Source: a virus | Taxonomy: Duplodnaviria > Heunggongvirae > Uroviricota > Caudoviricetes | Direction: 5' to 3' (one strand) | Length of the DNA stretch: 45,417 nucleotides | IMG/VR virus record: IMGVR_UViG_2706794697_000014 | Shown: positions 1 to 45,417 of the stretch, piece by piece | Numbering within the stretch: position 1 is the stretch's first letter | Layout: every line of letters starts with the position of its first letter | Made by a program: the position numbers and the translations under genes | Notes under the pieces: model-generated | What the model was told of the DNA's origin: nothing | The model's database searches: none | What the model saw: only the letters and a program-made list of their open reading frames with translations

Positions 1-165
1 AAGAAATAGGGCTTCCACCTGGGAAGCCCTTTCTTTTTATAGTTCGGCTGTATGTAGGGTACAGCACGATGAATCTGTTAGAGGCGCAATAGTGACAGAT
101 TTGATTATCAATTCCTATTTTGTTCTAAGGATAAAACCTTAGGTTGTGATCATCCGCACAATCCC

Positions 166-408
166 TTAGTAACGCCAGCGGTCATAACGCTGATATTTCG
201 GCACTTTTGGTGCTTTAATCGCCTTAATAACCCACACCACCGCAATCGCCAGTAGTAACCACGGCAGCAACTTAATCATCAATGCCAGCATACCGCCGAG
301 GAACATAATGGCCGTCGCCACAACCAGCGCGGCGATAATGCCCAGCAACGAAACGCCGGTGACCATCAGCATGACAAAAAAGCCAATCACAAAAAGTAGT
401 TCCAGCAT
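166..408 (-). CDS. pspG: phage shock protein G (host)
   Basis: 80-aa hydrophobic product MLELLFVIGFFVMLMV...KYQRYDRWRY recognised as PspG; track ORF 166..618 trimmed to the internal Met. Confidence 0.7.
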   Translation of the reverse strand: MLELLFVIGFFVMLMVTGVSLLGIIAALVVATAIMFLGGMLALMIKLLPWLLLAIAVVWVIKAIKAPKVPKYQRYDRWRY

Positions 409-541
409 GATGCTCTCCCAAATATGAAATCTCTTGCTGGCATTACAAGAATCATGCCAAAAATAATCTATTGATTTAACAGCAAAACGCCCCGCGACGG
501 TGCGCAGGGCGTGGTGAATTTGACTACTTTTTGGTGAAAAG

Positions 542-1579
542 TTAACGCTTATCCGCCACCAGTTTGAGCGCGTGTTCCAGCACATTAATGTCTGCACCCG
601 CTTTATGGGCATTTTCACTTAAATAACGCCGCCACTGCCGCGCGCCAGGAATACCCTGGAACAAGCCCAACATATGCCGGGTAATATGGCCGAGATACGT
701 CCCCTGGCTGAGTTCACGCTCAATGTACGGATACATGGCGCGCACTACCGCCACCGGATCGGCATCGGTATCCGAGGAACCAAAGATCTCCCGGTCTACC
801 GCCGCCAGAATACCCGGATTCTGATACGCCTCGCGCCCGACCATCACGCCATCCATATGTTGCAGGTGTGCTTTGGCCTCTTCCAGCGACTTGATACCAC
901 CGTTAATCGACATTGTCAGATGCGGAAAGTCACGCTTCAGTTGATACACACGCGGATAATCGAGTGGCGGGATTTCACGGTTTTCTTTCGGGCTTAACCC
1001 CGAAAGCCAGGCTTTACGTGCGTGGATGATAAACATCTCACACTCGCCTTTGCCGGAAACGGTGTTGATGAAATCGCAGAGAAATTCATAGCTGTCCTGG
1101 TCATCGATGCCAATACGCGTTTTCACCGTCACTGGAATCGACACCACATCGCGCATCGCTTTCACGCAGTCGGCAACCAGCTGCGCATTACCCATCAGAC
1201 ACGCACCAAACATGCCGTTCTGCACCCGGTCAGACGGGCAGCCGACATTCAGGTTGATCTCATCATATCCACGCGCTTCTGCCAGCTTCGCACACTGTGC
1301 CAGCGCCGCCGGATCGCTACCGCCGAGTTGCAACGCTACCGGATGTTCTTCTTCACTGTACGCCAGGTAATCACCTTTACCGTGAATAATCGCCCCTGTG
1401 GTCACCATTTCGGTATACAGCAACGTATTGCGGGAAAGCAGACGCAAGAAATAGCGGCAATGTCTGTCCGTCCAGTCGAGCATAGGAGCAATGCTAAACC
1501 GAGAACTCCAGTAAGCGCCAGTTTTTTCAGGCATCACGCTGGTTTGATTAGTTTTCTGTGTTTCAGGATTATCGTGCAT
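542..1579 (-). CDS. dusA: tRNA-dihydrouridine synthase A (host; 5' end adjoins prophage)
   Basis: 345-aa ORF with Dus/TIM-barrel sequence ([28 protein letters not shown]) recognised as E. coli DusA. Confidence 0.9.
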
Positions 1580-1611
1580 TTTTGAACATTTCAGGCTATT
1601 TTTCTCGCGTT

Positions 1612-1647
1612 AGGTTCCCGCACAGGTTCCCACGCTTTATGGGAACC
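1612..1647. promoter_or_regulatory. three rGGTTCCC repeats (two direct, one inverted) in the dusA-int divergent intergenic region
   Basis: aGGTTCCC at 1612-1619 and 1624-1631, inverted GGGAACC at 1641-1647, between divergent start codons. Confidence 0.3.
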
Positions 1648-1667
1648 CGAAATAACGAGGTCGTGTA

Positions 1668-2765
1668 ATGGCGTACTATAACATAGAGAAACGACTAAAA
1701 TCCGATGGCACACCACGCTATCGCTGTAATGTGATTATCAAAGAAAAAGGTGTTATCACTTACAGGGAAAGCAAAACATTCCCTAAACATGCTCATGCCA
1801 AAACATGGGGCGCACAGAAAGTGATGGAATTAGATCTATATGGCATTCCATCATCAAATGCTGTTGACGGACTTACAGTCCGTGACTTACTACACAAATA
1901 TTTAAATGACCCAAATGCCGGAGGTAAAGCAGGCCGTACTAAAAGATATGTGCTGGAACTGCTTATGGATAGTGACATCTCCGCGATCAAACTATCTGAA
2001 CTGACAGAAAATGACGTAATTGAACATTGCAGGCTAAGAAACAACGCTGGTGCAGGCCCAGCAACAGTCAGCCACGATGTTAGTTATCTTGGCAGTGTTC
2101 TGGATGCGGCAAAACCTGTATACGGAATCAATTACACATCAAACCCGGCGAAAAGCGCTCGTCCATATCTACTTAAACTCGGTTTGATTGGTAAATCAAA
2201 CCGTCGTAATCGTAGACCAGCATCTGATGAACTGAACATGCTCATTGAAGGCCTTCAACAACGATCTACTCATAAATGCTCAAAAATTCCGTTCGTTGAT
2301 ATCCTCAAATTTTCTGTGTGGTCCTGTATGCGAATCGGAGAAGTATGCCGGTTACGATGGGAAGATCTCGACCAGGAACAAAAATCTATACTAGTAAGAG
2401 ACAGGAAAGATCCACGTAAAAAGGAAGGCAACCATATGAAAGTTGCCTTGCTTGGGGAAGCCTGGGATATCGTCCAGCGACAACCCAAAAAATCAGAATT
2501 CATTTTTCCATATAACAGCACTTCTGTTACCGCAGGATTTCAGAGGGTAAGAAGCAAATTAGGTATTAAAGATCTGAGATACCATGATTTGCGTAGAGAA
2601 GGGGCAAGTCGCTTATTTGAGGCTGGTTTTAGTATTGAGGAAGTCGCTCAGGTTACAGGGCATCGTTCATTAAACGTGCTATGGCAGGTATATACCGAAC
2701 TGTATCCGAAATCTTTACATAATCGTTTTGAAGAACTCCAAAGGAGCAGAAATAAGACCTCTTGA
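1668..2765 (+). CDS. int: tyrosine-type phage integrase (dusA-associated)
   Basis: 365-aa ORF, GAGG RBS 8-11 nt upstream; C-terminal catalytic region (HDLRREGASRLFEAGFSIEEVAQVTGHRS) typical of tyrosine recombinases; divergent from dusA 5' end. Confidence 0.9.
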   Translation: MAYYNIEKRLKSDGTPRYRCNVIIKEKGVITYRESKTFPKHAHAKTWGAQKVMELDLYGIPSSNAVDGLTVRDLLHKYLNDPNAGGKAGRTKRYVLELLMDSDISAIKLSELTENDVIEHCRLRNNAGAGPATVSHDVSYLGSVLDAAKPVYGINYTSNPAKSARPYLLKLGLIGKSNRRNRRPASDELNMLIEGLQQRSTHKCSKIPFVDILKFSVWSCMRIGEVCRLRWEDLDQEQKSILVRDRKDPRKKEGNHMKVALLGEAWDIVQRQPKKSEFIFPYNSTSVTAGFQRVRSKLGIKDLRYHDLRREGASRLFEAGFSIEEVAQVTGHRSLNVLWQVYTELYPKSLHNRFEELQRSRNKTS

Positions 2766-2793
2766 CACTGTTTATCCATACAGTTAAAAATAA

Positions 2794-2813
2794 TACTGTA
2801 TACAAATACAGTG
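2794..2813. promoter_or_regulatory. LexA (SOS) box upstream of dinI-like gene
   Basis: TACTGTATACAAATACAGTG matches CTGT-N8-ACAG consensus, 13 nt upstream of the dinI-like start; possible -35 TTGACA at 2762-2767. Confidence 0.6.
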
Positions 2814-2825
2814 TAGGGGACTTTT

Positions 2826-3074
2826 ATGCGTATTGAAATCTGCATAGCCAAAGAAAAAATGACTAAAATGCCAACCGGTGCTGTGGATGCGTTAAAGGAA
2901 GAATTAACCCGACGCATCAGTAAACGTTATGACGATGTAGAAGTGATCGTAAAAGCCACCAGCAACGATGGCCTTTCTGTTACGCGCACCGCTGATAAAG
3001 ATTCAGCTAAAACTTTTGTTCAGGAGACTCTGAAAGATACCTGGGAGTCTGCTGACGAGTGGTTTGTTCATTAA
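2826..3074 (+). CDS. DinI-like damage-inducible protein
   Basis: 82-aa product [10 protein letters not shown]...[16 protein letters not shown] resembles DinI/MsgA family (C-terminal TWESADxWF); preceded by a LexA box. Confidence 0.8.
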
Positions 3075-3105
3075 GTTCATCATCTCTGGACACCATTCAC
3101 TTGTA

Positions 3106-3135
3106 TTGACTTTAAGATCATTAAATTGTAATAAT
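3106..3135 (+). promoter_or_regulatory. candidate sigma70 promoter for structured leader and TM-RT operon
   Basis: TTGACT (3106-3111), 18-nt spacer, AATAAT (3130-3135) with TG two nt upstream; predicted start about 3141. Confidence 0.3.
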
Positions 3136-3140
3136 TCAAA

Positions 3141-3277
3141 GGGATGGGGCAGGTTTTTCCTCTTGCGCATGCAAGGGCGGCTCTGATAATGAACAGTAAT
3201 ATTTTACTGTTGAGCTTATGCTCACTGATCCTGCCGGGCAGGATGTTCAACGGTTCCAATATATCCTGCCCCTTCCG
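3141..3277 (+). ncRNA. candidate structured non-coding RNA upstream of the RT module (retron msr-msd-like or DRT-type ncRNA)
   Basis: 13-nt inverted repeats GGGATGGGGCAGG (3141-3153) and CCTGCCCCTTCC (3265-3276, 12/13 complementary) flank three internal hairpins: CTTGC-GCAT-GCAAG (3162-3175), AACAGTAA-TATT-TTACTGTT (3192-3211), perfect palindrome ATCCTGCCGGGCAGGAT (3228-3244); no ORF. Confidence 0.3.
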
Positions 3278-3296
3278 CTTTTAAAAAGGATCTTTT

Positions 3297-3848
3297 ATGC
3301 ATGACAATATTTGGTTTACATATAAAGCACGTATCCAAGCGCACCATCGACTAGAATGGCTTGAAAAACACTCTCAATTTATCCTCGTTTGGTATGCTAT
3401 ATTGAGTGCGGTACTTTCAATTGTAACGTTGCGATTTCCAAAGGTTCTAGGAGATAATACAGATGTCGTTGCGGCGATACTTTCAGTGGCTCTACTGGGT
3501 ATTTCTCTGATCGTATCTAACCTAGATTTTCGTGGTCGAGCAATAGCCATGAGAAGGAATTATATTGCACTACAGCGACTCTATTTTGACATTACCACCA
3601 GTCAACAGTTATCTCTTGAACAGAAAGAAAAATATTTTAATTTGCTCAATGAGGTTGAGAATCACCGTGACATAGATGATAAAATTTCAAGGGTAACTCA
3701 AGTTGGACTTAAGACGAGGATCCCCACACAAAAAGAAAAAATAATTGTTATTTTATGGATATTACTTCGAATATTTATTACTGCCGCACTTTATATACTC
3801 CCATTAATATATCTTTGGATTGACTATGACTGCAAGCAGAATTTTTAA
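3297..3848 (+). CDS. small multi-pass membrane protein, putative effector partner of the RT
   Basis: 183-aa ORF, AGGA RBS; hydrophobic segments FILVWYAILSAVLSIVTL, VVAAILSVALLGISLIVSNL, IIVILWILLRIFITAALYILPLIYLWI; AT-rich; overlaps RT start by 23 nt. Confidence 0.7.
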   Translation: MHDNIWFTYKARIQAHHRLEWLEKHSQFILVWYAILSAVLSIVTLRFPKVLGDNTDVVAAILSVALLGISLIVSNLDFRGRAIAMRRNYIALQRLYFDITTSQQLSLEQKEKYFNLLNEVENHRDIDDKISRVTQVGLKTRIPTQKEKIIVILWILLRIFITAALYILPLIYLWIDYDCKQNF

Positions 3849-5196
3849 AAAGTCATTCTCGAAAAAAAATCTTCTAAAAGTATACTCTGAAAAAATCAAA
3901 GAATCAGGAGCGATTGGCATAGATCGGATTCGCCCATCAAAACTTGATTTGACAATAAAAAATGAGATCACTTTCATTTTTGAAAAGGTTAATTCTGGCA
4001 ATTACAAATTTACAGCATATAAAGAAAAATTAATATCTAAAGGCGCTAACTCTACACCCAGACAGATTTCCATACCAACTGCTAGGGACAGAATTACTCT
4101 TAGAGCTCTCTGTGAATGCCTTACGGAAATATATCCTAAGTCCAGATTAAAACTACCACATACAGTAATTGACTCATTGAAAGAAGCATTAAACAACAGT
4201 CTATATGCTGAATATGCAAAAATAGATCTTAAAAGTTTCTATCCTTCAATTGAACATAAATTGATAATTAATGCAATAAAAAATAAAATTAGAAAAAAAG
4301 AAATTAGACAGTTAATAACATCATCATTAATCGTGCCTACTGTAAGTGGAACCACAGGAAGCAAAGGTATCCCTAATAATACCAGAGGAGTACCTCAGGG
4401 ATTAGCGATATCAAACATTTTAGCTGAAATATCACTATCTAATTTCGATGATGAAATCAATAAAATGCATGACATATGGTACATGCGATACGTTGATGAC
4501 ATTCTTATTTTAACACCAAAATATCAAGCAACAAAAATAGCTTCTCATATCATTGATAAGCTTCAATCATTAAATTTAAACCCACATCCATTAAATGAAG
4601 AGAACTCAAAATCCAAAGTAGGCAGCTTGGATGAAAGTTTCAACTTTTTGGGCTACCACATAAAAAATCGAGAATTATTGATAAAACATGAGAGCATTCT
4701 TAGATTTGAGTCATCCTTAGCAAAAATTTTTACTGCATATAGACACGCTCTACTACAAGCTAAAAATAAGCGCGATAAAGAACGAGCTGTTGCATATTGT
4801 CAGTGGAAACTAAATCTTAGAATTACGGGATGTGTGTTTGAAGGTAAACGATTGGGATGGGTATCGTACTTCTCACAAATAACGTCAACAGCTCAACTTC
4901 GAGCTGTTAATCATACGATCAATAATCTTATCCGCCGATTCGGCCTTTCATCAGAAATAAAACCAAAGTCTTTGATTAAAACTTTCTATGAACTCCGCAG
5001 GGGTAGAGCGGAGACTTTTAAATACATACCTAACTTTGACAATCTACATATATCTCAGAAACGAGAAATTGTTTCTATGTGGATAGGGAAAGAGAATGAA
5101 AAAAAACTTAGCAATAGTGAAATAGAGAGAAAATTTAAATTTAAAATTGCGAAATCAGTAAAAGAGCTTGAAGAGGACATTTCAGGGATATCATAG
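3826..5196 (+). CDS. reverse transcriptase (defence-associated/retron-like; family unassigned)
   Basis: RT motifs in translation: ISIPTARDRITLRAL (motif 1-2), KIDLKSFYPSIEH (3), GVPQGLAISNILAEI (4), YMRYVDDILIL with YVDD catalytic box (5), FNFLGYHI (7), thumb-like GKRLGWVSYF; ATG at 3826 within track ORF 3820..5196. Confidence 0.85.
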   Translation: MTASRIFKKSFSKKNLLKVYSEKIKESGAIGIDRIRPSKLDLTIKNEITFIFEKVNSGNYKFTAYKEKLISKGANSTPRQISIPTARDRITLRALCECLTEIYPKSRLKLPHTVIDSLKEALNNSLYAEYAKIDLKSFYPSIEHKLIINAIKNKIRKKEIRQLITSSLIVPTVSGTTGSKGIPNNTRGVPQGLAISNILAEISLSNFDDEINKMHDIWYMRYVDDILILTPKYQATKIASHIIDKLQSLNLNPHPLNEENSKSKVGSLDESFNFLGYHIKNRELLIKHESILRFESSLAKIFTAYRHALLQAKNKRDKERAVAYCQWKLNLRITGCVFEGKRLGWVSYFSQITSTAQLRAVNHTINNLIRRFGLSSEIKPKSLIKTFYELRRGRAETFKYIPNFDNLHISQKREIVSMWIGKENEKKLSNSEIERKFKFKIAKSVKELEEDISGIS

Positions 5197-5308
5197 ATAT
5201 GTAATCCATTAAATCCTTTATATATAAAGCAATAAACACACTATTTAAATTCACAAATCAGCCGCAGTATCCTGCCATGACAAGTTGCTGCGGCATATCA
5301 CAAAACGA

Positions 5309-5893
5309 TTACTCCATAACAGGGACCGCAGGCCACTCAATATCAGGTGCAGTTGATGTATCAACACGGTTCAGCAACACCCGATACTTCTTCCAGGCTT
5401 CCAGCAACGAGTTTTCTTCCTCCGTTGCGATCTCCAGATCTACAGCATCCTGAAGTGGCGCTATATGCTCACTGGCTACCTGCATCAGGCTGTTTTTTGT
5501 TTCTTCCGCCTCCCGGATCCGGAACAGTTTTTCTGCTTCCGTATCCTTCACCCAGGCTGTGCCGTTCCACTTCTGAAACTCCCCTTCCGGGGATAACCAG
5601 GTAACATTTTCCGGTAACGGACCGAGTTCAGAAATAAATAACGCGTCCCCTGACGCTACGTCATAAACCGTTTTACCCCGATGGTCTTCAACGAGATGCC
5701 ACGATGCCTCATCACTGTTGAAAACAGCCACAAAGCCAGCCGGAATATCTGGCGGTGCAATATAGGTACTGTTTGCTGGCAGACCTGTATGAGGCGGAAT
5801 ATATGCGTCACCTTCACCAATAAATTCATTAGTTCCGGTCAGCAGATTATAAATTTTTATGGTCCGTGGTTGTTCACTCATTCTGAATGCCAT
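5309..5893 (-). CDS. tfa: tail fibre assembly protein
   Basis: 194-aa product [18 protein letters not shown]...[10 protein letters not shown] closely matches lambda Tfa as recalled. Confidence 0.9.
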
Positions 5894-8800
5894 TATGCAA
5901 GCCTCACAATATAGTTAAATGCGATGTTTTTGACGGTGTTTTCCGCGTTACCCGCAGCGTTAACGGTGATGGTATGTCCATGTGAACCAATCGCAACGGA
6001 GTGCGTATGAGCACCAATACCGACAGTATGCGCGTGTGCACCTGCAGATGCTGCTGTGCCGGACAGTGAGTGGCTATGATTACCATCTGTACTGGTATTC
6101 GCTAACCACCCCGTAGACATACCTACTGAGCCTTGTACACCCCAGGTATTTTGACCTGAGCTTGTATAACCATATTGATAAGTATCTTTAAAAACACTGG
6201 GGTTAAATCGACGGCCATCTCTATGGCTGTGATTACCAGCTGCATTCGTGCTGCCACTTAAACTATGGGTATGCGCACCAGTGTTATTCGTGGATTTAGT
6301 GCCGTAATCAAACGACGATGTGGTTTTCGTCCCCAAATCCGTACTGGATGCGCTGGCGCTGTGGGTATGCGATTTAATGCCGTCCTGTTCCTGAGACAAT
6401 ACGGCCCGACCACTGGCAGGTTTGCCCTTAATCGTCCAGCCACGCATATCAGGGATCACACCTGACGGATAAACGGCTGCAAGTTTCGGGTAAGCAGATT
6501 TGTCAAAAGTCTGTCCCTGCATCAGGGCATAACCAGACGGAACGGTATCTGATGGCCACGGGATTGGTGCACCGACTGGGTAGCTTTCTGGTGGAAGATT
6601 TTTCGAGGTATAAACTTCTGCCCAGTCTTCCTCAAAACCATAACCGTCTCTTGAAGAACGGTAGAACAGACCACCATTTCTGTAATGCGCCTTCATCTGC
6701 AAGGTCCGGCAACTTCCGACTCCGGTATAGAAGTTAACCAGAATATAGCTGTTGCCAGAGCGGGTGACATTGTAAGCGCCTGATTCGGCATTCCATGGAA
6801 CGCCACCATCCGCATCGGCATATGTATCCGTTGCCCTTCTGGCAAAAGCAGCCACATGCGCGGCGGTTAAAGTAATATCTTTGGAACCATCAAACTCAAC
6901 ACCAGAAACCAGTCTTGGCGTTTGCAGCTTTGTTGCTGTCAATGCGTTACCGTTCAGACTTGCAGACAGTTTGGTTCCAATAACCAGTTCGCCGGTTGCG
7001 TTATCAATAACAAACGGTCTTAATGTATTCCAGCCACCATAAACATCACCTTGATTGGTAAGCAGCAGGTAAGTTTTAGCGCCATCATTACGCCATAATG
7101 CACCATACTCCCCACCTATCATTCGAATCTGATTACCACCACGCGCTACAATTTCGTCTGTGGCAAAAAGTTTTTTGCACGACAAGTTATCGTTAACGAT
7201 TAACGAATGAGACTCATAAAAACCACGCCCACTCTTAAAATCAAGGATAACGTCCGCCGCGATACATTCAGTCGCCGGATTTGTTGCCCCAAACTTATAG
7301 GTCGTATCATTAACAACGAGATCAGCACCAGGTGCGGATATTGACAGGCCATCTTCGAGAAACGCAAAAACAGGGAAAGCAGCGCCATCAACATAGAACA
7401 CAGAGCGCAAATCATCGCCCTTATTACTCATCATTATTGAGTGGATGGCTCGTTCATTGTTTTGATATTGCCAGAACATTCCATAAGCATAACGCCCCCT
7501 GTCAGTCCAGCCACCAGGCATAACAAATCCGTTAAACTCGCAGTTATTCATCGGATCGCCTGCGATTCGCGTTGCCGTGGTGATAATGACCCTTGATGCC
7601 AGTTCGCTTACTGAGCCAGCAGAACGCATAACAACAACAGGGTAATATTTTCCAGATGTTGCACCTGCAGGAGCGTTAACCCGCACATAACGCATACCAC
7701 GCTTATCAGCAAAGTCTGTTTTACTGACCGCGTTAATGTTGTTCAGGAAGCGTCCCTTATCGGGTATATCAGCGCCGTTCTGGTCTTTCTGCAGACGTTT
7801 CTCAGCATTGTCATTGGCTGCTTTTACTGCCTTTGGCGTTGCCGCCAGCGTTTCAGACGTGCTATTAGTCGCACTACTGAGCTGTACTATCCCCTTTTTC
7901 GTCGTGCTCGCATCCTCAAGCGCCACGGCGGATGCAATATCCTCTGCACGTTTTGCCGCTGTCTCGGCGCGCGTTGCCGCGGATTCCGCCGTACTTTTGC
8001 TCTGTGCTGCCGCCGTCGCACTGCCAGCAGCCTCTGTCGCCTTCGTGGATGCTGTCGTGGCGCTGCCCTTCGCTGCGGACGCTTGTCTGGTCGCCTCATC
8101 TTTTGAAGCAGACGCCGATGATGCCGATGACGCCGCCGAACTGGCGGACGATGCGGCAGCCGTTTTTGAGGATTCTGCGCTGGTCTCCGACGCTTTCGCG
8201 TTCGTCTCCGATGTCTTCGCTGCGGAAGCAGACCTCGCTGCTGCACTGGCCTGTTCAGTGGCTTCGCCAGCCTTCGTTGTGGCTGTTGAAGCGGACGATG
8301 CGGCGCTTTCTGCCGATTTTCCGGCGGCGCTAGCACTGGCTGAGGCCTGCCCGGCACTTGTTGACGCTGCACTGGCAGACGACGCAGCCGCTGTTTTTGA
8401 GCCTGCTGCTGCGGAGGCACTCTGTGCTGCTGCCGTTTCAGAGGACTTAGCGTTTGTCTCAGACGTCTTTGCCGCCTTCGCGGAATTTCCTGCCGCCGTT
8501 GCCGAGGAAGCGGCATTACTGGCGCTCGAAGCTGCGCTCGTTTCTGATAATTTTGCCGCCTCTTTTGAAGCCGACGCATCTCTGGCTGAGGTGGCTGCTT
8601 CTGACGCTTTCGTGGTCGCGGTGGATGCAGAAGTGGCAGCTGATTGTTGTGACGCTGCCGCATTCGTTTCTGACGTTTTCGCCGCACCGGCTGATGTGCT
8701 GGCATCGCTGGCTGATTTCTTCGCGGCTGCCGTGTTCTGTGCCACCGCGGACGCGTTACGCGCCACCTCTTCCACCATCAGTTCAAAGCGGCGCAGTGCC

Positions 8801-9108
8801 TCAGGACGGGCATCATCCTCCGTCATGGCACCGAGAAAATCATTCAGCGTACCGGGTCGGGAATCTTCATACACGGTGATGGTCCCGGCATGTGACGGCG
8901 GGAATCCTTCCACCAACAGAATAACGCTGTACTGACCGTACTCAACGTCCATGCTGTAACGCCCGGCTTCATCCGGATTTTCTGAGGCCAGCGTGTTCAC
9001 CACCACCGTGGTGCTGTTACGTTTTGCTTTCAGCTGGATTGTGCAGTTCTGTACCGGTTTTCCTGTGCCGTCTTTCAGTACACCTGAAATCTTTACTGCC
9101 ATATTCAC
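5893..9108 (-). CDS. stf: side tail fibre protein (mosaic)
   Basis: 1071-aa ORF; N-terminus [26 protein letters not shown] and C-terminus ...[28 protein letters not shown] match lambda Stf; Ala/Ser/Thr-rich repeats and His-rich GAHTHS repeats. Confidence 0.9.
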
Positions 9109-9112
9109 CCCA

Positions 9113-9140
9113 CAAAAAAGCCCGCCTGAACCGGCGGGCT
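9113..9140 (-). terminator. intrinsic terminator downstream of lom
   Basis: stem AGCCCGCC/GGCGGGCT, loop TGAACC, followed on minus strand by T6. Confidence 0.5.
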
Positions 9141-9166
9141 GTCATAACACTGTGTTACCTGGCTAA

Positions 9167-9766
9167 TCAGAATTTATAACCGACACCCACGATGAAACCG
9201 TCAGTGCGCCAGTCGCCACTGCCGGAGCCTTCATAAGCAATATCAATGGCCACGGATTCGGTCGGGTTAAACTGCACGCCAGCTCCCCACGCCAGAGACG
9301 TGTTGCTGTGGCGACCGTCATCACTTCCGGTCAGCACATCGTGCGTTTTCCCCTTGTTGTCAGTTACGCGGAGATAATCCCCGGAGAAAGTCGACACACG
9401 GCTGTAAGCCACACCCGCCATCGCATACGCGCTGAACCATTCATTCACGCGCACAGACGGCCCCGCCATTACGCTGAACCAGCGGTTACGAACGGAATCT
9501 TCATGCCAGCGGGTATCGCTGTAACGGGTCAGCTGGCGATTCTTGTCTCCTGCATAGCTGAATGACGTCACCAGCCCCAGTGTGTCCGTAAACTCATAAC
9601 GGTATTTCACGTTAATCCCGTTCAGATCATCACTGCCGGGAACGTTGGTCCGGGCATGAAGATACCCCGCGCTCAGCGTGGACTGATGTTCAGACGCCCA
9701 TGCAGGCGCACCGGATACGGCCAGACAAATGGCTGCGGACAAAATTGCTGCACAAACTTTACGCAT
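9167..9766 (-). CDS. lom: Lom/Ail/PagC-family outer membrane protein
   Basis: 199-aa product with signal peptide MRKVCAAILSAAICLAVSGAPAWA and C-terminal beta-barrel ending GVGYKF; flanked by terminators. Confidence 0.85.
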   Translation of the reverse strand: MRKVCAAILSAAICLAVSGAPAWASEHQSTLSAGYLHARTNVPGSDDLNGINVKYRYEFTDTLGLVTSFSYAGDKNRQLTRYSDTRWHEDSVRNRWFSVMAGPSVRVNEWFSAYAMAGVAYSRVSTFSGDYLRVTDNKGKTHDVLTGSDDGRHSNTSLAWGAGVQFNPTESVAIDIAYEGSGSGDWRTDGFIVGVGYKF

Positions 9767-9790
9767 AATTACCTCTCGCTTTTCTGCAAT

Positions 9791-9814
9791 AAAAAAGGCG
9801 TCATTCCTGACGCC
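9791..9814 (-). terminator. intrinsic terminator downstream of J
   Basis: stem GGCGTCA/TGACGCC, loop TTCC, followed on minus strand by T6. Confidence 0.5.
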
Positions 9815-9836
9815 CTTTATTGGGGTTATAAATATT

Positions 9837-12800
9837 TCAACGAATACTGATGCCGGAAGCGGCTTTTTTGGTCACAATCACCGTACAGTCGGTGATATTG
9901 CCTGCCCCCTGATTGCCTTTCTGGAAAATCTTAAACTCCAGAGTGACGCTTCCCCTGCCACTCGGCATATCAATAACTGCACTGTAACTACCGGGAATGG
10001 CCCCTTTAGTTTCTCTGGATGCGATTAATACGCCGTTTTTGCGAACTTCAAAACCATAACCCGTGTATCGCGTGCCTCCTGGGTTATTTCCGCTCCCCGG
10101 ATCGTCATACGCTATACCGTTAAAAATAATGGGCGGAATAATAATCTGGCGGTCAAAGTTATGATCATCGCTGATGGTGACTGTAACCGTACCGTTTGGT
10201 GTTTCCGTGTTACCCCACGTACCGACTTTTTTCGGGAAGGCTTTTGATACAGCTTTAACGAAATCCCCTCTGACCTGGGTCGCCTCCAGCATGCCCTTAA
10301 TCGTACAGTTCTGGTTAATCGTGACATTGTTGAGCGTCCCTGAATTTGCATTCACATTACCGCTGATATCCGCATTTTTAGCGGTCAGCTTTCCGTCTGG
10401 TGTCAGGGAAAATGCCGGCGGATTTCCACCGCTGGTAATGGTGGGAGCCGTCAGGCGTTTCAGGAACACGTCATTCATGAATATCTGGTTGCCCTGCGCC
10501 ACAAACATCGGCGTTTCATTCCCGTTTGCCGGGTCAATAAACGCGATACGGTTAGCGGCAACCAGAAACTGGCTCAGTTTGCCTTCCTCCGTGTCCTCCA
10601 TGCTGAGGCCAATACCCGCGACATAATGTTTGCCGTCTTTGGTCTGCTCAATTTTGACGCCCCACATGGCATTCCACTTATCGTTGGCGTCCTTCCACTC
10701 TTTCGAAAACTCCTCCAGTCTGCTGGCGTTATCCTCCGTCAGGTCGACTTTTTCCAGCAGCTCCTGGCCGAGATGGGATTCGGTTATCTGGCCTTTGAAA
10801 AAATCCAGGTAACCTTCCGCATCATCGCTCGCCCGACCGACAGCCTCCACGAATGCTGATTTGCCGACGGTGTTCACACTGCGGATATAAAAGTAATAAT
10901 CATGGCCCGGCTTAATATTGATACTGGCGGCTATCCAGTACAGCCCCGTGCCAAGGTAGCGGGCTGTGGTTTCAACCTGCCTGATATCCGCAATCCGTTT
11001 TTCCGAGAACCAGAACTCAAACTGTACCGTCGGGTCATAAACCGCAAGATGCGGCGTGGCGGTTATCTGAAAATAGCCCGGCGTCAGCTCAATCCGCGAC
11101 GGCGCTGCCGGTGCGGCAATCCGGAACGATACCGACGCCGGATCGCCCTGCTGCCCCCACGCATTTACTGCCCGGACTGTCAGCCTGTAGTTCCCCAGAG
11201 CCAGTTGTGTGAAGCGGTAAGTGGTTTCCGTCGTCCGGGCCGTGCTGACCAGCCGCTCACGGCCGTCATCCGCTGCCACGGTCAGGCGAAGCAGGAAGCT
11301 CACGCCCTTCACCACCTTCGGCGTGTCCCAGCGGGCCAGCACCTGGTATTCCCCGCTGTCTGCGGTGACTTCTGCGGTCAGGTGCTGCACCGCTGGCGGC
11401 GTGACACCATTTACCGTGCCGCTCTGGTCGCCGTCAAAGTGCGCCCCGTTATCCACGATGGCCTCTTTTTCCGGTACATGCTGCACGGCAGTGATGGCAT
11501 ACGTGCCGTCGTCGTTCTCACGGATACTCACGCAGCGGAACAGGCGCTGGCGCAGCGTCGGCAGCTTCAGCCCCCATACGCTGTATTCAGCAACGCCGTC
11601 AGGAACACGGCTCACTTTCACCTTCACGCCGTCGGTGACGGACTGAACCTCCACGCTGACCGGACTCCCCTGCCCGTCAACCAGGCTTATCAGCGTGGTG
11701 CCGGAAGATGGCAGCGTGATTTCACGGTCGAGCGTCAGCGTCCGGGTCTGGCTGTTTACCGCCAGCACGCGCCCGCCGGTGCGGATACCGGCATAGTCAT
11801 CATCGCAGATTTCAATGACATCGCCCGGTACATGACGAAGCCCTTCAGCACCCACGCTGAAGTCCACGGTCTGCGTTTCCAGCAGTTCTGTTTTAATCAG
11901 CCACAGCCCGGCGCGGTGTGCCTGCCCCCGGCTGGTACAGCCAAAAGCATCCATCTTCGTGACGTTACGACCGTAACGGGCAATGGCCTGCGTGTCCTCC
12001 ACAAGCTCTGTCGCCGTCTCCCAGCCGTTATTCGGGTCAATCCAGTTCACCTCAACGGCATTATGGCGGTCCTTCAGGGCGCTGAANNNNNNNNNNNNNN
12101 NNNNNNNNNNNNNNNNNNNNNNNNNNNNNNNNNNNNNNNNNNNNNNNNNNNNNNNNNNNNNNNNNNNNNNNNNNNNNNNNNNNNNNNNNNNNNNNNNNNN
12201 NNNNNNNNNNNNNNNNNNNNNNNNNNNNNNNNNNNNNNNNNNNNNNNNNNNNNNNNNNNNNNNNNNNNNNNNNNNNNNNNNNNNNNNNNNNNNNNNNNNN
12301 NNNNNNNNNNNNNNNNNNNNNNNNNNNCGGCATCACCACATTACTGCGGTTATAGGTCCACACCTTATCCGACGGTCGGTCCTGCACGAACGTCAGCGTC
12401 TGCCCGTTCCATACCGGCATACAGCGCATCGCCGAGCAGAAATCACTGAGCACATCCCACGCCTTGCGCTGTGTGGTCAGGTACGCATTACAGGTGATGC
12501 GCGGCTCCGTGCCGCCAAAACCGTCCGGCACCGACTGATCGCAATGCTGGCCGATGACATACAGCGCCCATTTGTCCACATCCGCCGCACCAAGACGTTT
12601 CCCCATGCCGTAGCGCGGATGGGTCAGCATATCCCACAGACACCAGGCCATGTTGTTGCTGTATGCTGGCTTAAACGTTCCGTCCCAGATACCGCTGTAT
12701 TGCCGCGTCTGCGGGTTATAGCTCGACGGCACCTGCAGAATGCGCCCGCGCAGATGATAATTACGGCTCACCTGCTGGCTGCCGAACTGCTCCGAATCCA

Positions 12801-13464
12801 CCTGCACGCCGACCAGTGCCGTGTTCGGGTAGCACTGTTTCACATCGATGATTTCGGTGTATGACGACCAGAGCGTTTTGTTCTGCAGCTGGTCTGTGGT
12901 GCTGTCCGGCGTCATCCTGCGCATCCGTATATTGAACGGGCGCGGCGGCAGGTTACCCACCACCACCGAGGCCAGATACTGCGAGGTGGTTTTGCCCTTA
13001 ATGGTGATGTCTTTTTCCGTCACCCAGCCACCATTACGTTGTATCTGAACCAGCAGGCGGACTTCCGACGGATTCCTGTCCCCCTTTGAGGTGGTTTCCA
13101 CCAGTGCCTGCACACCGAAGGTAAAGCGCAGACGGTCAATGTTTGCCGACGTGATGGTCCGGGTGATCGGCGTGTCGTATTTCACTTCCGTACCCAGTAC
13201 CGTCTCGGAACCTGATGATTCAAATCCCTCCGGCGGTGTCTGTTCCTGCTCACCTGCCCGGAACACCACCGTGACACCAGAGATGTTGGTATTCCCCTCA
13301 CTGTCCAGCACCGGTGTACTGTTCAGCAGCACGCTTTTTAATCCATCCACCGGACCTTCAACCGGCCCTTCGCTGATGGTATCGATCACACTCAGCAACT
13401 GCGTGGACTTCAGGTTGTCCTTTGCTTCGCGCGGGGTATGCCCCTTACTGCTGCCTTTACCCAT
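9837..13464 (-). CDS. J: tail tip / host specificity protein J (interrupted by N-run)
   Basis: two collinear minus-strand ORFs (9837..12050 and 12061..13464) separated only by N-run 12087-12327; N-terminus [24 protein letters not shown] and fibronectin-like central region as in lambda J. Confidence 0.85.
12087..12327. other. assembly gap (241 N)
   Basis: run of n within J. Confidence 1.
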
Positions 13465-13524
13465 TCCTCACGCTCCATAAACGACAAAACCGCCCGGAGG
13501 CGGTTTCACATAAAACATTTTGCA

Positions 13525-14172
13525 TCAGCGACCAATCACCACAACCTGACCACCATCCCCTTCGTCTGCCGTGCTGATCTCCTGAGAAACCACACGTGAC
13601 CCCACGCGCATTTCACCGTACAGAACAGGCAGAACATTGCCCTGGGCAACCATGTTATCCAGTGAGGAGAAATAGGTGTTCTGTTTGCCGTTATCTGTAC
13701 TGGCTGCCGTGGGCGTCCTGGCTTTCGGTGCCAGCATCTGCGCCACTCCGCCCAGGATCATACTGGCCCCTGCCGCATACATGCCCGATACAGCCGCGGC
13801 CCCCAGCCAGCCCACAGGGTTCCACCATGCCACCGCAATCAGCGCCGCCCCAAGCACCACCTGAAACACACCGCCACTTTTAGCTCCCGCCAGACGCGGC
13901 ACGATGTGGATCACGGCACCATTTGCCAGCGGCTCATTAAGACGGGCAGATAATTCATTTTCGCCTGCATCACGCCCGGCAATGCGCACCTGATACCAGC
14001 CCTCATTCAGTTTCTGACGAAACGCCGGGATCTGCATGGCCAGCGCCCGGATGGCTTCGGACCCCGTTTTCACTCGAAGGTCGATGCGGCGGCCAAATCG
14101 TTGTAAATCCCCGTAAAGGCAGATGCGTGCCATGCCCGGTGACGCCAGAGGGAGTGTGTGCGTCGCTGCCAT
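13525..14172 (-). CDS. I: tail assembly protein I
   Basis: 215-aa product MAATHTLPLASPGMARICLYGDLQRFGRR... matches lambda I as recalled. Confidence 0.85.
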   Translation of the reverse strand: MAATHTLPLASPGMARICLYGDLQRFGRRIDLRVKTGSEAIRALAMQIPAFRQKLNEGWYQVRIAGRDAGENELSARLNEPLANGAVIHIVPRLAGAKSGGVFQVVLGAALIAVAWWNPVGWLGAAAVSGMYAAGASMILGGVAQMLAPKARTPTAASTDNGKQNTYFSSLDNMVAQGNVLPVLYGEMRVGSRVVSQEISTADEGDGGQVVVIGR

Positions 14173-14813
14173 TTGTCGGTATACCTCTCTCGTTTGCTCA
14201 GTTGTTCAGGAATATGGTGCAGCAGCTCGCCGTCACCACAGTAAATGGCGGCATGATTCGGCACCGATGAACCAAAACAGCACAGCAGCACATCGCCCGG
14301 CTGCGCCGCTGACAACGGCACCTGATACAGCCCTGTAGCCTCCAGATTATCCAGATAGAGATTCTGACCGTGACGCCACCAGTCATCCCCGCGATGAAAA
14401 TCCGGCATCTCAATCCCCGCCAGATGGTAAGCATCCCGGAACAGCGTGTAACAGTCCGTCACCCCGTGCTCAAAGCGCCGCCCGGTAAGATGTGGCACAC
14501 AGCGGAACTTGTGAATCGCCCCCCGGCAGACCAGCCACCACGGCAAATCACTCTGCACCTGCAGCCGCCGGTCGGCCTCACTCAGCCAGGGCAGACCACC
14601 GGGGTGGCTGTGGACCAGCGCCACAATCTCACCCTGCATCTCTGCCCGCAGCCAGTCCTCCGGCGACATCCGGAAATACTCCTCCGGCTCACCGGAGATA
14701 TTCACGCAGGGAAAATATCTTTCCCCCTCCGGTGTTCTCACCACGAAGCCGCACGACTCCGCTGGCGCACATCGCCGGGCGTGCGCCAGAATCGCTGATT
14801 CTGTCTCTGTCAT
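14070..14813 (-). CDS. K: tail assembly protein K (JAB/MPN plus NlpC/P60)
   Basis: 247-aa product MTETESAILAHARRCAPAESCGFV...HSHPGG matches lambda K; overlaps I. Confidence 0.85.
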   Translation of the reverse strand: MTETESAILAHARRCAPAESCGFVVRTPEGERYFPCVNISGEPEEYFRMSPEDWLRAEMQGEIVALVHSHPGGLPWLSEADRRLQVQSDLPWWLVCRGAIHKFRCVPHLTGRRFEHGVTDCYTLFRDAYHLAGIEMPDFHRGDDWWRHGQNLYLDNLEATGLYQVPLSAAQPGDVLLCCFGSSVPNHAAIYCGDGELLHHIPEQLSKRERYTDKWQRRTHSLWRHRAWHASAFTGIYNDLAAASTFE

Positions 14814-14818
14814 GGGAT

Positions 14819-15299
14819 TTACTGCGAAAGTTTGTTAATGGAAAGGAAGCCGCCAAAGTTGCCGACGTTATTGCGAAACTTACAGCCGCTCAGGCATTTG
14901 CTGCATTTATCCTTCGTGATATCGGACGTCGGCTGATCATATTCATCCGCGACCGCCGGACCGTGATAACCGCACTCATCGCCGCGATAGGTCCAGGTGC
15001 AGGTGTTGGCCAGCATGATACGTCCCGGAAAAACGGCACCGTCCGTTTCCGTCGGCGTGGACAGTACAANNNNNNNNNNNNNNNNNNNNNNNNNNNNNNN
15101 NNNNNNNNNNNNNNNNNNNNNNNNNNNNNNNNNNCTGTCGCCCCTGCCAGGTGACCGGCTCACCTTTTTCGTTCTGCTCATTACAGAAAAAATAACGTTC
15201 TCCACCGACCTCTGTCAGATCGATTTCCCAGAGCACCACCTGGGCTGACTGAGTGAGGCGTGTCGTCTCATGATGTGTTTCCTGTGGAATATCCTGCAT
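14819..15299 (-). CDS. L: minor tail protein L (interrupted by N-run)
   Basis: N-terminal piece MQDIPQETHHETTRLTQSAQVVLWEIDLTEVGGERYFFCNEQNEKGEPVTWQGRQ and C-terminal piece ...CKFRNNVGNFGGFLSINKLSQ match lambda L; N-run 15070-15134 breaks the frame. Confidence 0.8.
15070..15134. other. assembly gap (65 N)
   Basis: run of n within L. Confidence 1.
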
Positions 15300-15308
15300 C
15301 AGAGACTC

Positions 15309-15638
15309 CTATGCCACGACCTGTTCAAAATCTGCCGTTATGGTTACCCACAACGCCCCCACGCTTGCCGACCATTTACGACAAACCACCCTGATCGGCT
15401 TCCAGTCATAAGGTGGCGTCCACTGAAATGCGCGGACGCCACCGTGCCGTTCCAGAAAGGCTTTTAAAGATGGGTGTTCACATTTACGAACACGTATCGT
15501 CACGCTGTAAGTCGACAACTGGTTATTCAGTCCCGCCGCACGACGCTGTTCATAACCATCGCCCAGCTTCACTGTCACCACTTTCGGCTCTGATACCACA
15601 TTCATATCCGGGCGCACTTTCCAGTGAAACGTCTCCAT
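15309..15638 (-). CDS. M: minor tail protein M
   Basis: 109-aa ORF at the lambda M position between L and H. Confidence 0.8.
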   Translation of the reverse strand: METFHWKVRPDMNVVSEPKVVTVKLGDGYEQRRAAGLNNQLSTYSVTIRVRKCEHPSLKAFLERHGGVRAFQWTPPYDWKPIRVVCRKWSASVGALWVTITADFEQVVA

Positions 15639-18600
15639 TACCGATATGCTCCACTTAACCGACCACCATCACGGGCCTGCTGTTGCATAAAGTCCGCTGC
15701 CGCTTTTTTCCCAAGGTCATAAACCACCTTCAGGGCAGCCGGACCTATCTGCCCGTTCGTGCCATCGTTATTGATCTCGATGTTGTACTGCGGGGCAAAC
15801 ATCGCCATACCTGAACCACCAATATCCGCCACAACCCCCAGCTTACCGTCAGCACCACGACGCAGTGGCAGAATGGCTTCAGGTCCCGCTTCCCCCATCA
15901 CACCCGCGCCTTTTGCAAAAGCAAAAAACGTCGGACGGTTAACCACCGTGCCACTGTAACGACTCAAATCAGCAGACTGATAAATCCCCCCATTGGCATT
16001 CAGGGAAAGGCTGCTGAGATCAAATCCCAGTACACTGCCAATCCCTTTTATCGATTTCATCATGGTTGCCTGCGCCAGGATTTTCGCCATATCTGACAGC
16101 ACAGAAGAGGTGAAGGATTTGAAATTGAGTTTGCCGGTAGTGACAAAAGTTGCCAGGCCATTTCCCATGTTGCTGAAGGCTGACGAGAACACCTGTTCTG
16201 CTGTTCCTGCCGTATTATCTGCATCCACGGTAAAATCCTGAAATGCACGCAGGACTCCGTTTTTCCAGTTACCCTGCACAACTTCAAGCTGTTGCCAGTA
16301 ACGGCGATTCTCATTCAGTTGTCGGTTCAGGCTCTCCGTCAGCGCCTGCTCGGCCTTTCTGTAGTCATCCGTGTTATATGTTCCTTTCTGCTCACTATCC
16401 CGCCTCAACTGCTCCAGCTGTTGCTGGTATTTCTGGCGAAGACTCAGTTGTACCTGATATCGCTGCCGCTGCTGATCACCCATACCCACCGTGGCGATAT
16501 CCAGGTCATGTTGCTGACGCTGAGCGCGCTCTTCTTCAGCCAGTTGACTGGTCAGCTGAATTGTTTTTTTCTTCAGCTCGTTGAGTGCCGTCTGTTTCTG
16601 AAGCTCCTGCTGTTTTACATCCAGCAGCGTCAGTGCCTGAATCAGTTCATCTTTACGGGCCAGCACACTCTTTTCATCTGCCGTCAGTTTTTTCCCGTCC
16701 AGGTCGCTGATGCGCTGCTGCAGAGCCAGAAGCTGTTTATGCGCTTCTGTCATCCTTTCCGTGGCAATGCCTGCTGACTGTCTGGCAGCAGCAATCTGTC
16801 CTTCCACCTGTGCCTGTTGCTGACTGTACTGCAGCAATAACCGGGTGGCCTCATCATTACGGGGTTCGCGTGTTTTTTTCTTACCGGATGCCAGGGCTTT
16901 CTCGTAACGTTCATTTTCACGTTGTATCGCCGCATCCCTGACAGCCTGATCGGCGTACTGCATGGAATTAATACGCGCAATTTCACGCTGATGTCGTGCT
17001 GCTTCCGTTTCATTCATCCGGTTCAGTGCAGCATTTTCAGCATTACGGCGTTTCTGTTGCTCCTGATAATTCCGCTCTGCCTGCTCTTTTGCATCCTGCA
17101 AATCCTTCTGGCGTTTTTTCTCCTGAAGCTCGTTAAGACGCTGCTGATCGTACTCAACCTGAGAAGATGATGCCGTCCAGGGGAGTCTTTTCGCCCGCGA
17201 CACTTTCTCCTGTAAAGCGGAAATCTGTTCATCCAGCGAGTCTTCACGACCAATATTCATGGCCGCATCCCAGAAACGACTCCATAAATCAGACAGATAC
17301 TTCAGCGTACTGCCCAGCGCATTGAGGTTATTATCAATATCCGCAGTACGCCGACCGGTTTCCTCTGCCAGTGCAGACATGGCTATCCGTGCCGCATCAC
17401 TGGACCGCCCCTGTTCCCCAAGGACGCGTATCTGCTCAAGCTGAGTGGCAGTAAGAAAATGCAGCTCATTGTCCAGAGCCTTCGCGGCATTTACAGGATC
17501 ATCCTTCAGCCGCTTAAACTGATTTATGGTATCGCTGACCGACTGGCCAACCGATCGCTCCATCTGTGCGGCAGCTCTCGCCACCATACCGATATCGTTT
17601 CCACGAAATGCACCACTCCCCACCACCTGAGCCAGCGCACCGGCTGCAGCATGTTGCGTAATACCATTCCCGGAAATAGCACGACTGAGCGTCCACAGCT
17701 GCCCGGCAGTGACTCCGGCATAATGCCCCGTCAGCGACAACTGGCGGTTAAATTCTTCCCCCTCCTTCTGACCGTCATACCAGGCTTTACCCAGACCATA
17801 GACAGCCGCGGCAATACCGCCAATAACCCCGCCCAGCATCATGCCTTTCGGTGACATCAGTGTGTCTATCCATCCGGCACGGTTAGCCAGCGTTATTCCG
17901 GACCCCCTCAGCGCCCCTAAATTGCCGCGGGCCAGTTCACCTATCAGAACGCCTATCTCCTGGCGGGCTGCTGCACTTTTCAGACCCAGCGAATGCGTGG
18001 CTTTTCCTGCCTGCTCCATTTTGCGGATATACACTTCTGCAGCACTGCTTACCCCCAGCTGGGCAGCCTTAGCACGAAGCAACTCAGAAGATGAAAGATT
18101 CTGGCGGGTTGCCTGCTCTTTAAGCTGACGGATAAACGCCACTTTCTGTCGGGTAGCCTCTTCCTCAGCCTGTGTAAGAACACGGGTTTTCGCCGTAACC
18201 TCAGAAATCAGCGCCAGATAATCCTGCTGACCAATCCCGCCACTGTTTCTGGCCTGTCGGATCTGCTGCTGAATACGCTGTAATTCCTGCAGCCCCGCAC
18301 TGGCCTGTTTCACACTGTCAATCTGACGATAAAACGCAGCAGCCGCTTTATCCTGAGCCTCCGCCAGAGCCATGGCCTGCGCCTGTTCCTCGCGCATTTT
18401 CTGGCTCAGTGCCTCCATGCGCTGGCGGGTTTTCTCCACCTCGCGGGACATGCGTTCATGAGCCTGTGCGTTCTTCTCCACCGTCTGCGCATGGACGGAT
18501 GCGGCTGTTGCAGCCGAAGAAGCCGCCTGCGTTGTCTGCCGGGCGGCCTGAGTCTGACGCTCCATAAAACGCTGCATACGGGCAGAAGACCGTTCTGCAT

Positions 18601-18703
18601 CGCTGGCTGCACCATTCAGAAGGTTTTTGATACGGGGAATTTCATTTTTAAACTCTGCCGCATCAATCCCCAAATCAATGACCAGGTTGGCTATCTGGTC
18701 CAT
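15638..18703 (-). CDS. H: tail tape measure protein H
   Basis: about 1020-aa coiled-coil-rich ORF; C-terminus NNDGTNGQIGPAALKVVYDLGKKAAADFMQQQARDGGRLSGAYR matches lambda H; start set at MDQIANLVIDLG. Confidence 0.85.
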   Translation of the reverse strand: MDQIANLVIDLGIDAAEFKNEIPRIKNLLNGAASDAERSSARMQRFMERQTQAARQTTQAASSAATAASVHAQTVEKNAQAHERMSREVEKTRQRMEALSQKMREEQAQAMALAEAQDKAAAAFYRQIDSVKQASAGLQELQRIQQQIRQARNSGGIGQQDYLALISEVTAKTRVLTQAEEEATRQKVAFIRQLKEQATRQNLSSSELLRAKAAQLGVSSAAEVYIRKMEQAGKATHSLGLKSAAARQEIGVLIGELARGNLGALRGSGITLANRAGWIDTLMSPKGMMLGGVIGGIAAAVYGLGKAWYDGQKEGEEFNRQLSLTGHYAGVTAGQLWTLSRAISGNGITQHAAAGALAQVVGSGAFRGNDIGMVARAAAQMERSVGQSVSDTINQFKRLKDDPVNAAKALDNELHFLTATQLEQIRVLGEQGRSSDAARIAMSALAEETGRRTADIDNNLNALGSTLKYLSDLWSRFWDAAMNIGREDSLDEQISALQEKVSRAKRLPWTASSSQVEYDQQRLNELQEKKRQKDLQDAKEQAERNYQEQQKRRNAENAALNRMNETEAARHQREIARINSMQYADQAVRDAAIQRENERYEKALASGKKKTREPRNDEATRLLLQYSQQQAQVEGQIAAARQSAGIATERMTEAHKQLLALQQRISDLDGKKLTADEKSVLARKDELIQALTLLDVKQQELQKQTALNELKKKTIQLTSQLAEEERAQRQQHDLDIATVGMGDQQRQRYQVQLSLRQKYQQQLEQLRRDSEQKGTYNTDDYRKAEQALTESLNRQLNENRRYWQQLEVVQGNWKNGVLRAFQDFTVDADNTAGTAEQVFSSAFSNMGNGLATFVTTGKLNFKSFTSSVLSDMAKILAQATMMKSIKGIGSVLGFDLSSLSLNANGGIYQSADLSRYSGTVVNRPTFFAFAKGAGVMGEAGPEAILPLRRGADGKLGVVADIGGSGMAMFAPQYNIEINNDGTNGQIGPAALKVVYDLGKKAAADFMQQQARDGGRLSGAYR

Positions 18704-19004
18704 AACGCACACCTCCGGAAATACCTTCCCCAAGATGCATCAGTTCTTCGTCCGTTCGCTCCGGTATCCCGTTCTCTTCCGGTAAAAGGCTGAAATCAGC
18801 CACCGCAGCATCACTGCTGCCGGACACCATTCTCACGATCAATGCCTTCAGCGAGGCAAACTGCGCATCCATCCACACATCACTGAAGCTCTGCATCCGG
18901 AAATAATCGCCCCACTGACCAAGCTCAGTGGCCGACATTTCCGACAGCATCCGCCGCCAGTCTGCCCGCCGGAACTCCCGGGCAAGCCGCATGACAAACT
19001 GCAT
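18675..19004 (-). CDS. T: tail assembly chaperone T segment (expressed as G-T by -1 frameshift)
   Basis: ORF in -1 frame relative to G, open from just upstream of the G stop; position between G and H as in lambda. Confidence 0.55.
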   Translation of the reverse strand: MQFVMRLAREFRRADWRRMLSEMSATELGQWGDYFRMQSFSDVWMDAQFASLKALIVRMVSGSSDAAVADFSLLPEENGIPERTDEELMHLGEGISGGVRYGPDSQPGH

Positions 19005-19012
19005 TTCCCGCG

Positions 19013-19404
19013 TCAGGACTTTTCCGGCGTCAGCCCCTCATGCTCCAAATCCCCGGCATTATCAATGGCCCCCATACCGCTCAGCGACAGAACCATCTCC
19101 GCCCCCGCACCCAGGGCATCATACGACCATGTTGTAATAACGGATGCGTAAAGCGTCTCAACATCCTGAGACTGTTCCGCATTCCACAGTGAGCGGGAAA
19201 CCAGCCAGGCATTGATATCCATCCCCATCCGCAGAAAAGCAATCTGTCGTTCAGCCTCCGGCAGTTCTCCCTCCCCGGCATCAAACTTTGCCGTTCGCTG
19301 CTGAACAAACGTCAGATATTCAATTCTCTGCAGCCCGGACAGCTCACTGAGCACCACGGACTGTTTTTCATAATTAAACGTGTCCTGTTTCAGAAACATC
19401 ATGT
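19013..19404 (-). CDS. G: tail assembly chaperone G
   Basis: product MMFLKQDTFNYEKQSVVLSELSGLQRIEYL resembles lambda G; GGTGGAG RBS. Confidence 0.7.
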
Positions 19405-19459
19405 TCTCCACCTGTAAAAAAGCCCCGAATAACCGGGGCAAATGATGAGTATCGTCCTG

Positions 19460-20203
19460 TTAACCTGCTGCGCTGACAGTCACCGTAGCCACTGCCACAA
19501 AATTCCCGTCAGCGGTCATGCCCACAATGCTGACACTGCCCTGCTTCACGCCTTTCACCGTGGCCACAAGCCCGTTCAGGGTCACCGTGGCAGTCTGTGG
19601 ATCTGTCGAATGCACACTGATCGCTTTGTCACTGGCTCCGTCAGGTTTTACTGTAAAGGTCAGCGTGGTGGTTGCTCCCACTTTTACACTGGCAGATGCC
19701 GGTGCCACCGTCAGCCCGGTAACGCTCACTGTTTCAGTGCCTTCCTCTGCCAGATACGGACGCCCCACACCGCTGATTTTCACTGTGCGGGTCATCACGT
19801 CTTTTGAGGCAATGGTTTTACCCAGTGAACTCAGCCAGCCACGGAAAACATCAACAGTACCGTTGGGATATTTGATACGAAACGCGCAGACTTCACCGGA
19901 GTCGAACAACTGAACCAGTTTTTTCTGCCCGCTGTCACCCGGACGCCAGGCCAGCGTCGCCGAAGTATCACCAACGGATTTCTGCCCCTGGGTTGTCGTT
20001 TTCCAGTCTGCATCTTCATCATCGAGATAAGTGTCATCTTCTGCATCAGCGGTCATTTCGCCAGGTTGCAGATCCTTCACCATCGCAAGACGCAGCCAGT
20101 CAGTGTCCGATAAAGGGTTCGCAAACGCATCGCCCTTGCCGGTATACATCCAGAACGTCGTTCCCGCACCTTTCGTTTTTGCCAGTGGATTTGGTGTGGT
20201 CAT
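19460..20203 (-). CDS. V: major tail protein V (with C-terminal Ig-like domain)
   Basis: MTTPNPLAKTKGAGTTFWMY...YPNGTVDVFRGWLSSLGK matches lambda V; AAGGAGG RBS; start trimmed from track ORF. Confidence 0.85.
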   Translation of the reverse strand: MTTPNPLAKTKGAGTTFWMYTGKGDAFANPLSDTDWLRLAMVKDLQPGEMTADAEDDTYLDDEDADWKTTTQGQKSVGDTSATLAWRPGDSGQKKLVQLFDSGEVCAFRIKYPNGTVDVFRGWLSSLGKTIASKDVMTRTVKISGVGRPYLAEEGTETVSVTGLTVAPASASVKVGATTTLTFTVKPDGASDKAISVHSTDPQTATVTLNGLVATVKGVKQGSVSIVGMTADGNFVAVATVTVSAAG

Positions 20204-20213
20204 TACCACCTCC

Positions 20214-20627
20214 TTAATTCGTGTACGTGATCTGGTACGTGATTTCCGCCATCGCCCAGGTGGCCATCTCATTATCACGTTGATAGTTAAAACCGAGTGG
20301 GATCAGGGTGTCGATGAGTCCGGAAAGTGCTGGTACATCATTCAAGGCCGGGAAAATGGTGCTCTCCATCCACATATCCAGCTCTGAATCCGGTGCCTGT
20401 GCCCGGATGAAGACAGCAATATGCAGAACAGCCTGCCAGTCATCTTCATCCGTCATTTTTCCGGTGTACTGAGCATCACTCAGCCACACCGCCACGGCAG
20501 GCAGTTCCTGCGCATCAACAAATGCCGGAAGCCCGTCAAAAAACGTGGCGCTGTCTCCACACTGTTCCCGAAGGCGTGCCAGTACGACCTGGCGGATTTG
20601 TGTATGTCGGTTCATCGGGTCAGCCAT
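20214..20627 (-). CDS. U: tail terminator protein U
   Basis: 137-aa product with ATFFDGLPAFVDAQELPAVAVWL and PDSELDMWMES matching lambda U. Confidence 0.8.
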   Translation of the reverse strand: MADPMNRHTQIRQVVLARLREQCGDSATFFDGLPAFVDAQELPAVAVWLSDAQYTGKMTDEDDWQAVLHIAVFIRAQAPDSELDMWMESTIFPALNDVPALSGLIDTLIPLGFNYQRDNEMATWAMAEITYQITYTN

Positions 20628-21190
20628 AACCTCAGTTGTTGTTTCAGTGCATACCCCAGCTGTTTCGGCATTTCCGCAGCAATGATGCGGTCGCGGGCAT
20701 CTTCAAATGCCTGTGTCAGCGGTCCGGACAGCGGGATTTTCACCACATCAATGGGGTAACGATTTTTGCCATCAATACGCCGCATCACATGCCAGCGACC
20801 ATTCGCCAGTTGCTGAATAAACGCATCCCGGAAAAGATATTTACCCACCTTCAGCACACTGCCACGGTACTGCAGTTTTCCACCACGCCGGGCCAGTCTG
20901 ACCCGGGCTGTCCCCAGCTTAATGGCGGGCAGATTGCCCCGGTTAACGCGGATCCTGGCCGTCATTTTTCCTGACGGACTGGCTTTAAACACCCGGACAC
21001 GCTGACGTACCAGTTTCAGGGGGATCCCTTTCACCTGGTTATCTCCCGCAACGGTATTCCCGGCAACCTGCCGGGTGGCAACCGAGACCGCTTTCTGTGC
21101 CACACGGTTTATCGCCCATGCGCTGGCCTGTGGCACCATACGGGTATCAAGGCTGTTCAGATTGCGGATGGCATTCTCAAGCCCCTTCAT
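20612..21190 (-). CDS. Z: tail completion protein Z
   Basis: 192-aa ORF at the Z position between the head-tail joining gene and U. Confidence 0.7.
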   Translation of the reverse strand: MKGLENAIRNLNSLDTRMVPQASAWAINRVAQKAVSVATRQVAGNTVAGDNQVKGIPLKLVRQRVRVFKASPSGKMTARIRVNRGNLPAIKLGTARVRLARRGGKLQYRGSVLKVGKYLFRDAFIQQLANGRWHVMRRIDGKNRYPIDVVKIPLSGPLTQAFEDARDRIIAAEMPKQLGYALKQQLRLWLTR

Positions 21191-21201
21191 CCCACACCTC
21201 T

Positions 21202-21477
21202 TTACTCAATAAAGATCATTGGCTTACCGTTAAAGCGTTCATGCCGTGTGACCGTCCATTGTTGTCCGTCATAAACAACGCGATCCCCGCGCCGTGGGCG
21301 GTATCCCGAAGAAAACACCACCAGAGAGACCGCAGGTCCGGACAGAGCATTCAGCTCTGCCAGTGTTTCTCCCGGGATCACAGTCATATCGACATCATTA
21401 ATCGAGGCTGTCTTTCCCATCTTTCTGACCGTGATCGCATCCATACGCGCTGCCAGCCGGGAAAAGGGATCAGACAT
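21202..21477 (-). CDS. head-tail joining protein (FII position)
   Basis: 91-aa ORF in the conserved slot upstream of Z. Confidence 0.5.
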   Translation of the reverse strand: MSDPFSRLAARMDAITVRKMGKTASINDVDMTVIPGETLAELNALSGPAVSLVVFSSGYRPRRGDRVVYDGQQWTVTRHERFNGKPMIFIE

Positions 21478-21793
21478 TGAGTTTTACCGGCACTTCTTCT
21501 GCACTGGTTCCGGCATCTGCCCAGACAACCCCGACCAGCGGATCAGAGCCGCTGTTAGTCAGCTGAACTTTTCCGGACTTCAGATAAACCTTCTTACCCG
21601 TTTTCATGTCATCCGTTTTCAGCTTAGGCAGCATAAACACACCTTCGGTCAGGCCGTCGCCTGTTTCACCCTGTGGAATATCGGTCAGTGCCACCGCAAA
21701 AACATCACCCACCTGCACCAGATCTCCGCTGCTGATGGCTGCACTGGCAACAATCGCCACCGTTTTTCCTTCTTCTACAAAATTCTTTGCCAT
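21470..21793 (-). CDS. small head-associated protein (DUF2190-like, possible decoration/cement)
   Basis: MAKNFVEEGKTVAIVASAAISSGDLVQVGDV...; GGAGA RBS; sits between capsid and head-tail joining genes. Confidence 0.4.
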   Translation of the reverse strand: MAKNFVEEGKTVAIVASAAISSGDLVQVGDVFAVALTDIPQGETGDGLTEGVFMLPKLKTDDMKTGKKVYLKSGKVQLTNSGSDPLVGVVWADAGTSAEEVPVKLNV

Positions 21794-21879
21794 AACTGTC
21801 TCCGCACAGCCCCGTTCAGGGGCTGATTTCAGGTACAAAAAAAGCCCTTACGGGCCATCAGAGTTGTTGTCTGCGACGT

Positions 21880-23838
21880 TTACGCCGTACATTTCACCAG
21901 ACCGCGGTGATCAACTGGCGCGACACCGGCGTCAATACGCACTTTCGTTGTCACGCCATCCACACTGAAGCCCTCCATCTGATCAATATATGGCGTATCC
22001 ACACCGTTGAGATAAGCCACTTCAATCGTATCGGAGCCTTTTGACGCAGCCAGGTAGAAGGTGGTCTGGCTGTTATCATCAAGACGAGGCTCTGCAATAA
22101 CGGTCGCAAAATCTTTCACCGGGTTAATAATACCGGCGTTAATGTCGGCCCCCTTGACACTTGAGGAGCGAATGACCTGGTTAGCAACAGACTCCATCGC
22201 CGTCGGTACCAGTACGAACGCAGGACGAATATTCAGATGACGCTCCCCCTCTTTCTGAACGCGCATCAACTGGCGGGCTTTATCCAGCGATGCCACGTCC
22301 ATTGCAGCGCTATCCAGTACGTTTGCATGTTTCGCTTTATCGAACAGACTTACATTATCTGTGGAGATTTTCGGGTTAGACGTCAGAATGGCATAAACCA
22401 GATCGGCAATAGTGGATTTCGCCGCACGGCCCAGTTTCATCGGGACATCGGTCAGCATATTCAGATCATCATTGATAATGGCCTGACGGGTGATACTGAA
22501 CAGCTCGCCATAGGTCGCCAGTGCAATAGTGGCCTGTTTATCTCCGGTGGTGACGTATTTATATTCCGCCCCTTCACGCACCTGACGCAGAGCACTGAAG
22601 CCCCCCATACCCACACGATGGGCAATTTTAAAATCAGACAACTGACCTTTCCGCGTCCACTGTTCATAGGTTTCAGGGGCATCTTCCCAGCCCTGCAGAA
22701 TGGCTTTGTTCGCAACATCCAGCAGAATATTACCGAAGTCAGACGTACTGTGTGTGAACGCCGCACCGACCATCTGCATCGGGTTATAACTGGAAACCCC
22801 AATACCCCGTTCAGTCAGTGACATACGGGCATATTCACGCAGGGTCATCCCGTTGTAGACATTATCACGTTCGGTTTTTTCAAATCCGGCACGCGCCATC
22901 AGCGCCTGGCGGATCCCGTCCCCCACAAAATTACCGTTTCCGGCATAAATATGAGCCGGGGTATTTTTATTGGATGGCGTGGACTCGCGCCCCATCTCGT
23001 TCAACAGCTTTTCGCGGGCCTGCTCCAGCGAACATTCAGGATCGGCAAGACACTGAGCCTGCAGCGTCTGATAACGCCCGCCAAACATGGCAAACAGATC
23101 ATTAATACCGTTTACACGCGCTTTTTGCTCTGCCAGTACCTGCGCACGGATACTGTTTTCATCCACCACGGGTGCTGCTGCCTGCACTGGCGTCCGGGAG
23201 GCTGCAGGTTCATCATCCTGTACGCGTGGAGCACTGTTGCGTGGCGGAGTAATCATGTTTCGAATGGATTCCGGCATCTTTTTAAATTCCTCTGTACGTT
23301 TTGACTGAATACATGCCATTGCCTTAACGGCTGGCGTCACCTGATCAGCAAATCCCTGTGCCAGACATTCGGCACCGGACATCCAGGTCTCATCCGCCAG
23401 CATGGCAGCAATTTCATCGGTGGTTTTCCCGGTTTTCTGTGCATAAGCGGGTAACAGAACCGCCTCAACCTTATCGAGCAGGTCGGCATAGGTGCGCATG
23501 TCCTCCGCATCACCGCCCGTAAAGCCAAATGGTTTATGAATCATCATGAAGGTGTTTTCCGGCATAATGACCGGGTTTCCCACCATCGCAATGACCGACG
23601 CCATTGACGCCGCCACACCGTCGACATAAACGGTAATGGACGCACCATGTGTTTTCAGCGCATTAAAAATGGCGATGCCTTCAAAGACATCGCCACCCGG
23701 TGAATTAATATGGAGATTAATGTGGGTGATATCGCCCAGTGCATTCAGATCACTGATAAACTGCTTCGCTGTAACACCCCAGAAACCAATCTCGTCATAA
23801 ATATAAATATCCGCGTCACTCTGGTGACCAGCCTGCAT
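21880..23838 (-). CDS. prohead protease (ClpP/S14-like) fused to HK97-fold major capsid protein
   Basis: single ORF; N-terminal third has protease motifs (INSPGGDVFEGIAIFNAL, MASVIAMVG, MMIHKP), C-terminal part capsid-like; start taken at MQAGHQSD just downstream of the portal stop. Confidence 0.7.
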   Translation of the reverse strand: MQAGHQSDADIYIYDEIGFWGVTAKQFISDLNALGDITHINLHINSPGGDVFEGIAIFNALKTHGASITVYVDGVAASMASVIAMVGNPVIMPENTFMMIHKPFGFTGGDAEDMRTYADLLDKVEAVLLPAYAQKTGKTTDEIAAMLADETWMSGAECLAQGFADQVTPAVKAMACIQSKRTEEFKKMPESIRNMITPPRNSAPRVQDDEPAASRTPVQAAAPVVDENSIRAQVLAEQKARVNGINDLFAMFGGRYQTLQAQCLADPECSLEQAREKLLNEMGRESTPSNKNTPAHIYAGNGNFVGDGIRQALMARAGFEKTERDNVYNGMTLREYARMSLTERGIGVSSYNPMQMVGAAFTHSTSDFGNILLDVANKAILQGWEDAPETYEQWTRKGQLSDFKIAHRVGMGGFSALRQVREGAEYKYVTTGDKQATIALATYGELFSITRQAIINDDLNMLTDVPMKLGRAAKSTIADLVYAILTSNPKISTDNVSLFDKAKHANVLDSAAMDVASLDKARQLMRVQKEGERHLNIRPAFVLVPTAMESVANQVIRSSSVKGADINAGIINPVKDFATVIAEPRLDDNSQTTFYLAASKGSDTIEVAYLNGVDTPYIDQMEGFSVDGVTTKVRIDAGVAPVDHRGLVKCTA

Positions 23839-23851
23839 CCTGAACCAGGAA

Positions 23852-25360
23852 TTATTCTTCGGACTGGTCGTCGGTGTGCTGCGGCTCCTGTCGTTTCGTT
23901 GCGGCACTGCTGCCTCCTTTATCACTGGCCGGATCGGTATCAAATACCAGATCCAGCTTGCGGTTTTCATCAATTTCGGCCTTGCGCCGACGTTTGACAT
24001 CATCCGGATTACGACCACCTGCACGTACCCAGTCTGATTCTGTCGCCGCTCCACCACGAATCTGGATTTTCCAGGCCTCAGCCTCCTTAACAGGGTCAAT
24101 CCACGGCATCACCGGTCCGGAATACACCGCGGTATACAGTGAAGAACGGTCAAGATCGCGGGGTAGCCTGATAACACCGGATGCCACAGCCTGTTTCAGC
24201 CATGCACGATACATCGGGCGGGTGACGGCACCAATAAACCAGTCCTGCAGGATCAGGTAGCCATCAGTAGATTCAACCAGCTCCTGACGCTGGGCGCTGT
24301 AAGTGCCGTTATAGTTGCGCGCTGTACTGGAAAAACTCAGACGACTGCCCGCCGCCACGGCACGCAACTGACCATTACGAAAAGTTTCAAGGTTAGGATT
24401 GGGGCGATCCGACTTCACCATTCCGATTTCTTCGCCGGGTTTCAGATCGTCGTAAATAATGCCTGGCTGAATGGTAAGCTCGCGTTCCTTATCCTTGCTG
24501 CCATTACCATCCGGTTCATAGCTCTGCCCGTCGCCTTTGCGGATGTACATCCCCAGAGCAGCGGCGATCCTTGCTGCAGTCAGCTCATAATCTTCATAAT
24601 CTTTCAGGGCACTGAGGCGGATCAGCACACCGGACAACAAAGACGTCCCGCGCATCTGGTGCAGACGGCGAACAAATTTAAGATGCAGCATTCGCTCTGC
24701 ATCCACTTCTTTGGTTTCCATCTGCCGTCCGGATACGGGACGGCTTTTATACACCAGATATTTTTCGGGACGCCCCCAGTCATCAACAAACACGCCCTGA
24801 TTCAGCCTGTTGCTCTCATCACTGGTCATGGGAATAAAGTCCGGCTCGAGCGCCTCCAGCCAGAAATGAACACCGGCAGAAGGCGTCAGGCTGTTTATGC
24901 GCCCGGAAACCATCTGGGCAAACACCTCACCATCGCGCAGCCAGGTACGCAGCATCAGACGTTCCAGCATCGGACGGGTAAACTGCCCGGTGACTTCCGG
25001 GCTGACAGACCATTCACTCCATCGGGTGCGAATCTCCGCAGCCAGGTCACGGGCAATGGCCCCATTGCGTAATACCGGATGTGGCTCGACAATAATCCCG
25101 TTTTTCCCCACCACCCGTTCTTCCAGCTTGTCAAATACACCAATAACCAGATCGTGGTTGTTATCAAGGTAACGGGCCTGCTCACGTAACGACACGGCCC
25201 CGTACTGGCTTAACTGGTCGGCAGTTCGGTTTTCCCGCCGGCCTTTGTGTGTCCGCGTCGTTTTTACGGCCTCATAAGCCTGGATCACCGCACGGGAACG
25301 CAGCCTTGCCGCTTTCCATCCTGGTGAAAAAACGCCAATCACATCATCAAGAATTGCCAT
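23852..25360 (-). CDS. portal protein
   Basis: about 500-aa ORF between W-like gene and protease-capsid; start at MAILDDVIG overlapping the upstream stop (ATGA). Confidence 0.8.
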   Translation of the reverse strand: MAILDDVIGVFSPGWKAARLRSRAVIQAYEAVKTTRTHKGRRENRTADQLSQYGAVSLREQARYLDNNHDLVIGVFDKLEERVVGKNGIIVEPHPVLRNGAIARDLAAEIRTRWSEWSVSPEVTGQFTRPMLERLMLRTWLRDGEVFAQMVSGRINSLTPSAGVHFWLEALEPDFIPMTSDESNRLNQGVFVDDWGRPEKYLVYKSRPVSGRQMETKEVDAERMLHLKFVRRLHQMRGTSLLSGVLIRLSALKDYEDYELTAARIAAALGMYIRKGDGQSYEPDGNGSKDKERELTIQPGIIYDDLKPGEEIGMVKSDRPNPNLETFRNGQLRAVAAGSRLSFSSTARNYNGTYSAQRQELVESTDGYLILQDWFIGAVTRPMYRAWLKQAVASGVIRLPRDLDRSSLYTAVYSGPVMPWIDPVKEAEAWKIQIRGGAATESDWVRAGGRNPDDVKRRRKAEIDENRKLDLVFDTDPASDKGGSSAATKRQEPQHTDDQSEE

Positions 25361-25578
25361 CAGAACCTCGCCAGCCGGTACCCGGGATGCCCCCGTCGTC
25401 GTGTAATCAGAGCCGCAAGGCGGCGCTCCCACTCCTGCCGTCCCTGCCGGATCTCAGATAAGTTTTCCATGGTCATCTGCTGACCATTAAAGGTGACGGA
25501 TTTTCCGTCCAGCACCGCCATTTCAGCTTCCGTATAACGCTGAATCATGGCTTCAATATCATTCTGGTTCATAACCAT
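25360..25578 (-). CDS. gpW-like head-tail connector / head completion protein
   Basis: 72-aa ORF between terminase large subunit and portal, position and size as lambda W. Confidence 0.5.
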   Translation of the reverse strand: MVMNQNDIEAMIQRYTEAEMAVLDGKSVTFNGQQMTMENLSEIRQGRQEWERRLAALITRRRGHPGYRLARF

Positions 25579-27671
25579 CCTCCGGAAGTCAGCCAGGGGT
25601 TAACATCGTCAGTTACTGTTTTCTTCCGTTTTTGTTTTTTAACAGGCGTGGATACCGGTTCCGGTGAGGGTGACGGTTCGGTACTGTCCGGGACACACTC
25701 CAGCCAGGTTTCCCGGCTCGCCCACTCCGGTGCATCCGGCCAGCGGATCTTTTCGTATCCATGCAGAATGACCAGAGCCTCGGCATACACCATCAGGTCA
25801 AAAGCTTCGTTGGCACCGCGACCCGGCTTACTCCATTTCCCGTCACTGCTCCGCTCTTCATACGTCAGTTCGTCGTAAAACCAGCTCCCCAGCCAGTCAG
25901 GGAAATGCACATAGCCGGGACCTGGCGAGTCACGCCATAACGCGTTATTCACCCGGTCTTTCAGTGCATCCGTCTGAAGAAGCCAGAGCGGCACATCACC
26001 TGCGGCCTGCGCCCGTCGGCCCGTTCGTCCGGTGTTATCAGGGAATGTACGGGTGATCAGTTTTGCGCGCCGGATGCTGTCGCCCTTAAACAGGTAAATA
26101 CGTTTACCAAGGCCATCACGACGGCAACGACGCCAGAATTTATAGGCATTATCAGTGACCCCGTCTTCACCGCCGGAGTCCACCGCCATTGCCATCAGTC
26201 GCATTTGTTGAGAAGGATCGGAGGCCAGCGGCCAGCTTTTATGAAAAACATCCGTCAGCAGGACATCCCAGTCTTCCGGATAGCTGGCCGGATCAATTCG
26301 CTGGCTCTCCCCGTCGCTGTCACCGCGCAATGACTGCGTGATGTTGTAACGATCAATAATCCAGCGTTCGCCACGGCTGCCATAGCCCGTTACCTGAACC
26401 ACAAAACGGCGATGACGTCCCGCCTGCACATCCACTGTCGCCACAAGGAAATTAACGCCATCCGGCACACTGCGGGAAGGAACTGGCTCTGCCCGCTGCT
26501 CAAGCAGTTCACTTTTTCGTTGCTCCATGCTGGCGCGGGGAAGATAAGGTAATCCCCAGTCGGTATTGATAACCGTCTTGAGTGTTTCTTCACTTCCGGT
26601 TGTCTCGTATTCCTGTTCTGCAGTAAGCAGTTTGTAAACGAGTTGCGAGAGTGTCTGGTAAGCAGCTGCCGGACCCTCCATCCAGAATGACGCAATACGT
26701 GAGCGTCGGGGATCACCATAACGACTGCCATCCGCATTGATGGATTCACCATCCCGCAACCAGACCCCACGTCCGTTCAGCTCACGTTTGTGTTCAGGCA
26801 TAATCCGTCCTGAACAGGAAGGACACTGAATATAAGCCGCCTCACTTGCCAGCACGGGATCGGCAATATCACGGAAACCAGCAACCACATCGCCGCAGGG
26901 CTGAAAATACTCACCACAGTGTGGACAGGGCCAGTACCAGCGACGGCGATCGCCACGGTTATAGAGCGACAGTATCCCCGTGGTTGGTGGAGCCTCATGC
27001 GGTGAAGTCCGTCGCCATTTCACATCCTTCACATCCCTGCCGGGGGAACTCTCCACAAGCGTCATACCACTGGACATAAATGTTGTGGTACGTTTTGAGG
27101 CAAGAGAGAAAGCATCCCCCTCGCCATCAATATCTTCCGGAAAACGGTCATAATCCGTCAGCGCGACGCATTTATAATCTGATGAGGACATGATATTGAC
27201 TGACGGCCAGCCGATTTTCAGGTAGTTACCAGCAAGGAATGTTCTGTCATAAACGTTGTTGTCATTTTTGTTCGGACTCAGGCGACTGACCACTTCCGGG
27301 CTGACGCGAAACGTTCTGGCGAGTCGTTTTTTGGAGTGTTCGCGGGCTTTTTCCTCCGTCATCTGAATGATCAGCATATCAGCAGGATCGCAAATCACGT
27401 TGTAAATCACCCAGCCGTCAATCAGGCCGATAGTCTTGCCGGTTCGTGCCGGGCCAACAAATATCACTGCGTCGTATTCACGCGAGGCCAGGCAGTTCAT
27501 CGGCTCAATAACATACGGTGCCACCAGCGGATCCCACGGGACTGAGTTCCCTGCCCCCATGGGCACCCGCATATACTGAGCAACGGCATCAGCAACCCGC
27601 ATTCGTCTCGGTGCGCGAAGGATATAACCTGAATCGGTTCGTGCTGCCTTTGCGGTTTCCTGATTCAGCAT
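25569..27671 (-). CDS. terminase large subunit
   Basis: 700-aa ORF with Walker A-like VGPARTGKT and C-terminal nuclease region; immediately follows small subunit (TAATG overlap). Confidence 0.85.
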   Translation of the reverse strand: MLNQETAKAARTDSGYILRAPRRMRVADAVAQYMRVPMGAGNSVPWDPLVAPYVIEPMNCLASREYDAVIFVGPARTGKTIGLIDGWVIYNVICDPADMLIIQMTEEKAREHSKKRLARTFRVSPEVVSRLSPNKNDNNVYDRTFLAGNYLKIGWPSVNIMSSSDYKCVALTDYDRFPEDIDGEGDAFSLASKRTTTFMSSGMTLVESSPGRDVKDVKWRRTSPHEAPPTTGILSLYNRGDRRRWYWPCPHCGEYFQPCGDVVAGFRDIADPVLASEAAYIQCPSCSGRIMPEHKRELNGRGVWLRDGESINADGSRYGDPRRSRIASFWMEGPAAAYQTLSQLVYKLLTAEQEYETTGSEETLKTVINTDWGLPYLPRASMEQRKSELLEQRAEPVPSRSVPDGVNFLVATVDVQAGRHRRFVVQVTGYGSRGERWIIDRYNITQSLRGDSDGESQRIDPASYPEDWDVLLTDVFHKSWPLASDPSQQMRLMAMAVDSGGEDGVTDNAYKFWRRCRRDGLGKRIYLFKGDSIRRAKLITRTFPDNTGRTGRRAQAAGDVPLWLLQTDALKDRVNNALWRDSPGPGYVHFPDWLGSWFYDELTYEERSSDGKWSKPGRGANEAFDLMVYAEALVILHGYEKIRWPDAPEWASRETWLECVPDSTEPSPSPEPVSTPVKKQKRKKTVTDDVNPWLTSGGWL

Positions 27672-28165
27672 TACTCCTCCTGCTGTAATTCCTCCTCATC
27701 ATCCGCACCTGCTTCAGTCACCCGCAGGGCTATCTGATCGCGCAGATCATCAATAATGGACTGAACACGGCTCACAGCGGCAGGCTGCAGACCGCAGTCA
27801 CGTTCCAGAATATCCGGTAATGTCTCCAGCACCTGCACGACCGCTTTTGCCCAGATGGCAAACTCCCGTCTGACATCACTGGCCGGAATGAGTTGTGCCG
27901 TTTCCTGTTCGAACTTAAGACGCTCACGTTCAGACTGATACCAGGCTTTGCGCTCATGCGCGTCCATTTCGCCTTCTGCAACCGGCGGTGGCAATGCCAG
28001 AAATGCCGACACAATATCAACCACCCGATAAAGCTTGAGGTTGCTTTCATGCCCCCCTGCAACGGGTAGATTTTGCAGCCTTGCCGCAGCAGTCTGGCGA
28101 TGTACACCTGACAGTGCCGCCAGTTGACTGATATTCAGCGTCAGATTTTTTAACTCTCGATCCAT
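27671..28165 (-). CDS. terminase small subunit
   Basis: 164-aa ORF with N-terminal HTH (ISQLAALSGVHRQTAAARL), acidic C-terminus, directly upstream of large subunit. Confidence 0.6.
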   Translation of the reverse strand: MDRELKNLTLNISQLAALSGVHRQTAAARLQNLPVAGGHESNLKLYRVVDIVSAFLALPPPVAEGEMDAHERKAWYQSERERLKFEQETAQLIPASDVRREFAIWAKAVVQVLETLPDILERDCGLQPAAVSRVQSIIDDLRDQIALRVTEAGADDEEELQQEE

Positions 28166-28980
28166 ACCCGCTCCAGAATGTTTTAAACATGCATCTCGCG
28201 AACAACTTTAGGCAAACGGTGTTAGTGATGAACAAAAAACAATCAAAATCGACACCATAAAAACAAAACCACTGTAATATCAATCTATTACAGTGGTGGT
28301 GATGACGAATGAAATTTCAAAAACTAGCCTTTTTCCGCGACGCTCCCGCCCCGTGGCAGGCCACTCCACCGGGAGGACCCGTCAGCCTGACAGACATGAC
28401 GAACGTCTGATACAGCGCCTTGCATGAATGGCATCGGGATAATCCAGAAAGGAATAGCATCGTGCCCACAAGAATCTGTGTGAGTATCCTGTTTCTTCCA
28501 CCCCCGCACAGGACTGGCGAGCATGAGGGACAAACCCGCGAACCATAAACGCGGTAAAAACCCGGTGTGCATCGTTTTTGATTATTCCCGCACACTCTCG
28601 CAGAAGGAGTTCCCCGTCGGGCTACGGTCTCTGTTAATACGGGAATACGGCGACGATACAGCGCATGATGTGTCAGGCTTGAATACCTTTATCCGTTAAA
28701 AGGGATATCAGTTAAGTTATCCCGTGTAGGGTATAAGCCATTATCAAAGCCACTCTGTAGGGAGTGGCTTTTGTAATGGCAATAAAAAGCCCCGCGAATG
28801 CGAGGCTAAATCCAGGTATTTTTAATGACTGGCTCTTATTTCAACGCAGCCCCTTACCGCGCGCCAGATGCTCAACTTCAAGCATCAGCAATGAGATGTT
28901 TAATCTGGATTCACTCCAGAAGTGATCACCACCCTGTCTACAGAGCCAAATGTGAAGGATGATGAGTAAAATTATCGCTA

Positions 28981-29463
28981 TCATCGAAGGCATTGCGTCC
29001 TGATATATTCCTGAAGCGTTCTCAGTGCTGTCTGGTCTCTGATGATTCCGTCCCGGATACCGAGAACGTTTCGTCCAGCAACTGGAGAGAGTTCGACGGT
29101 GGCATCATTGCCCATGCCGGAGGCGCTGGAGGTTTCGGCTGAGGATGGCACAGAGCATTTTCCTTTGACGAGCACCCGACCACCATTATCAAGCTTGCGC
29201 CGAAGAGCATCATTTTCAGCTTTCGCATCAGCCAACTCCTTCGTGTATTTAGCATCGAGTACATCAGCAGCACGCTGGCGTTGCTGCATGTCAGTAATGG
29301 TGGCGGTCGCCTGCTTCAGCTCACTGACTTTTTTATCACGCTGTTCTTTGTAGGCGATGGCGTTATCACGGTAATGATTGACCGCCCACGACAGGCAGAC
29401 GATGATGCAGATAACCAGAGCATAAATAATCGCGGCGACTCTGCTCACTGATCTATCCCCCAA
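28981..29463 (-). CDS. Rz: spanin Rz (i-spanin)
   Basis: 160-aa ORF with N-terminal TM anchor and coiled-coil, downstream of endolysin; contains embedded +1 frame ORF. Confidence 0.7.
29022..29228 (-). CDS. Rz1: spanin Rz1 (o-spanin lipoprotein) embedded in Rz
   Basis: [21 protein letters not shown] lipobox, Pro-rich, wholly inside Rz in another frame. Confidence 0.55.
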
Positions 29464-29978
29464 CAGGCTAATGCGCTTTCCTGGTCACGACGAATAACCT
29501 GTCCATAGCAGTTATTTGAACGTATGCGGCAATCGCGCCCACCATCTTTTATCCACCAGCGAATCGCCTCGCATGCACCTTTACGATCACCAGCATTCAG
29601 CCGCTTATAAAACGTCGACGGAAAACACTTACCGGGGCCAATGTTATAGGGACAAAATGACGCGATACCCGCTTTTTGTGGCTCGGTCAGTGGTACTTTA
29701 ATATTGCGCTCCACCCATGCCAGCGCCTTATCACGCTCAATGGCGTTGACCTGGTCGCATTTTTCCTTCGACAGTTTCATACCGGGAAAAACGGGTTTTC
29801 CATCCACCATCGTGGCACCCCGACAGATGGTCCAGATGCCGGACCCATCGCGGTATGCCGTTGTGTGGTTACCTTCTTTTTCATCCAGAAACTGGTCGAG
29901 AATATCAGGCGCGGGCGCACCGACGGCAATCAGTGCCAGAACGGCAGCCGACAGGCCGTATCTGATTTTTGCGTTCAT
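29445..29978 (-). CDS. R: SAR endolysin (T4-lysozyme-like, GH24)
   Basis: N-terminal weakly hydrophobic [15 protein letters not shown] segment; catalytic E-x8-D-x5-T pattern in [18 protein letters not shown]. Confidence 0.8.
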
Positions 29979-30127
29979 GGATATTTATCAGGATTTATCG
30001 GTTTCTGCCCACGGACAGGTTTATCTGTTCCGGTCAGTGACTTAAGGTTGTGATTCCGGAGGAGTCTTCAGAGAACCAGTAATTCTTCCTGGTAGCTTTC
30101 CTTTGTAGGTTATCCAAACATTCTGCG

Positions 30128-30583
30128 NNNNNNNNNNNNNNNNNNNNNNNNNNNNNNNNNNNNNNNNNNNNNNNNNNNNNNNNNNNNNNNNNNNNNNNNN
30201 NNNNNNNNNNNNNNNNNNNNNNNNNNNNNNNNNNNNNNNNNNNNNNNNNNNNNNNNNNNNNNNNNNNNNNNNNNNNNNNNNNNNNNNNNNNNNNNNNNNN
30301 NNNNNNNNNNNNNNNNNNNNNNNNNNNNNNNNNNNNNNNNNNNNNNNNNNNNNNNNNNNNNNNNNNNNNNNNNNNNNNNNNNNNNNNNNNNNNNNNNNNN
30401 NNNNNNNNNNNNNNNNNNNNNNNNNNNNNNNNNNNNNNNNNNNNNNNNNNNNNNNNNNNNNNNNNNNNNNNNNNNNNNNNNNNNNNNNNNNNNNNNNNNN
30501 NNNNNNNNNNNNNNNNNNNNNNNNNNNNNNNNNNNNNNNNNNNNNNNNNNNNNNNNNNNNNNNNNNNNNNNNNNNNNNNNNNN
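30128..30583. other. assembly gap (456 N)
   Basis: run of n between endolysin and holin 5' end. Confidence 1.
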
Positions 30584-30655
30584 AAACCAGTACCCGGCAC
30601 TACCTGCTGAGGTGCCATAGGCGACACCCGTTGTTAACTTATCCATGGATTTCAT
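30584..30655 (-). CDS. S: pinholin (S21-like) N-terminal fragment, truncated by N-run
   Basis: [24 protein letters not shown] matches the N-terminus of phage 21-type pinholin as recalled; remainder lies in the gap. Confidence 0.6.
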
Positions 30656-30722
30656 AACCCCACCTCGCAGATGCGGGTGCTGTGTAATGGAAATAAAAAG
30701 GCCACCTGACGTGGCCACCAGA

Positions 30723-31775
30723 TTATTTCCCCACCAGCTCGTTTATCTCTTTCACTGTCTGATTAAACCGCTCTGACTCAAGCTCAACACCTAAGGCCCG
30801 ACGCCCCAGCGCCATTGCTGCTTTTATTGTGGAACCGGATCCCATAAAAAAATCAGCAACCAGATCACCTGGTCGACTACTGGCATTGATTATTTGCCTG
30901 AGCATATCCGCCGGTTTCTCACACGGATGTTTCCCCGGGTAGAACTGAACGGGTTTATGCATCCAGACATCGGTATAAGGCACGGAGACTGATACGGAGA
31001 AATAGCGCCGGAGAGATTTAAACTCATCCAGCAATTCAGAATATTTACGATTCAGTGAATCATAAGATGCCACCAGCTGGTGGTGTGGTTGTTCCAGTTG
31101 TTGTTCCTGAAACTTCTCTGCCGCTATACGGGAAAACAGTGCCTGTAACTTCCGATAGTCAGCCTCATTCGGCAACTGCCACTGACTGGCACCAAACCAG
31201 TGGGAAACCATATTTTTCTTACCTGTGGCTTCGGCAATTTGTTTTGCCGTTATACCCAGTTCGGCACGAGCATCCCTGAAATACGATATCAGCGGTGCCA
31301 TTATGTGCTGTTTGAGTTCCCTTTCTTTTGCCGCATAGCCGTCACTTTTGCCGCGATATGGCCCCTGGTAATGTTCAGCAAACAGAACGCGCTCTGTGGC
31401 AGGAAAATATGCGCGCAGACTTTCTTTATTACACCCATTCCAACGTCCGGACGGCTTCGCCCAGATGATATGGTTAAGCACGTTGAAACGTTCACGCATC
31501 ATGATCTCAATATCAGATGCCAGGCGATGCCCACAGAACAGGTAAAGGCTTCCGGCAGGTTTCAACACCCGCCAGAACTGGGCCAGACAGTGGTCCAGCC
31601 ACTTAAGGTAATCTTCGTCCCCTTTCCACTGATTGTCCCAACCGTTGGGTTTCACCTTGAAGTAAGGCGGATCGGTAACAATCAGGTCAATGGAATCATC
31701 AGGCAGGGACTGAATAAAATGCAGGCAATCAGCGTTGATTAAATCAACACTGTTTATTTTTACAGTATTTTTCAT
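30723..31775 (-). CDS. orphan DNA N6-adenine/N4-cytosine methyltransferase (beta-class)
   Basis: 350-aa ORF with DPPY (LIVTDPPYF) near N-terminus and AdoMet motif DFFMGSGST near C-terminus. Confidence 0.8.
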
Positions 31776-31925
31776 GGATCAGTAAGCGTAACTCTGGTAG
31801 GCTCACTCTGCTTTTGCGCTAAAGCAGTGGGCCGTGGTTCGCTTGTGACCAGTAAGCATGAGCGAATGGCTGGCAGGTGCTACCAACACCCACCAGCCGC
31901 CCATTTTCACAGCAGGAAACCGCCA

Positions 31926-32153
31926 TTACTGGCAGCGTCTGAATTTATTCCCGTACCCGCCGTTATCCTTCGCCAGACCCGCCAGAACTAACTGAGTCAG
32001 TATTAACTGGCACCGGGCTTCGCTTACTCCGGTAGTTCTCGTCATCATGCGTGGCGTTACCCACTTGTCAGCAGGTAAGAAATGAAGGACTGCGGCGGCG
32101 GTTTCTGTCATATCTTGCTGTTTTAGCATGTCTTTTTCCCTTCTGGTTAACAT
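31926..32153 (-). CDS. hypothetical small protein
   Basis: 75-aa ORF only; no recognisable motif. Confidence 0.3.
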   Translation of the reverse strand: MLTRREKDMLKQQDMTETAAAVLHFLPADKWVTPRMMTRTTGVSEARCQLILTQLVLAGLAKDNGGYGNKFRRCQ

Positions 32154-32250
32154 GACATACCAATAACTCTTGTCTAAAAAGCCAGCAAGATAAAAAGTCA
32201 GTATTCACGACCACCAGCGTGTTTACTGTACTGCACCAAGTTTACGGGTA

Positions 32251-32277
32251 CAAAAAACCCGCTCAGTGGCGGGTTGC
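32251..32277 (-). terminator. intrinsic terminator downstream of lipoprotein moron (copy of tR'-like hairpin)
   Basis: minus strand reads AACCCGC-CACTGA-GCGGGTT then T6; 27/28 identical to the hairpin at 32927-32955. Confidence 0.45.
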
Positions 32278-32352
32278 TATCACAGCTATATATTTACTTA
32301 TTATGCCGTTACTAACATTTATCTTCGACATATAATCGAAAACAAGGTTTGC

Positions 32353-32778
32353 TTAAAACTCTGCTTTCATTTTATCCGGGAATTTTTTATTTGCAGCATA
32401 ATAACTACCAAGTACATAAGCGTTCATTTGCTGCTCTACATCAACCCGACATGCCGCACTAGAACAAGCTCCACTGATAAGCCCAAAAGAACTCCCTTTA
32501 GCAGAGAGATCAGCTTTGATTTCCTCTACAGTGTTTTTCCCCATAGCAACTACACACCCTGTCACAATATATCTAGCTTTCACATCATCCATGCTAAGGA
32601 TAGTAGTTTTCGCAATTTTGCTGTATCCATCATTTTTATAAACATCCATGGCAAACGCACGGCAATCTGTATAATACGGACTTGCTTTAACTTGCGAATA
32701 CTCAGGTAATTTCATACCTGCACAACCAACTAAACAAAAACCTATCGCTGCTATTAATACCTTTTTCATTACAGTCAT
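32353..32778 (-). CDS. lipoprotein (moron)
   Basis: 141-aa ORF with signal peptide and lipobox MKKVLIAAIGFCLVGCAG; AT-rich; flanked by near-identical terminator hairpins. Confidence 0.65.
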   Translation of the reverse strand: MTVMKKVLIAAIGFCLVGCAGMKLPEYSQVKASPYYTDCRAFAMDVYKNDGYSKIAKTTILSMDDVKARYIVTGCVVAMGKNTVEEIKADLSAKGSSFGLISGACSSAACRVDVEQQMNAYVLGSYYAANKKFPDKMKAEF

Positions 32779-32926
32779 AACCTAGAAGCATCATTGAAAC
32801 TAATTTATTAAATAACCATCGAGTTTCTGGAATACAGACGTTAACCATCTCTCCAAAATCTAAAAGATAATAAGAAAAAATGTTTAACGCACCAATCCAT
32901 TTCATAGTTTCATGAGACATCAGGCA

Positions 32927-32955
32927 CAAAAAACCCGCTCAGCGGCGGGTTTTTG
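32927..32955 (-). terminator. tR'-like intrinsic terminator about 100 nt downstream of Q
   Basis: minus strand reads AACCCGC-CGCTGA-GCGGGTT then T6. Confidence 0.5.
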
Positions 32956-33057
32956 ACATTTACCAACGGTAGACATACAAGGCCCATCGTTGAGAAAATC
33001 TTATCCATATTTTTTGAAAAATGCAAGTATCACGTCGACATCTTCGGCGAAAATTAT

Positions 33058-33810
33058 CTATCTTGTCACTTTTCTCAATTGCGATTCAGCATACGCTTCT
33101 TCCTGCCAGCACTTTGTAACCAGTTTATTAATAACGTCTGCATATCCTTTGTACCACTGATAATCCGTCAGGTCCGGTACCAGTTTCTGGACATGATGCC
33201 GCGCCAGTGTGGTTGGTAAACGGCTAAACCGGTTGCCATTGCAACGCCCACAAATCTTATAAACAGGCACACCATGAAGCCGGGTTCTTTTTTCATCCAG
33301 GACAATACCTTTACCCTTACACCCTCTGCACGCTGTGCTGACTTCTCCCTTACCATGGCAATGCTGACATAGTTCCTTCACCCACTCTTCCTTGATAACA
33401 GATTCCCCGCTTCTGGAGTGTTTCACCACTTCGCGCAATACATTATGAAATCCAGTACCAGCACAATGCTCACAGCGAGCCTTACTTGCCGCAGACCTGG
33501 AATAATCAGCAAAGGCAAAATTCACAAGGTAAGGGATGATCTGTAACCGGGTTTCTTCACTCAATTTGTTCAATGTCGGGTTATCCAGTGCCATCGCGTA
33601 ATTGAGCAGACCTTCAATCGCAAATTGAGGATCCTGAACACCAACTTTTGCCAGGAATAAGGCAAACCCAAGCGGTGCTTTCGACTGCACCATCCCCTGC
33701 GCAGCCATCACATCCGTAATCGTTAAACCACCTGAGCCTGTCGCCGGTGCGTCATCGCTCAATTTTGGAGATTTTGGGGAGTAATATTTTGGTAAGGCTT
33801 CAAGGTTCAT
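33058..33810 (-). CDS. late-gene antitermination protein Q-like
   Basis: Cys/His zinc-binding motifs CEHCAGTG...CQHCHGKG...CRGCKGKG, position immediately upstream of tR' and lysis/structural genes. Confidence 0.6.
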   Translation of the reverse strand: MNLEALPKYYSPKSPKLSDDAPATGSGGLTITDVMAAQGMVQSKAPLGFALFLAKVGVQDPQFAIEGLLNYAMALDNPTLNKLSEETRLQIIPYLVNFAFADYSRSAASKARCEHCAGTGFHNVLREVVKHSRSGESVIKEEWVKELCQHCHGKGEVSTACRGCKGKGIVLDEKRTRLHGVPVYKICGRCNGNRFSRLPTTLARHHVQKLVPDLTDYQWYKGYADVINKLVTKCWQEEAYAESQLRKVTR

Positions 33811-33823
33811 GCTCGTTCTCCAC

Positions 33824-34819
33824 TTACGCCAATACGCCAATTGCCAGCGCACGATCGATAAAACGAAATATCAGCTCCAGCTGGGAGCCATACTTCTCTT
33901 CAAATGCCACGGTATCCGCATGCAGCTCGTCGTGATGCTTTCTGCACAAAGGCAACACAAAGAGGTCATGCGCTTTTGTACCCATTCCACCCTGACCGTG
34001 GCCTATCAGGTGGTGGGGATCATCAGCAGGCTTTCCACAACATGCACACGGCTGTGTCTTAACCCAGCGCGTGTACTTTTCATTAACCCAGCGGCGGCGT
34101 TTTGGGCGTAACATAAAAGACTCCGGCGACTCCGGATCCACTTTCAGCGCCAGCACCTTTTTTGCCTTATCCTGGATGATGCTGGTGGCAGGAACCGAAG
34201 GCACAAGGTCACTTTCCCGGGTGACAGACGGCACAACAGGCTTTGGTAATCTCAGTGCCTTACGGGCTGCACTTTCCGGTAAGGCATCCGCCAGGTCATT
34301 ACGAATCAGCCACCAGCACAGTTCCGGCATTGTCACAACGTGACTATCATCAAAACCGAGATCCCGACGCACAACAGACAACACCCAGCGGGCACAGTTA
34401 TCCGTTGCCATTGATTCCAGCCGTTCCGTGAACTGATCGCGCAGCTGGTTATCGCAGTGCCAGCACAGACGGATTGCGCCCGGAGCGTGTCGCATTGTGG
34501 TCATGTTCTCGCTGTGCCAGTCGGAATGAGGCCACTGGCAGCCTTTTTCACGAAGTAACCAGCTTTCAAGACATTCCACGCCACCAGCACGACGGATCAC
34601 TGCCTCATTGCGGAACACGGCCCGAACGGCAGGATCATCCGCCAGCGGTTGTGATGCCGCCGGAACGGCACCACTGGCGAAAGATGAATAACGTTCCGGC
34701 TCAGGCTCCAGCAGAACACGCCCCTGCATAAACAGGGGCATCAGCTCTGAACCTGGCCTGAACAATACGATCCCCATACGCGGGGCAATTTCAGGGGTCA
34801 GTAGTGCTCTCACGGTCAC
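33824..34819 (-). CDS. DUF968-like prophage protein
   Basis: 331-aa ORF; C-terminal Cys/His cluster CACCGKPADDPHHLIGHGQGGMGTKAHD...CRKHHDELH recalled from DUF968-type E. coli prophage proteins. Confidence 0.5.
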   Translation of the reverse strand: MTVRALLTPEIAPRMGIVLFRPGSELMPLFMQGRVLLEPEPERYSSFASGAVPAASQPLADDPAVRAVFRNEAVIRRAGGVECLESWLLREKGCQWPHSDWHSENMTTMRHAPGAIRLCWHCDNQLRDQFTERLESMATDNCARWVLSVVRRDLGFDDSHVVTMPELCWWLIRNDLADALPESAARKALRLPKPVVPSVTRESDLVPSVPATSIIQDKAKKVLALKVDPESPESFMLRPKRRRWVNEKYTRWVKTQPCACCGKPADDPHHLIGHGQGGMGTKAHDLFVLPLCRKHHDELHADTVAFEEKYGSQLELIFRFIDRALAIGVLA

Positions 34820-34820
34820 C

Positions 34821-35630
34821 TCAATGAACGGTATCGAGCAGCTTTAACAGCTCAGGGAATCGGGATTCGAAGAAATGCGGCTGCGTCTCGCGCGGATTTG
34901 CAGGACTGGTGATGTTCTTGCCGAACATGCAGCCTTTCGCCGTCAGCGACCAGAATTTTTTGATGTTGTTAATCGCGGTACGGCTGTATCGTTCGCGTTG
35001 TTCAACGATCCCCAGCTTCACCATCTGGTGATATGCCTGATTAGCCGTCAGGCGGATACCATACTGCTTCAGCAGTGCACTCAGCGACAGCGTGGGGCGA
35101 CTTGAGCCATCAGGCGCGTCAGCAGGAGCATCAATGGCATAGCGCGGTGCCAGATTCGGTAAGCCAACAGCCTCCTGAAGCTTCTGACAGGCTCCAAGCA
35201 CTGATGAGTTAGACAGATTTAATTCCCGGCGCATAAAGTCCAGCAGGATCACGCCAGCCTGCATCTTGTCAGCAGCCTGTCCGGATAATTTTTCCGGTGC
35301 GCTGGTTACCATGTCGAAAGTACGGATCACCTTCAGATGGAATGACGGGCTGATCCACATTGCATAGGCATACACCAGTTCTTTGCAGACATACGTCCCC
35401 TGGTTATTTCCGCCATTAATGACGCTAACTGGTTGATTTTGTTCCAGAGGCGGAATTCCACCCTCGGTGAAAAGTTGTTCAATCAATTCACAGGTTTGCT
35501 TATTGGAGAGCCAGTATTTCGGGCGGTTTTTTTGTTCTCCCCCGGCTGCCCTGTGCAGATCGTTCAGGCTGTAACGCCCATAAGCATCACGACGAACTTC
35601 AATACCATCAATGACCATCAGATTATTCAT
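34821..35630 (-). CDS. KilA-N domain protein (antirepressor-like)
   Basis: N-terminus MNNLMVIDGIEVRRDAYGRYSLNDLHRAAGGEQKNRPKYWL typical of KilA-N; GAGGAG RBS. Confidence 0.6.
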   Translation of the reverse strand: MNNLMVIDGIEVRRDAYGRYSLNDLHRAAGGEQKNRPKYWLSNKQTCELIEQLFTEGGIPPLEQNQPVSVINGGNNQGTYVCKELVYAYAMWISPSFHLKVIRTFDMVTSAPEKLSGQAADKMQAGVILLDFMRRELNLSNSSVLGACQKLQEAVGLPNLAPRYAIDAPADAPDGSSRPTLSLSALLKQYGIRLTANQAYHQMVKLGIVEQRERYSRTAINNIKKFWSLTAKGCMFGKNITSPANPRETQPHFFESRFPELLKLLDTVH

Positions 35631-35649
35631 ACTTCGTTTCTCCTCTTGA

Positions 35650-36039
35650 TCAGGCGGCTGCACCCGCCGGTTTCTCATACTTACTGATAGTGATCTCGAC
35701 CTTCCCTTTCTGGATAACCGGTCCCCACTCCACCAGCATTCTTTTCACCTGGCTGTCGTCTTCCCACACCCCCGCGTGGGTCAGGGCGTCAAACAGCGCC
35801 TTGTTATAGTTGTCCAGATCGCGGATCCGGTTATCCGGAGGAAACAACACGATCTCCACTGAAGCAGGTGCCGACGTTGGTTTTGGCAGACGACGTAACT
35901 GCTCAACTATTGCTGCGCACGCCGCGCTCTGAAATTTTCGCCCCGCCGCGCTTATCAGGCTCTTACCAGCAAATGCCCCTTTGTTGGGGTGTCGCCAGTA
36001 CGTGTTCACGCTGGGCGGGAAAGGCAGGATCAGCTTCAT
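35650..36039 (-). CDS. rusA: Holliday junction resolvase RusA
   Basis: 129-aa product MKLILPFPPSVNTYWRH...DLDNYNKALFDALTHAGVWEDDSQV with conserved RusA acidic residues. Confidence 0.8.
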   Translation of the reverse strand: MKLILPFPPSVNTYWRHPNKGAFAGKSLISAAGRKFQSAACAAIVEQLRRLPKPTSAPASVEIVLFPPDNRIRDLDNYNKALFDALTHAGVWEDDSQVKRMLVEWGPVIQKGKVEITISKYEKPAGAAA

Positions 36040-36362
36040 ACTTTCAGGCCTCTCTCATGTAACCAGTGGGTTGCACGCAGCCTGGCGTTTTCCTCACCGG
36101 CAAGCAGTGAGCGGATAATCCCGACCGCCTCGCTGTCGTCGTCCTTCACCGCGGTATGAAGAGTGATACCCCGGGCCATGCCACGCTTTATCGTGATGAC
36201 GCCTTTTTTCTCCAGTGCGCGAAGATGTTCCACCGCTGCATTCACTGAACGGTATCCCAGCATGGTTGCCACCTCCTGATTGGTTGGCGGGAAGCCACGT
36301 TCTTTCTGGTAAGAAATCAGCATATCCAGCACCTGCTGCTGGCATTGAGTTAACGTCGTCAT
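36036..36362 (-). CDS. LexA N-terminal DNA-binding domain protein (no S24 peptidase domain)
   Basis: 108-aa product LTQCQQQVLDMLISYQKERGFPPTNQEVATMLGYRSVNAAVEHLRALEKKGVITI aligns by eye with the LexA winged-helix domain. Confidence 0.65.
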   Translation of the reverse strand: MTTLTQCQQQVLDMLISYQKERGFPPTNQEVATMLGYRSVNAAVEHLRALEKKGVITIKRGMARGITLHTAVKDDDSEAVGIIRSLLAGEENARLRATHWLHERGLKV

Positions 36363-37012
36363 GCCGCCATCTCCCTGACCAGTTTTTCCGCCTGCTGGCG
36401 AACCTGCGCCAGAAACGCCTCACCACATGCCTCAAGTTCATCGCGCCCGATGTAGCTGATTGCCGGTCCCTTCCAGGTCTTGTCGAAAACAGCAATAGCA
36501 CCAGCGAAGAAAGCGCCTGTCGGCACCTGCTTCTCGTCCTTCGGGATAAACCAGGCAGGCAGTTCAAAACCAATACGCCCGCGAATAAAAGCAATATGAT
36601 CTGCATCTTCCGGCCACCACACTTCGCTGGTGGCAGCTTTGATCAGGAAAACATAGCGTCCGCCCTTATCACGCATGGCACTGGCATGTTTCATGATGTA
36701 ACGCATGCCGGTGATGTATTGCCCTTCATGCTGACTGGCGCGGCTGTACGGGGGATTACCAAAGGCAGCACCTTTAAGCTCCGCAAGACGTTCAGACCAG
36801 TCATGCGCCAGCGCGTTGTCTTCCGCAGTGTAATAAGCGGCACATTTGGCGTTATCACCATCAGTGAACAGATCCAGAACAAACGGGCCAAACAGGGTGT
36901 TAATTCCCCAGAAAATGTTATCCGGCGTGCGCCACTGATCGCCCACTTCCTTCAGTTCATGGGCTGGTTTGTTCCGCAGCTCCACCAGCGCCTGGCAATA
37001 TTTATTACTCAT
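36359..37012 (-). CDS. phage Dam-family DNA N6-adenine methyltransferase
   Basis: NPPY motif (AAFGNPPYS) in about 217-aa product starting MSNKYCQALVEL. Confidence 0.75.
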   Translation of the reverse strand: MSNKYCQALVELRNKPAHELKEVGDQWRTPDNIFWGINTLFGPFVLDLFTDGDNAKCAAYYTAEDNALAHDWSERLAELKGAAFGNPPYSRASQHEGQYITGMRYIMKHASAMRDKGGRYVFLIKAATSEVWWPEDADHIAFIRGRIGFELPAWFIPKDEKQVPTGAFFAGAIAVFDKTWKGPAISYIGRDELEACGEAFLAQVRQQAEKLVREMAA

Positions 37013-37500
37013 TAAGCCCCCACGTAATTCCCTGACAGATACCACTCTTCACCCGATGCAGCGCGCTTGCTGCTTTTCCGTAAGCACCGCTCACGACGCG
37101 CCAGAAAATTGTTTCGTTCTGGCTGGGAGTGGCTTTCACGGAATGCCGCCATCCACACCGTTGCAGCACGACGGTATAAGCCCCTGGACTCCAGTTCTTC
37201 CGCCTGGCGGGTCAGGCACAAAATCACCCGGGGATCGTTAGTGCCGACATAGAAATTGCGCACAGGTCTGGTTTCACGAACTGGTTGTGGTTCCGGCTCC
37301 TGCGCTCTCTCAGTCAGGCGTGGGAAATGTCTGCGTGTATCTCCTTCATAACGGTGAGCCACACGCCCACTCTGACGTAACTTGCTTGCTGACTGCAGAA
37401 CGCGCTGCCGTGAGTAACCTGCAAAAGCATCCGCAATGTCTCCGGAAGTACACCCCGGATGGGCTTCAATGAATTTCTGAACTTCATTCAAAAGACTCAT
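37012..37500 (-). CDS. hypothetical early protein
   Basis: about 162-aa ORF MSLLNEVQKFIEAHPGCTSGDIADAF..., overlaps neighbours by 1-4 nt in operon-like fashion. Confidence 0.45.
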   Translation of the reverse strand: MSLLNEVQKFIEAHPGCTSGDIADAFAGYSRQRVLQSASKLRQSGRVAHRYEGDTRRHFPRLTERAQEPEPQPVRETRPVRNFYVGTNDPRVILCLTRQAEELESRGLYRRAATVWMAAFRESHSQPERNNFLARRERCLRKSSKRAASGEEWYLSGNYVGA

Positions 37501-37502
37501 GA

Positions 37503-38321
37503 TCACCCCCTGAATCCTGCCGGGATCTGGCTGTAGTCCACGTTGTCGTAACTGGCTTTGAAGTACGGGTCCTCGCGTCTGGCTGCAGATACCGCAGGAA
37601 CTTCCCAGAATTCTTCGAAATGACGATCCGGACCAAAGAACGTGACAGCCTGTTTCACAAATTGTGTGCCGCTGTTACCCATCGCAGATACCCATCCCGC
37701 GTAGCGTTTCACACCTTCCAGCATGGTTTCGGGGTTTACTCCCTCATTCAAACGGGCTTTCCAGGCTTTGAAGGCTGCAGATTTTGAATTGCCACCAGCA
37801 CGTTTGGGATATGCCAGCCATGCCTGCTCAAACTCCGGAGAGTATTCCGGTCGGTTTGAACGAACTCGCACGGACTCATCAACTGATGCACCAACAGCTA
37901 TTGGTTCATTGACTGGTTCTTTGACTGGTTCAAAAGAGTGACTGGTTCTGGGTGAATCTCCTGCACTACCCCCTGGTGCAACTCCTGCACTACCTGGTGA
38001 ATTTGCTGCACCAGATAGTGAATTATTTGCACTACCCCCTAGTGAATCTCCTGCACCATCCAGATGAAGGAGATAGATATTACTTGAGTTACCTTTTTCA
38101 CCTTTCCGGGTGACTTTTTTTACCAGCCCGGACTCACAAAGGGCCGCAATATGATTCATCACAGAACGTTTGCTAATTTCGCACTGGTCAGCAATATGCT
38201 GGTAGCTGGGCCAGCACTCACCCTGATCGCTGGCATTATCAGCCAGCTTGATCAGAACCAGTTTTCGCAATGGATTACCCACTCGAATTTTCATCGCTTT
38301 AACCATCAGCTCCATACTCAT
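37503..38321 (-). CDS. replication initiation-like HTH protein containing internal iterons
   Basis: N-terminal HTH (LADNASDQGECWPSYQHIADQCEISKRSVMNHIAAL), low-complexity G/S/A/P linker encoded by tandem DNA repeats. Confidence 0.55.
   Translation of the reverse strand: MSMELMVKAMKIRVGNPLRKLVLIKLADNASDQGECWPSYQHIADQCEISKRSVMNHIAALCESGLVKKVTRKGEKGNSSNIYLLHLDGAGDSLGGSANNSLSGAANSPGSAGVAPGGSAGDSPRTSHSFEPVKEPVNEPIAVGASVDESVRVRSNRPEYSPEFEQAWLAYPKRAGGNSKSAAFKAWKARLNEGVNPETMLEGVKRYAGWVSAMGNSGTQFVKQAVTFFGPDRHFEEFWEVPAVSAARREDPYFKASYDNVDYSQIPAGFRG
37901..38065. repeat. tandem direct repeats (putative origin iterons) inside replication gene
   Basis: TGACTGGTTC x3 (37910, 37922, 37939) followed by five imperfect 21-24-bp repeats of GGTGAATCTCCTGCACTACC type. 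Confidence 0.45.
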
Positions 38322-38554
38322 GCTGCACCTCCGAGATGCTTCATGTTTTTTCCGGAGCGAAAGGCTATAAGCGGCATACTGACGCGGTAATTACGGCCCA
38401 GCGGTTCACAAATCACCTTCTGGCATTCACGGTCAACCAGGCTAACACGTAGAACATGCCCTGCAGGCGTGGTGTACCACTGCCCAACTGTAGGAATTGA
38501 TATTTTTTTACGCTGAAGCAAACGGCAAATATTGAGGATCAACGGATTAAGCAT
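38318..38554 (-). CDS. hypothetical small protein
   Basis: 78-aa ORF overlapping neighbours by 4-8 nt. Confidence 0.35.
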   Translation of the reverse strand: MLNPLILNICRLLQRKKISIPTVGQWYTTPAGHVLRVSLVDRECQKVICEPLGRNYRVSMPLIAFRSGKNMKHLGGAA

Positions 38555-39383
38555 GACGATGCCCTCCGCTGATATTCAGGAGACGGTGAATATGAAAATT
38601 AGCCTTATCCGCCAGACGAATACGTTCAGCTTGCAAGTTAAGAAGGGTTTCTACCAGAACCTGATGTGCCTGCGGATCCGAAAGAGTTACCTTGCGCAGA
38701 GCACGTAGTGCAGTTGTTACATAACTGAGTTTATGTAAGTCTTCATCATTCAGACGAGTGAGGGCTGGGACAGTAGCCATGATGGCAGCCTCCTTGATCG
38801 GTGAAATACTTCCACCACCGGAAACGCCAATTTCGCTGGTGGTGAACTGAACGGGGTTGGCGTAACCGGTGATCAAGGAAACCGGCGCATCTTTCGATGC
38901 CCCCGCCCAGCCCACCATAACTTTGATGTGAGCAAATGCGGACGATAAAAAAGACGCTGGCGCGTCATATATCGCCTTGATCAATTCCAGGACGCCAATC
39001 CCGGCACCCGCTTTATAAGGTGCCTGAACAGTGTAACGTCCCGGAATGGCAGAATCAATGTGCTGGTGGTCCTTCACACTCAACAAAATCACGCCTGAAT
39101 TTCCACAAAGGACTAAAGCACTCATGCGGGTAGTCTTTGCGAAGATAGATAACGCGCTGTGTTTCTGGCTCCCAACGAATAACATGAACATAAAGTCCTC
39201 TTCCGTCACGAAACCAGCGGTTAAGTTCCTGCACAACTCGCCCCCCACAGTCAGGTAAAGTTCTCTGTGGTTACTTACAGCCAGGTGATTTGGTAATCTG
39301 CATTCATGCCGTAACAACAGGTGTTCAGCGACGCTGACCACCAGCTGTTGCGACAAACGGTTATTTGCCGTTAAACTGTTCAT
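38547..39383 (-). CDS. hypothetical early protein
   Basis: 278-aa ORF in early-right operon; no motif I can name. Confidence 0.45.
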   Translation of the reverse strand: MNSLTANNRLSQQLVVSVAEHLLLRHECRLPNHLAVSNHRELYLTVGGELCRNLTAGFVTEEDFMFMLFVGSQKHSALSIFAKTTRMSALVLCGNSGVILLSVKDHQHIDSAIPGRYTVQAPYKAGAGIGVLELIKAIYDAPASFLSSAFAHIKVMVGWAGASKDAPVSLITGYANPVQFTTSEIGVSGGGSISPIKEAAIMATVPALTRLNDEDLHKLSYVTTALRALRKVTLSDPQAHQVLVETLLNLQAERIRLADKANFHIHRLLNISGGHRHA

Positions 39384-39943
39384 GCGTTAGTTTCTCCACA
39401 GACACAAAACGCCACGACGCCCGGAGCTGCACACTCGCGGGCGTCACTCTTTTCTGGAGCGCAAAAGATTTTGTAGACCAGTGCTGCATGCTCCTGGAGC
39501 TTCGAAATTGACAGATACAACTCATCATTAATTGCTGTCTGCTCGTGTGGCTCCACTACCCCATCTTCGATTGCCGAACGAATCTGCTTTGAGTAACTCC
39601 CGATCTGTTCGATGACTTCCAGCAGGCGCTGGTTTATATCGGCGTTCTCTACTTCCTCAATTTCAGGAAGCGATACAAACACCCCACCAGCAGACTGTGC
39701 GACAGCATCCGCAATGTAGTGAGTGCCAGCCGCGCGCTGTAAAATCATTGCCCATCCCAGCGGGAAAATCTGATCGCCATCTGCACGAAGGCGGTTGAAT
39801 AAAGCGTTCTCTGTTACATCCAGCCACTCAGCAGCTTCAGCGTAACCCCCCGGCAACGCCGCGATAGTTTTTCTGACAGCTTTCACGTACCACTCAGGCT
39901 GTTTTTCTACTTTCCAGTGATGCTTACCCACGGTTAGCCTCAT
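39380..39943 (-). CDS. putative early regulatory protein (CII/CP76-like position)
   Basis: 187-aa ORF immediately downstream of cro; weak resemblance to CP76-type CII regulators. Confidence 0.4.
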   Translation of the reverse strand: MRLTVGKHHWKVEKQPEWYVKAVRKTIAALPGGYAEAAEWLDVTENALFNRLRADGDQIFPLGWAMILQRAAGTHYIADAVAQSAGGVFVSLPEIEEVENADINQRLLEVIEQIGSYSKQIRSAIEDGVVEPHEQTAINDELYLSISKLQEHAALVYKIFCAPEKSDARECAAPGVVAFCVCGETNA

Positions 39944-39974
39944 CGTTCTGTGGTTAAAAATTGAAGGTGTTCTG

Positions 39975-40175
39975 TTAATCTTTCGGATAGATATCCGGTC
40001 TTAAGTCAGATTTCGTAATTGCACCTGACGTGCATTGCTCAAGTTTTTTAGCCAGCACAAAACTGGCTTTTTTATAACCATTGAAAACCAGCCGTAAGTA
40101 GCCTGGTGTTGAGCCAACTTTTCCGGCCAACTCACCCTGCTGTTCTTTGGTTAAAGAGTCCCAATACGCTTTCAT
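39975..40175 (-). CDS. cro: Cro-like HTH repressor
   Basis: 66-aa product MKAYWDSLTKEQQGELAGKVGSTPGYLRLVFNGYKKASFVLAKKLEQ...; divergent from cI across operator region. Confidence 0.7.
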   Translation of the reverse strand: MKAYWDSLTKEQQGELAGKVGSTPGYLRLVFNGYKKASFVLAKKLEQCTSGAITKSDLRPDIYPKD

Positions 40176-40179
40176 ACAA

Positions 40180-40248
40180 TATGTACCTCCGGTATACATA
40201 TTACATGATTGAGATGAACCTTCAAGATACTTGTACCTTATCGGTACA
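40180..40248. promoter_or_regulatory. OR-like operator region with two 19-bp palindromic sites
   Basis: ATGTACC-TCCGG-TATACAT (40180-40198) and perfect TTGTACC-TTATC-GGTACAA (40230-40248) between cro and cI. Confidence 0.5.
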
Positions 40249-40265
40249 AAGGTTTTAATTTCTTT

Positions 40266-40940
40266 ATGAAAACAGTCCATGACATCCGGCGGTCTAACGC
40301 CAGAAAACTGAGAGATGGTGTTGGCGGGAATTCTTCCTTTGCCACCATGATTGATCGCGAGCCAACCCAGACCAGCAGGTTTATGGGAGATGGTGCAACT
40401 AAAAATATCGGTGACAGCATGGCACGGCACATCGAAAAATGTTTCGACCTGCCTGTCGGATGGCTTGATCAAGAACACCAGACAACGAACATCACAAAAA
40501 AACCTGACGTTTCAATCACTAACAAACAAATAACGTTAGTCCCTGTCATATCATGGGTACAGGCCGGAGCATGGAAAGAAGTTGGCTATTCTGAGGTTGA
40601 TTTGAGCACAGCAGAAACTTATCCCTGCCCTGTACCCTGTGGCGAAATGACTTATATCTTGCGGGTGATTGGTGATTCAATGATTGATGAGTACCGCCCG
40701 GGAGACATGATTTTTGTTGATCCTGAAGTCCCTGCCTGCCACGGTGACGACGTTATTGCATTGATGCACGATACAGGCGAAACCACCTTCAAGCGGTTGA
40801 TAGAAGATGGAACACAGCGTTATCTCAAAGCATTAAACCCAAACTGGCCTGAGCCTTACATTAAGATTAACGGTAATTGCTCTATAATTGGTACAGTGAT
40901 TTTCTCAGGAAAACCAAGAAGATACATAATAAAGGCCTAA
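40266..40940 (+). CDS. cI: CI-like repressor (S24 LexA-type peptidase family)
   Basis: C-terminal S24 domain (VIGDSMIDEYRPGDMIFVD, TFKRL) preceded by DNA-binding N-terminus. Confidence 0.8.
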   Translation: MKTVHDIRRSNARKLRDGVGGNSSFATMIDREPTQTSRFMGDGATKNIGDSMARHIEKCFDLPVGWLDQEHQTTNITKKPDVSITNKQITLVPVISWVQAGAWKEVGYSEVDLSTAETYPCPVPCGEMTYILRVIGDSMIDEYRPGDMIFVDPEVPACHGDDVIALMHDTGETTFKRLIEDGTQRYLKALNPNWPEPYIKINGNCSIIGTVIFSGKPRRYIIKA

Positions 40941-40950
40941 TCAATATTTA

Positions 40951-40974
40951 TAACCTGCTTCGGCAGGTTTTTTT
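40951..40974 (+). terminator. intrinsic terminator after cI
   Basis: AACCTGC-TTCG-GCAGGTT followed by T7. Confidence 0.65.
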
Positions 40975-40977
40975 ATA

Positions 40978-41005
40978 CTTGACAATGTACCTTTGGGATA
41001 CATAA
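40978..41005 (+). promoter_or_regulatory. PL-like promoter overlapped by third operator
   Basis: TTGACA (40978-40983), 16-nt spacer, CATAAT (41000-41005); operator ATGTACC-TTTGG-GATACAT at 40984-41002. Confidence 0.5.
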
Positions 41006-41445
41006 TGTATCTAAAAGAAACACAGCACAGGCAAGATTAAACAAAATTTGGTTGTAACACGGCGTATGGCACATGCGTCGTTAGCGGTCTGGGGACGTTA
41101 AAGGGGACAATCCACTCCTTGCTCGGGCAAACAAACCAGGTAGCCGGAATGTGCAAGTCAATGATGATGCTGATAAGACGCCTAACCAGCGTGGCGATTC
41201 GGTTTGACGCCTGGGAAGAGACCAGGGTGCAACGATGAGGACATTTATGGAACCGCGACAAAGTGTGGTGCCGTAACTGGCTAAGTGCTCTCAGCGTTGT
41301 GGTGAATGCGCAGGCTGATGCGCGAAAGACATTGCAGCTAATGCGGAAAAGAGCTGTTCGGCGGGGCAATTAAACGCCCGTGAGAGTCTGAAATAACCGC
41401 AAGCCGGAGATCAGCACCGGTCACCACAACAGCCACTGCTTTGGC

Positions 41446-41580
41446 GGTACCAGTTTGTACACTTGCTTCCGGCTGGTACCGCTCTTTTTACAAAACAGAG
41501 AAGAGCATCACCGGACGACGGGCTCATAACCAAATCCATCCGGGCGGCTGCCACCGCAGGTGTTCTTCTCTGTTTTGTGG
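41446..41580 (+). promoter_or_regulatory. two large inverted repeats in the early-left leader
   Basis: GCGGTACCAG/CTGGTACCGC 10-bp perfect inverted repeat (41446-41484) and ACAAAACAGAGAAGA...TCTTCTCTGTTTTGT 15-bp perfect inverted repeat (about 41490-41578). Confidence 0.4.
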
Positions 41581-41626
41581 AGAAACCAACCGACCTTGCA
41601 GGGTCGATATGATTAGGAGCAGCAAA

Positions 41627-41989
41627 ATGGCTAGCGAACGCAGTACTGATGTGCAGGCATTTATTGGGGAGCTGGACGGCGGCGTATTTGAAACCAAAAT
41701 CGGCGCAGTTCTCAGTGAAGTCGCTTCCGGTGTGATGAACACGAAAACCAAAGGTAAGGTCTCACTCAACCTGGAAATCGAACCATTTGATGAGAACCGT
41801 GTGAAAATCAAACACAAACTCTCATATGTTCGCCCGACTAACCGCGGGAAAATTTCCGAAGAAGACACCACCGAAACGCCGATGTATGTCAATCGCGGTG
41901 GTCGCCTGACTATTCTGCAGGAAGACCAGGGACAATTACTGACTCTTGCCGGTGAACCTGACGGAAAACTCCGCGCAGCAGGTCATTAA
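41627..41989 (+). CDS. YfdP-like prophage protein
   Basis: 120-aa ORF with AGGAG RBS; position directly upstream of yfdQ-like gene as in CPS-53. Confidence 0.5.
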   Translation: MASERSTDVQAFIGELDGGVFETKIGAVLSEVASGVMNTKTKGKVSLNLEIEPFDENRVKIKHKLSYVRPTNRGKISEEDTTETPMYVNRGGRLTILQEDQGQLLTLAGEPDGKLRAAGH

Positions 41990-42054
41990 TATCGTTCTTA
42001 ATTAACCGATTATTTATCTCATCACTGAATATCTTTATATAGTGAGGACTTATT

Positions 42055-42879
42055 ATGTCTCAGAACTTAGACGCAACCGCAATTAATCAAATCCATGCCC
42101 TTATTTCTGCTCAGGGTGTTAATGAAATTATCAGTAAGATTGGTGCCGATGCTGTGGCATTGCCTGAGAATTTCCGCATTCATGATCTGGAAAAATTAAA
42201 TTTAAATCGTTTCCGTTTCCGTGGTGCGCTTTCCACTGCCAGCATCGATGACTTTACTCGTTATTCTAAAGATCTTGCAGATGAAGGCACCCGCTGCTTT
42301 ATCGATGCTGATAATATGCGTGCCGTCAGTGTTCTTAACCTGGGTACTATTGATGAACCAGGTCACGCAGATAACACCGCCACTCTCAAACTGAAAAAGA
42401 CAGCTCCGTTCTCTGCTCTGTTGTCTGTTAATGGCGAGCGTAACTCCCAGAAGTCACTGGCAGAATGGATTGAAGACTGGGCCGACTACCTTGTGGGCTT
42501 TGATGCTAATGGTGACGCCATTCAGGCAACCAAAGCGGCTGCGGCGATCCGTAAAATCACAATTGAAGCGAACCAGACCGCTGATTTTGAAGATAATGAC
42601 TTCAGCGGCAAACGCTCCCTGATGGAGTCTGTCGAAGCGAAGACCAAAGACATTATGCCAGTGGCATTTGAATTTAAATGCGTTCCGTTTGAAGGTCTGA
42701 AAGAACGTCCGTTTAAATTACGCCTCAGCATTATCACTGGCGATCGTCCTGTACTGGTTCTGCGCATTATTCAGCTGGAAGCGGTACAGGAAGAAATGGC
42801 TAACGAATTTCGTGATCTGCTTGTTGAGAAATTCAAAGACAGCAAAGTAGAAACCTTTATTGGTACTTTCACCGCCTGA
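42055..42879 (+). CDS. yfdQ: YfdQ-family (DUF2303) prophage protein
   Basis: 274-aa [24 protein letters not shown]... recalled as YfdQ-like; GTGAGGA RBS. Confidence 0.6.
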
Positions 42880-43016
42880 TTTCATTACTGCAAATGCCCC
42901 TGCGGGGGCATTTACGGAAGCGATAATTTTAACTATTGCCGCCCCTATAAAGAACCATTAAACAATAACGTGACGTAGCTATTGATAGTAAATGAAGCAC
43001 TTGCAAAATAATTGCA

Positions 43017-43850
43017 TTGCGTATATATACACACATGTGTTGTATTACAGCGATAATGGTAAAGCAAATGATTAACTCTGAAGCAATTGAGCAACTAATG
43101 TGGCTATGGTCCTTATTTGACATTAAATTCTTATCTATTCTTGCCGCTGCCTTCACTATATATTTTGGCGTGCAAAAAATATCAAAAAAGGTGACAGTGT
43201 CGTATTCAGCAAATGCAAGTAGAATATATGACATGCATATATCAACCATAATCCTGAATAATAAAAGAGATAATGCAATTGCTATATCTTCAATCAATAT
43301 GGAGGTTGAAGGTAAAGGGATACTACAAGTTATTAAATTTGACTCCCCTCTTCTTTTAAAGAACTATGATTCTTTAAAAGTTGAACCACCAAAATTTAGC
43401 AGCCTTTACAATAATGATGGCGTAGTTAAGTTAGATATTTCTGATAAGTTTCATTTTTATATAATCACGACATCTGGAGATGAAATTAAATGTATTTCTG
43501 AAAATAAATATGTAGCACCAAACATGGAAAACAAAATAGCTACAGACATAAGAAAATTTAATGGCATTGTCTTAACAAACAGAATGTCTTATATTTTTTT
43601 CTATGCAAATGACAACGGAGAGAAATACTGCATAATAGATGTTTCATTGTTCATAAATGGTGACAACCCATTTCATTTTAATTTTTTAAAAGAAGATGAA
43701 TTAAGAGATTTTTCTAGCATCCTTATTAGTTACGGATATCACCAACAGTTTAAAAGTTATGCATTGTTTAAAATAGACAACCATCTTGCTCCTTCTTTGG
43801 TTTTAAATAAATCAATGATAGAAAATAATATTATTGAAATGAATAAGTAA
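43017..43850 (+). CDS. AT-rich hypothetical protein with N-terminal membrane anchor
   Basis: ORF with hydrophobic segment LMWLWSLFDIKFLSILAAAFTIYF then about 220-aa Asn/Lys/Ile-rich domain; start uncertain (track start is TTG; ATG candidates at MVKQ/MINSE). Confidence 0.55.
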   Translation: MRIYTHMCCITAIMVKQMINSEAIEQLMWLWSLFDIKFLSILAAAFTIYFGVQKISKKVTVSYSANASRIYDMHISTIILNNKRDNAIAISSINMEVEGKGILQVIKFDSPLLLKNYDSLKVEPPKFSSLYNNDGVVKLDISDKFHFYIITTSGDEIKCISENKYVAPNMENKIATDIRKFNGIVLTNRMSYIFFYANDNGEKYCIIDVSLFINGDNPFHFNFLKEDELRDFSSILISYGYHQQFKSYALFKIDNHLAPSLVLNKSMIENNIIEMNK

Positions 43851-43886
43851 CTCACCGGGTGCAGCCGGTTATGATGGAGAAATGAT

Positions 43887-44168
43887 ATGAATACCTTGTT
43901 TTTACTGATGGCTGAATTCAATACCCCAAACATTGAACTCTCAGCAGTTAGTCAAAAATACTTTGGTATGAGTCCAGCCACAGCAGAAGCAAAAGCAAAC
44001 GCTTGTAAGTTGCCTGTACCTACATATCGCATCGGTACATCACAAAAAGCAAAACGTTGCATCAATATTCAGGATCTTGCGGAATACATAGACAAAAGAC
44101 GAGAAGAAGGACGTATCGAGTGGGAACAGGTCAGAACAGGCAAACAGAAGGGCAAAGAACATCACTAA
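43887..44168 (+). CDS. PrtN-like pyocin activator family protein
   Basis: 93-aa product MNTLFLLMAEFNTPNIELSAVSQKYFGMS... recalled as PrtN family; GGAGA RBS. Confidence 0.6.
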   Translation: MNTLFLLMAEFNTPNIELSAVSQKYFGMSPATAEAKANACKLPVPTYRIGTSQKAKRCINIQDLAEYIDKRREEGRIEWEQVRTGKQKGKEHH

Positions 44169-44169
44169 A

Positions 44170-44200
44170 GAAAAAACCCGCCTAAAGGCGGGTTTTCAAA
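44170..44200. terminator. bidirectional intrinsic terminator
   Basis: A6-AACCCGCC-TAAA-GGCGGGTT-TTT between convergent genes. Confidence 0.6.
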
Positions 44201-44216
44201 AAGCACCAGCTATGAT

Positions 44217-44390
44217 CATGCTGCTTTGCGACGACGAAGCTTACCCTGCTGCTCTTTACCAGAGACAGTAGCGTGAGTGAACGCATTAGGAGCAGCCTTC
44301 ATCAGAACTTCAACAGCAGCACCCATACCTGCGAATGCTTTCATTGTGTCGAACTTAACCTGTGGCTTGGTTGCTTTTTGATCTTCCATA
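44217..44390 (-). CDS. hypothetical small protein (58 aa)
   Basis: ORF below track cutoff: MEDQKATKPQVKFDTMKAFAGMGAAVEVLMKAAPNAFTHATVSGKEQQGKLRRRKAA; GGAG RBS; followed by terminator. Confidence 0.3.
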
Positions 44391-44428
44391 GAAAACTCCA
44401 GAAGCTATACCGAAACAATTCCTGTTGT

Positions 44429-44848
44429 TTACTCATCATCAATAGATGATACGCAATATTTATTTTTAAATTTAAGGTTCTTTGGCGTAACTTCATCAGA
44501 TATATCAAAACCGTCCAGAATTCTATTGAATGTAGCTTCTGGCATATCATCATGAACGGAAATCTCACCCGATCGCTGCTTTCTAACCATGTTATCCACT
44601 CGCCAAATTATAGCTTCAGCGTAAACAACATAACTTGGATGCTTGATAAAGCGATGATCACCAGAATTCAAGACGCAAGACGGATCGTGGGGGACACCAT
44701 CCTTGATACTAGAAATATTAACAACTAAAACACAATAACAATCGTTAACGGGGTAATAAACAGGATCATTACAAATCACATGAAGATGATTGCATGGCCC
44801 AGTTGGGGCAAGCACAGTTCCTTTCCTGTATGGCTGATAATCCGTCAT
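44429..44848 (-). CDS. hypothetical protein, candidate toxin partner of Panacea-like gene
   Basis: 139-aa ORF overlapping upstream gene by 4 nt (ATGA coupling). Confidence 0.5.
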   Translation of the reverse strand: MTDYQPYRKGTVLAPTGPCNHLHVICNDPVYYPVNDCYCVLVVNISSIKDGVPHDPSCVLNSGDHRFIKHPSYVVYAEAIIWRVDNMVRKQRSGEISVHDDMPEATFNRILDGFDISDEVTPKNLKFKNKYCVSSIDDE

Positions 44849-45417
44849 GATAATTGCAAAGAAAATTCCTTAAGTTTCTGAGATTCTTCCATTTTGCCAA
44901 TTATACGATTAGCCTCATCCTCGCTTTTACCCTCACTGATCAGCATTTCTTTCAGGTCTATAGGCTTACGAGAATTGCCAGGATTGTGCCACTCTGGACA
45001 AACGCTTTCTAAATGCGTCATGTTTGCGAGATCAAATCGGTTCATATGCCCATACAGAGAATAGATTTCATCTAAAATCCGGATATCTGCACGGCTCAAC
45101 TCATCAAAGACCTCGTCTGCATCCATTTCCCTCGGATCTGAACGCAACAACACATCATGCCCGTTCGTCTCTATCAGGTTGTACCAGTAGTCACCAATAC
45201 CTTCAGCCTTACCACGAATCAAGTTCAGCGTATTCGACATGACTGGACCAAATTTCATAGAGTAAAGGCTATCTTCGCCGATCATCCTGCCATGCTTCAA
45301 AATCGACTTGCGGTTAGACAGATAGAGCAGCTTCATCAATTTCAGATATGCCATGCGCCCACCTCGCTTAAGAAGTAGGTATGCAGCCATTTGAGCTACT
45401 TTTTCTTCGCAAAACAT
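44845..45417 (-). CDS. Panacea/DUF4065 (SocA/GepA)-like protein; start coincides with window edge
   Basis: N-terminus MFCEEKVAQMAAYLLLKRGGRMAYLKLMKLLYLSNR resembles DUF4065 phage-associated proteins as recalled; ORF begins at the last codon of the window, so may be 5' truncated. Confidence 0.45.
   Translation of the reverse strand: MFCEEKVAQMAAYLLLKRGGRMAYLKLMKLLYLSNRKSILKHGRMIGEDSLYSMKFGPVMSNTLNLIRGKAEGIGDYWYNLIETNGHDVLLRSDPREMDADEVFDELSRADIRILDEIYSLYGHMNRFDLANMTHLESVCPEWHNPGNSRKPIDLKEMLISEGKSEDEANRIIGKMEESQKLKEFSLQLS

Follow-up and report, generated by a model that had tools for sequence, protein, structure and literature searches.

The window, as we call the whole stretch of 45,417 nucleotides analysed here, is E. 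coli DNA, and its positions 542-1667 are best explained as the int-proximal junction (attL) of a ~44-kb lambdoid prophage of the dusA-associated integrase (DAI) family. A short word repeated between dusA and int, and again on the other arm of the attachment site, is predicted to be the arm-type site of the integrase, a reading that we consider probable. For the explanation as a whole we estimate a probability of about 0.75. The window covers the prophage except for its last ~260 bp. In the alignment to the K-12 locus, bases 1-541 are identical to K-12 at 541 of 541 positions.

The window contains pspG (166-408) and dusA, which is an intact open reading frame of 345 aa on the minus strand (542-1579). 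The dusA-specific int gene (1668-2765, plus strand, 365 aa) encodes a tyrosine recombinase with an intact catalytic domain. It adjoins the 5' end of dusA in divergent orientation, and the open reading frame coordinates confirm the gap of 88 bp (1580-1667) between the two starts that the first-pass annotation had reported. That annotation had also named a family of integrases targeting the 5' end of dusA. The product of int belongs there: it is identical at 361 of 364 residues (99%) to the integrase of phage 1720a-02, and the family has been described (PMC4482086). A 93-aa homologue of RdfN, a protein of the PrtN family (Pfam PF11112, 3e-23), is encoded at 43887-44168 on the plus strand and is probably the recombination directionality factor (RDF) of the prophage. 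In the excised circle, its gene and int lie on opposite sides of attP. The arrangement of dusA and int is found in 734 of 5426 complete E. coli genomes, about 1 in 7. Because of the near identity of Int, the presence of the PrtN-type gene and this abundance, the junction is a further copy of a described system. The best match to the whole region 1-2800 is E. coli AR434 (NZ_CP029122), at 99.9%. The AR434 prophage is decayed, with tail and portal pseudogenes and ~20 kb left, and its junction, int and reverse transcriptase cargo are as in the window.

Genes near both ends of the prophage resemble defence and toxin-antitoxin cargo. Right beside int and the DinI-like gene at 2826-3074, the coding sequences of a SLATT-domain protein (3297-3848) and of a reverse transcriptase (3820-5196) overlap. 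PADLOC matches this pair (3297-5196) to RTasSLATT (1.5e-56) and RT_UG17 (1e-158), and by these models it is anti-phage defence cargo of the DRT class. At the far end, a Panacea-domain (SocA-like antitoxin) protein at 44845-45417 overlaps a 139-aa open reading frame (44429-44848) by 4 bp. The latter has no match in Pfam or PADLOC, and 44429-45417 is possibly a toxin-antitoxin pair. The window ends exactly at the start codon of the Panacea gene.

The crossover lies inside the coding sequence of dusA. The window matches the empty site of K-12 up to base 1483, with 98.9% nucleotide identity over 542-1483, and the alignment loses K-12 homology altogether ~4 bp past the dusA start codon, after base 1583. 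The far junction (attR) was taken from other genomes (E. coli CDF6) and not from the genome of the window itself. The last 5.4 kb of the window are 100% identical to CDF6. From dusA to the right-end genes, the CDF6 prophage exceeds the window by 234 bp, so the two genomes are closely related and different. The CDF6 far junction contains the host's own, displaced dusA 5' end, annotated as a partial dusA pseudogene, ~255 bp past the point that corresponds to the window end, and right of the core it agrees with K-12 at 399 of 400 bases. When attL of the window, attB of K-12 and attR of CDF6 are aligned, the sole block common to all three is TCGAGCAT, the attL core at 1476-1483, which spans DusA codons Met33-Leu34-Asp35. 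It agrees with the 7-base core placed within TCCAGTCGAGCATGGGAGC in the dusA part of the report on phage 1720a-02 (PMC6328086). Comparison with an uninterrupted dusA, the check that the first-pass annotation had proposed, thus fixes the core, and the matching repeat that it expected beyond the right end of the window is found in CDF6. Its estimate of roughly 1480-1620 for the core holds at the lower edge only. The core is not intergenic, and the intergenic repeats discussed below lie ~130-165 bp from the crossover.

In the reconstructed attP, the core sits inside a perfect inverted repeat, TCCTA-TCGAGCA-TAGGA. Since this palindrome flanks TCGAGCA, a 7-bp overlap at 1476-1482 between core-type half-sites is likely. 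The 'circular' record of phage Lys8385Vzw (MT225100) has the core duplicated in tandem, TCGAGCATTCGAGCAT (2301-2316 of the extracted locus). This is unlikely to be a true attP sequence, because the record was probably rebuilt from joined prophage ends. Another class of E. coli dusA loci, represented by UPEC-774U (NZ_CP049852), has a third dusA 5' end that diverges from both K-12 and the prophage exactly after TCGAGCAT. Here the dusA N-terminus is shorter, zur comes directly next and yjbL/yjbM are absent (4470-4720 of the extracted locus). This 5' end looks as if it had been left behind by an earlier event at that crossover point.

The prophage supplies a new 5' end to dusA. The body of the gene (542-1475, minus strand; codons 36-345 and the stop) is host-derived by comparison with K-12, and codons 1-32 (1484-1579, minus strand) come from the prophage, with 78 of 96 nucleotides (81%) identical to K-12. 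The reading frame is kept across the replacement. DusA differs from the K-12 protein at 10 amino acids, all in residues 3-30, and the 315 residues from position 31 onward are identical. Both the unfamiliar N-terminus and the replacement 5' end suspected by the first-pass annotation are borne out by these figures. Phages 1720a-02 and Lys8385Vzw carry the same dusA 5' segment as 1484-1579.

The divergent intergenic region (1580-1667, 88 bp) is the outer part of the int-proximal attP arm and shows no homology to the sequence that precedes dusA in K-12. It must carry the int signals as well as a dusA promoter supplied by the prophage. In IMEVchUSA3, an element of the DAI family, reporter fusion has demonstrated that the element supplies the dusA promoter (PMC8409611). 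A consensus scan of 1400-1800 found no promoter or terminator, and candidates for the int and dusA promoters picked by eye were too weak to report. Upstream of dusA in K-12, GGGGTACTATACCATA (3157-3172 of the extracted locus) matches the start of int, GGCGTACTATAACATA, at 14 of 16 nucleotides. We considered whether the K-12 'empty' site might itself derive from an element that has decayed and left only a remnant of the beginning of int, as GGGGTACTATACCATA lies at a similar distance from the core, but the idea found no support: the shuffle p was only 0.026, tblastn detected no int relic upstream of K-12 dusA, and the region had no phage match. The resemblance to the int start may be due to chance.

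The repeats stand between the two genes. GGTTCCC occurs at three places in the window, 1613-1619 and 1625-1631 on the plus strand and 1641-1647 on the minus strand. With the leading purine these become AGGTTCCC at 1612-1619, AGGTTCCC at 1624-1631 and GGGTTCCC at 1641-1648 (minus strand), and they are the only matches to RGGYTCCC in the window. The motif search therefore reproduces the two direct copies and one inverted copy of rGGTTCCC that had been noticed earlier in this gap. We refer to the extended copies as R1 (TAGGTTCCCG, 1611-1620, plus strand), R2 (CAGGTTCCCA, 1623-1632, plus strand), a direct copy 12 bp after R1, and R3 (1640-1649, minus strand; TGGGAACCCG on the plus strand), the inverted copy 19 bp before the int ATG. 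R1 is a candidate arm-type integrase site, and its position is conserved in the family. The total of GGTTCCC in the window is ordinary (shuffles give 4.2-4.6 per window), but the clustering is not: in simulations, three such matches fall within 37 bp with a probability of only 3.4e-5.

On the far arm of attP, just outside the window, there are two further copies. These are AGGTTCCCA and AGGCTCCCA, 11 bp apart and 58-69 bp from the core, and CDF6, phage Lys8385Vzw and the right end of phage 1720a-02 all have them. A search of 29 kb of CDF6 sequence for RGGYTCCC yielded these two far-arm copies and no others. Together with the three int-proximal copies, the element thus has five, and the attP map places them at about -69/-58, +129 (R1), +141 (R2) and +158 (R3, inverted) from the core, with the int ATG at +185. 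When the right end of 1720a-02 (at ~480) is compared with the CDF6-type sequence (at ~17611), the far-arm flanks are identical from exactly the first AGGTTCCC repeat onward, and the sequence outside that repeat is unrelated. A mosaic boundary thus falls at the proposed outer edge of attP. If the first far-arm repeat were the functional edge of attP, homology would be predicted to start exactly there, as is seen. A match with one mismatch to the IHF-like WATCAANNNNTTR is present at -40 in the attP of both E. coli and Yersinia phage YeP2, and the distant phages have no consistent site.

The positions of these sites are conserved in relatives, while their sequence changes with the integrase lineage. 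The layout was compared in seven phage attP regions. In YeP2, whose Int is 69% identical, AGCACCCC occurs at -68, -57, +129, +141 and +157 (inverted). A Phytobacter element with an 82% identical Int retains AGGTTCCC / AGGCTCCC / AGGTCCCC. The phages of Ralstonia, Pseudomonas (two), Burkholderia and Marinobacter, with Int identities of 32-36%, each have an 8-mer of their own. On the far arm it forms a pair with a spacing of 11 bp, at about -88/-77; just upstream of int, two to four copies of it, direct and inverted, fall between +99 and +192. In the attP region of Rhizobium phage RHph_Y3_1, a clear repeat set was not found. This phage has a dusA-type core, GTCCAGTCGATCATCGGCGC, and an Int of 35% identity (1277-1477 and 2673-2897 of the extracted locus). 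The small open reading frames scanned in its locus gave no PrtN-family match, and an HTH_17 (Xis-like) gene lies downstream of int.

The layout was also sought in 80 further integrase loci from diverse genomes, 72 of which had an identifiable start. In 47 of the 72, dusA is immediately upstream of int at the same distance. On 51 dusA-int junctions, a detector of the most-repeated 8-mer was dominated by AT-rich words and rose barely above shuffles, and it was replaced by a detector of tandem pairs. A tandem 9-mer pair (at least 8 of 9 positions matching) is present in 73% of the 51 junctions, compared with 6% of shuffles, and of the 37 positive loci, 21 have their first copy between +124 and +131.

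What reads the repeats is most probably Int. The first-pass annotation had offered arm sites for the integrase, Xis or IHF, or operators of the int promoter, and of these the comparative data best support, without proving, integrase arm sites. Int is favoured because the same word stands on both arms, at the outer limits of attP, and because the copies are arranged in tandem at about one helical turn and the protein carries an additional small domain at its N-terminus. Int is made up of three domains, the small N-terminal one being putatively of the beta-sheet-plus-helix type. This N-terminal domain had no significant match among the solved arm-binding domains, and its only Pfam hit was a sub-threshold Arm-DNA-bind_4 in two relatives. 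The main competitor is RdfN itself. The PrtN-family protein might coat the tandem sites, bend the arms and favour excision, which we think unlikely. Its homologues accompany the integrase in phages of E. coli, Yersinia, Ralstonia and Pseudomonas, and with RdfN and Int occurring together in nearly every element examined, their co-occurrence does not tell which of them binds. Phage 1720a-02 is uninformative here, because both its proteins are near-identical to those of the window. Tandem direct repeats about one helical turn apart would also suit binding of the Xis type; lambda Xis binds head-to-tail repeats with a spacing of about one turn. RHph_Y3_1, moreover, is the sole phage that lacks a PrtN-type gene next to int (having the HTH_17 gene instead), and it is also the one that lacks clear repeats. 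Known RDF sites, however, are confined to one arm, where they lie between the core and the arm-type sites, whereas here each arm has the motif, at its outer limit. A three-way comparison gives a weak hint in the same direction: E220 and YL4 share the motif TTGCTACA although their RdfN identity is the lowest of the trio (55%), and their identity in the Int N-terminal domain is the highest (63%), which points to Int as the reader of the motif.

Readings that involve neither protein fare worse. A phage repressor or host factor is unlikely because the elements that share the layout, which range from 14-kb Vibrio elements to 60-kb podophages, have only int and rdfN in common. Among dusA-associated elements, int is common to an otherwise diverse set (PMC4482086), as is rdfN (PMC8409611). 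The repeats might nevertheless be operators through which a phage or host regulator acts on the divergent int and dusA promoters, unrelated to recombination. They do lie inside the 88-bp divergent control region, and R2 and R3 form GGTTCCCA-N7-TGGGAACC, a perfect 8-bp inverted repeat that resembles a dimer operator. Such operators are very improbable, given that two further copies lie across attP, away from any int or dusA promoter, and that the same layout recurs in elements with unrelated regulatory modules that share only int and rdfN (PMC4482086); a host factor, in addition, would not switch its motif between elements of related hosts. Still less likely is that R2 and R3 pair as a hairpin in the RNA leader of int, or as a cruciform in the DNA, with compensatory lineage changes. 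Both members of the inverted pair do change from E. coli to YeP2 and Rosenbergiella, as such a structure would require. The predicted RNA fold of 1600-1670, however, is no more stable than shuffles (z -0.66), a terminator-like site is absent, R1 and the two far-arm copies fall outside any hairpin, and inverted copies differ in spacing and number from lineage to lineage. Chance, finally, is scarcely credible: the heptamer total is within expectation for the window, but the clustering, the two extra far-arm copies and the conservation of positions across the family all speak against it.

Strand exchange took place within TCGAGCA(T) at 1476-1483, in DusA codons 33-35, with phage DNA to the right of the core. 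It joined the phage-borne dusA' segment to the host gene body with the frame kept, and displaced the original dusA 5' end and its promoter by ~44 kb. With Int as the reader of the repeats, the complex may be pictured as follows. We infer that the small N-terminal domain of Int binds the arm-type sites, while the central and catalytic domains would bind the core. If the DNA were bent, possibly at the IHF-like site at -40, Int could span arm and core as lambda Int does, and RdfN, whose gene lies on the opposite side of attP from int, would turn the complex to excision. In the lysogen, dusA must be transcribed from within 1580-1667 or from further in, that is, from the region of R1-R3. As the int-proximal sites lie between the divergent int and dusA starts, Int occupancy may affect the transcription of both genes. 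This effect of Int binding on int and dusA expression is speculative, and the regulatory coupling is a conjecture because no promoter could be located.

The junction itself is nothing new, since the phage family has been published and the arrangement is widespread in E. coli genomes. The advance is a modest one: arm-type sites are an ordinary kind of feature, here mapped in a family in which, by the literature searched, they had not been mapped before. It provides a concrete and testable map of the full attachment site for the dusA integrase family, including the point where attP probably ends on one side, at the first far-arm repeat. Such a map can be useful for minimal attP-int integration vectors at the dusA site, for drawing prophage and island borders automatically and for predicting which elements cross-react. 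It also raises the question of whether Int binding influences how the rebuilt dusA is expressed in lysogens. In its most general form, the idea would be that all dusA-specific integrases use arms with a fixed set of five or more sites, that the int-proximal ones lie in the divergent int/dusA control region so that Int occupancy governs both recombination and expression, and that the unclassified N-terminal domain reads the site. We offer this generalization tentatively and regard it as doubtful. If it were true, bound Int would not only build the recombination complex but also, in lysogens, determine the expression of int and of a tRNA-modifying enzyme of the host. Recognition of the site would then depend on a few residues in an N-terminal domain not classified before, and its specificity would be predictable and open to re-engineering.

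Much of the system had been established earlier. The dusA-associated integrases owe their definition to Farrugia et al. (2015), who also described the semi-conserved 21-bp repeats of attL and attR and the replaced 5' end of dusA (PMC4482086). As far as its treatment of dusA is concerned, the report of Balasubramanian et al. (2019) describes integration of the lambdoid E. coli phage 1720a-02 100 bp into dusA, the 21-bp motif and the phage-borne dusA' open reading frame (PMC6328086). The same part of that report demonstrates dusA integration and excision experimentally, with excised circles in vivo (PMC6328086). Excision of a circle with restoration of the native dusA has also been shown for other members of the DAI family (PMC4482086). 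Durand et al. (2021) identified the PrtN-family RdfN as the excision factor of IMEVchUSA3 and reported that a DAI-family element gives dusA a working promoter and a new N-terminus (PMC8409611). No description of the arm layout was found in the literature searched, in which the 1720a-02 paper was covered for dusA only (PMC6328086). The words arm, IHF, excisionase and inverted repeat are absent from the text of the Farrugia paper (PMC4482086), as is the word arm from that of the Durand paper (PMC8409611), and the five-site arm layout is therefore additional to what these papers describe. Searches for literature with both dusA and arm-type returned general papers only, and those for dusA, attP and binding sites nothing relevant and new.

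The closest known systems are the related E. coli phages 1720a-02 (Phi-stx2dact; KF030445), Lys8385Vzw and mEp460. Phage 1720a-02 shares with the prophage the core, the dusA 5' segment and all five repeats, three of them int-proximal and two on the far arm, and its RdfN is 97% identical to that of the window. The cargo differs: there is no stx in the window, and the prophage carries the SLATT protein and UG17 reverse transcriptase next to int. As throughout the DAI family, int is divergent from the 5' end of dusA, the crossover lies in the conserved PM(L/M)DW codons, a replacement 5' end and promoter are supplied, and a PrtN-type RDF is encoded across attP from int; nothing contradicts membership in this family. 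SXT/R391 integrates at the 5' end of another gene, prfC, and differs from the dusA system in integrase family, target gene and RDF. In relation to the lambda-type heterobivalent integrases (lambda, HK022, P2/186, HP1, L5 and Tn916), similarity of the protein is limited to the catalytic domain, the N-terminal domain is not demonstrably homologous, one arm holds 96 bp of host-enzyme coding sequence, and the RDF is PrtN-type instead of Xis- or Cox-type. Like these integrases, however, the dusA system combines non-core repeats on both arms of attP and tandem spacing of about one turn with a three-domain protein, a separate small RDF and a possible IHF-like site between the core and the near arm sites.

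Follow-up and report, generated by a model that had tools for sequence, protein, structure and literature searches.

A DRT10 (UG17) defence system, very probably intact and a natural allele of Eco3DRT10, in the accessory cassette of a lambdoid prophage

Layout of the locus

Within the window, i.e., the whole 45,417-nt stretch of viral DNA analysed here, the cassette site lies in a lambdoid prophage, at its integrase end, the prophage being inserted at or next to dusA. The module found at this site comprises a promoter-like site, a 137-nt leader, a gene for a SLATT_5 membrane protein and a gene for a UG17 reverse transcriptase (RT), in that order (Table 1). The initial annotation had already placed the gene pair between a DinI-like gene and tfa, which the Pfam DinI and Caudo_TAP matches bear out, and the AT-richness that it ascribed to both genes was recovered by a composition scan, GC amounting to 0.29-0.37 over 3600-5200 as compared to 0.45-0.63 in the tail genes. 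The distance from the 3' end of the ncRNA to the SLATT ATG is only 18 nt, and the SLATT and RT reading frames overlap by 23 nt, with the SLATT TAA stop residing 23 nt past the RT ATG. Two neighbouring genes were considered as components of the system and rejected, as the integrase is absent beside the cassette in prfC-integrated prophages and adjacency of the DinI-like gene is limited to the E. coli prophage lineage. Deletion of a nearby recombinase was reported to leave defence unchanged (PMC12632851).

The promoter-like sequence that had been pointed out ahead of the pair is indeed present and is the same in four E. coli alleles, but such sites are not enriched in the AT-rich region (13 seen versus 10.6 expected), so that taken by itself the consensus match is suggestive only. 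Transcription from this site would be predicted to start about 6-7 nt downstream of it, which is the predicted 5' end of the ncRNA.

Table 1. Features of the module and of its flanking genes (window coordinates)
Feature	Position	Strand	Basis or remark
DinI-like gene	2826-3074		Pfam DinI, E 1e-19
Whole module	3106-5196	+	
Sigma-70-type promoter-like site	3106-3135	+	TTGACT, 18-nt spacer, TG-extended AATAAT; 10/12 consensus matches
DRT10 ncRNA, 137 nt, five stem-loops	3142-3278	+	fold, covariation, covariance model, Eco3 numbering
SL1 (basal stem)	3142-3153 with 3265-3276		
SL2	3158-3166 with 3171-3180		
Loop A	3181-3192		
SL3	3192-3199 with 3204-3211		
SL4	3212-3215 with 3220-3223		
SL5	3228-3234 with 3238-3244		
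Loop B (template loop)	3245-3264		
Predicted template A-B, CAAC-GGUUC, ncRNA nt 107-115	3248-3256	+	positional homology to Eco3 template CAAU-GAUUC
Predicted realignment segment A', CAAU, nt 116-119	3257-3260	+	role of A' and of C116 as published
SLATT_5 membrane protein, 183 aa, putative effector partner	3297-3848	+	profile matches
UG17 (DRT10) RT, 456 aa from ATG 3826; alternative TTG 3820, 458 aa	3826-5196	+	
YVDD catalytic box, residues 222-225	4489-4500	+	invariant in 17 homologs
Codon for C-terminal Ser456, predicted protein-priming residue	5191-5193	+	terminal Ser in 17/17 homologs
tfa	5309-5893	-	Caudo_TAP, E 7e-45

The reverse transcriptase and its SLATT partner

The profile-HMM placement proposed for the RT was carried out and yielded an end-to-end match to the PADLOC profile RT_UG17 at 526.6 bits (E 1.1e-158), taking in positions 1-429 of the 429-position model, whereby the runner-up, Drt3a, reached 129.5 bits and the UG17 score was four times that of any other RT profile. 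A match to Pfam RVT_1 (E 7e-21) spans residues 72-279 and leaves about 177 residues C-terminal of it, hence the additional C-terminal region described earlier exists, its length having been put at about 160 residues. Similarly, of a 457-aa reading frame with RT motifs the motifs were recovered (YVDD, QGLAISN at residue 191 as QGxxxSN, GWVSYF at residue 344 as GWxxYF), while the length is 456 or 458 residues depending on the start codon. The same two-residue ambiguity was described for the RT of Eco3DRT10 (E. coli 703491, RT OKX54664.1; Tang et al. 2025, PMC12632851; Ramirez et al. 2026, 10.64898/2026.06.29.735271), which is the homolog that was used for RIP-seq, biochemistry and cryo-EM. The protein ends with ...ELEEDISGIS, and a conserved ELEEDI followed by a terminal Ser was found in all 17 homologs.

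For the upstream 183-aa reading frame, three hydrophobic segments and the overlap with the RT had been noted and both were confirmed, the segments comprising residues ~27-47, 56-76 and 148-173. The search against SLATT families that had been recommended for it identified the protein as SLATT_5 / RTasSLATT (Pfam SLATT_5, E 1.3e-28, 100 bits, cut-off 29.5; PADLOC RTasSLATT, E 1.5e-56; NCBIfam SLATT_5, 136 bits, cut-off 60). The SLATT gene lies upstream of the RT gene in every related locus with upstream sequence.

The combination of a UG17 RT, a SLATT_5 protein and an ncRNA assigns the family: judged by sequence the locus is a DRT10, with membership of the UG17 clade, within the class 2 UG/Abi RTs, resting on the PADLOC profile match. 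The sequence features of DRT10 were all found, namely a UG17 RT, a coupled SLATT_5, an upstream ncRNA, an A-B-A' template, and YVDD together with a terminal Ser. The pairing of UG17 and SLATT was already listed in 2022 (PMC9226505), and the system was named DRT10 in 2025 and published from October 2025 (PMC12632851). The defence system of the window is thus an already known one and adds no new kind of system, and the earlier statement of an unassigned family, from which a high novelty was derived, does not hold. What had been perceived as puzzling, i.e., an effector between leader and RT, an RT exceeding those of retrons in length and a missing nitrilase, is explained by the defining layout of DRT10.

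The probability that the RT instead belongs to some other element is practically negligible, the alternatives being retrons, group II introns or maturases, diversity-generating retroelements and further class 2 DRTs (DRT2, DRT3 or DRT9). Weak similarities to such elements do exist, as the group II RT/maturase profile TIGR04416 scored 144 bits (cut-off 300), Drt3a 113 bits (cut-off 200) and the retron St85 RT 58 bits (cut-off 235), and as the best PDB sequence match was a group II intron RT (E 4e-14) in a PDB copy that contains no DRT10 chain; moreover, the DRT9 ncRNA is said to resemble that of DRT10 (PMC12632851). However, all of these profiles stay under their curated cut-offs while UG17 matches over its full length. 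A group II intron RT was further rejected because Pfam GIIM (E 0.029) stayed below its cut-off and Rfam revealed no intron RNA at the locus, and a retron because Rfam revealed no retron RNA there and the leader fits the DRT10 model instead. No TR/VR-type repeat pair as expected of a diversity-generating retroelement was identified within 1500-9200, where internal repeats of the tail fibre and weak matches were all that was seen. DRT1 (UG1) and UG5 were dismissed since RVT_1 is the sole Pfam domain of the RT above cut-off, with no nitrilase domain found by Pfam, and since the RT_UG5-nitrilase profile (52 bits) matches the RT core only. Finally, the template loop contains neither a poly-U tract, as in DRT9, nor an ACACAC tract, as in DRT3.

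The ncRNA leader and its predicted template

A structured leader of about 135 nt had been reported, and its structure is far beyond chance, as it is conserved with covariation in other genera. The leader (3142-3278) folds with an MFE of -57.2 kcal/mol (z -4.58; none of 200 shuffles was equally stable), and an alignment of 17 homologs from six genera contains 35 pairs with 98.5% of cells paired, 15 of these pairs with compensatory changes; none of 500 shuffles reached these values, and slid controls were about 50% paired. All five helices are backed by compensatory changes, the genera being Escherichia, Xenorhabdus, Buttiauxella, Photorhabdus, Pseudomonas and Stutzerimonas. A covariance model made from 14 ncRNA sequences of genera other than Escherichia gave a single match in the whole window (3142-3279, plus strand, 123.8 bits, E 3e-28) and detected the ncRNA in all 23 viral-contig loci having upstream sequence. 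Rfam, searched with the gathering threshold and again with E values as high as 10, has no family for the leader, its sole match there being a chance-level MEG8; the DRT10 ncRNA is absent from Rfam 15. The leader had also been called ORF-free, which is inexact since a mechanical 46-aa ORF exists at 3144-3284, but the conservation pattern in this stretch is that of an RNA.

The leader can be matched base for base to the published 137-nt Eco3 ncRNA, and counting from 3142 gives the published Eco3 positions U43, G44, G111, C116, A117 and U119. Three nucleotides after SL5, the sequence CAAC-GGUUC-CAAU (3248-3260) occupies the place of the Eco3 template. Directly 3' of SL5, all 17 homologs have CAA at both A and A', the period being 9 or 10, and segment B varies among homologs while the CAA...CAA pattern stays conserved. 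From the template CAACGGUUC-CAAU, the cDNA repeat of the window allele is predicted to be 9 nt long and to read 5'-GAACCGTTG-3'.

Relation to Eco3DRT10

In its ncRNA-SLATT-RT order, the lengths of its 456-aa RT, 183-aa SLATT protein and 137-nt ncRNA, its TTG/ATG ambiguity, its terminal Ser456 and its U43, G44, G111 and C116 numbering the locus corresponds to Eco3DRT10. Table S1 of PMC12632851 shows 399 residues of OKX54664.1, and 8 of these are different in the RT of the window (~98% identity), while the SLATT protein departs from that of Eco3DRT10 at 5 of 183 residues (97% identity). The ncRNA comparison was made via the ETEC4067 allele, whose RT is identical to that of Eco3 over the visible part and which contains the published template CAATGATTCCAAT; its leader aligns to that of the window without gaps and with 3 differences in the 137-nt ncRNA (98% identity). 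Overall, the locus is very probably (at a probability of roughly 0.93) an intact DRT10 (UG17) defence system, which is a natural allele of Eco3DRT10 and an accessory cassette of the lambdoid prophage.

The only notable difference is the template, CAACGGUUC-CAAU as compared to CAAUGAUUC-CAAU in Eco3DRT10 (CAAC-GGUUC-CAAU versus CAAU-GAUUC-CAAU), for which the predicted repeat is GAACCGTTG as opposed to GAATCATTG in Eco3. Two of the three ncRNA differences, U110C and A112G, reside within the 9-nt template, one of them within segment A. Together they reduce the perfect identity of A and A' from 4 nt to 3 nt and create a second direct repeat in the same loop (GUUC...GUUC, period 8). During realignment, the fourth position of the window allele would be a dG:rU wobble, and as a consequence of the reduced identity and of the additional GUUC repeat, the length and precision of the repeat could differ from the prediction.

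Relation to other repeat-synthesizing systems

Other DRT10/UG17 systems used for comparison were Eco1DRT10, Eco2DRT10 and UG17-A of Escherichia sp. E3659 (Sanchez-Nieto et al. 2026). The tripartite composition of ncRNA, SLATT and RT, the protein-primed tandem-repeat cDNA and the A-B-A' template are common to these and, as predicted, to the system of the window, and the translational coupling of SLATT and RT seen here is the predominant DRT10 arrangement. The SLATT-RT order with overlap and a Pseudomonadota host fit subtype UG17-A as described. The systems differ in their ncRNA models, with six stem-loops in Eco1 and E3659 and 185 nt in Eco2, in their repeats, of which an 8-nt AATCGTGT and a 7-nt AGTAATA have been described, and in their priming residue, which is tyrosine Y444 in Eco1DRT10 and is predicted to be Ser456 here.

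DRT9 (UG28) and DRT3 (UG3+UG8) likewise are class 2 UG RTs, which are ncRNA-templated and form repetitive DNA products, DRT9 also being protein-primed; their ncRNAs are related in architecture, and partners of the SLATT type are found. Unlike the system of the window, DRT9 is a hexamer that synthesizes poly-dA from a poly-U template, and DRT3 makes poly(dTdG); their profiles score far lower against the RT of the window (Drt9 69 bits and Drt3a 129 bits as compared to 526 bits for UG17). A likeness to telomerase (TERT and telomerase RNA) consists in the short internal template, the structured 5' boundary and the alignment segment allowing for repeat-addition processivity. Telomerase differs in using the 3' end of a chromosome as its primer in place of a protein serine, in being far bigger and in having a role in genome maintenance, not defence. 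That DRT10 and telomerase are linked in evolution is the inference of the published authors, and membership is not claimed here. DRT10 is of note as a compact telomerase-like enzyme, which produces protein-linked tandem-repeat DNA for immunity.

Function and suggested mechanism

Published work on DRT10 covered defence and RIP-seq and described the repeat cDNA, its priming on Ser and the rules for A-B-A' (PMC12632851), and the 2:1 cryo-EM architecture and priming at C116 were described for Eco3DRT10 (10.64898/2026.06.29.735271). Defence depending on RT, ncRNA and SLATT was documented for Eco1DRT10, Eco2DRT10 and Eco3DRT10 and likewise for the system of E3659. In Eco3DRT10, the exchange of YVDD by YVAA abolishes defence, and S456 is the priming residue, whose exchange by alanine abolishes both cDNA synthesis and defence (PMC12632851). 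The initial annotation, which proposed an RT-based anti-phage system with the membrane protein as effector and the leader as template or scaffold of the RT, agrees with these experiments on a ~98% identical allele (PMC12632851; 10.64898/2026.06.29.735271) in each of these points, both leader roles included; a reading made from sequence alone thus had inferred the effector and template roles correctly.

By homology to the ~98% identical allele, two RT monomers and one ncRNA would form a complex, in which DNA synthesis would be primed on the hydroxyl of the RT's own C-terminal serine, opposite C116. The RT would then copy the short A-B template in Loop B, whereby SL5 is expected to set the boundary, and the nascent DNA would unpair and pair anew with A', upon which the cycle restarts. 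The expected product is a kilobase-long single-stranded tandem-repeat DNA that is covalently bound to the RT, and none of the three, catalysis by the RT, the ncRNA and the SLATT protein, would be dispensable for defence. For the control of SLATT two models were published. The first assumes that a toxic SLATT pore is kept in check by the repeat DNA as long as infection has not reduced the level of this DNA (PMC12632851). The second, built on SbcB and SSB-like trigger results from another homolog, assumes that phage SSB-like proteins disturb degradation by ExoI (SbcB), so that DNA accumulates and SLATT becomes activated (10.64898/2026.04.29.721553). The studies contradict each other as to whether infection increases or decreases the cDNA level (PMC12632851 versus 10.64898/2026.04.29.721553); under either model, membrane damage and abortive infection would be the end point.

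Distribution and template alleles

Of 5426 complete E. coli genomes, 188 were found to carry Eco3-type DRT10, in every case chromosomal and situated at an end of a lambdoid prophage integrated at dusA or prfC; this type hence is widespread prophage cargo in E. coli. The module occurs in prophages and in IMG/VR contigs, and the GenBank phage collection gave no match to it at megablast sensitivity. The exact RT protein was found on 732 contigs and the exact SLATT protein on at least 1000. Template alleles were tabulated on the retrieved loci, not across the 188 genomes, and within this set 13 loci carry the window template and 3 that of Eco3; among the 188 genomes, BLAST identity could not sort the alleles because Eco3-type and MS6193-type leaders are both three positions off that of the window. 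The window template, which is also found in Xenorhabdus, is thus the commonest among the retrieved loci, meaning that laboratory work was done on a template other than the commonest natural one there.

These data bear on the question of whether the copy in the window is decayed or silent, inactivated by its template substitutions or by the 8 RT and 5 SLATT changes, which is considered very improbable. Such a state could be argued from the two template positions, one of them in segment A, that are not as in the tested template, and from insertions in or near the module in some genomes, including an IS1 within SLATT in strain 510016 and, in L044, an IS located between the DinI-like gene and the promoter-like site, which imply that the cassette can be lost or disturbed. 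However, both reading frames are of full length, and neither YVDD nor the terminal Ser nor any of the five ncRNA helices is disrupted, while the template allele in question is the commonest one among the retrieved loci and occurs in a second genus, and the recurrence of the exact RT and SLATT proteins fits purifying selection.

In sequence, near-identical E. coli DRT10 alleles differ mainly in their templating bases. It was considered, albeit as an unlikely idea, that the sequence or register of the repeat is under diversifying selection, e.g., for escape from phage factors that bind or degrade one particular repeat DNA; if so, the common window allele would make a product mixture unlike that of the laboratory Eco3 system.

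Organisation and family assignment of the RT module

The region at 3106-5196 was described in the initial annotation as a candidate RT-based anti-phage system of unassigned family, and ORF, motif and composition checks confirmed its described features with minor corrections. The module locates between the DinI-like gene and tfa, with the promoter-like sequence preceding the gene pair as described and the leader 3' of it being devoid of convincing coding potential. The marked AT-richness of the pair was likewise found, with a GC content of 0.29-0.37 over the SLATT and RT genes versus 0.45-0.63 in the tail genes.

Features of the DRT10 locus and its surroundings
Feature	Position	Strand	Evidence
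dusA (host DNA, window start)	542-1579	-	
Tyrosine integrase gene	1668-2765	+	
DinI-like gene	2826-3074		
Promoter-like site (TTGACT, 18-nt spacer, TG-AATAAT)	3106-3135		
Leader (DRT10 ncRNA)	3142-3278	+	fold, covariation, covariance model
SLATT_5 membrane protein ORF, 183 aa	3297-3848		
UG17 RT ORF	ATG 3826, alternative TTG 3820, end 5196		
tfa	5309-5893	-	
Tail-fibre gene	5893-9108	-	

The RT ORF itself stands, while its described length of 457 aa is to be replaced by 456 aa (ATG start) or 458 aa (TTG start); as described, the ATG lies 23 nt ahead of the stop of the upstream ORF, the product of which possesses the three hydrophobic segments ascribed to it. Within the RT, the RVT_1 domain spans residues 72-279 with the YVDD box at 222-225, and the extra C-terminal region comprises about 177 residues. 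Profile searches, which had been proposed for both proteins, resolved the family: among the PADLOC profiles, RT_UG17 gave a full-length match to the RT (526.6 bits, E 1.1e-158), with Drt3a as the next-best RT profile at 129.5 bits. The upstream protein belongs to SLATT_5 according to both Pfam (100 bits against a cut-off of 29.5) and NCBIfam (136 bits against a cut-off of 60), and it also matches the RT-associated SLATT model of PADLOC (E 1.5e-56). The module is hence assigned to DRT10/UG17. With the NCBIfam group II intron, Drt3a, Drt2 and retron models the RT scored well under the curated cut-offs, and an identity as retron, group II intron, DGR, DRT1 or other class 2 DRT was rejected, as each of these fails its defining tests.

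A 2022 catalogue placed UG17 RTs with SLATT partners among the class 2 UG/Abi RTs, with a predicted role in defence (PMC9226505). A preprint of October 2025 showed by experiment that they form a defence system and named it DRT10 (PMC12632851); two more DRT10 preprints appeared in 2026 (10.64898/2026.06.29.735271; 10.64898/2026.04.29.721553). The characterised allele Eco3DRT10 stems from E. coli 703491 (RT OKX54664.1; supplement of PMC12632851). From it, the window RT differs at 8 positions over the 399 residues visible in Table S1 and the window SLATT at 5 of 183 residues. In its NCBI record the Eco3 RT is longer by two residues at the N terminus, and S458 of that record is therefore S456 in the published numbering (PMC12632851), a discrepancy which corresponds exactly to the TTG/ATG ambiguity of the window RT. 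The window system is thus an allele of the best-studied DRT10 member and as such already known.

Identification of the leader as DRT10 ncRNA

The structured leader noted ahead of the gene pair folds at 3142-3278 into a basal stem and four stem-loops (-57.2 kcal/mol, z -4.6), and this structure is borne out by covariation across genera. The ETEC4067 allele, whose RT equals the Eco3 RT over the visible part, possesses a leader that aligns with that of the window free of gaps and contains CAATGATTCCAAT, which is the published Eco3 template plus the realignment segment A'. When the window RNA is numbered from 3142, U43, G44, G111, C116, A117 and U119 fall at their published positions.

As an independent test set, 14 full loci from Xenorhabdus, Buttiauxella, Photorhabdus, Pseudomonas and Stutzerimonas were used (RT identity 57-83%); in all 14 the RT is preceded by SLATT and by a conserved leader. 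The consensus fold of a 17-sequence alignment comprises 35 pairs in five helices, with 98.5% of the cells being paired and compensatory double changes occurring at 15 pairs, at least one in each helix. These values were attained in none of 500 shuffles, and sliding the pairing partners lowered pairing to about 50%. A covariance model built from the 14 non-E. coli sequences only gave a single match on the whole 45-kb window (3142-3279, + strand, 123.8 bits, E 3e-28) and detected the RNA in 23 of 23 IMG/VR loci with upstream sequence. The leader is the DRT10 ncRNA.

Between the predicted 3' end of the ncRNA and the SLATT start codon there are only 18 nt (3279-3296), holding a U-run and the Shine-Dalgarno-like sequence AAAGGA. 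As a consequence of this short distance, the SLATT-RT mRNA must start at, upstream of or inside the ncRNA, and no processing or termination step releasing a discrete ncRNA is evident in the sequence.

A natural template variant

For Eco3DRT10, the template A-B was reported as CAAU-GAUUC (nt 107-115) with A' (CAAU) directly after it, yielding a tandem 5'-GAATCATTG-3' product (PMC12632851) that is primed on Ser456 opposite C116 (PMC12632851; 10.64898/2026.06.29.735271). The window instead carries CAAC-GGUUC-CAAU at 3248-3260, corresponding to U110C and A112G, and this natural variant is the only new detail of the system. By the published rules its repeat is predicted to be 5'-GAACCGTTG-3', whereby the fourth base on realignment would form a dG:rU wobble. 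Published mutagenesis found changes at the fourth template position and all through B to be tolerated and 3 nt of A-A' identity to be enough (PMC12632851). Among the homologs, CAA recurs invariantly at A and A' with a period of 9 or 10, and B is variable; the window template is the commonest among the fetched loci (13 loci versus 3 with that of Eco3) and the Xenorhabdus A-B-A' is the same. A112G also creates a second direct repeat, GUUC...GUUC, of period 8 within the same loop, overlapping the CAA/CAA register. Across E. coli-type loci otherwise 96-100% identical, some of the differences in the ncRNA fall on the templating bases (3245-3260), which read CAACGGTTC or CAATGATTC, and more distant loci have CAACGATTC.

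Function and expected activity

The initial proposal of an anti-phage RT system with a membrane effector and a leader that may be template or scaffold was correct, and it matches DRT10, in which the leader serves as both. The function of DRT10 is published for the ~98% identical Eco3 allele. This allele defends against BASEL phages depending on YVDD, SLATT, ncRNA and S456; its RT binds a ncRNA of 137 nt and becomes covalently linked to a kilobase-long single-stranded tandem-repeat DNA (PMC12632851). Two RT monomers were found per ncRNA; the processive product comes from Loop B, and Loop A yields short abortive products only (10.64898/2026.06.29.735271). Another DRT10 homolog is toxic without the ExoI exonuclease SbcB and requires a phage SSB-like protein for activation (10.64898/2026.04.29.721553). 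For the cDNA level on infection, two groups reported opposite changes (PMC12632851; 10.64898/2026.04.29.721553).

In the window, homology, RNA covariation and a template pattern in the right place document that all DRT10 parts are present and intact. YVDD is invariant in 17 of 17 RTs, as is the C-terminal motif ELEEDI-x-x-x-S with Ser as last residue, which fits priming by a serine at the tip of a C-terminal helix. The only live alternative to a working DRT10 would be a loss of activity in this particular allele, against which stand its intact parts, its conserved template and its abundance: RTs of exactly this sequence occur on 732 contigs, and SLATT proteins of exactly this sequence on at least 1000. 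The window allele is probably active, and SLATT presumably damages the membrane. Of 5426 complete E. coli genomes, 188 contain the 2.15-kb module at no less than 95% identity, in every case on the chromosome, and a 100% identical copy resides in E. coli O25b:H4 (NZ_CP015085.1).

Genomic setting and further observations

In lambdoid prophages the cassette of DinI-like gene, ncRNA, SLATT and RT occupies a terminal position. These prophages are integrated beside dusA, the integrase then adjoining the cassette as in the window, or beside prfC, where no integrase adjoins it. Since the integrase is missing next to the cassette at prfC, DinI adjacency is confined to this E. coli lineage and deletion of the neighbouring recombinase left defence unaffected (PMC12632851), both genes were ruled out as system components. 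The integrase gene starts 89 nt from the dusA start codon on the opposite strand, an arrangement typical of dusA-targeting integrases. In one IMG/VR contig the DinI-like gene is separated from the ncRNA promoter by an inserted element with two putative transposase-like minus-strand ORFs (931-2204 of that locus), and in E. coli 510016 (NZ_CP025851.1) the SLATT gene is split by IS1A; such IS disruption may indicate that the system is costly to its carriers.

Elsewhere in the window, the Rfam candidate sRNA family IS009 matches strongly at 5352-5550 (- strand; 224.6 bits, gathering score 117) wholly within the tfa coding sequence; prophage tfa sequence was probably the source of this family, and the match would then mark no separate RNA gene. 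Within the prophage early region, the Rfam families C4 antisense RNA (38835-38922, - strand, 82 bits) and isrK (38947-39023, - strand, 64 bits) match side by side above their gathering scores, which suggests a P1/P7-type antisense module controlling an anti-repressor or late-gene regulator. The tail-fibre protein contains a long Ala/Ser/Thr-rich low-complexity stretch, whose coding region (7736-8935, 0.60-0.63 GC) holds internal direct repeats of ~28 nt and a mechanical ORF of 399 aa on the strand opposite to the tail-fibre gene.

Follow-up and report, generated by a model that had tools for sequence, protein, structure and literature searches.

The pairing of a UG17 reverse transcriptase (RT) with a SLATT protein is now named DRT10 (PMC12632851; 10.64898/2026.04.29.721553). 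The 2022 UG/Abi survey had no UG17 non-coding RNA (ncRNA) among the ncRNAs that it reported; since October 2025 this RNA has been described, mutationally dissected and solved by cryo-EM, and the DRT10 literature that we rely on consists of preprints (2025-2026). DRT10 ranks among the most striking recent discoveries in phage defense: its compact bacterial RT operates in the manner of telomerase, to which a relationship has been proposed. In Eco3DRT10, a 137-nt RNA whose gene immediately precedes SLATT was identified by RIP-seq as a binding partner of the RT (Tang et al. 2025, PMC12632851). Nucleotides 107-115 of this RNA form the template CAAUGAUUC, which is followed by CAAU at 116-119, and the RT product consists of long tandem repeats of the 9-nt unit GAATCATTG that are primed from the enzyme's own C-terminal serine (Ser456) and obey an A-B-A' rule (PMC12632851). 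The DNA is protein-linked and RNase-insensitive and enters gels in a proteinase-dependent manner, and the RNA alone, when combined with RT and dNTPs, yields repeat DNA in vitro (PMC12632851). Three matching bases are enough, and the U110A substitution at the fourth A position kept defense and altered the repeat accordingly (PMC12632851).

The cryo-EM structure of the Eco3 complex contains two RTs and one ncRNA (2:1) that is anchored via SL5 and SL1, and it reveals the SL1 plus SL5 fold (Ramirez et al. 2026, 10.64898/2026.06.29.735271). The second RT monomer has Loop A of the RNA in its active site and makes only a short, abortive cDNA there, starting opposite U43 (10.64898/2026.06.29.735271). 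SL5 has a boundary role (PMC12632851; 10.64898/2026.06.29.735271), and inverting its sequence leaves defense intact in Eco3 (10.64898/2026.06.29.735271). Tandem-repeat cDNA and three-part defense have been shown in the literature for Eco1DRT10, Eco2DRT10 and Eco3DRT10, six further homologues and the E3659 system; control by SbcB and independent expression of the ncRNA have been reported for a DRT10 system (10.64898/2026.04.29.721553), and the RNA of another DRT10 system complements in trans. Proposals for the control of SLATT include models in which the repeat DNA either neutralizes or activates a SLATT pore and ExoI/SbcB together with a phage SSB-like protein set the threshold.

Locus organization

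We analyzed a stretch of 45,417 nt of Caudoviricetes DNA, hereafter the window, in which a structured element is located within a 222-nt gap (3075-3296) that extends from a DinI-like gene to a SLATT-RT operon. The locus is organized as follows.

2826-3074, + strand: DinI-like gene, upstream of the element
3106-3135, + strand: sigma-70-like promoter, with -35 TTGACT (3106-3111), an 18-nt spacer and an extended -10 TGt-AATAAT (3130-3135) (promoter scan, 10/12 with TG)
3142-3278, + strand: probable DRT10 (UG17) ncRNA of the Eco3 type, 137 nt, ends set by homology to the RIP-seq-defined Eco3DRT10 ncRNA
3297-3848, + strand: SLATT_5 two-transmembrane effector gene, 183 aa (PADLOC RTasSLATT, 1.5e-56; Pfam SLATT_5, 1.3e-28)
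3826-5196, + strand: UG17 / DRT10 reverse transcriptase gene, 456 aa from the ATG at 3826, in an ORF that opens with TTG at 3820 (PADLOC RT_UG17, 1.1e-158)

The RT matches the PADLOC RT_UG17 profile with 526.6 bits (residues 3-458 of the protein against positions 1-429 of the 429 in the profile); its second-best PADLOC family is Drt3a (3.2e-38), and it also matches Pfam RVT_1. A YVDD motif is located at residues 222-225, and the C-terminus reads ...EEDISGIS, ending in Ser456. The YVDD motif, R371, K385, Y388 and Ser456 are all present, and none of them varies among 14 homologues with identities as low as 59% (alignment A1); R371, K385 and Y388 contact SL5 and SL1 and are essential in Eco3 (10.64898/2026.06.29.735271). 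The SLATT gene begins 19 nt past the ncRNA on the same strand as the RT gene, its Shine-Dalgarno sequence (AAGGA, 3286-3290) starts 8 nt past the inferred 3' end of the RNA, and its own end (3848) overlaps the start of the RT gene (3826). No ORF of at least 60 aa overlaps 3075-3296 on either strand (ORF scan). As judged from sequence, the UG17 RT, the adjacent SLATT and the upstream ncRNA form a tripartite DRT10 system.

Fold of the element

The 137-nt element folds with a minimum free energy (MFE) of -57.1 kcal/mol, as compared with -39.3 +/- 3.9 kcal/mol for 200 dinucleotide shuffles, none of which folds as well (z = -4.53). RNA folding had been proposed as a check in the first-pass annotation, which saw here a structured, RT-associated ncRNA beside an RT operon and named DRT ncRNA models; the stability of the fold and the presence of the SLATT and UG17 RT genes bear out that view. 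In the MFE structure and in the RNAalifold consensus, a GC-rich closing helix encloses four hairpins and two open loops. The features of the element are listed below together with their Eco3 counterparts, which are numbered with nt 1 at 3142.

3142-3153, + strand: 5' arm of the closing helix SL1, GGATGGGGCAGG, pairs with 3265-3276 (MFE)
3154-3158, + strand: U-tract that includes the counterpart of Eco3 U15
3158-3180, + strand: SL2 hairpin (MFE and consensus fold)
3181-3191, + strand: Loop A, conserved single-stranded junction between SL2 and SL3 (homologue alignment)
3184 / 3185, + strand: counterparts of Eco3 U43 / G44
3192-3211, + strand: SL3 hairpin, AACAGTAA / TTACTGTT (MFE)
3202-3205, + strand: U-tract whose last U is the counterpart of Eco3 U64
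3212-3223, + strand: SL4 hairpin, GAGC / GCTC (MFE)
3227 / 3245, + strand: counterparts of Eco3 G86 / G104
3228-3244, + strand: SL5, the 17-nt palindrome ATCCTGCCGGGCAGGAT, template-boundary hairpin by homology (MFE, homologues)
3246-3247, + strand: 5' linker, Eco3 U105-U106, not copied and setting the SL5-template distance (role as in Eco3); TT invariant in 27 homologues
3248-3256, + strand: template A-B, CAAC-GGTTC (CAAT-GATTC in Eco3), by positional homology to Eco3 C107-C115
3248, + strand: counterpart of Eco3 C107
3252, + strand: counterpart of Eco3 G111
3257-3260, + strand: A' realignment segment CAAT, by homology to Eco3
3257, + strand: counterpart of Eco3 C116
3261-3264, + strand: 3' linker, Eco3 A120-U123
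3265-3276, + strand: 3' arm of SL1, CCTGCCCCTTCC, pairs with 3142-3153 (MFE); the Eco3 SL1 3' arm likewise runs from 3265

The two arms of SL1 are 12 nt each and lie 111 nt apart, and they are complementary at 11 of 12 positions with a single U/U mismatch. The 13-nt inverted repeat described in the first-pass annotation is real and corresponds to this closing helix, with its complementarity corrected from 12/13 to 11/12, G3141 facing G3277 and being unpaired. That annotation counted three internal hairpins where four are found (SL2 to SL5), and the palindrome that it read as a perfect 17-bp structure is indeed present at 3228-3244 but folds as 7 bp with a 3-nt loop. The flanking residues G3227 and G3245 are invariant in the 27 homologues and are the counterparts of the Eco3 G86-G104 Hoogsteen pair. 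Loop B is located between SL5 and SL1, and within it the A-B-A' repeat CAA(C)-GGTTC-CAA(T) (3248-3260) begins 4 nt past SL5. Specifically, an A-B-A' scan of the window's loop recovered CAA...CAA with a 9-nt period, as well as a second direct repeat, GTTC-AACG-GTTC, whose 8-nt period overlaps the template loop.

Comparison with the Eco3DRT10 allele

From dinI to the end of the RT gene, the window is 97.3% identical to the corresponding region of IHE3034 (locus L045), with no gaps. The RTs of the two alleles are identical at 446 of 456 residues (98%), and SLATT differs from that of the Eco3-type allele at 4 of 183 residues. Across the part of the Eco3DRT10 RT sequence (OKX54664) in Table S1 of PMC12632851, the IHE3034 RT matches it, agreeing with OKX54664 wherever IHE3034 and the window differ. 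The IHE3034 allele also carries the exact Eco3 template, CAATGATTC, in flanks that are otherwise identical. Among the entries considered in the table of the same authors, RTs with the N-terminal allelic residues of the window are present and are flagged as ncRNA-associated (PMC12632851).

Within the ncRNA, the window differs from the IHE3034 allele at 3 of 137 positions (3166, 3251 and 3253). C3166, a U in Eco3, produces a G-C pair in SL2 in place of G-U, whereas C3251 and G3253 turn the Eco3 template CAAUGAUUC into CAACGGUUC, such that two of the three ncRNA changes between these E. coli alleles sit in the 9-nt template. Base 3141, just upstream of the RNA, is an A in the IHE3034 allele. The idea that the ncRNA diverges more than its neighbors was considered and rejected, its divergence being 2.2% as compared with 2.5-2.7%. 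Eco3 numbering fits the window only when nt 1 is placed at 3142, where every published landmark falls on the right base; the RNA should therefore comprise 3142-3278, one base off the coordinates in the first-pass annotation.

We consider it very probable that 3142-3278 (+ strand) is the ncRNA of a DRT10 (UG17 RT plus SLATT) anti-phage system and a natural allele of the Eco3DRT10 ncRNA. The two share locus type, gene order, the 137-nt length, five stem-loops, Loop A, the linkers, the SL5 boundary and A', and they differ by the three RNA substitutions and by the repeat, which is predicted to be GAACCGTTG in the window as compared with GAATCATTG in Eco3. For the window allele, we infer the ends of the RNA, its binding by the RT and its cDNA product by homology to Eco3DRT10. 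The element is thus of a known kind: biochemical and structural descriptions exist for its class, its subtype and a locus with 97% nucleotide identity. Spotting it from raw sequence was a correct call on an important RNA class; the detection was right, the retron framing attached to it was wrong, and the element adds no new kind of system.

Complete E. coli genomes were searched for exact matches, using for Eco3 a 53-mer in which its template was rebuilt within the flanks of the window. The Eco3-template 53-mer is present in 34 of 5426 genomes and the window version in 154 of the same 5426, which makes the latter the commoner allele; the two versions together account for all 188 leader-carrying genomes.

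Conservation across homologues

A search with the RT alignment yielded 44 loci, taking one genome per species. In 27 of these a recognizable homologue of the element is located directly upstream of SLATT, and all 27 encode an RT that is at least 50% identical; they originate from Xenorhabdus, Photorhabdus, Buttiauxella, many Pseudomonas, Stutzerimonas, Stenotrophomonas, Bordetella and one MAG. Alignment A2 contains 27 sequences, i.e. 25 non-duplicate loci together with the window and the IHE3034 allele, and spans Enterobacterales, Pseudomonadaceae, Stenotrophomonas and Bordetella. Its RNAalifold consensus has the same architecture of SL1, SL2-SL5 and two open loops. The first-pass annotation had staked its reading on conservation of the structure in homologous loci, and the structure is conserved: compensatory double changes occur in 17 of 34 pairs, a value that none of 500 shuffles matches. 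In total, 86 cells of A2 hold double changes (24 +/- 5 in shuffles), and 97.7% of cells are paired, a share that drops to 50-56% if the partners are shifted by 1-3 columns. None of the 500 shuffles attained the observed value on four of five measures.

All five helices are 95-100% paired in A2. Compensatory changes are found in 9 of 11 consensus pairs of SL1, 2 of 8 pairs of SL2 (99.1% of cells paired), 3 of 6 pairs of SL3 (100% of cells paired) and 2 of 4 pairs of SL4. The most conserved columns are single-stranded and comprise Loop A (..GGCGG.TCT.ATAA..), the G before SL5 and the GATGTTC that follows SL5; in the cryo-EM structure, these same bases touch the RT or flank the template (10.64898/2026.06.29.735271). 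In Loop A, whose sequence is the same in the window and the Eco3-type allele, C3183 and T3184 are invariant in the 27 homologues. In 25 of 27 homologues, the loop after SL5 carries the direct repeat (T)CAA...(T)CAA, whose period is 9-11 nt and whose middle segment varies, and by its sequence this repeat is the published A-B-A' signature. The template of the window also occurs in a Xenorhabdus locus (L001).

A covariance model built from A2 (R1) has a single match in the 45-kb window, at 3138-3289 (131.5 bits, E = 2e-28). R1 found no match at distant UG17 loci (31-34% identical, mostly alphaproteobacterial), which carry a different structured RNA; this outcome is consistent with the published observation that a model for one subtype fails to detect the others (10.64898/2026.04.29.721553). 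Covariance-model scans had also been suggested in the first-pass annotation, and those with Rfam 15 returned no family for the element, either at E <= 10 across 2500-5600 or at the gathering threshold across the whole window. As Rfam 15 has no match for it, this RNA will keep turning up in genome scans as a structured leader without explanation for as long as no model has been deposited. The Rfam 15 scan of 2500-5600 also produced a chance-level match to the lncRNA family MEG8_1 (15.1 bits).

Transcription and alternative functions

The promoter-like site upstream of the element ends 6-7 nt before the closing helix, and the expected start of transcription, ~7 nt past the -10 element at 3130-3135, falls at the foot of this helix, in agreement with the earlier proposal that transcription begins at the first inverted repeat. 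Enterobacterales homologues have a -35 of TTGACT/TTGATT, and in 22 of 27 homologues the first SL1 pair is preceded at a distance of 4-8 nt by a TAnnnT hexamer. As the promoter scan detected nothing promoter-like on the + strand from 3136 to 3297, the ncRNA is probably also the 5' end of the operon transcript.

This arrangement raises the question of whether the element is, rather than a template, a leader of the SLATT-RT mRNA that acts in cis alone and does nothing but regulate expression of the operon (an attenuator, a thermosensor or a protein-binding 5' UTR). On one side of the element is the only good promoter and on the other the Shine-Dalgarno sequence of SLATT, the operon mRNA probably begins with the element, and in the window a TTTT (3279-3282) directly follows SL1. 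However, no hairpin-plus-U-tract or other terminator after SL1 is conserved in the homologues, which argues against the attenuator that the first-pass annotation offered as its other reading, and conservation is highest in single-stranded loops that include the A-B-A' repeat, which is unexpected for an attenuator. In addition, Eco3 RNA, RT and dNTPs suffice for repeat DNA in vitro, and trans complementation has been seen with the RNA of another DRT10 system. A leader function in place of templating is therefore very unlikely, whereas a leader role in addition to templating may exist.

A second alternative concerns the octamer ATCCTGCC, which occurs at 3228 and again at 3263, as the first-pass annotation had pointed out. 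It allows the 3' arm of SL5 (3236-3244) to form a 9-bp helix with 3263-3271 in place of SL1 pairing, and the element could in principle toggle between an active and an inactive conformation. This perfect 9-bp helix is possible in the window and in the Eco3-type allele, and in these two it is longer than in shuffled controls (p about 0.005). When the longest duplex between the SL5 3' arm and downstream sequence was determined for the 27 homologues against 1000 shuffles each, however, the mean best run was 5.6 as compared with 5.2 in shuffles, with only the two E. coli alleles standing out. We therefore rejected the alternative helix as a conserved feature; the octamers are there as described, and their alternative pairing is confined to E. 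coli alleles. The published inversion of SL5, which abolishes the complementarity, had no effect on defense, and cryo-EM shows the SL1 plus SL5 fold (10.64898/2026.06.29.735271). A conformational switch is accordingly highly improbable.

The chance that the element is a retron msr-msd, with its inverted repeats acting as a1/a2 and 2'-OH priming from a G beside the 5' repeat giving branched msDNA, is close to nil. Its geometry of terminal inverted repeats enclosing hairpins beside an RT is superficially similar, both are structured RNAs with terminal complementarity next to an RT and both serve anti-phage defense, and several homologous RT records bear the name 'retron-type reverse transcriptase'. 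Retrons nevertheless belong to a different RT clade, prime from the 2'-OH of a branch-point G and copy a long msd once, with no tandem repeat. The best model for the RT of the window is UG17, with no retron-named RT model among the best 25 PADLOC families, and the gene order ncRNA-SLATT-RT together with an RT that has a conserved terminal priming serine fits DRT10. Rfam holds an msr family, and at E <= 10 the element has no match in Rfam. The branched RNA-DNA product anticipated by the first-pass annotation also disagrees with near-identical Eco3, which primes from the C-terminal serine of its RT (PMC12632851; 10.64898/2026.06.29.735271) and whose DNA is protein-linked and RNase-insensitive and has 9 nt of an internal loop as its template (PMC12632851). 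Retron identity, including the a1/a2 analogy, was rejected on RT family, the lack of an msr match and priming chemistry.

Comparison with other systems

With the element assigned to DRT10, three further systems offer useful comparisons. The UG17-A system E3659 DRT10 from Escherichia sp. (Sanchez-Nieto et al. 2026, 10.64898/2026.04.29.721553) has the same ncRNA-SLATT-RT order, tandem-repeat cDNA and dependence on SbcB, and we count as a likeness that it needs its basal stem both for a stable RNA and for binding by the RT. Its ncRNA, by contrast, belongs to another sequence family and is 143 nt long with six stem-loops, and its repeat is the 7-nt AGTAATA; the gene span of its RT implies ~445 aa. 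DRT9 (UG28) is likewise a Class 2 UG RT with an upstream structured ncRNA, a template loop and protein priming, and the overall shape of its RNA is similar according to Tang et al. (PMC12632851). It differs in its poly-U template, which gives poly-dA, in tyrosine priming, in forming an RT hexamer and in not requiring SLATT as core effector. Telomerase RNA and TERT share a short internal template followed by an alignment segment (A-B-A'), a structured 5' boundary element and processive repeat addition. In telomerase, however, priming occurs from a chromosome 3' end and not from a protein serine, there is one RT per RNA, both RNA and protein are much larger, and the role is chromosome maintenance and not defense.

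Proposed mechanism and template variation

By analogy to Eco3DRT10, one RNA in the window allele would scaffold two RT monomers. The monomer at Loop A would make only a ~10-nt product, whereas the monomer at Loop B would start DNA from the hydroxyl of its own Ser456 opposite C3257 (C116). This base corresponds to the Eco3 initiation site, and C is at least 90% conserved at its column in the 27 homologues. The RT would then copy from 3256 back to 3248, its stopping point being set by a constant distance to SL5. The growing DNA would end in GTTG, and this 3' end would unpair and re-anneal on the A' segment CAAU (3257-3260) via three Watson-Crick pairs and a dG-rU wobble. Repetition of this cycle would produce kilobase-length single-stranded DNA, (GAACCGTTG)n, covalently attached to the RT. 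This repeat DNA, controlled by ExoI/SbcB of the host and by factors of the phage, may gate the membrane effector SLATT, which would lead to abortive infection.

The copied unit CAACGGUUC predicts a cDNA repeat of 5'-GAACCGTTG-3'. In the window, the fourth base differs between A (CAAC) and A' (CAAT), such that the two match at three positions plus the wobble, whereas in Eco3 they match at four. The overlapping 8-nt GTTC repeat means that repeat register or precision could differ from that of Eco3, with precision being lower if the boundary slips; a repeat in the GTTC register with its 8-nt period would be of the CGTTGAAC type. By analogy to Eco3, the 9-nt register is favored over the 8-nt one by the published geometric rule, under which synthesis halts 2 nt from G104, and by the fact that the U110A substitution is tolerated.

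The only new angle that the locus provides is this natural polymorphism of the template. The window has the commoner E. coli allele, for which the repeat GAACCGTTG and a wobble in the realignment segment are predicted and which could provide a naturally occurring check on the A-B-A' and geometric-boundary rules that have been published. Between genera, the B segment differs, as does the period (9-11 nt), in surroundings that are invariant. One speculative and rather unlikely explanation is that function depends on the sequence of the repeat DNA, for instance because the cognate SLATT recognizes it or because it helps to evade phage or host nucleases and SSB-like triggers, and that this sequence is under diversifying selection. 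If this were true, the window allele, with its imperfect A/A' match and overlapping 8-nt register, would yield a product with other sequence and precision and confer a phage specificity other than that of Eco3.

Prophage setting

The module belongs to a lambdoid prophage that is integrated at dusA, and it is found at the left end, where the order is integrase, SOS-boxed dinI, DRT10 module and then tail-fiber assembly and tail-fiber genes on the opposite strand. A tblastn examination of the 44 loci found neither dinI nor integrase beside DRT10 in other genera, and on this sequence evidence the dinI/integrase linkage appears limited to this E. coli prophage. The DRT10 module looks like exchangeable cargo. 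In phage 2H10, a DNA invertase is annotated at the same dinI/tail-fiber junction.

Genomic context of the DRT10 module

Comparison with the identical locus of E. coli AR434 places the start of the window in dusA, with a tyrosine integrase gene next to it; this arrangement indicates that the prophage carrying the DRT10 module (ncRNA, SLATT_5 gene and UG17 RT gene) is inserted at dusA. In E. coli IHE3034, the same dinI-ncRNA-SLATT-RT module adjoins prfC and is found without the tyrosine integrase of the window. The features upstream of the module are as follows.

542-1579 (-) and 1668-2765 (+): dusA/tyrosine integrase region, identical locus in E. coli AR434
2762-2791: promoter-like site of the DinI-like gene
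2796-2814: LexA-box-like palindrome
2826-3074: DinI-like gene

When window positions 1600-9200 were compared with phage 2H10 (matches H32/H33), the dinI and tail-fibre flanks were found to be common to both, with 96.5% identity, and a DNA invertase is annotated in the phage at the dinI/tail-fibre junction, where the window has DRT10. No record in the phage collection covered at least 80% of this query. The dinI/tail-fibre junction of lambdoid phages seems to be a site at which the DRT10 module is carried as exchangeable cargo.

The palindrome TACTGTATACAAATACAGT (CTGT-N8-ACAG) lies 5' of the DinI-like gene, and is reported as overlapping the gene's promoter-like site. Between dinI and the DRT10 ncRNA the predictions show no terminator-like site, which makes read-through from SOS-induced dinI into the defence module conceivable.

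Template allele and internal repeat of the ncRNA

Two of the three differences between the ncRNAs of the window and IHE3034 fall inside the 9-nt template (3248-3256). The window template, CAACGGTTC, is also present in Xenorhabdus santafensis, and may therefore be the older of the two E. coli alleles. The ncRNA also contains a direct repeat, GGGCAGGTTTTTC (3147-3159) and GGGCAGGATGTTC (3236-3248), with 85% identity, in which the 5' arm of the closing helix SL1 and its linker resemble the 3' arm of hairpin SL5 and its linker. Pseudo-symmetry of the DRT10 RNA has been reported from cryo-EM (10.64898/2026.06.29.735271); the repeat may echo it, or else may be a peculiarity of the E. coli lineage.

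RNAs of distant UG17 loci

Eight distant UG17 loci (L030, L032, L033, L036, L037, L039, L042 and L043; RT 31-34% identical), mostly from Alphaproteobacteria with one from a Flavobacteriaceae MAG, contain a ~120-nt RNA whose 3' end lies 14-46 nt upstream of SLATT. Its plan is that of the window ncRNA, but its sequence is unrelated, and it was not detected at these loci by R1, the covariance model built on 27 aligned sequences, the window ncRNA among them. In the distant RNA, the closing helix is GGYGGGC/GCCCRCC, the internal hairpins show compensatory changes, and the 3' loop bears an AAU/AUU...AAU/AUU repeat with a period of ~11-12 nt.

Other Rfam matches in the window

5352-5550 (-): IS009 (RF02111), full-length match, 224.6 bits
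38835-38922 (-): C4 antisense RNA, 82.3 bits, gathering level
38947-39023 (-): isrK, 64.2 bits, gathering level, adjoining the C4 match

The IS009 match sits within a tail-fibre-assembly gene (5309-5893, -), and probably reflects the sequence from which the family was built rather than a separate RNA gene. The adjacent C4 antisense RNA and isrK matches have the layout of a prophage antirepressor control region of P1/P7 type.

Follow-up and report, generated by a model that had tools for sequence, protein, structure and literature searches.

Reverse transcriptases (RTs) of the UG17 group, which are the RTs of DRT10 systems, are strongly associated with SLATT proteins, and an effector role has been proposed for these partners (Mestre et al. 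2022). The association of SLATT with UG groups other than UG17 is occasional. According to the same authors, SLATT is accessory in RADAR, in UG3+UG8 (DRT3) and in UG28 (DRT9), and it is the effector in UG17 (Mestre et al. 2022). For the SLATT family, the DRT10 papers refer to Burroughs et al. 2015. Tang et al. (bioRxiv 10.1101/2025.10.16.682844) described three UG17 operons of E. coli that protect against many BASEL phages. In Eco3DRT10, defence is abolished by deletion of SLATT, by the change of the YVDD motif to YVAA, or by deletion of a non-coding RNA (ncRNA). The RT binds this 137-nt ncRNA, which is encoded directly upstream of SLATT and consists of a large central stem, four stem-loops and a template loop located directly after SL5. 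The product of the RT is tandem-repeat ssDNA of kilobase length, for which the enzyme's C-terminal serine S456 serves as the primer. Synthesis follows a telomerase-like cycle on an A-B-A' template, which reads CAAU-GAUUC and is followed by the realignment copy CAAU. SLATT is dispensable for cDNA production by the RT and the ncRNA, both in vitro and in cells, and the cDNA abundance dropped upon infection with Bas18 (Tang et al.).

More recently, UG17 was split into the subtypes A, B, and C (Sanchez-Nieto et al., bioRxiv 10.64898/2026.04.29.721553). In the UG17-A system of Escherichia sp. E3659, defence requires SLATT, RT activity, and ncRNA. SLATT is also needed for toxicity, and loss of sbcB kills the cells only if these three parts are all intact. 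SbcB is the host ExoI, a 3'-5' ssDNA exonuclease, and it suppresses the toxicity of the system. A phage SSB-like protein is needed for activation, and in the authors' model the accumulation of cDNA triggers SLATT (Sanchez-Nieto et al.). RT-dead constructs with an intact SLATT were viable in both studies (Tang et al.; Sanchez-Nieto et al.), and the cryo-EM of an RT-ncRNA complex was presented in a June 2026 preprint (Ramirez et al., bioRxiv 10.64898/2026.06.29.735271). Pore formation or depolarisation by the DRT10 SLATT is a proposal in the literature, and both groups consider the ligand of SLATT and its action on the membrane as the central question (Tang et al.; Sanchez-Nieto et al.).

The window studied here is a stretch of 45,417 nucleotides of a tailed-phage record (IMG/VR record IMGVR_UViG_2706794697_000014), and all positions refer to it. 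With a probability of roughly 0.85, the open reading frame at 3297-3848 codes for the SLATT membrane effector of a complete type-A DRT10 (UG17) system, in which a rise in cDNA at the time of infection would lead to membrane damage. The sequence features of subtype A are all present, namely a UG17 RT with YVDD, an overlapping SLATT gene, a structured ncRNA upstream, and a C-terminal serine on the RT. Because 178 of the 183 SLATT residues and 389 of the 397 printed RT residues are identical to those of Eco3DRT10, the window is judged to carry a natural allele of this best-studied DRT10 system, which is already known. The SLATT protein is itself already known, as it is named in RefSeq, modelled in Pfam, NCBIfam, and PADLOC, and 97% identical to a tested protein. 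The effector role in defence that the sequence-only reading had suggested for it is borne out by the genetics cited above: deletion of SLATT abolishes defence in the 97%-identical Eco3DRT10, and SLATT is needed for defence and toxicity in E3659. The features of the locus are as follows.

3106..3135, plus strand: sigma-70-like promoter predicted for the ncRNA (TTGACT and, after an 18-nt spacer, AATAAT preceded by a TG).
About 3142..3278, plus strand: DRT10 ncRNA of about 137 nt, assigned by fold and covariation, with putative ends placed by position.
3248..3260, plus strand: predicted A-B-A' template, CAAC (A), GGUUC (B), CAAU (A'), at the position orthologous to the Eco3DRT10 template.
3297..3848, plus strand: SLATT_5 protein of 183 aa, from an ATG start to a TAA stop (3846-3848), assigned by family profiles and hydropathy.
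3826..3848, plus strand: overlap of 23 nt between the 3' end of the SLATT gene and the 5' end of the RT gene, read from the sequence.
3826..5196, plus strand: UG17 (DRT10) reverse transcriptase of 456 aa, assigned by PADLOC RT_UG17 and Pfam RVT_1.

The SLATT reading frame is preceded by an AAGGA Shine-Dalgarno sequence 8 nt on its 5' side. Two short antisense ORFs (3374-3550 and 3804-4001, both on the minus strand) were also observed. In a Kyte-Doolittle scan with a 19-residue window and a threshold of 1.6, three hydrophobic segments exceeded the threshold, at residues 25-48 (peak 2.09), 54-79 (2.35), and 146-177 (2.63). From these, transmembrane helices are predicted at about 27-47 (TM1), 55-77 (TM2), and 147-175 (TM3), and the loop between TM1 and TM2 comprises 7 residues. 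The 2TM core of SLATT_5, i.e., two close N-terminal TM helices and an optional third one, is found in the hydropathy profile of the protein, and its third helix falls within the Pfam SLATT_5 profile match. Residues 78-146 are basic, with 13 K/R against 8 D/E, and the stretch RGRAIAMRRNYIALQRLYFDI is found at residues 79-99. In total, 17 K/R are located on the N-terminus and the middle domain, compared to 2 on the 48-54 loop and the C-terminal tail. Because of this distribution, an N-in/C-out topology with a cytoplasmic, conserved middle domain is predicted following the positive-inside rule. The predicted layout is thus an N-terminal amphipathic helix, TM1, a short outside loop, TM2, a basic cytoplasmic helical domain (78-146) that holds a conserved ENH...DD motif, and TM3. 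The AlphaFold2 model is moderately confident (pLDDT 68.9, pTM 0.39) and all-helical, with helices at residues 3-46, 55-101, 107-120, 125-134, and 145-181. Hydropathy and model together confirm the arrangement first described from the letters alone, with two close N-terminal hydrophobic helices, a charged helical middle, and a third helix at the C-terminus. A phmmer search against the PDB yielded no solved relative at E<=10, and Foldseek with the moderate-confidence model gave only non-significant matches to helical bundles and BAR domains in the PDB (best E 1.6).

The sequence-only reading had guessed the SLATT assignment from topology, and the family profiles bear it out. The protein passes the cut-offs of Pfam SLATT_5 (PF18160; E 1.3e-28, 100.1 bits with a cut-off of 29.5, residues 2-173 aligned to positions 9-190 of the 192-position profile) and of NCBIfam SLATT_5 (NF033631; 136.2 bits against 60, profile positions 1-180 of 180). 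It also matches the PADLOC RTasSLATT models for RT-associated SLATT proteins (E 1.5e-56). SLATT_4, SLATT_6, and SLATT_1 reached 14-21 bits, under their cut-offs, and the PADLOC '2TM' effector models gave E values of about 1e-4 (19-20 bits). Judged by these profiles, the 183-aa protein is a member of the SLATT_5 family. The RefSeq name for the gene is "SLATT domain-containing protein". A protein search returned 271 homologues at E<=1e-3; the best 120 of these 271 all carry a precomputed SLATT_5 domain and, where named, are almost always called "SLATT domain-containing protein". In an alignment of 27 sequences with identities down to 51%, 48 columns are invariant. They include an N-terminal W-F-T-Y-K-A-R-I helix, residues of TM1 and TM2, a juxtamembrane N75/D77-F-R/R81...M85-R/N88-Y motif, E121-N122 and D127-D128, and Y166/P169 in the third helix. 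Profile score, number of homologues, and invariant columns place the finding well outside chance.

A lambdoid prophage with its insertion site beside dusA harbours the cassette. Starting from dusA, the genes follow each other as integrase, DinI, and ncRNA-SLATT-RT, and tail-fibre assembly, tail fibre, Lom, and J come next on the opposite strand. The GC content of the cassette is 33-34%, compared to about 45-55% in the surrounding region. The same DinI-DRT10-tfa block is found in prophages at prfC and near yecD of other strains. Among 5,426 complete E. coli genomes, 197 match the locus and 188 hold at least 80% of it, all on the chromosome. The phage GenBank collection contains no near-identical match to the cassette, which was seen in prophages and in IMG/VR contigs.

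This neighbourhood invites the explanation that the protein is a prophage lysis or superinfection-exclusion protein, holin-like or Sie-like, which adjoins the RT by chance. A place between int/dinI and the tail-fibre genes of a lambdoid prophage is a typical moron position, and PHROGs lists the family as one of unknown function. Against this, the protein passes curated SLATT_5 thresholds and has no match to a holin or Sie family, and the ncRNA-SLATT-RT order with its gene overlap recurs outside phages. The explanation is rejected on the family match and the conserved synteny outside phages, and we give it almost no credence.

Homologous loci were gathered from homologous proteins and the contigs encoding them, together with a scan of viral contigs with the ncRNA motif. 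A single-protein search of genome contigs recovered only one locus, in a Rhodocyclales MAG (48% identity). The order ncRNA-SLATT-RT recurs in non-phage chromosomal contexts in Enterobacterales, Aeromonas, Pseudomonas, and Rhodocyclales. In other genera, the cassette is located in unrelated neighbourhoods, often near further defence or toxin-antitoxin genes, among them AbiEii, a PLD-helicase pair, PIN/PhD, and SymE. Two loci have decayed. One, on an Aeromonas contig, has a truncated RT beside a transposase. The other, in P. viridiflava, has lost the RT, and its ncRNA region can no longer be aligned, yet the SLATT ORF is intact, which agrees with a SLATT that does no harm by itself, i.e., without cDNA.

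The RT encoded downstream matches PADLOC RT_UG17 over its full length with E 1.1e-158 (runner-up Drt3a, 3e-38) and Pfam RVT_1 with E 7e-21. Its YVDD motif is intact at residues 222-225. The C-terminus reads ...EEDISGIS, and the terminal residue S456 corresponds to the position of the priming serine of Eco3DRT10. Both YVDD at 222 and the terminal serine are present in all 12 RT sequences checked, and the RT is 454-456 aa long in every intact homologous locus examined. In the identical RefSeq locus annotated by PGAP, the RT starts at ATG 3826; a mechanical ORF list places the start two codons upstream at TTG 3820. The same TTG extension of the Eco3DRT10 RT is a mis-annotation according to Tang et al. 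The retron alternative for the RT was rejected, as it scores 58 bits with the NCBIfam model retron_St85_RT (cut-off 235) and is a UG17 enzyme.

With the RT start at ATG 3826, the SLATT stop lies exactly 23 nt inside the RT frame, as had been read from the sequence. The supposed coupling of both genes is sustained at the genetic level: all intact homologous loci that were examined show an overlap of 4-23 nt, and the arrangement recurs in 11 homologous loci. The overlap was noted for native Eco3DRT10 (Tang et al.) and for UG17-A in general (Sanchez-Nieto et al.). In the window, it probably gives translational coupling. The analogy with 2TM effectors of retrons and CBASS that had guided the sequence-only reading does not carry over to the association of the protein, since the RT is of the UG17 type, the locus contains no CD-NTase, and the '2TM' models match with E values of only about 1e-4.

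The same reading had treated SLATT and RT as a two-part module. Both parts hold, and the module has a third part, the ncRNA template upstream, which makes the two-part account incomplete. The gap of 222 nt between dinI (stop at 3074) and SLATT holds a promoter-like site and a structured ncRNA. In a promoter scan, this site showed 10 of 12 consensus matches and the TG extension, placing the start of transcription near 3141-3143. TTGACT and the -10 region are kept in the Enterobacterales homologues. Published DRT10 ncRNAs have their own promoter and are transcribed independently (Sanchez-Nieto et al.).

The predicted fold of the ncRNA in the window has a basal stem (GGGGCAGG / CCUGCCCC) that carries both four small stem-loops and an unpaired template loop of 20 nt. 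Its minimum free energy is -57.1 kcal/mol (z -4.56), and no shuffled sequence folds as well. In aligned regions upstream of homologous SLATT loci, the ncRNA stretch forms a conserved island; the alignment drew on Serratia, Xenorhabdus, Enterobacter, Pectobacterium, Photorhabdus, Aeromonas, P. aeruginosa, and the Rhodocyclales MAG. A consensus structure of 35 pairs was derived from a nine-sequence alignment, in which 97.5% of the pair-by-sequence cells are paired, compared to 48-54% in slid controls with the partners moved by 1-3 columns. At 13 pairs, both sides have changed; the slid controls gave 1-4 such pairs and the column shuffles 3.9 on average, and none of the 500 shuffles reached the observed value. 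Fold and length agree with the 137-nt ncRNA of Eco3DRT10. No Rfam family covers the ncRNA (the sole match in the locus, bantam with E 0.27, is due to chance), and it has no annotation in RefSeq. The exact ncRNA of the window was not found in the examined part of the supplementary tables of Tang et al.

The template loop (3245-3264) reads GUUCAACGGUUCCAAUAUAU. The Eco3 template CAATGATTC is not found upstream of SLATT in the window because the window carries a template allele with two substitutions, one at Eco3 position 110 and one at a base of the B segment. A substitution at Eco3 position 110 was tolerated and changed the product, and the B segment was found to be flexible (Tang et al.). At the same ncRNA position, the Eco3 template sequence is found in two IMG/VR contigs and in E. 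coli NCCP12480, which has a SLATT one residue different from that of Eco3. From the window template, a cDNA repeat 5'-GAACCGTTG-3' with a period of 9 is predicted.

Five natural template alleles occur in relatives: CAACGGUUC, CAAUGAUUC, CAAAGUAUC (with A' copy CAAA), CAAUAGUUUC (CAAU), and CAACGGUACU (CAAA, in P. aeruginosa). CAA...CAA is kept in every one of them and B varies. In the window allele, A and A' mismatch at the fourth base (CAAC vs CAAU), and a competing GUUC...GUUC repeat with a period of 8 is present. Because of this mismatch and the competing repeat, the predicted 9-nt product could be imprecise. The alternative register GUUC-AACG-GUUC (period 8) is less likely, and the 9-nt register is supported, because CAA...CAA is kept in all alleles and the second GUUC is not kept in any other.

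The allele CAACGGUUC is unchanged across SLATT partners down to 59% identity, a constancy that contrasts with experiments in which the B segment was freely mutable. It is conceivable, and in our judgement improbable, that the natural template alleles are not neutral and that the repeat sequence is read by the cytoplasmic domain of SLATT or by a phage-encoded inhibitor. Under this improbable reading, the mismatch and the competing register could also lead the window allele to produce repeats of both 8 and 9 nt and to be activated at another threshold. If true, comparing natural template alleles could give a direct handle on what SLATT senses.

All functional landmarks of DRT10 are intact in the window, namely YVDD, S456, the 23-nt overlap, the covarying ncRNA fold, and the A-B-A' template. 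In the proposed mechanism, the RT would bind the ncRNA and start DNA synthesis from its own C-terminal serine. It would copy the short A-B template repeatedly, re-annealing at A', and would thereby produce long tandem-repeat ssDNA constitutively; for the window, the product of template CAACGGUUC would be (GAACCGTTG)n. SLATT would be located in the inner membrane with an N-in/C-out orientation. Its charge distribution fits this topology, in which the conserved domain is turned to the cytoplasm. There, the WFTYKARI helix of the N-terminus, the juxtamembrane motif DFRGR..MR.NY, and the motif ENH..DD would form a conserved basic face. During infection, a phage SSB-like protein would disturb the turnover of ssDNA, so that repeat cDNA or an RT-cDNA adduct exceeds a threshold. 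Crossing this threshold would switch SLATT on, which would then damage the membrane and stop the cell before the phage cycle is completed. The idea of the sequence-only reading that the RT itself senses infection finds no support in the published data: cDNA synthesis is constitutive there, and activation depends on the cDNA level, on host ExoI (SbcB), and on the phage SSB-like protein.

The fall of Eco3 cDNA during Bas18 infection is the opposite of what a simple model, in which more cDNA switches SLATT on, would predict. It can be accommodated by a reversed logic, in which constitutive cDNA acts like an antitoxin that neutralises an intrinsically toxic SLATT and infection lowers the cDNA, freeing SLATT to kill. 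Tang et al. raised the same possibility, and since the window is of the Eco3 type, the fall keeps it alive for the window allele. The fall may, however, be a side effect of the infection. Constructs with SLATT and a dead RT (YVAA) or a deleted ncRNA are viable and lose only defence. In the sbcB deletion strain, toxicity depends on the ncRNA and on RT activity; additional cDNA is thus toxic and not protective. The SLATT ORF of P. viridiflava is intact without an RT. We regard the release of SLATT by falling cDNA as unlikely. We favour cDNA accumulation as the switch because RT-dead constructs with SLATT are viable, the toxicity in the sbcB strain needs an active RT, and the orphan SLATT survives.

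Another explanation is that SLATT is a membrane tether or scaffold for the RT-ncRNA-cDNA complex, and that the repeat ssDNA or a host factor does the damage. Long homopolymer cDNA was described as toxic in DRT9 (Tang et al.), SLATT has an accessory role in RADAR, DRT3, and DRT9 (Mestre et al. 2022), and the pore activity of the DRT10 SLATT is only a proposal. The sbcB deletion strain accumulates cDNA, yet tolerates it with a mutated SLATT, so that DNA alone is not the toxin. In addition, SLATT is strongly tied to UG17 and only occasional with other UG groups (Mestre et al. 2022), and the RT and ncRNA make cDNA without it, both in vitro and in cells. A mere tether is therefore very unlikely, and the reading of SLATT as the membrane effector switched on by cDNA is retained.

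The DRT10 locus touches the question of how SLATT senses repeat DNA and affects the membrane, and it adds no new leverage on it. The small novelty of the window consists of the natural template polymorphism and of an ncRNA without RefSeq annotation or Rfam family.

The closest known system is Eco3DRT10 (E. coli 703491, LRLX01000203.1, RT OKX54664; protein sequences taken from Table S1 of Tang et al.), which shows the same order of ncRNA, SLATT, and RT. It has been characterised by genetics, biochemistry, and cryo-EM (Tang et al.; Ramirez et al.). Its SLATT also has 183 aa and differs from that of the window by V57I, S106T, Q109R, K139T, and I161T, none of which falls in an invariant column. 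Its RT also has 456 aa (98% identity over the 397 printed residues). Both loci share the gene overlap, the mis-callable TTG two codons upstream, YVDD at 222, and S456, and the fold and length of the ncRNA are the same. The template is CAACGGUUC in the window and CAAUGAUUC in Eco3DRT10 (two substitutions), and the repeat is GAACCGTTG (predicted) and GAATCATTG, respectively. The match between A and A' is 3 nt with a possible dG:rU wobble in the window, compared to 4 nt in Eco3DRT10.

The UG17-A system of Escherichia sp. E3659 has the same ncRNA, SLATT, and RT architecture with overlapping or abutting genes, and its SLATT belongs to SLATT_5. Its sequence is much more distant from the window, and its SLATT starts with MSDLSDKIWWTRKAKIK. 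The SLATT and RT genes span 561 and 1,338 nt, compared to 552 and 1,371 nt in the window. E3659 makes a 7-nt repeat, and its ncRNA has 143 nt with six predicted stem-loops.

Further away, the SLATT proteins of CBASS, RADAR (RdrD), DRT3, and DRT9 and the 2TM effectors of retrons are likewise small alpha-helical proteins with two close N-terminal TM helices. They are also located beside an enzyme producing nucleotides or nucleic acids, act in abortive-infection-type systems, and are all predicted pore-formers. The SLATTs of CBASS, RADAR, DRT3, and DRT9, however, belong to subfamilies other than the SLATT_5 of the window. The presumed ligand of the window SLATT is RT-made repeat ssDNA or an RT-DNA adduct, as opposed to a cyclic oligonucleotide. 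Moreover, SLATT is accessory in RADAR, DRT3, and DRT9, whereas it is essential in DRT10. For the RT-ncRNA half only, telomerase (TERT and telomerase RNA) offers a parallel, with a short internal template, A-B-A' realignment, and repeat-addition processivity. Unlike telomerase, DRT10 is protein-primed and operates without a chromosome end, and its product feeds a membrane effector.

The prophage in the window is placed at the 5' end of dusA (region 542-2765). Its integrase and the ncRNA of the cassette are located as follows:

1668-2765, tyrosine integrase, adjoining the 5' end of dusA
3142-3278 (+), ncRNA of the DRT10 system, 5' of SLATT

The block made up of DinI, DRT10 and the tail-fibre-assembly gene is also found in prophages of other E. 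coli strains, inserted at prfC and near yecD/aspS (homologous loci L014, L015 and L016). DinI is frameshifted in two of the prophages at these sites. As for the ncRNA, no feature is annotated at its position in the RefSeq genomes (annotation column 'none'), and Rfam 15 holds no family for it. Strong conservation and compensatory base-pair changes were seen over a range from E. coli to P. aeruginosa.

Decayed forms of the cassette occur at two of the homologous loci:

L010 3001-3531, P. viridiflava, RT lost, SLATT ORF intact
L009 3001-4369, Aeromonas, RT cut down

In P. viridiflava, the SLATT ORF still encodes 176 aa, and the ncRNA region is no longer alignable. The Aeromonas RT is shortened to 176 aa and adjoins a DDE transposase.

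On the 3' side of the RT, the gap that separates this gene from the convergent tail-fibre-assembly gene contains an inverted repeat (GCCGCAG...CTGCGGC, 20-nt loop, 5261-5294). The repeat may act as a terminator in both directions, although it was not among the calls of the terminator scan. Rfam IS009 (RF02111) is matched over its full length at 5352-5550 on the minus strand (224.6 bits against a gathering score of 117). The match falls wholly within the tail-fibre-assembly gene (5309-5893), so that this 'sRNA' family overlaps prophage coding sequence here. Two long ORFs are found further downstream:

7736-8935 (+), ORF of 399 aa
7887-8705 (-), ORF of 272 aa

Both overlap the Ala/Ser-rich, GC-rich repeat part of the tail-fibre gene (5893-9108), on the opposite strand or in another reading frame. 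Almost certainly they are not genes but arise from the composition of the repeats.

The window contains three runs of N, at 12087-12327 (241 bases), 15070-15134 (65) and 30128-30583 (456). The tail-tip gene J appears as two ORFs (9837-12050 and 12061-13464), broken by the first run. A frameshift in J was rejected, since this run accounts for the break, and the split is therefore a masking artefact.

Adjacent matches to C4 antisense RNA (RF01695, 82 bits) and isrK (RF01394, 64 bits) were obtained at 38835-39023 on the minus strand. Next to the pair lie an ORF of the Ash family (38547-39383) and a regulator resembling CII/CP76 (39380-39943), and this may be the immunity or regulatory region of the prophage.

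The cDNA template is naturally polymorphic, as seen in the window (3245-3264), in L015 (3501-3697) and in six further homologous loci (L017, L019, L020, L022, L024 and L034). Across five alleles, the CAA...CAA realignment repeat is constant and the middle variable, and the period is either 9 or 10. The allele of the window, CAACGGUUC followed by CAAU, is found unaltered with SLATT partners as low as 59% identity. It differs from the published allele of Eco3DRT10 (E. coli 703491), which reads CAAUGAUUC followed by CAAU.

Follow-up and report, generated by a model that had tools for sequence, protein, structure and literature searches.

A probable lambda-type cos site with a variable palindrome over a predicted IHF core in a Gifsy-2/mEp460-type prophage

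The stretch of viral DNA analyzed here (45,417 nucleotides, hereafter the window) contains an ORF-poor region at positions 28166–28980, the left 220 bp of which (28166–28385) form, with a probability of about 85%, the cos site of a lambda-like prophage of the Gifsy-2/mEp460 type. On the minus strand this site would run in the order cosQ, cosN, I2-like bend, cosB and TerS, with IHF acting at a predicted site, TerL nicking cosN to leave 12-nt 5′ ends, and a conspicuous palindrome that is incidental to the process; the remainder of the region would be a non-coding late spacer closing in a hairpin and a terminator (Table 1). Taken together, sequence homology, the positions of the features, their conservation and the ends of database records are best explained in this way, and from them we predict that IHF binds, where exactly the strands are nicked and that the terminators are active. 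The region is an ordinary lambda-type cos, a well-understood kind of phage feature in an E. coli prophage. The initial annotation had proposed that a packaging site, either cos or pac, lies here; its presence is strongly supported by the mapping of cosQ, cosN and cosB and by three virion-derived records that break at the predicted cosN, and the choice can be sharpened to a lambda-type cos rather than a pac site. To our knowledge, the cos of the mEp460/Ayreon-type E. coli lineage has not been characterized experimentally.

Table 1. Features assigned in and around positions 28166–28980 of the window.
Feature	Position	Strand	Basis and remarks
TerL, gpA-type	25569–27671		Pfam PF05876 and PF20454 (GpA_ATPase and GpA_nuclease domains)
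TerS, small terminase, 164 aa, DUF1441, Gifsy-2/mEp460 type	27671–28165	-	Pfam PF07278 (2.7e-41); phrog_141 "terminase small subunit" (7e-74); marks left border of cos
cosB, segment for terminase recognition, from cosN to TerS start codon	28166–28339	-	Same position as lambda cosB
Predicted IHF site, I1 analogue	28254–28297	+	A-tract 28254–28266; core WATCAANNNNTTR = TATCAATCTATTA at 28278–28290
12-bp palindrome, 6-nt spacer	28268–28297		Centred on IHF core; one haplotype of a hypervariable tract
I2-like A/T-tract, AAAAAGGCTAGTTTTTGAAATTTCATTCGTCAT	28302–28334	-	bp 18–50 of left end; aligns with lambda I2 GTTTTCGCTATTTATGAAAATTTTCC
cosN, predicted 12-nt 5′ cohesive end GGGCGGGAGCGT	28340–28351	-	Conserved flanking CG dinucleotides (caCG/.../CGcgg)
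cosQ, GGGTCCT	28374–28380	-	7-mer identical to lambda's in aligned block ACGGGTCCT..CCGGTG (lambda 48471–48487)
Variable non-coding spacer upstream of cosQ	28386–28486		pi 0.053
Widely shared non-coding module	28487–28736		Holds dubious 58-aa ORF 28523–28699 (+)
19-bp imperfect palindrome, core 28748–28769	28737–28780		Arms 28737–28755 and 28762–28780, 89% complementary
Canonical late-sense intrinsic terminator, AGCCTCGCATTCGCGGGGCT then TTTTT	28783–28807 (hairpin 28788–28807)	-	Terminator scan; fold -15.4 kcal/mol
50-aa late-strand ORF	28841–28993	-	phrog_11822 (8.6e-38); travels with lysis cassette, overlaps Rz end; annotated in mEp460, Ayreon and epsilon34 (gp67)

The region sits between the genes for a DUF1441 small terminase and a gpA-type large terminase on one side and Rz on the other. 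As in lambda-like cos regions, the gpA-type TerL gene is adjacent and the small terminase gene lies directly downstream of cos. TerS gave no Pfam Nu1 match and a PDB sequence search returned no relative, while a weak HTH_30 match marks an HTH-like segment at its N-terminus. Alignment of the window with lambda revealed the shared string ACGGGTCCT..CCGGTG..ACG/GGGCGG......T/CGCGG (slashes marking the nicks), which contains the cosQ heptamer; lambda cosQ is taken here to be 48473–48479. The distance from cosQ to the predicted top-strand nick is 22 nt in the window and 23 nt in lambda, within the expected spacing of ~20–25 bp, and many DUF1441-type cos sites, as well as Hafnia phage yong2, have GGGTCCT at an equal offset. 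Across 28319–28381, prophages of Klebsiella, Enterobacter, Serratia and others retain 77–87% identity, with TerS there only 55–60% identical.

In lambda-like phages the cohesive ends are variable at positions 7–12, the flanking CG dinucleotides and the 7-bp cosQ are highly conserved, and the Gifsy-1 end differs from that of lambda at positions 8, 9 and 11 (PMC4669245). By these published features, the window has a cosN at 28335–28356 (caCG/GGGCGGGAGCGT/CGcgg), with CG at both nicks and variation confined to positions 7–12. In a direct alignment with lambda (ACGGGGCGGCGACCTCGCGG), 16/20 positions match, and the cohesive end fits the published pattern of variation because positions 1–6 and the CG flanks are kept and the differences fall at positions 7, 8, 9 and 11. 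The predicted cosN coincides exactly with the break point of three virion-derived GenBank records (mEp460_4F5, Ayreon and Hafnia phage yong2): the mEp460_4F5 record starts with CCACGGGGCGGG and ends with ..GGCCTG, a chimeric insert in the Ayreon record replaces the cohesive end exactly, and the yong2 record begins with CGCGG, directly after the homologous overhang. The nick is placed by analogy with lambda and the mEp460_4F5 record starts 4 nt upstream of that position, so that the exact overhang (12 nt, 28340–28351) is to be read as a prediction. These unique ends in records of related virions, together with the gpA-type TerL and a cosQ and cosN clearly homologous to those of lambda, leave a pac site for headful packaging, a choice that the initial annotation had kept open and for which nothing specific speaks, extremely improbable.

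From base 1 of the cohesive end to the TerS ATG the distance is 186 bp here, compared with 190 bp in lambda. Lambda I2 occupies bp 18–50 and provides a static bend needed for packaging (PMC4856287); the I2-like segment of the window is nearly invariant among relatives. Relatives of a second type (group 2, the window belonging to group 1) are 98% identical in TerS codons 59–164 and 90% identical from cosQ to cosN, with TerS codons 1–58 and cosB only 57–74% identical, and this joint divergence of cosB and the TerS N-terminal domain suggests that cosB acts as a specificity element. A check for terminase binding motifs, as had been proposed for the region, yielded less: a search of cosB for direct and inverted repeats that might represent R sites (TerS binding elements) returned nothing significant besides the palindrome and no definable R sites. 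As weak leads for such elements we note only TCATCAC (28299–28305 and 28225–28231) and GTGTCGA (28249–28255).

The companion proposal, to look for IHF motifs, was on target, since the centre of the palindrome is a perfect match (TATCAATCTATTA) to the IHF consensus WATCAANNNNTTR, preceded by an A/T-rich tract. The window as a whole contains four consensus matches, where 1.9 would be expected. In 39/39 near-identical relatives the nine bases specified by the consensus are invariant, with a pi of 0.32 at its NNNN positions. Across genera, 12/17 DUF1441-type cos sites carry an IHF match with ≤1 mismatch in the same orientation, starting at bp 62–63 from cosN, and no other match of that quality occurs in those cosB segments; the remaining 5/17 have no IHF match with ≤1 mismatch. 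The consensus in the window covers bp 62–74, and lambda I1 spans bp 65–90, between R3 and R2 (PMC4856287; PMC4669245). The core at 28278–28290 and its A-tract are therefore predicted to be an IHF site at the position of lambda I1. A promoter scan placed its lone match inside the same tract, on the minus strand (28283–28254, 9/12).

The 12-bp palindrome described in the initial annotation is real. Its arms ACCACTGTAATA and TATTACAGTGGT (28268–28279 and 28286–28297, separated by 6 nt) are 100% complementary and form the longest perfect stem-loop inverted repeat within the 45-kb window; an arm length of 12 bp was reached in 1/60 simulations of the entire window under a first-order Markov model, and the predicted fold has an energy of -19.4 kcal/mol (z = -4.8). 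The tract is highly variable, with 27 haplotypes among 37 close relatives and 26 among a wider set of 39, and the perfect palindrome occurs in only 4 sequences of the close-relative set. Specifically, one relative (L009) has a TerS that is 100% identical and yet pairs at only 5/12 positions, and in group 2 relatives the palindrome is absent. Among the 39 relatives, pi reached 0.125 in the palindrome tract compared with 0.013 at TerS third codon positions, and the arms together with the consensus NNNN are ~10-fold more variable than synonymous sites. Co-variation of the two arms was not detected in permutation tests (P = 0.17 for Watson-Crick pairs, 0.11 with G-U pairs included), and co-variation as a sign of a functional hairpin was rejected on the former value. 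The flanks of the IHF core are under weak constraint, and the palindrome is the form that they take in the window's prophage rather than an element conserved for recognition or cleavage. Group 1 nonetheless had a clearly palindromic ancestral tract, with a mean of 9.4/12 Watson-Crick pairs, which the IHF model leaves unexplained.

Other roles for the palindrome were considered. It might act as an intrinsic terminator in the late sense, formed by its 12-bp stem and the UUUUGUUUUUAU that follows and placed immediately before the terminase genes. In the lysogen such a terminator would shield these genes from read-through transcription, Q-modified polymerase would override it, and an IHF site could exist alongside. 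The palindrome is flagged on the minus strand by the terminator scan, combines a U-tract with the stable hairpin described above, keeps ~10.7/12 Watson-Crick or G-U pairs in most group 1 variants and shows two apparent compensatory changes (pair 3, C-G to T-A; pair 4, A-T to G-C). However, pairing within a sequence was no better than with shuffled arms in the permutation tests, so that maintenance of structure was not seen, and the hairpin is lost in L009, despite its identical TerS, and in group 2. In addition, the stem has 4 G-C pairs only, the apparent U-tract is the A-tract expected of a strong IHF site, and a canonical terminator and a 19-bp hairpin already lie upstream at 28737–28807, all of which makes a terminator here quite unlikely. 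The perfect two-fold symmetry of the arms at the R3/I1 position of cosB would also suit recognition by a dimeric DNA-binding protein, whether TerS, with its HTH-like segment, or another phage regulator, and lambda TerS binds as a winged HTH dimer (PMC4669245). Against this, 27 arm haplotypes, one with 5/12 pairs, occur in phages with identical or 99–100% identical TerS, and the arm positions are the most variable of the whole 1.35-kb alignment, the opposite of what is expected for a specificity determinant; we regard such a role as very improbable.

The palindromic cosB IHF tract (28254–28297) could instead be a genuinely hypermutable or diversifying element in which the IHF bases are fixed, an idea that we consider unlikely. 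Diversity over this tract is ~10-fold that of synonymous sites and ~3-fold that of the I1 tracts that occupy this position without a palindrome in group 2 relatives and lambda-type prophages, and both hairpins of the region (the palindrome and 28737–28780) are diversity peaks of the 1.35-kb alignment in otherwise near-identical DNA. If the idea held, the diversity could stem from mutagenesis driven by hairpins or quasi-palindromes where a protein bends the DNA or, alternatively, from selection that retunes the efficiency of packaging initiation or favours escape from cos-hijacking satellites. The coincidence of hairpins and diversity peaks resembles the quasi-palindrome (template-switch) mutation hot spots of E. 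coli; unlike at those hot spots, the arms of the cosB palindrome drift apart and are not corrected towards each other.

At the other end of the region, the plus-strand hairpin AGCCACTC-tgtagg-GAGTGGCT (28748–28769) reported in the initial annotation was recovered; the TTTT said to follow it is slightly generous, since three T follow the 8-bp stem and a fourth is obtained only if the last T of the stem is counted. This hairpin is the core of a longer imperfect palindrome (28737–28780) with fold energies of -30.1 (plus strand) and -26.8 kcal/mol (minus strand) and z about -7.8. Pairing is kept with three alternative stems (AGCCACTC/GAGTGGCT, AGCCCA/TGGGCT and GAGACCA/TGGTCTC), and in two relatives (L097 and L101) two adjacent substitutions turn the element into a perfect 20-bp palindrome. 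The sequence beyond 28780 varies with context, recombination breakpoints lie at 28755 and 28780, and the element is annotated as a terminator in phage Ayreon; at the place homologous to 28783–28807, a Rho-independent terminator is annotated in epsilon34. Both 28737–28780 and 28788–28807 display the stable hairpin, T-run and structure conserved at the end of a unit that characterize Rho-independent terminators, the T-runs beside the inner stem of the former being short (3–4 T). The element at 28737–28780 is a structure-conserved hairpin at a mosaic junction and probably works as a terminator in both directions or as an insulator.

With the 815-bp region as query, 4350/5426 complete E. coli genomes matched over at least some part of it, and 768 E. 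coli genomes carry the region in full. The module at 28487–28736, which in lambda-Nu1-type prophages lies directly 3′ of the plus-strand gene ylcI, is responsible for most of the partial matches; no ylcI remnant was found in a search of the window. The statement that the region holds no credible ORF is essentially right for 28166–28840 and fails at the right edge, which overlaps a probably real 50-aa ORF. PGAP annotates a 58-aa plus-strand ORF (28523–28699), and other annotators an 82–94-aa minus-strand ORF across cosN. Variable sites at the three codon positions were distributed 18:14:15 in the former and 13:14:18 in the latter, compared with a clear third-position excess in the control genes TerS (4:3:11) and the 50-aa ORF (2:3:7). 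The 58-aa ORF lacks the third-position excess of a protein-coding gene, is truncated in 5/39 relatives and is frameshifted in DLP12, 13081 and the second copy in L131 (L131b). The minus-strand ORF 28317–28595, a "putative late gene regulator" in Ayreon, was rejected since it spans both cosQ and cosN, is without codon bias and shrinks to 8–9 aa in 9/39 relatives. Pfam, NCBIfam and PHROG searches with the small ORFs of the region gave two matches only, phrog_11822 with the 50-aa ORF and, with the minus-strand ORF, a spurious one of 14 residues, the ORFs of the spacer at 28386–28486 giving no family match. A tRNA/tmRNA search of the region was negative. The prophage sRNAs Pas and AgvB were discarded as candidates, the literature placing their genes upstream of the holin gene and not in this region.

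A small plus-strand RNA, which the initial annotation named as a possibility, is conceivable though doubtful: 28487–28780 would then be transcribed on the plus strand up to the hairpin, as a moron-like gene of 58 aa, a ncRNA or a ylcI-type 3′ UTR remnant, and would run opposite to the late genes, as lambda bor does. The hairpin is invariably found at the right boundary of the module, irrespective of the sequence that follows, and keeps its pairing through compensatory variants, which fits a plus-sense 3′ terminator, and the position of the module immediately 3′ of ylcI in lambda-type prophages is also consistent with a transcribed unit. The 58-aa ORF is annotated by PGAP and others, falls into 73 protein clusters with the conserved core CIVFDYSRTL.QKEFPVGLRS and has one variant that resembles a compensated frameshift (QKEFPVG versus QRSLPVG). 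On the other hand, its even spread of variable sites, its breakage in the elements and relatives listed above and its lack of a Pfam, NCBIfam or PHROG family argue against a gene, and the sigma-70 promoter scan found no match on the plus strand. The folding energy of the module is not unusual (z = 0 to 0.9), and RNA structure analysis of 28487–28700 on both strands gave no convincing consensus fold. A scan of 27600–29600 against Rfam 15 (E ≤ 1) produced no match at gathering score, the best matches (mir-458, 24.5 bits; STnc560, 18.7 bits) being far below gathering scores and reflecting hairpins only. The hairpin itself is equally stable on the late (minus) strand, where it stands beside a canonical late-sense terminator.

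Under the preferred cos reading, the N-terminal DNA-binding domain of TerS would bind cosB during lytic growth, and host IHF would bind the perfect consensus and its A-tract, bending the DNA as at lambda I1. TerL would then nick cosN to expose the 12-nt 5′ cohesive ends, and cosQ would be required for finishing packaging at the next cos. The remaining ~600 bp would serve as a non-coding late-operon spacer of shuffled modules, in which the 19-bp hairpin and the late-sense terminator may close the lysis cassette (Rz and the 50-aa ORF), with Q-modified RNA polymerase, by analogy with lambda late transcription, reading through both terminators into the terminase genes.

In practical terms, exact predictions of genome ends and of packaging signals are now available for a common E. 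coli prophage family (mEp460/Ayreon type, DUF1441 small terminase) whose public phage records have arbitrary start points or show artefacts of assembly at cos. The specificity cassettes of groups 1 and 2 also offer a ready natural experiment on how a DUF1441 TerS reads cosB. Conceptually there is little new, the anatomy being that of lambda and the sole curiosity being the variable palindromic IHF tract together with the junction hairpin.

Compared with lambda cos (cosQ, cosN, I2 and cosB with R3, I1, R2 and R1), the window shares the order and spacing of subsites, the cosQ heptamer, the CG-flanked cosN, the I2-like A/T-tract and the gpA-type TerL. It differs in having a DUF1441 rather than a Nu1-family TerS, in the absence of the lambda R-site sequences from its cosB and in a perfect IHF consensus within a palindrome, whereas lambda I1 is not palindromic and the best match seen in it by eye has two mismatches. 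The arrangement of the predicted IHF site (AAAACAAAA, 9 bp, TATCAATCTATTA) is like that of the high-affinity site H′ of lambda attP, which we take to consist of an A-tract, about 8–9 bp and then WATCAANNNNTTR. The same DUF1441 TerS family occurs in the lambdoid phages Gifsy-1, Gifsy-2, Fels-1, mEp460, mEp213, the cdtI-phage and some Stx2a phages, the window TerS being 99–100% identical to those of mEp460 and Ayreon and 47.5% identical to that of Gifsy-2. The reported cohesive end of Gifsy-1 resembles that of the window. Gifsy-2 shares the CGCGG..GGCT..TTTTTGA block after cosN but has another sequence (14 nt) between the ACG and CGCGG landmarks, and its IHF-like match has one mismatch and the opposite orientation. 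Finally, the pattern seen between group 1, with the window, and group 2, in which cosQ, cosN and the C-terminal two-thirds of TerS are shared and cosB and TerS residues 1–58 differ, matches that of lambda/21 hybrids (PMC4669245), which suggests that the two groups differ in packaging specificity through the same cassette exchange as between lambda and phage 21.

The 815-bp region at 28166-28980 is an ordinary lambda-type cos region of a lambdoid E. coli prophage whose late genes are all carried on the minus strand. The initial annotation had placed a packaging site (cos or pac) here, and the region does contain one, a cos, with lambda-homologous cosQ and cosN and with three virion-derived records interrupted in it. 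Read on the late strand, the site runs ...gACGGGTCCTcccggtggagtggcctgccaCG / GGGCGGGAGCGT / CGcggaaaaaggctagtttttgaaatttc..., and its counterpart in an alignment to lambda's joined ends is ACGGGTCCTttccggtgatccgacaggttaCG / GGGCGGCGACCT / CGcgggttttcgctatttatgaaaatttt. The predicted cohesive end differs from that of lambda at positions 7, 8, 9 and 11, and the cosN-to-ATG distance is 186 bp as compared with 190 bp in lambda. According to Feiss and colleagues (PMC4669245), positions 7-12 are the variable ones in lambda-like cohesive ends (Gifsy-1 differing at 8, 9 and 11), and both the 7-bp cosQ and the CG dinucleotides beside the nicks are conserved; the cosN and cosQ of the window agree with every one of these patterns. 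Three virion-derived records break exactly at the predicted cosN. The mEp460_4F5 record (LR595868; L004/L005) starts with CCACGGGGCGGG and ends in GGCCTG, with 3 nt of the overhang missing; in the Ayreon record (MF807953, L001 locus 150-299), a 150-nt chimeric insert with a TerS (small terminase) fragment replaces the overhang; and the Hafnia phage yong2 record starts with CGCGG directly after the homologous overhang, GGGTCCT lying 24 nt before. The Ayreon insert and the 3-nt loss in mEp460_4F5 are assembly artefacts in public records. In prophages from other genera, with a TerS of only 55-60% identity, the block 28319-28381 is still 77-87% identical. The cos assignment is secure, and we infer the exact nick positions by analogy with lambda. 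The mEp460 and Ayreon records have an arbitrary start 26 nt upstream of TerS, and a minus-strand ORF annotated in both was rejected as a gene, since it crosses cosQ and cosN and has no coding signature.

Features of the cos region and its flanks
Feature	Position	Strand	Remark
Large terminase	25569-27671	-	gpA-type
Small terminase TerS	27671-28165	-	DUF1441 at 2.7e-41, phrog_141
I2-like A/T-tract segment	28302-28334 (bp 18-50)	-	likeness to lambda I2
Predicted 12-nt cohesive end (cosN)	28340-28351	-	alignment with lambda joined ends
cosQ GGGTCCT	28374-28380	-	heptamer identical to lambda
Variable spacer	28386-28486		region right of cosQ
~200-bp non-coding module	28487-28693		in most E. coli genomes
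Canonical late-sense terminator	28788-28807	-	adjoins hairpin 28737-28780
50-aa hydrophobic ORF	28841-28993	-	phrog_11822; overlaps Rz stop
Rz spanin	28981-29463	-	flank opposite terminase genes

Among phages, mEp460, Ayreon and vB_EcoS-569R4 come closest. The 815-bp region has a 100% identical copy in the chromosome of strain CDF6, and 4350 of 5426 complete E. coli genomes match parts of it. The window also contains a masked stretch (762 N, from 12087) in its tail-gene region.

Relatives with another cosB (group 2, such as L011) have a TerS sharing ~60% aa identity with that of the window over residues 1-58 and 99% over residues 59-164, with DNA identities of 57-74% in cosB, 90% in cosQ-cosN and 98% in TerS codons 59-164. 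The N-terminal 58 residues and cosB are jointly exchanged between the window (27992-28311) and L011 with 13 other group 2 loci, a swap of the lambda/21 type, in which the cassette comprises cosB and the TerS DNA-binding domain (PMC4669245). This independently marks 28166 to ~28311 as the recognition segment and implies two predicted packaging specificities inside one phage lineage. A repeat search of cosB gave no definable R sites (the TerS binding sites of lambda). The weak leads were TCATCAC at 28299-28305 and 28225-28231 and GTGTCGA at 28249-28255, favoured because the matching distal position is occupied by an inverted repeat in Gifsy-2 and group 2. A palindrome of 13 bp (late strand ATGTTTAAAACAT, 28176-28188) precedes the TerS start codon by 11-23 nt; it does not vary in group 1, the close relatives sharing the window's cosB type, and is broken in group 2.

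The 12-bp perfect palindrome reported initially in cosB lies exactly at 28268-28297 (arms 28268-28279 and 28286-28297, 6-nt spacer). No other perfect stem-loop repeat of the window reaches its length, which was matched in only 1 of 60 whole-window Markov simulations. The suggested search for IHF motifs found a perfect consensus, TATCAATCTATTA, at the centre of the palindrome (28278-28290, plus strand), with an A-tract 9 bp upstream. Counted from the left end, the predicted IHF core thus occupies bp 62-74, as compared with bp 65-90, between R3 and R2, for the lambda IHF site I1; lambda I2 is a static bend required for packaging (PMC4856287). Among 39 unique close relatives, the nine consensus-specified bases showed zero variation, with a pi of 0.32 at the four N positions and 15 of 30 palindrome positions segregating. 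Of 17 cos sites of the DUF1441 type, taken from Escherichia, Citrobacter, Phytobacter, Kosakonia, Klebsiella and Serratia, 12 had a match (≤1 mismatch, same orientation) starting at bp 62-63, and cosB held no such match at any other place. The arms formed 27 haplotypes in 37 relatives, the perfect form occurring in only four sequences, and arm co-variation was not seen, pairing within sequences being no better than with shuffled arms (P = 0.17). That the arms are a TerS specificity site is ruled out by these haplotypes, by the relative L009, with 5 of 12 arm pairs and a 100% identical TerS, and by the absence of the palindrome from group 2. A selected hairpin or terminator is not supported and is improbable, given the same pairing result and lack of conservation. 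The fixed IHF bases, position-fixed match and unconserved arms favour the IHF reading, so that the palindrome is a variant of a predicted IHF site and no packaging signal by itself.

Beyond the spacer, the module is found immediately 3' of the plus-strand gene ylcI in lambda-Nu1-type prophages. Tandem GAATACGG repeats and a pair of CCCGCACA copies lie within it; further copies of the module are in L007 (2498-2672), L154 (2501-2703) and, duplicated in one IMG/VR contig, L131 (1963-2257 and 3752-3927). Its RNA folding energy is not unusual and it has no Rfam match. PGAP calls a 58-aa ORF inside it, with no family match in Pfam, NCBIfam or PHROG and with many copies truncated or frameshifted; its variable sites by codon position are 18:14:15, against 4:3:11 in TerS and 2:3:7 in the 50-aa ORF. 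The latter, which also shows third-codon-position bias, is probably a real small membrane protein; it accompanies the lysis cassette in lambdoid and P22-like phages (epsilon34 gp67, Sf6 gene 65). The plus-strand terminator-like hairpin described initially is real at 28748-28769. It forms the inner part of a longer palindrome (28737-28780; 19 bp, 89% complementary), which folds at -30 kcal/mol on the plus and -27 kcal/mol on the minus strand. This longer hairpin always stands at the module end irrespective of the downstream sequence, keeps its pairing across three different stem sequences and is found in P22-like phages with no module beside it. The adjoining terminator is part of the lysis cassette (Rz and 50-aa ORF) and has a terminator annotation in epsilon34. 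Clusters of recombination breakpoints lie at 28487, 28693, 28755 and 28780. We read both hairpins as putative terminators or insulators at late-operon module junctions, which Q-modified polymerase would read through by analogy with lambda. A small plus-strand RNA ending at 28737-28780 is a less likely possibility; a promoter scan found none for it on the plus strand.

The 44-bp IHF tract is a diversity island: its pi is 0.12, where TerS third codon positions have 0.013 and flanking cosB has 0.01-0.02, and it takes 1.98 parsimony steps per site on a tree that gives 0.17-0.33 for other parts, figures drawn from related sequences and a tree with few sites behind it, homoplasy being inflated by recombination. 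Non-palindromic counterparts at the same position, group 2 and I1 of 67 lambda-type prophages alike, had a pi of only 0.038, so that the excess diversity goes with the palindrome. A second diversity peak coincides with the hairpin at 28737-28780. In L097 and L101, the part homologous to 28762-28780 has TGATAAT in place of TTGTAAT. These two adjacent substitutions make the imperfect 19-bp palindrome perfect over 20 bp (-36.2 kcal/mol), the kind of trace that quasi-palindrome template switching should leave. The hypervariability is most simply read as hairpin-associated mutagenesis, diversifying selection on the tract being a possible alternative. The interest is modest: a hypervariable quasi-palindrome within an otherwise ordinary cos region.

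Other phages have palindromes near cos of a kind absent from the window. Lambda (L157, 48450-48467) has a near-perfect one, GATGATAATCATTATCAC, just upstream of cosQ. DUF1441-type prophages of Phytobacter, Kosakonia, Buttiauxella and Atlantibacter have AATGATAATCATTATCATT or a variant of it ~50 nt before cosN, and in L013, L026, L030, L032, L033 and L036 this places it ~180-193 nt ahead of the TerS ATG. Both palindromes are Fur-box-like. Gifsy-2 and Fels-1 have a TerS of the same family as the window. The Gifsy-2 cos (L241 720-870) has the block CGCGG..GGCT..TTTTTGA in common with the window but, unlike it, has 14 nt between the landmarks ACG and CGCGG and an IHF-like match in the opposite orientation, distal to which lies a clear inverted repeat, GTGTCGAA..TTCGACAC.

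What the first reader, a model, noticed from the sequence alone, without database searches (positions are those of the whole stretch)
30723..31775. Orphan beta-class DNA methyltransferase between the lysis cassette and Q
Seen directly: DPPY motif near the N-terminus and FxGxG-type AdoMet motif near the C-terminus (circularly permuted order), no adjacent restriction endonuclease ORF. Inference: phage-encoded methylation for restriction evasion or packaging control. A second, Dam-type enzyme lies at 36359-37012.
Basis: partly seen in the sequence, partly recalled or inferred. Interest (0 to 1): 0.4.

Follow-up and report, generated by a model that had tools for sequence, protein, structure and literature searches.

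The report
Non-specific phage adenine methylase with leader
The gene is a real orphan DNA methyltransferase, but it belongs to the already characterised M.EcoGII family, which methylates every adenine rather than a motif; the one apparently new thing is a conserved, structured RNA leader in front of it that probably keeps this toxic enzyme in check.

Summary
ORF 30723-31775 (minus strand, 350 aa) is a beta-class amino-methyltransferase (Pfam PF01555, E=2e-42) with DPPY at residues 35-38 and FMGSG at 310-314. It lies between Q and the holin and has no endonuclease partner. A Dam-type gene at 36359-37012 is also real.

The interpretation needs one correction. The protein aligns end to end with M.EcoGII at about 81% identity, and at 89% with an assayed reconstructed ancestor. 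M.EcoGII methylates adenine in any sequence context, is silent in lysogens and is toxic when expressed. The proposed test, comparing lysogen and cured methylomes for a new motif, would therefore probably find nothing and wrongly refute the assignment.

The gene is common: it is present in 1255 of 5426 complete E. coli genomes and is annotated in phages mEp460, cdtI and SfV.

One thing appears to be undescribed. A leader of about 137 nt (31776-31912) abuts the start codon. It is 86-92% identical in loci where the coding sequence is 73-76% identical. It folds into three helices supported by covariation, one of which pairs the 14 nt before the AUG. It has no Rfam match and is not coding. In 114 of 118 evaluable viral contigs it is followed by this MTase type. 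I infer translational control, which is untested.

The parts
30723..31775 (-). EcoGII-family beta-class adenine methyltransferase CDS, 350 aa. Catalytic core at about residues 1-134 and 261-350. Helical HTH target-recognition domain at about 160-237, flanked by charged linkers.
   Evidence: ORF. PF01555 E=2e-42. 81% identity to M.EcoGII and 89% to Anc291 over the full length. Per-domain identity 70-89%. dN/dS 0.04-0.12. 100% identical gene annotated as DNA-methyltransferase in E. coli A14.
31776..31912 (-). Conserved structured 5' leader that abuts the MTase AUG. P1 is a long hairpin at 31858-31904. P2 is a long-range helix pairing 31840-31851 with 31776-31788, the 14 nt before the AUG. P3 is an internal hairpin at 31799-31834.
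   Evidence: 86-92% nt identity where the CDS is 73-76% identical. Consensus fold. 93% of cells paired against 29-41% when slid; 17 pairs with changes on both sides against 8.2+-1.7 in shuffles, 0/500. MFE -56.9 kcal/mol, z=-3.56. No Rfam family. Not coding. Single CM hit in the window, 143.5 bits. 114 of 118 evaluable viral matches are followed by this MTase type.
30700..30716 (-). Intrinsic terminator-like hairpin (GGCCAC-GTCAG-GTGGCC plus T-run) directly after the MTase stop and before the holin.
   Evidence: Scan, sequence. The same feature is annotated as a terminator in phage Ayreon.
31926..32153 (-). Small ORF (75 aa from the first ATG; PGAP aa), phrog_331, function unknown. It ends 150 nt before the MTase start. 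It is an optional companion of the module.
   Evidence: Present upstream in 51 of 79 genome loci.
32256..32275 (-). Strong intrinsic terminator (AACCCGC-CACTGA-GCGGGTT plus T-run) between the lipoprotein ORF and the small ORF. It is a near-identical copy of the terminator at 32928-32951.
   Evidence: Annotated as a terminator in Ayreon.
32353..32778 (-). AT-rich 141-aa lipoprotein-like ORF (phrog_4748, unknown function). It looks like a moron inserted between two copies of the same terminator.
32928..32951 (-). Candidate tR' terminator (AACCCGC-CGCTGA-GCGGGTT plus T-run), about 45 nt downstream of the candidate late promoter.
   Evidence: Read from the sequence. Ayreon annotates a terminator at the equivalent place.
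32998..33026 (-). Candidate late promoter pR' (TTGCAT-17 nt-TAAGAT) just downstream of Q. Assigned by position only. It is below the threshold of the promoter scan.
   Evidence: Read from the sequence. Not listed by the scan. Its resemblance to phage 82 pR' is from memory and was not tested.
33058..33852 (-). Late antiterminator Q (PF03589 family).
   Evidence: Pfam E=7e-54, phrog_127, PGAP 'antitermination protein'.
36359..37012 (-). Second methyltransferase, in the early (nin) region: phage Dam-type N6-adenine MTase.
   Evidence: PF05869 E=1e-45 and TIGR01712 E=1.7e-76. PGAP annotation.

Best explanation
The gene encodes a member of the M.EcoGII family of prophage-borne beta-class adenine methyltransferases. 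Shown here: an intact enzyme with all catalytic and AdoMet motifs. It is collinear with M.EcoGII at about 81% identity, including the helix-turn-helix recognition domain and the linkers. It is under strong purifying selection. It sits in a fixed position downstream of Q and upstream of the lysis (or Shiga toxin) genes. Inferred from published work on M.EcoGII, M.EcoGI and reconstructed ancestors: it transfers methyl groups from AdoMet to N6 of adenine in essentially any sequence context, probably as a dimer that binds nucleic acid non-specifically. Inferred from gene position: it is silent in the lysogen, because three intrinsic terminators lie between the late promoter region and the lysis genes, two of them upstream of the MTase. 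It would be made only when Q-modified RNA polymerase reads through late in lytic growth. Progeny DNA would then be heavily adenine-methylated before packaging and protected against many adenine-sensitive restriction systems in the next host. A second layer of control is suggested by a conserved three-helix leader RNA directly upstream. Its P2 helix pairs the 14 nt before the AUG, and no Shine-Dalgarno sequence is visible. The leader most likely limits or times translation of an enzyme that is toxic when over-expressed. Its existence and conservation are shown here. Its regulatory mechanism is inferred.
For: Identity and motifs. M.EcoGII and M.EcoGI are non-specific for all A, silent in the native strain and harmful when constitutively expressed: PMC5778455 and the review PMC12707154. 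All reconstructed ancestors between M.EcoGII and its last common ancestor with the site-specific M.PflMI were active, and no motif was found for M.EcoGII, Anc291 or SUPREM: PMC11551740. The published domain layout (core 1-134/260-349, four-helix HTH TRD 160-237) matches the Pfam insert and the helices predicted here. Residue 179 is Q, as in the M.EcoGII clade. Purifying selection: dN/dS 0.04-0.12. Conserved position behind two unrelated Q families and ahead of different holins or stx, never with a nuclease. Terminators. Leader.
Against: No activity, specificity or expression was measured for this protein. 19% of residues differ from M.EcoGII, including 18 of 78 in the recognition domain, and specificity can in principle change with few substitutions. 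The AlphaFold model is of moderate quality only (mean pLDDT 63.5). The late promoter is assigned by eye and falls below the scan threshold. No paper found here shows that any phage of this group actually carries hypermethylated DNA in its virions. The leader structure was derived from the same alignment on which it was scored, which favours it. The sequences are related, so shuffle controls overstate significance.
Confidence: 0.78

Rival explanations
1. It is a sequence-specific orphan methyltransferase with a discrete target motif. It would protect against one or a few restriction systems, or act in gene regulation.
For: PGAP labels most homologues 'site-specific DNA-methyltransferase'. The nearest confirmed site-specific relative, M.PflMI, has a similar overall predicted fold (PMC11551740). 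18 of 78 recognition-domain residues differ from M.EcoGII.
Against: The PGAP name is generic and is not based on an assay. The protein is 81% identical to M.EcoGII and 89% identical to the assayed ancestor Anc291, and it aligns without gaps through the linkers that M.PflMI lacks. The HTH core of the recognition domain is nearly unchanged.
Confidence: 0.1
2. Its main natural substrate is RNA (host or phage transcripts) or single-stranded DNA replication intermediates, not duplex progeny DNA.
For: M.EcoGII methylates ssDNA almost as well as dsDNA, and it also methylates RNA and RNA:DNA hybrids (PMC5778455). Ancestors in the family have higher RNA activity.
Against: M.EcoGII's initial rate on RNA is about 100-fold lower than on DNA (Table S3 of PMC11551740). 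This protein has Q179, the residue type linked to lower RNA activity. Late-operon placement next to the packaging and lysis genes fits DNA protection.
Confidence: 0.05
3. It has a housekeeping role in the phage cycle, such as packaging, replication timing or late-gene regulation, as Dam methylation does for P1 pac sites.
For: P1 provides a precedent.
Against: Those roles need site-specific marks. The phage already carries a separate Dam-type enzyme in its early region. Some lineages have lost or replaced the MTase, which suggests it is an accessory gene.
Confidence: 0.04
4. Rivals for the leader. (a) It is an independent small RNA or an RNase III processing site rather than a translational operator. 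(b) It is a riboswitch, for example for AdoMet or AdoHcy. (c) It is conserved only because the module moved horizontally not long ago.
For: (a) P1 is a hairpin of about 19 bp with an internal loop, and one lineage keeps P1 alone. (b) Several unpaired stretches are invariant. (c) The module is clearly mobile.
Against: (a) No promoter-like site lies just upstream, and the element always ends at the AUG. (c) Synonymous sites of the adjacent gene are saturated while the leader differs by only 8-14%, and the stems show compensatory changes.
Confidence: 0.3

Closest known systems
M.EcoGII and M.EcoGI (E. coli O104:H4 C227-11 prophages; Murray et al. 2018, PMC5778455)
   Same: Beta-class motif order, length (349-350 aa), collinear alignment at about 81% identity, HTH recognition domain and charged linkers, prophage location, orphan status. 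A 93%-identical relative of M.EcoGII (P0017, locus L004) has the same leader and the same position behind Q.
   Different: About 69 residue differences. Activity and non-specificity were not measured for this protein. Here the gene precedes the holin, whereas in the Stx phage it precedes the stx genes.
M.PflMI (CCANNNNNTGG), the nearest relative with confirmed site specificity (as reported in PMC11551740)
   Same: Same beta-class core, and a similar predicted recognition domain.
   Different: It is reported to lack the highly charged interdomain linker. The window protein keeps that linker, aligning without gaps to M.EcoGII through 135-159 and 238-260. I did not have the M.PflMI sequence to compare directly.
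Hia5-type promiscuous adenine methyltransferases (alpha class; cited in PMC5778455 as Drozdz et al.)
   Same: Phage-associated adenine methylation with little or no sequence preference.
   Different: Opposite motif order (FxGxG first, DPPY last). They are an unrelated lineage.
Phage Mu com-mom (from my own knowledge; mom is cited in PMC12707154 as silent in lysogens and toxic)
   Same: A toxic phage DNA-modification gene expressed only late. Its translation start is held in an RNA hairpin, and a small gene lies directly upstream.
   Different: Mom is not an AdoMet methyltransferase. Com is a zinc-finger activator that overlaps mom. Here the small ORF is absent from a third of loci and shows no link to the leader. 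The resemblance is in the working principle only and was not tested.
YhdJ (NF008572) and CcrM (NF050803) beta-class adenine MTases
   Same: Same Pfam domain. Partial matches to the N- and C-terminal core segments.
   Different: Scores are far below the equivalog cutoffs (109.9 against 292, and 68.1 against 830). The recognition domain is unrelated.

Membership tests
Beta-class N6/N4 amino-methyltransferases (PF01555) | Domain match above the curated threshold | tested here: met
   145.9 bits against a cutoff of 26.7, E=2.2e-42
Beta-class N6/N4 amino-methyltransferases (PF01555) | Motif IV (D/S-PP-Y/F) N-terminal to motif I (FxGxG), with the recognition domain between them | tested here: met
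   DPPY at 35-38, FMGSG at 310-314, insert of about 130 aa between the core segments
M.EcoGII family (non-specific adenine MTases of enterobacterial prophages) | Full-length collinear similarity to M.EcoGII with no domain gained or lost | tested here: met
   281/349 identical with 2 gaps. The M.EcoGII sequence was machine-read from a PDF, so a few mismatches may be OCR errors. 89% identity to Anc291.
M.EcoGII family (non-specific adenine MTases of enterobacterial prophages) | Helical HTH recognition domain (about 160-237) joined to the core by charged linkers | tested here: met
   77% identity in 160-237. The linkers are present and 32-39% charged. Helices predicted at 146-254, although the model confidence is moderate. 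Published layout.
M.EcoGII family (non-specific adenine MTases of enterobacterial prophages) | Prophage-borne, with no cognate endonuclease | tested here: met
   Lambdoid prophage context. The neighbours are Q, small ORFs and the holin, here and in eight other loci.
M.EcoGII family (non-specific adenine MTases of enterobacterial prophages) | Methylates adenine in any sequence context | not testable with these tools
   Needs expression followed by SMRT, nanopore or LC-MS analysis. Inferred from relatives only.
M.EcoGII family (non-specific adenine MTases of enterobacterial prophages) | Silent in the lysogen and deleterious when constitutively expressed | not testable with these tools
   Consistent with two terminators between the late promoter region and the gene, and with the leader, but no expression data exist for this gene.
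Type II restriction-modification system | Adjacent cognate restriction endonuclease gene | tested here: not met
   No nuclease domain in the flanking ORFs. None in related loci.
YhdJ and CcrM equivalogs (NCBIfam) | Score above the equivalog cutoff | tested here: not met
   109.9 against 292, and 68.1 against 830
Any described RNA family (Rfam 15), for the leader | Covariance-model match at or near the gathering score | tested here: not met
   Nothing on the leader strand at E<=1 in a 2.6-kb scan. In a 221-nt scan at E<=10, only chance-level hits on the opposite strand or at the upstream edge.
Phage Dam-type N6A MTase (PF05869 / TIGR01712), for the second gene at 36359-37012 | Score above the equivalog cutoff | tested here: met
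   255.3 bits against a cutoff of 97.05

The most novel reading that the evidence does not exclude
The 137-nt leader is a previously undescribed cis-regulatory RNA class dedicated to EcoGII-family methyltransferases. It would act as a translational operator that holds the start region in helix P2 and opens in response to a specific signal. Candidate signals are AdoMet or AdoHcy, the enzyme itself (which binds and methylates RNA), RNase III cleavage of P1, or a phage late protein. This would give a toxic, non-specific methylase a narrow window of expression.
Probability: 0.35. Interest if true: 0.65.

Novelty: new member of a known kind. Interest (0 to 1): 0.42.

Why it matters
The methyltransferase itself is ordinary. 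It is a common prophage gene, present in about 23% of complete E. coli genomes, and it belongs to a family whose founding member is a commercial enzyme. Two practical points follow from that. First, genome pipelines label these genes 'site-specific', which is probably wrong for the whole family. Second, methylome comparisons of lysogens will not reveal them. The leader is what deserves follow-up. How phages restrain an enzyme that would methylate every adenine in the cell has been explained only by 'prophage genes are off'. A conserved, covarying RNA structure that covers the ribosome-binding region makes that question directly testable. It may also explain why the bare ORF is hard to express.

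Tried and rejected
1. tRNA genes between Q and the MTase, as in Stx phages: none found in the window.
2. Known RNA families for the leader: none.
3. Hidden small ORF in the leader: rejected. The frame is not preserved, 1-nt indels are common, and there is no codon periodicity.
4. Attenuator model for the leader: rejected, because neither P1 nor P3 is followed by a U-run.
5. YhdJ or CcrM orthology: rejected on score.
6. The small upstream ORF as an obligatory partner: rejected. It is absent from 28 of 79 loci, many of which still have the leader.
7. Structure prediction gave only a moderate model (pLDDT 63.5). I therefore ran no fold search and relied on the published M.EcoGII models instead.
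8. The supplement of Murray et al. listing homologues is not held. The M.EcoGII sequence was taken from the SUPREM supplement instead.
9. One literature search was too loose and returned noise. Searches for native phage-context expression of EcoGII-type enzymes, or for a described leader, found nothing relevant.
10. The promoter scan found no convincing sigma-70 promoter for the MTase itself. The overall promoter count was no higher than in shuffled sequence.

Full report
OBSERVATION. DPPY lies at residues 35-38. The AdoMet motif F-M-G-S-G lies at 310-314. This is the beta-class order, with motif IV before motif I. Pfam PF01555 (N6_N4_Mtase) matches at E=2.2e-42. The match spans residues 29-341 on a 221-position profile, which leaves an internal insert of about 130 aa where beta-class enzymes carry their target-recognition domain. 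Solved structures match only the two core segments, about residues 9-115 and 282-347: M.RsrI, M.MboIIA, CcrM, DpnA and others. None matches the middle of the protein.

CONTEXT. The window is a lambdoid prophage of E. coli. A Dus gene and an integrase lie at the left end, and a cI-like S24 repressor lies at 40266-40940. Structural, terminase, lysis, Q and nin-region genes are all on the minus strand. The window is 99.97-100% identical to a prophage of E. coli strain A14 across this region, and the MTase gene is 100% identical.

Read on the minus strand, the order of features is as follows:
- Q (33058-33852, PF03589).
- A promoter-like TTGCAT-17-TAAGAT (33026-32998). I assigned this by eye and by position, and it falls below the scan threshold.
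- A hairpin plus T-run terminator (32951-32928).
- An AT-rich lipoprotein-like ORF (32778-32353).
- A near-identical second copy of that terminator (32275-32256).
- A small ORF (32153-31926, phrog_331).
- 150 nt of non-coding sequence.
- The MTase.
- A third terminator (30716-30700).
- The holin, which starts at 30655 and has a clear GAGG ribosome-binding site.

The curated record of phage Ayreon annotates terminators at the same three places. A run of N at 30128-30583 hides most of the holin and the next gene. In A14 these are EssD and a YdfR-family protein. No neighbouring ORF has a nuclease domain.

WHAT IT IS. The gene is 97-99% identical at the DNA level to annotated 'DNA methylase' genes of phages mEp460, cdtI, SfV (orf48) and Ayreon. 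It occurs in 1255 of 5426 complete E. coli genomes, with up to eight copies per genome. Homologues of 62-93% protein identity are spread across the Enterobacterales.

The decisive comparison is with M.EcoGII. Its sequence is given in Table S1 of the SUPREM paper (PMC11551740). The text is machine-read, so a few residues may be OCR errors. The window protein aligns with M.EcoGII from end to end with 281/349 identities and two gaps. It is 89% identical to Anc291, a reconstructed ancestor that was expressed and assayed. Identity by region is 89% in the N-terminal core, 77% in the recognition domain (160-237), 70-72% in the linkers and 76% in the C-terminal core. The helix-turn-helix centre of the recognition domain is almost unchanged.

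[quoted passage not shown] They are not expressed in the native strain and harm the cell when expressed constitutively (PMC5778455; review PMC12707154). The SUPREM paper reports three relevant points. Every ancestor tested between M.EcoGII and its common ancestor with the site-specific M.PflMI was active. No motif was detectable for M.EcoGII, Anc291 or SUPREM. M.PflMI differs chiefly in lacking the charged linker. The window protein keeps that linker and has Q179, the residue typical of the M.EcoGII clade. My AlphaFold run gave only a moderate model (mean pLDDT 63.5). Its secondary structure, with alpha/beta segments at both ends and five helices between 146 and 254, agrees with the published layout.

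The gene is under strong purifying selection. dN/dS is 0.04-0.12 wherever dS can be estimated, and synonymous sites are saturated in most comparisons. It is therefore not a decaying relic.

POSITION IS CONSERVED. In loci from E. coli, Klebsiella and Erwinia the MTase always follows Q and precedes the lysis cassette. This holds even though Q belongs to two unrelated families (PF03589 and PF06530) and the holins and endolysins differ. In a Stx phage carrying a 93%-identical relative of M.EcoGII, the MTase lies directly upstream of the Shiga toxin genes. No locus has an endonuclease next to it. The early-region methyltransferase differs among these phages: PF05869 Dam here, MT-A70 or a D12-class enzyme in Klebsiella.

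HOW IT MOST LIKELY WORKS. The enzyme's chemistry and lack of specificity are inferred from its close relatives. The timing is inferred from gene order. Two intrinsic terminators separate the late promoter region from the MTase, and a third separates it from the holin. By analogy with lambda and phage 82, which is established knowledge and was not tested here, only Q-modified polymerase would read through. This fits the reported silence of M.EcoGII in lysogens. The proposed benefit is broad protection of progeny DNA against restriction enzymes that need unmethylated adenine. That is the published hypothesis for the family. I found no paper that demonstrates it in a phage infection.

Comparing the methylomes of a lysogen and a cured strain would probably show no new motif, and this would not refute the assignment.

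THE UNEXPECTED PART: A CONSERVED LEADER. The 150 nt between the small ORF and the MTase start caught my attention because the spacing was identical in E. coli and Klebsiella loci.
- Conservation. Across 80 genome loci the leader is 86-92% identical to the window's copy where the adjacent coding sequence is only 73-76% identical. It is still 71-80% identical where the coding sequence is 63-66% identical. It always ends at the start codon. Synonymous sites of the gene are saturated, so the leader evolves far more slowly than neutral sequence.
- Structure. An alignment of 58 distinct leaders folds into three helices. P1 is a long 5' hairpin at 31858-31904, with an outer stem AUGGGC/GCUCAU and an inner stem of 12-13 bp. 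P2 is a long-range helix pairing 31840-31851 with 31776-31788, the 14 nt before the AUG. P3 is an internal hairpin at 31799-31834.
- Covariation. On this structure 93.2% of cells are paired, against 29-41% when partners are slid by 1-3 columns. 17 pairs show changes on both sides, against 8.2+-1.7 in shuffles (0 of 500 reach the observed value). 65 cells show double changes, against 14.4. P1's inner stem (9 of 13 pairs) and P2 (5 of 11 pairs) carry most of the covariation.
- Thermodynamics. The window's leader alone folds to -56.9 kcal/mol with z=-3.56, and it reproduces the same helices.
- Not coding. From the invariant ATG the open frame runs 3-44 codons, with 24 of 58 sequences stopping after 7. 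One-nucleotide indels are frequent. Substitutions show no codon periodicity.
- No known family. Rfam has no match.
- Specificity. A covariance model finds one copy in the whole window (143.5 bits). In other loci it matches only at the MTase 5' end. Photorhabdus gives shorter, weak matches, and Erwinia and Pantoea give none. In an independent scan of viral contigs with a 20-nt core of P1, 114 of 121 matches are followed by an EcoGII-type MTase starting 129-132 nt downstream. Three more are cut by the contig end. The remaining four, all one lineage, keep only P1 in front of an unrelated AT-rich ORF.

No Shine-Dalgarno sequence is visible at normal spacing before the MTase AUG, whereas the holin just downstream has one. 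Neither P1 nor P3 is followed by a U-run, so the leader is not a transcription attenuator. The most economical reading is translational control by occlusion of the start region. This resembles the way phage Mu restrains mom, an analogy from my own knowledge that was not tested. Riboswitch, RNase III-site and autoregulatory versions remain open.

Caveats apply. The structure was derived from the alignment on which it was scored. The sequences are related, so the shuffle control is not a probability. No experiment supports any regulatory mechanism.

COMPARISON AND NOVELTY. The enzyme meets every testable criterion for the M.EcoGII family. It fails those for a Type II R-M pair and for the YhdJ and CcrM equivalogs. 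The defining biochemical properties, non-specific methylation and toxicity, cannot be tested with these tools. It is therefore a new, uncharacterised member of a known and common kind. I found no prior description of the leader in Rfam or in the searchable literature. Transcriptome surveys of EHEC prophage regions may have detected it without defining it, and I could not check that.

VERDICT. Confidence that this is an active EcoGII-type non-specific adenine methyltransferase expressed late is about 0.78. Confidence that the leader is a functional structured RNA is about 0.8. Confidence that it acts by repressing translation is about 0.45.

Noticed in passing
window 31776-31912 (-): Conserved three-helix RNA leader abutting the MTase start codon. 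It is better conserved than the coding sequence, covaries, has no Rfam match and is not coding. Helix P2 covers the 14 nt before the AUG.
   Followed up: yes
window 31926-32153 (-): Small ORF (phrog_331, unknown function) with an HTH-like look. It sits upstream of the MTase in 51 of 79 loci. Only its first 35-57 nt or so are conserved at the DNA level across genera, while the rest diverges.
   Followed up: partly
window 32256-32275 and 32928-32951 (-), flanking ORF 32353-32778: Two near-identical intrinsic terminators bracket an AT-rich lipoprotein-like ORF (phrog_4748). This looks as if a moron was inserted together with a duplicate of tR'.
   Followed up: partly
window 3297-5196 (+): Low-GC gene pair next to the integrase: a SLATT 2TM protein (PADLOC RTasSLATT, E=1.5e-56) followed by a reverse transcriptase (RT_UG17, E=1e-158). 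This is a DRT-type candidate anti-phage defence pair carried by the prophage.
   Followed up: partly
window 542-2765: The prophage end lies beside a tRNA-dihydrouridine synthase (Dus) gene (542-1579, minus strand) with a tyrosine integrase next to it (1668-2765, plus strand). This suggests integration at or in the dus gene.
   Followed up: no
window 12087-12327, 15070-15134, 30128-30583: Three runs of N (masked sequence). The third covers most of the holin and the following gene. It is 456 nt here, but the matching stretch in E. coli A14 (EssD plus a YdfR-family gene) is 413 nt, so the hidden sequence differs in length.
   Followed up: partly
L105, L143, L169, L188 (viral contigs): One phage lineage keeps only hairpin P1 of the leader, followed by unrelated AT-rich sequence and a 237-aa ORF in place of the MTase. 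The recombination breakpoint lies right after P1.
   Followed up: partly
L004 4001-6676; L005-L007 2441-3085 / 698-1507: In a Stx phage the EcoGII-type MTase lies directly upstream of the Shiga toxin A and B genes. Related Klebsiella phages pair the late EcoGII-type MTase with a different early-region MTase (MT-A70 or D12 class), where this window has a Dam-type one. So a pairing of one early and one late methylase recurs, with the early partner interchangeable.
   Followed up: no
window 36036-36362 (-) and 44845-45417 (-): A 108-aa ORF that PGAP calls 'LexA repressor' lies immediately downstream of the Dam-type gene. A SocA/Panacea-domain antitoxin-like ORF runs off the right end of the window.
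   Followed up: no

Follow-up and report, generated by a model that had tools for sequence, protein, structure and literature searches.

A low-GC lipoprotein gene between twin terminator hairpins downstream of Q in a lambda-like Escherichia coli prophage

Morons are defined as extra DNA relative to related phages, with a deviating GC content, a promoter and terminator of their own, and expression from the prophage (PMC3594210). The locus described here lies in a window of 45,417 nucleotides, the whole stretch of viral DNA that was analysed, and three of these features were found: presence or absence among collinear phages, base composition, and an own terminator. As in the HK97/HK022-type morons, a single accessory gene inside a phage operon forms an extra segment with deviating GC and its own terminator; unlike in those morons, the promoter is a candidate only, the terminator is a near-copy of tR', and the two copies mediate precise gain and loss of the segment. 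With the pR'-6S RNA-tR' unit of lambda, the locus shares the promoter architecture and a constitutive short transcript ended at tR', the latter predicted here from sequence. Stx phages likewise carry cargo, stx or tRNA genes, between tR' and the lysis genes. Unlike in lambda and the Stx phages, the terminator is unrelated to lambda tR' and the cargo has a second terminator behind it.

Bor of lambda, Cor of phi80, N15, and HK022, and Llp of T5 are outer-membrane lipoproteins, likewise small, accessory, and prophage-encoded, and the product studied here plausibly acts, as they do, at the lysogen envelope; unlike these, it is larger (123-aa mature protein), is predicted to be an all-helical bundle, and has four conserved cysteines. 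Lambdoid phages, whose evolution is modular and mosaic, carry short boundary or linker sequences that are conserved where modules meet. Here, too, a short shared sequence marks the recombination joints of unrelated modules, but unlike the generic boundary sequences this joint is a specific terminator hairpin, identical over 24 nt. We consider it likely that the locus is a moron cassette occupying the interval from Q to the lysis genes in a lambda-like prophage, and that the right hairpin copy (R) is tR', the left copy (L) is a barrier, and the copies together are a substrate for exchange. The locus itself is an ordinary moron of an uncharacterised lipoprotein family, and its most interesting remainder is the hairpin as a shared recombination joint.

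The window represents a lambda-like E. coli prophage, and the genes around the lipoprotein cassette are all on the minus strand (Table 1). The chromosome of E. coli strain A14 matches positions 31900-33100 with 100% identity. On the minus strand, read 5' to 3', the gene for a DUF968 protein is followed by Q, a spacer of approximately 105 nt, copy R, an AT-rich leader of 144 nt, the 141-aa ORF, a 77-nt spacer, copy L, orf75, the methylase gene, a third terminator-like hairpin, and the holin gene. The Q genes of mEp460, Ayreon, and SfV bear the annotation antitermination protein Q, and orf75 adjoins the single hairpin of phages with an empty site. The SfV and Ayreon annotations place a terminator at the site matching the third hairpin; since this hairpin lies just upstream of holin, three terminators stand between pR' and the lysis genes. 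Masked sequence is present in the window as three N runs (12087-12327, 15070-15134, and 30128-30583), the last of which covers the 3' part of holin and whatever separates holin from the endolysin gene.

Table 1. Positions of the features of the cassette and its surroundings in the window.
Feature	Position	Strand	Details
Q, late antiterminator, lambda-Q family	33058..33810	-	250 aa from ATG; Pfam PF03589 (Antiterm), E 5e-54
pR'	32983..33026	-	-35 TTGCAT (33026-33021), 17-nt spacer, -10 TAAGAT (33003-32998), AACGATGGG (32991-32983)
Right repeat copy (R), putative tR'	32923..32951	-	Hairpin AACCCGCCGCTGAGCGGG + T6 (32951-32928), GTGCC
Candidate moron promoter	32867..32895	-	-35 TTGGTG (32895-32890), 17 nt, -10 TATTAT (32872-32867)
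Lipoprotein gene, 141 aa	32353..32778	-	Start probably ATG at 32769 (MKK...); lipobox LVGC, Cys19; mature protein 123 aa
Left repeat copy (L), putative second terminator	32247..32275	-	Hairpin AACCCGCCACTGAGCGGG + T6 (32275-32252), GTACC
orf75, small conserved late-region gene, 75 aa	31926..32153	-	PHROG 331, function-unknown family
N6/N4 DNA methyltransferase (methylase)	30723..31775	-	Pfam PF01555, E 2e-42
Third terminator-like hairpin, between methylase and holin	30700..30716	-	GGCCACGTCAGGTGGCC + T-run; from sequence

The twin hairpins reported in a first-pass annotation of this DNA were confirmed. A repeat search returned them as one 29-nt direct repeat, GG[T/C]ACAAAAAACCCGCTCAG[T/C]GGCGGGTT on the plus strand, with 27 of 29 positions identical and a start-to-start spacing of 676. 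In substance that annotation was right, its coordinates were shifted by approximately 4 nt, and in place of its 27/28 core we found a 25-nt core with 24/25 identities. The repeat contains a terminator hairpin of 24 nt, AACCCGCC[A/G]CTGAGCGGGTTTTTT on the minus strand, where both copies read AACCCGCC[A/G]CTGAGCGGG and then T6. In both copies, a stem of 7 bp, of which 5 are GC pairs, encloses a loop of 6 nt and is followed by U6, as expected of intrinsic terminators judged by sequence, and the folding energy of the hairpin was approximately -13 kcal/mol. When up to 3 mismatches were allowed, the 24-nt hairpin plus U-run occurred exactly 2 times in the 45-kb window and 0 times in 100 shuffles, by which a chance likeness of the two hairpins was rejected.

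A terminator consensus scan flagged the left copy and missed the right one, apparently because the A-run and T-run of copy R pair, extend the stem, and consume the T tail. On the plus strand, a T-run is present at the right copy only. Past the hairpin and the A-run, the copies match at just 4 of the next 5 bases (GGYAC, plus strand). Three markers tell the copies apart, namely G or A in the loop, T-run length, and the bases that come next (GTGCCT vs GTACC[T/C]): R copies are G/T6-7/GTGCCT or A/T7/GTGCCA, and L copies are A/T6/GTACC[T/C]. An Rfam scan of 30600-34000 at E ≤1 identified no known RNA family; the sub-threshold matches were to STnc130 and to the Trp and Leu leaders, with terminator hairpins behind them.

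When aligned at the end of lambda Q, the window sequence TTGCAT-17-TAAGAT-TTTCTC-AACGATGGG was collinear with TTGACT-17-TAAATT-TGACTC-AACGATGGG of lambda, a stretch known to be pR' with its promoter-proximal sigma-dependent pause element (AACGATGGG). Copy R is the first terminator 3' of pR', after Q, and the position of tR' is occupied by the right copy only. Its position assigns copy R as the putative tR', and the collinearity of pR' with lambda bears out the earlier proposal that the Q-proximal hairpin stands at the tR' position. The end of the copy R U-run near 32928 predicts a transcript of approximately 63 nt without antitermination, compared with the 194 nt of the lambda pR' leader RNA.

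The lipoprotein gene is the sole credible gene of the insert. Its GC content is 38.3% and that of the whole insert is 35.7%, with 28% at third codon positions; Q, orf75, and the methylase gene have 47-50% GC and 45-55% GC3. The hairpins thus bracket a low-GC ORF of 141 aa, in agreement with the first reading of the sequence. The dN/dS ratios against four homologues ranged from 0.075 to 0.22, indicating that the ORF is a real coding gene under purifying selection. At its N-terminus the protein has a lipoprotein signal peptide, MTVMKKVLIAAIGFCLVG-C, and MKKVLIAAIGFCLVG-C fits the lipobox pattern [LVI][ASTVI][GAS]C. G18 and C19 are invariant among 7 homologues, and the lipobox of the divergent homologue P0015 is LSGC; the lipobox LVGC with its invariant Gly and Cys therefore upheld the lipoprotein signal, for which a prediction had been proposed as a check. 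Four further cysteines (C39, C75, C105, and C110) are also invariant. In E. coli, Ala at position +2 directs lipoproteins to the outer membrane, and the Ala found at this position predicts the same destination for this product. AlphaFold modelled the mature part as a helical bundle with a pLDDT of 80.9, after a poor first model (pLDDT 61). The product is accordingly predicted to be a Cys-anchored lipoprotein whose chain, with its four conserved cysteines, folds as a compact bundle of helices.

The only PHROG match of the protein was to family 4748, which is of unknown function. No match was obtained against Pfam and NCBIfam at E ≤0.01 or against the PADLOC defence models at E ≤0.1; PDB sequences yielded nothing credible, and fold comparison gave no match. 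Membership in Bor/Iss, Cor, or Llp was ruled out by the lack of a Pfam, NCBIfam, or fold match and the hit to PHROG 4748 only. The suggestion in the first-pass annotation that the lipoprotein serves surface exclusion or host fitness gained no direct support, as neither a family nor a defence system nor a fold was matched. Our best guess is an envelope function that aids the lysogen, e.g., phage exclusion or envelope protection; an exclusion or envelope-fitness factor would, if true, make the lipoprotein worth knowing.

When 1.84 billion representative proteins were searched with a profile, the family comprised 8 clusters at 50% identity, and a search seeded with its most divergent member retrieved no new relatives. 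That member, the lipoprotein P0015 (29% identity; L242 5001-5426), is encoded on a contig of 36.5 kb, where its neighbours are genes for transposase, resolvase, and reverse transcriptase, once more a setting of mobile DNA. In the Salmonella prophage L009, Q belongs to another family (PF06530/DUF1133); approximately 45 nt past this Q lie the same hairpin AGCCCGCCACTGAGCGGGTTTTTTT, a homologous leader, a lipoprotein gene with 76% identity, and a diverged second hairpin AAAACCCGCATTGCGCGGGTTTTT. A diverged orf75 leader and a 3' methylase remnant come after the second hairpin. In this prophage, orf75 and about three-quarters of the methylase gene have been deleted, leaving the 3' remnant only (L009 6430-6810). 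The sequences trailing the two Salmonella hairpins are alike (GTATCCGAAAC after the second and GTACCTGAAAC after the first, GTAYCYGAAAC-like). Such likeness past the stem speaks for an old duplication whose copies would since have drifted apart, and the near-identity of the E. coli copies is plausibly kept through ongoing exchange.

Homologues with 62-66% identity were identified in two further settings: Rac-like prophages of Salmonella (L011-L013), where they adjoin VapBC in the early-left region, and phage-plasmids of approximately 110 kb, where they lie beside DNA polymerase III alpha. A plasmid search returned 204 records, 194 of them from Klebsiella. In these settings, the lipoprotein gene has other terminators. 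The foreign composition and the other prophage positions of the gene fit a moron, and its distribution marks the cassette as old and mobile. In Klebsiella and Buttiauxella phage-plasmids, a second lipoprotein gene of 99 aa is located approximately 10 nt 3' of the homologue (L010 3431-3730; L243 5446-5745), and the two may possibly form a two-gene unit. A Lit-like Peptidase_U49 gene is present nearby in the Buttiauxella phage-plasmid.

The 1.2-kb region 31900-33100 was found with 97.8% identity in mEp460, Ayreon, and 15 Stx2c-converting phages, and with 96.5-96.6% identity in phiSTEC1575-Stx2k and PhiR47_1. At least 80% of it is present in 169 of 5,426 complete E. coli genomes. In vB_EcoM-720R4 and Shigella phage SfV, both flanks match, the middle is absent, and a single hairpin lies between pR' and orf75. 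Two viral contigs are also empty and are nearly isogenic with the window: the upstream flank of L032 is identical at 400/400 positions and its downstream flank at 99.5%, and the flanks of L043 are 99.8% (upstream) and 99.5% (downstream) identical. The comparison with relatives lacking the insert, which had been proposed as a check, therefore found four empty sites at the collinear position (720R4, SfV, L032, and L043). The L032 hairpin is a chimera, G loop...GTGCC/CGTAAAC, whose junction follows the R copy through all but the final two bases of the repeat and then takes the L-copy continuation of the window. L043 has an all-L-type hairpin. Empty sites exist in several marker forms, and both variants of the pR' leader were found occupied as well as empty.

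All of the two-hairpin loci listed in the viral-contig scan (8/8) had a spacing of 676-677 and hence carry the insert. No two-hairpin locus without an insert was found in the phage or E. coli searches, an arrangement that would have spoken against the first-pass reading. The near-isogenic empty contigs and the exact chimera of the two copies indicate that recombination inside the repeat adds or removes a unit of 676 bp. Comparison of the alleles showed this unit, one hairpin plus the cassette, to be precisely exchanged by homologous recombination in the 24-29-nt repeat. Because the products are symmetrical, the near-isogenic pairs fit loss, by deletion between direct repeats, and gain, by unequal or Campbell-type exchange, alike. 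In the toxin phage phiSTEC1575-Stx2k (L004 1-2505), the terminator-lipoprotein-terminator cassette is located between Q and the tRNA-stx2 block, so that toxin transcription from pR' must pass two copies of the terminator. The region is shared by the 15 unannotated Stx2c phage records, and the Q-to-stx placement was seen in the Stx2k phage only.

The hairpin is not confined to this site. Its exact 24-mer was found in more than 120 viral contigs and in at least 55 unrelated flank contexts (IMG/VR loci L014-L133, e.g., L040, L017, L084, and L023), in many cases directly 5' of a ribosome-binding site and start codon. Among sampled hairpins of the form AACCCGC-N6-GCGGGTTTTTT, approximately 11% had the loop of the 24-mer and every other loop accounted for ≤5%, an excess that is explained in part by over-sampling of E. 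coli prophages. The pR' leaders preceding the hairpin comprise two alleles of the leader in the window, a lambda-like one (TAAATTTGAC...AACGATGGGCATTGTATGTTCA), and TAGGCTCGGGAC, found in Salmonella with the other Q family. Hundreds of E. coli genomes share sequence with the window only as far as 32275, exactly the end of copy L.

PhiR40_1, cdtI, and mEp460_4F5 carry a short unrelated Q followed by other cargo genes oriented against the late operon (L006 2301-2747, L007 2309-3697, and L008 2295-3221, respectively). This cargo adjoins a degenerate hairpin (AAACCGC... vs AACCCGC...), and then the same orf75-methylase module follows; 17 viral contigs with an upstream flank of this type contain the exact 24-mer. 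The interval from Q to the hairpin is a cargo hotspot. Two unrelated upstream flanks, the pR' leader and the other cargo, and the two downstream alleles GTACCTGTAAAC and ATGCCTGAAAAAC were found in all four combinations (L021, L063, L019, and L089). Since nothing but the hairpin lies between the flank and allele markers, the crossovers fall within it. The pattern marks the hairpin, on these alignments, as a recurrent mosaic breakpoint joining different Q modules to different downstream modules. As a tentative and rather doubtful extension, the 24-nt hairpin may be a conserved homology joint, a universal adaptor across many enterobacterial phages, at which recombinases swap Q, cargo, and late modules and two-copy cassettes can be excised and inserted. 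If the hairpin is indeed a preferred recombination joint, mosaicism where Q meets the late genes would have a concrete basis in sequence.

Because the hairpin is so widespread, the identity of the two copies is no proof of a duplication at insertion, and the simple reading that identical copies prove it is weakened. Of the first-pass claim that the moron was inserted by recombination at the terminator and duplicated it, recombination at the terminator agrees with the presence/absence polymorphism, and duplication by the insertion event does not follow from a portable hairpin found in so many flank contexts. The second copy could have been made at insertion or could have been brought in by the cassette. 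The latter is part of an explanation that we regard as unlikely, though it accounts for several observations: the cassette would have brought its own common terminator and entered by illegitimate insertion approximately 13 nt past tR' in an SfV-type site, with no duplication of the target, and the 720R4-type sites would be secondary deletions. The SfV-type empty allele indeed has the R-copy hairpin type (G loop, T7) and the next ~12 nt (GTGCCT(T)GATGT) before the orf75 leader, the hairpin is portable and common, and elsewhere the lipoprotein gene has a different terminator of its own. Against it, the L-type hairpin with the GTACCTGTAAAC-orf75 junction also occurs without the cassette, behind other Q genes or cargo (17 contigs), so that the L copy looks native to the orf75 module; furthermore, the Salmonella hairpins share their trailing sequence past the stem, as an old duplication would leave it.

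How the cassette is transcribed was considered next. The leader contains a candidate promoter (Table 1) whose counterpart in the Salmonella cassette is TTGGTA, 18 nt, TATCAT, and the leaders are approximately 60% identical by a by-eye estimate. The candidate -35 matches the consensus at just 3/6 positions, and a consensus scan flagged no promoter on the gene's strand in the leader. The left hairpin with its U6 lies 77 nt past the stop codon of the lipoprotein gene and, judged by sequence, would be the cassette's own terminator. In the proposed mechanism, copy R would halt the short pR' transcript unless Q has modified the polymerase. In the lysogen, the lipoprotein gene would most likely be transcribed from a weak sigma-70 promoter of its own, situated in the leader; after induction, Q-modified polymerase would cross R, the cassette, and L, and would transcribe the lipoprotein gene on its way. 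Copy L would restore a barrier otherwise breached by the cassette, keeping cassette-born transcripts and leakage through R from orf75, the methylase gene, and the lysis genes.

It is improbable, in our assessment, that the insert is instead a promoterless extra late gene, made only under Q antitermination and acting in lytic growth, e.g., on the envelope around lysis. Such a gene would suit its location inside the late operon, just 5' of the lysis genes, in both E. coli and Salmonella phages, and the absence of a leader promoter on the gene's strand in the consensus scan. However, homologues occur outside late operons, in the Rac-like early-left region and among phage-plasmid replication genes, a plain late gene would hardly call for a terminator directly 3' of it, and both hexamers (-35 and -10) and their 17/18-nt spacing are kept in a leader with an estimated identity of only ~60%.

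That the repeat is a transposase target-site duplication or a site-specific, integron-like product is highly improbable: direct repeats do surround an insert of foreign composition, but neither a transposase nor an integrase gene lies in the insert, its ends lack terminal inverted repeats, the crossover points differ between empty sites, and 24-29 nt far exceeds usual target duplications. The transposon reading was rejected for want of a transposase and of terminal inverted repeats, and the varying crossover points among the empty sites indicate that the exchange is homologous and not site-specific.

The locus provides a clean natural case of a moron housed within a late operon that is lethal if leaky. 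A second copy of the operon's own terminator follows the cassette, and the twins make it precisely removable and transferable. The uncharacterised lipoprotein family is confined to mobile elements, namely E. coli prophages, Stx2c and Stx2k phages, and approximately 200 phage-plasmids, mostly of Klebsiella.

A small RNA was also located in the window. sRNA-17 is an ArcA-modulated prophage sRNA of E. coli K1 RS218 (PMC7719688). A place within the cassette region was rejected for it, as it maps to 41375-41482, well outside. Its primers and Northern probe match exactly there, on the minus strand, indicating that this prophage carries the sRNA-17 locus, which probably spans approximately 41300-41490.
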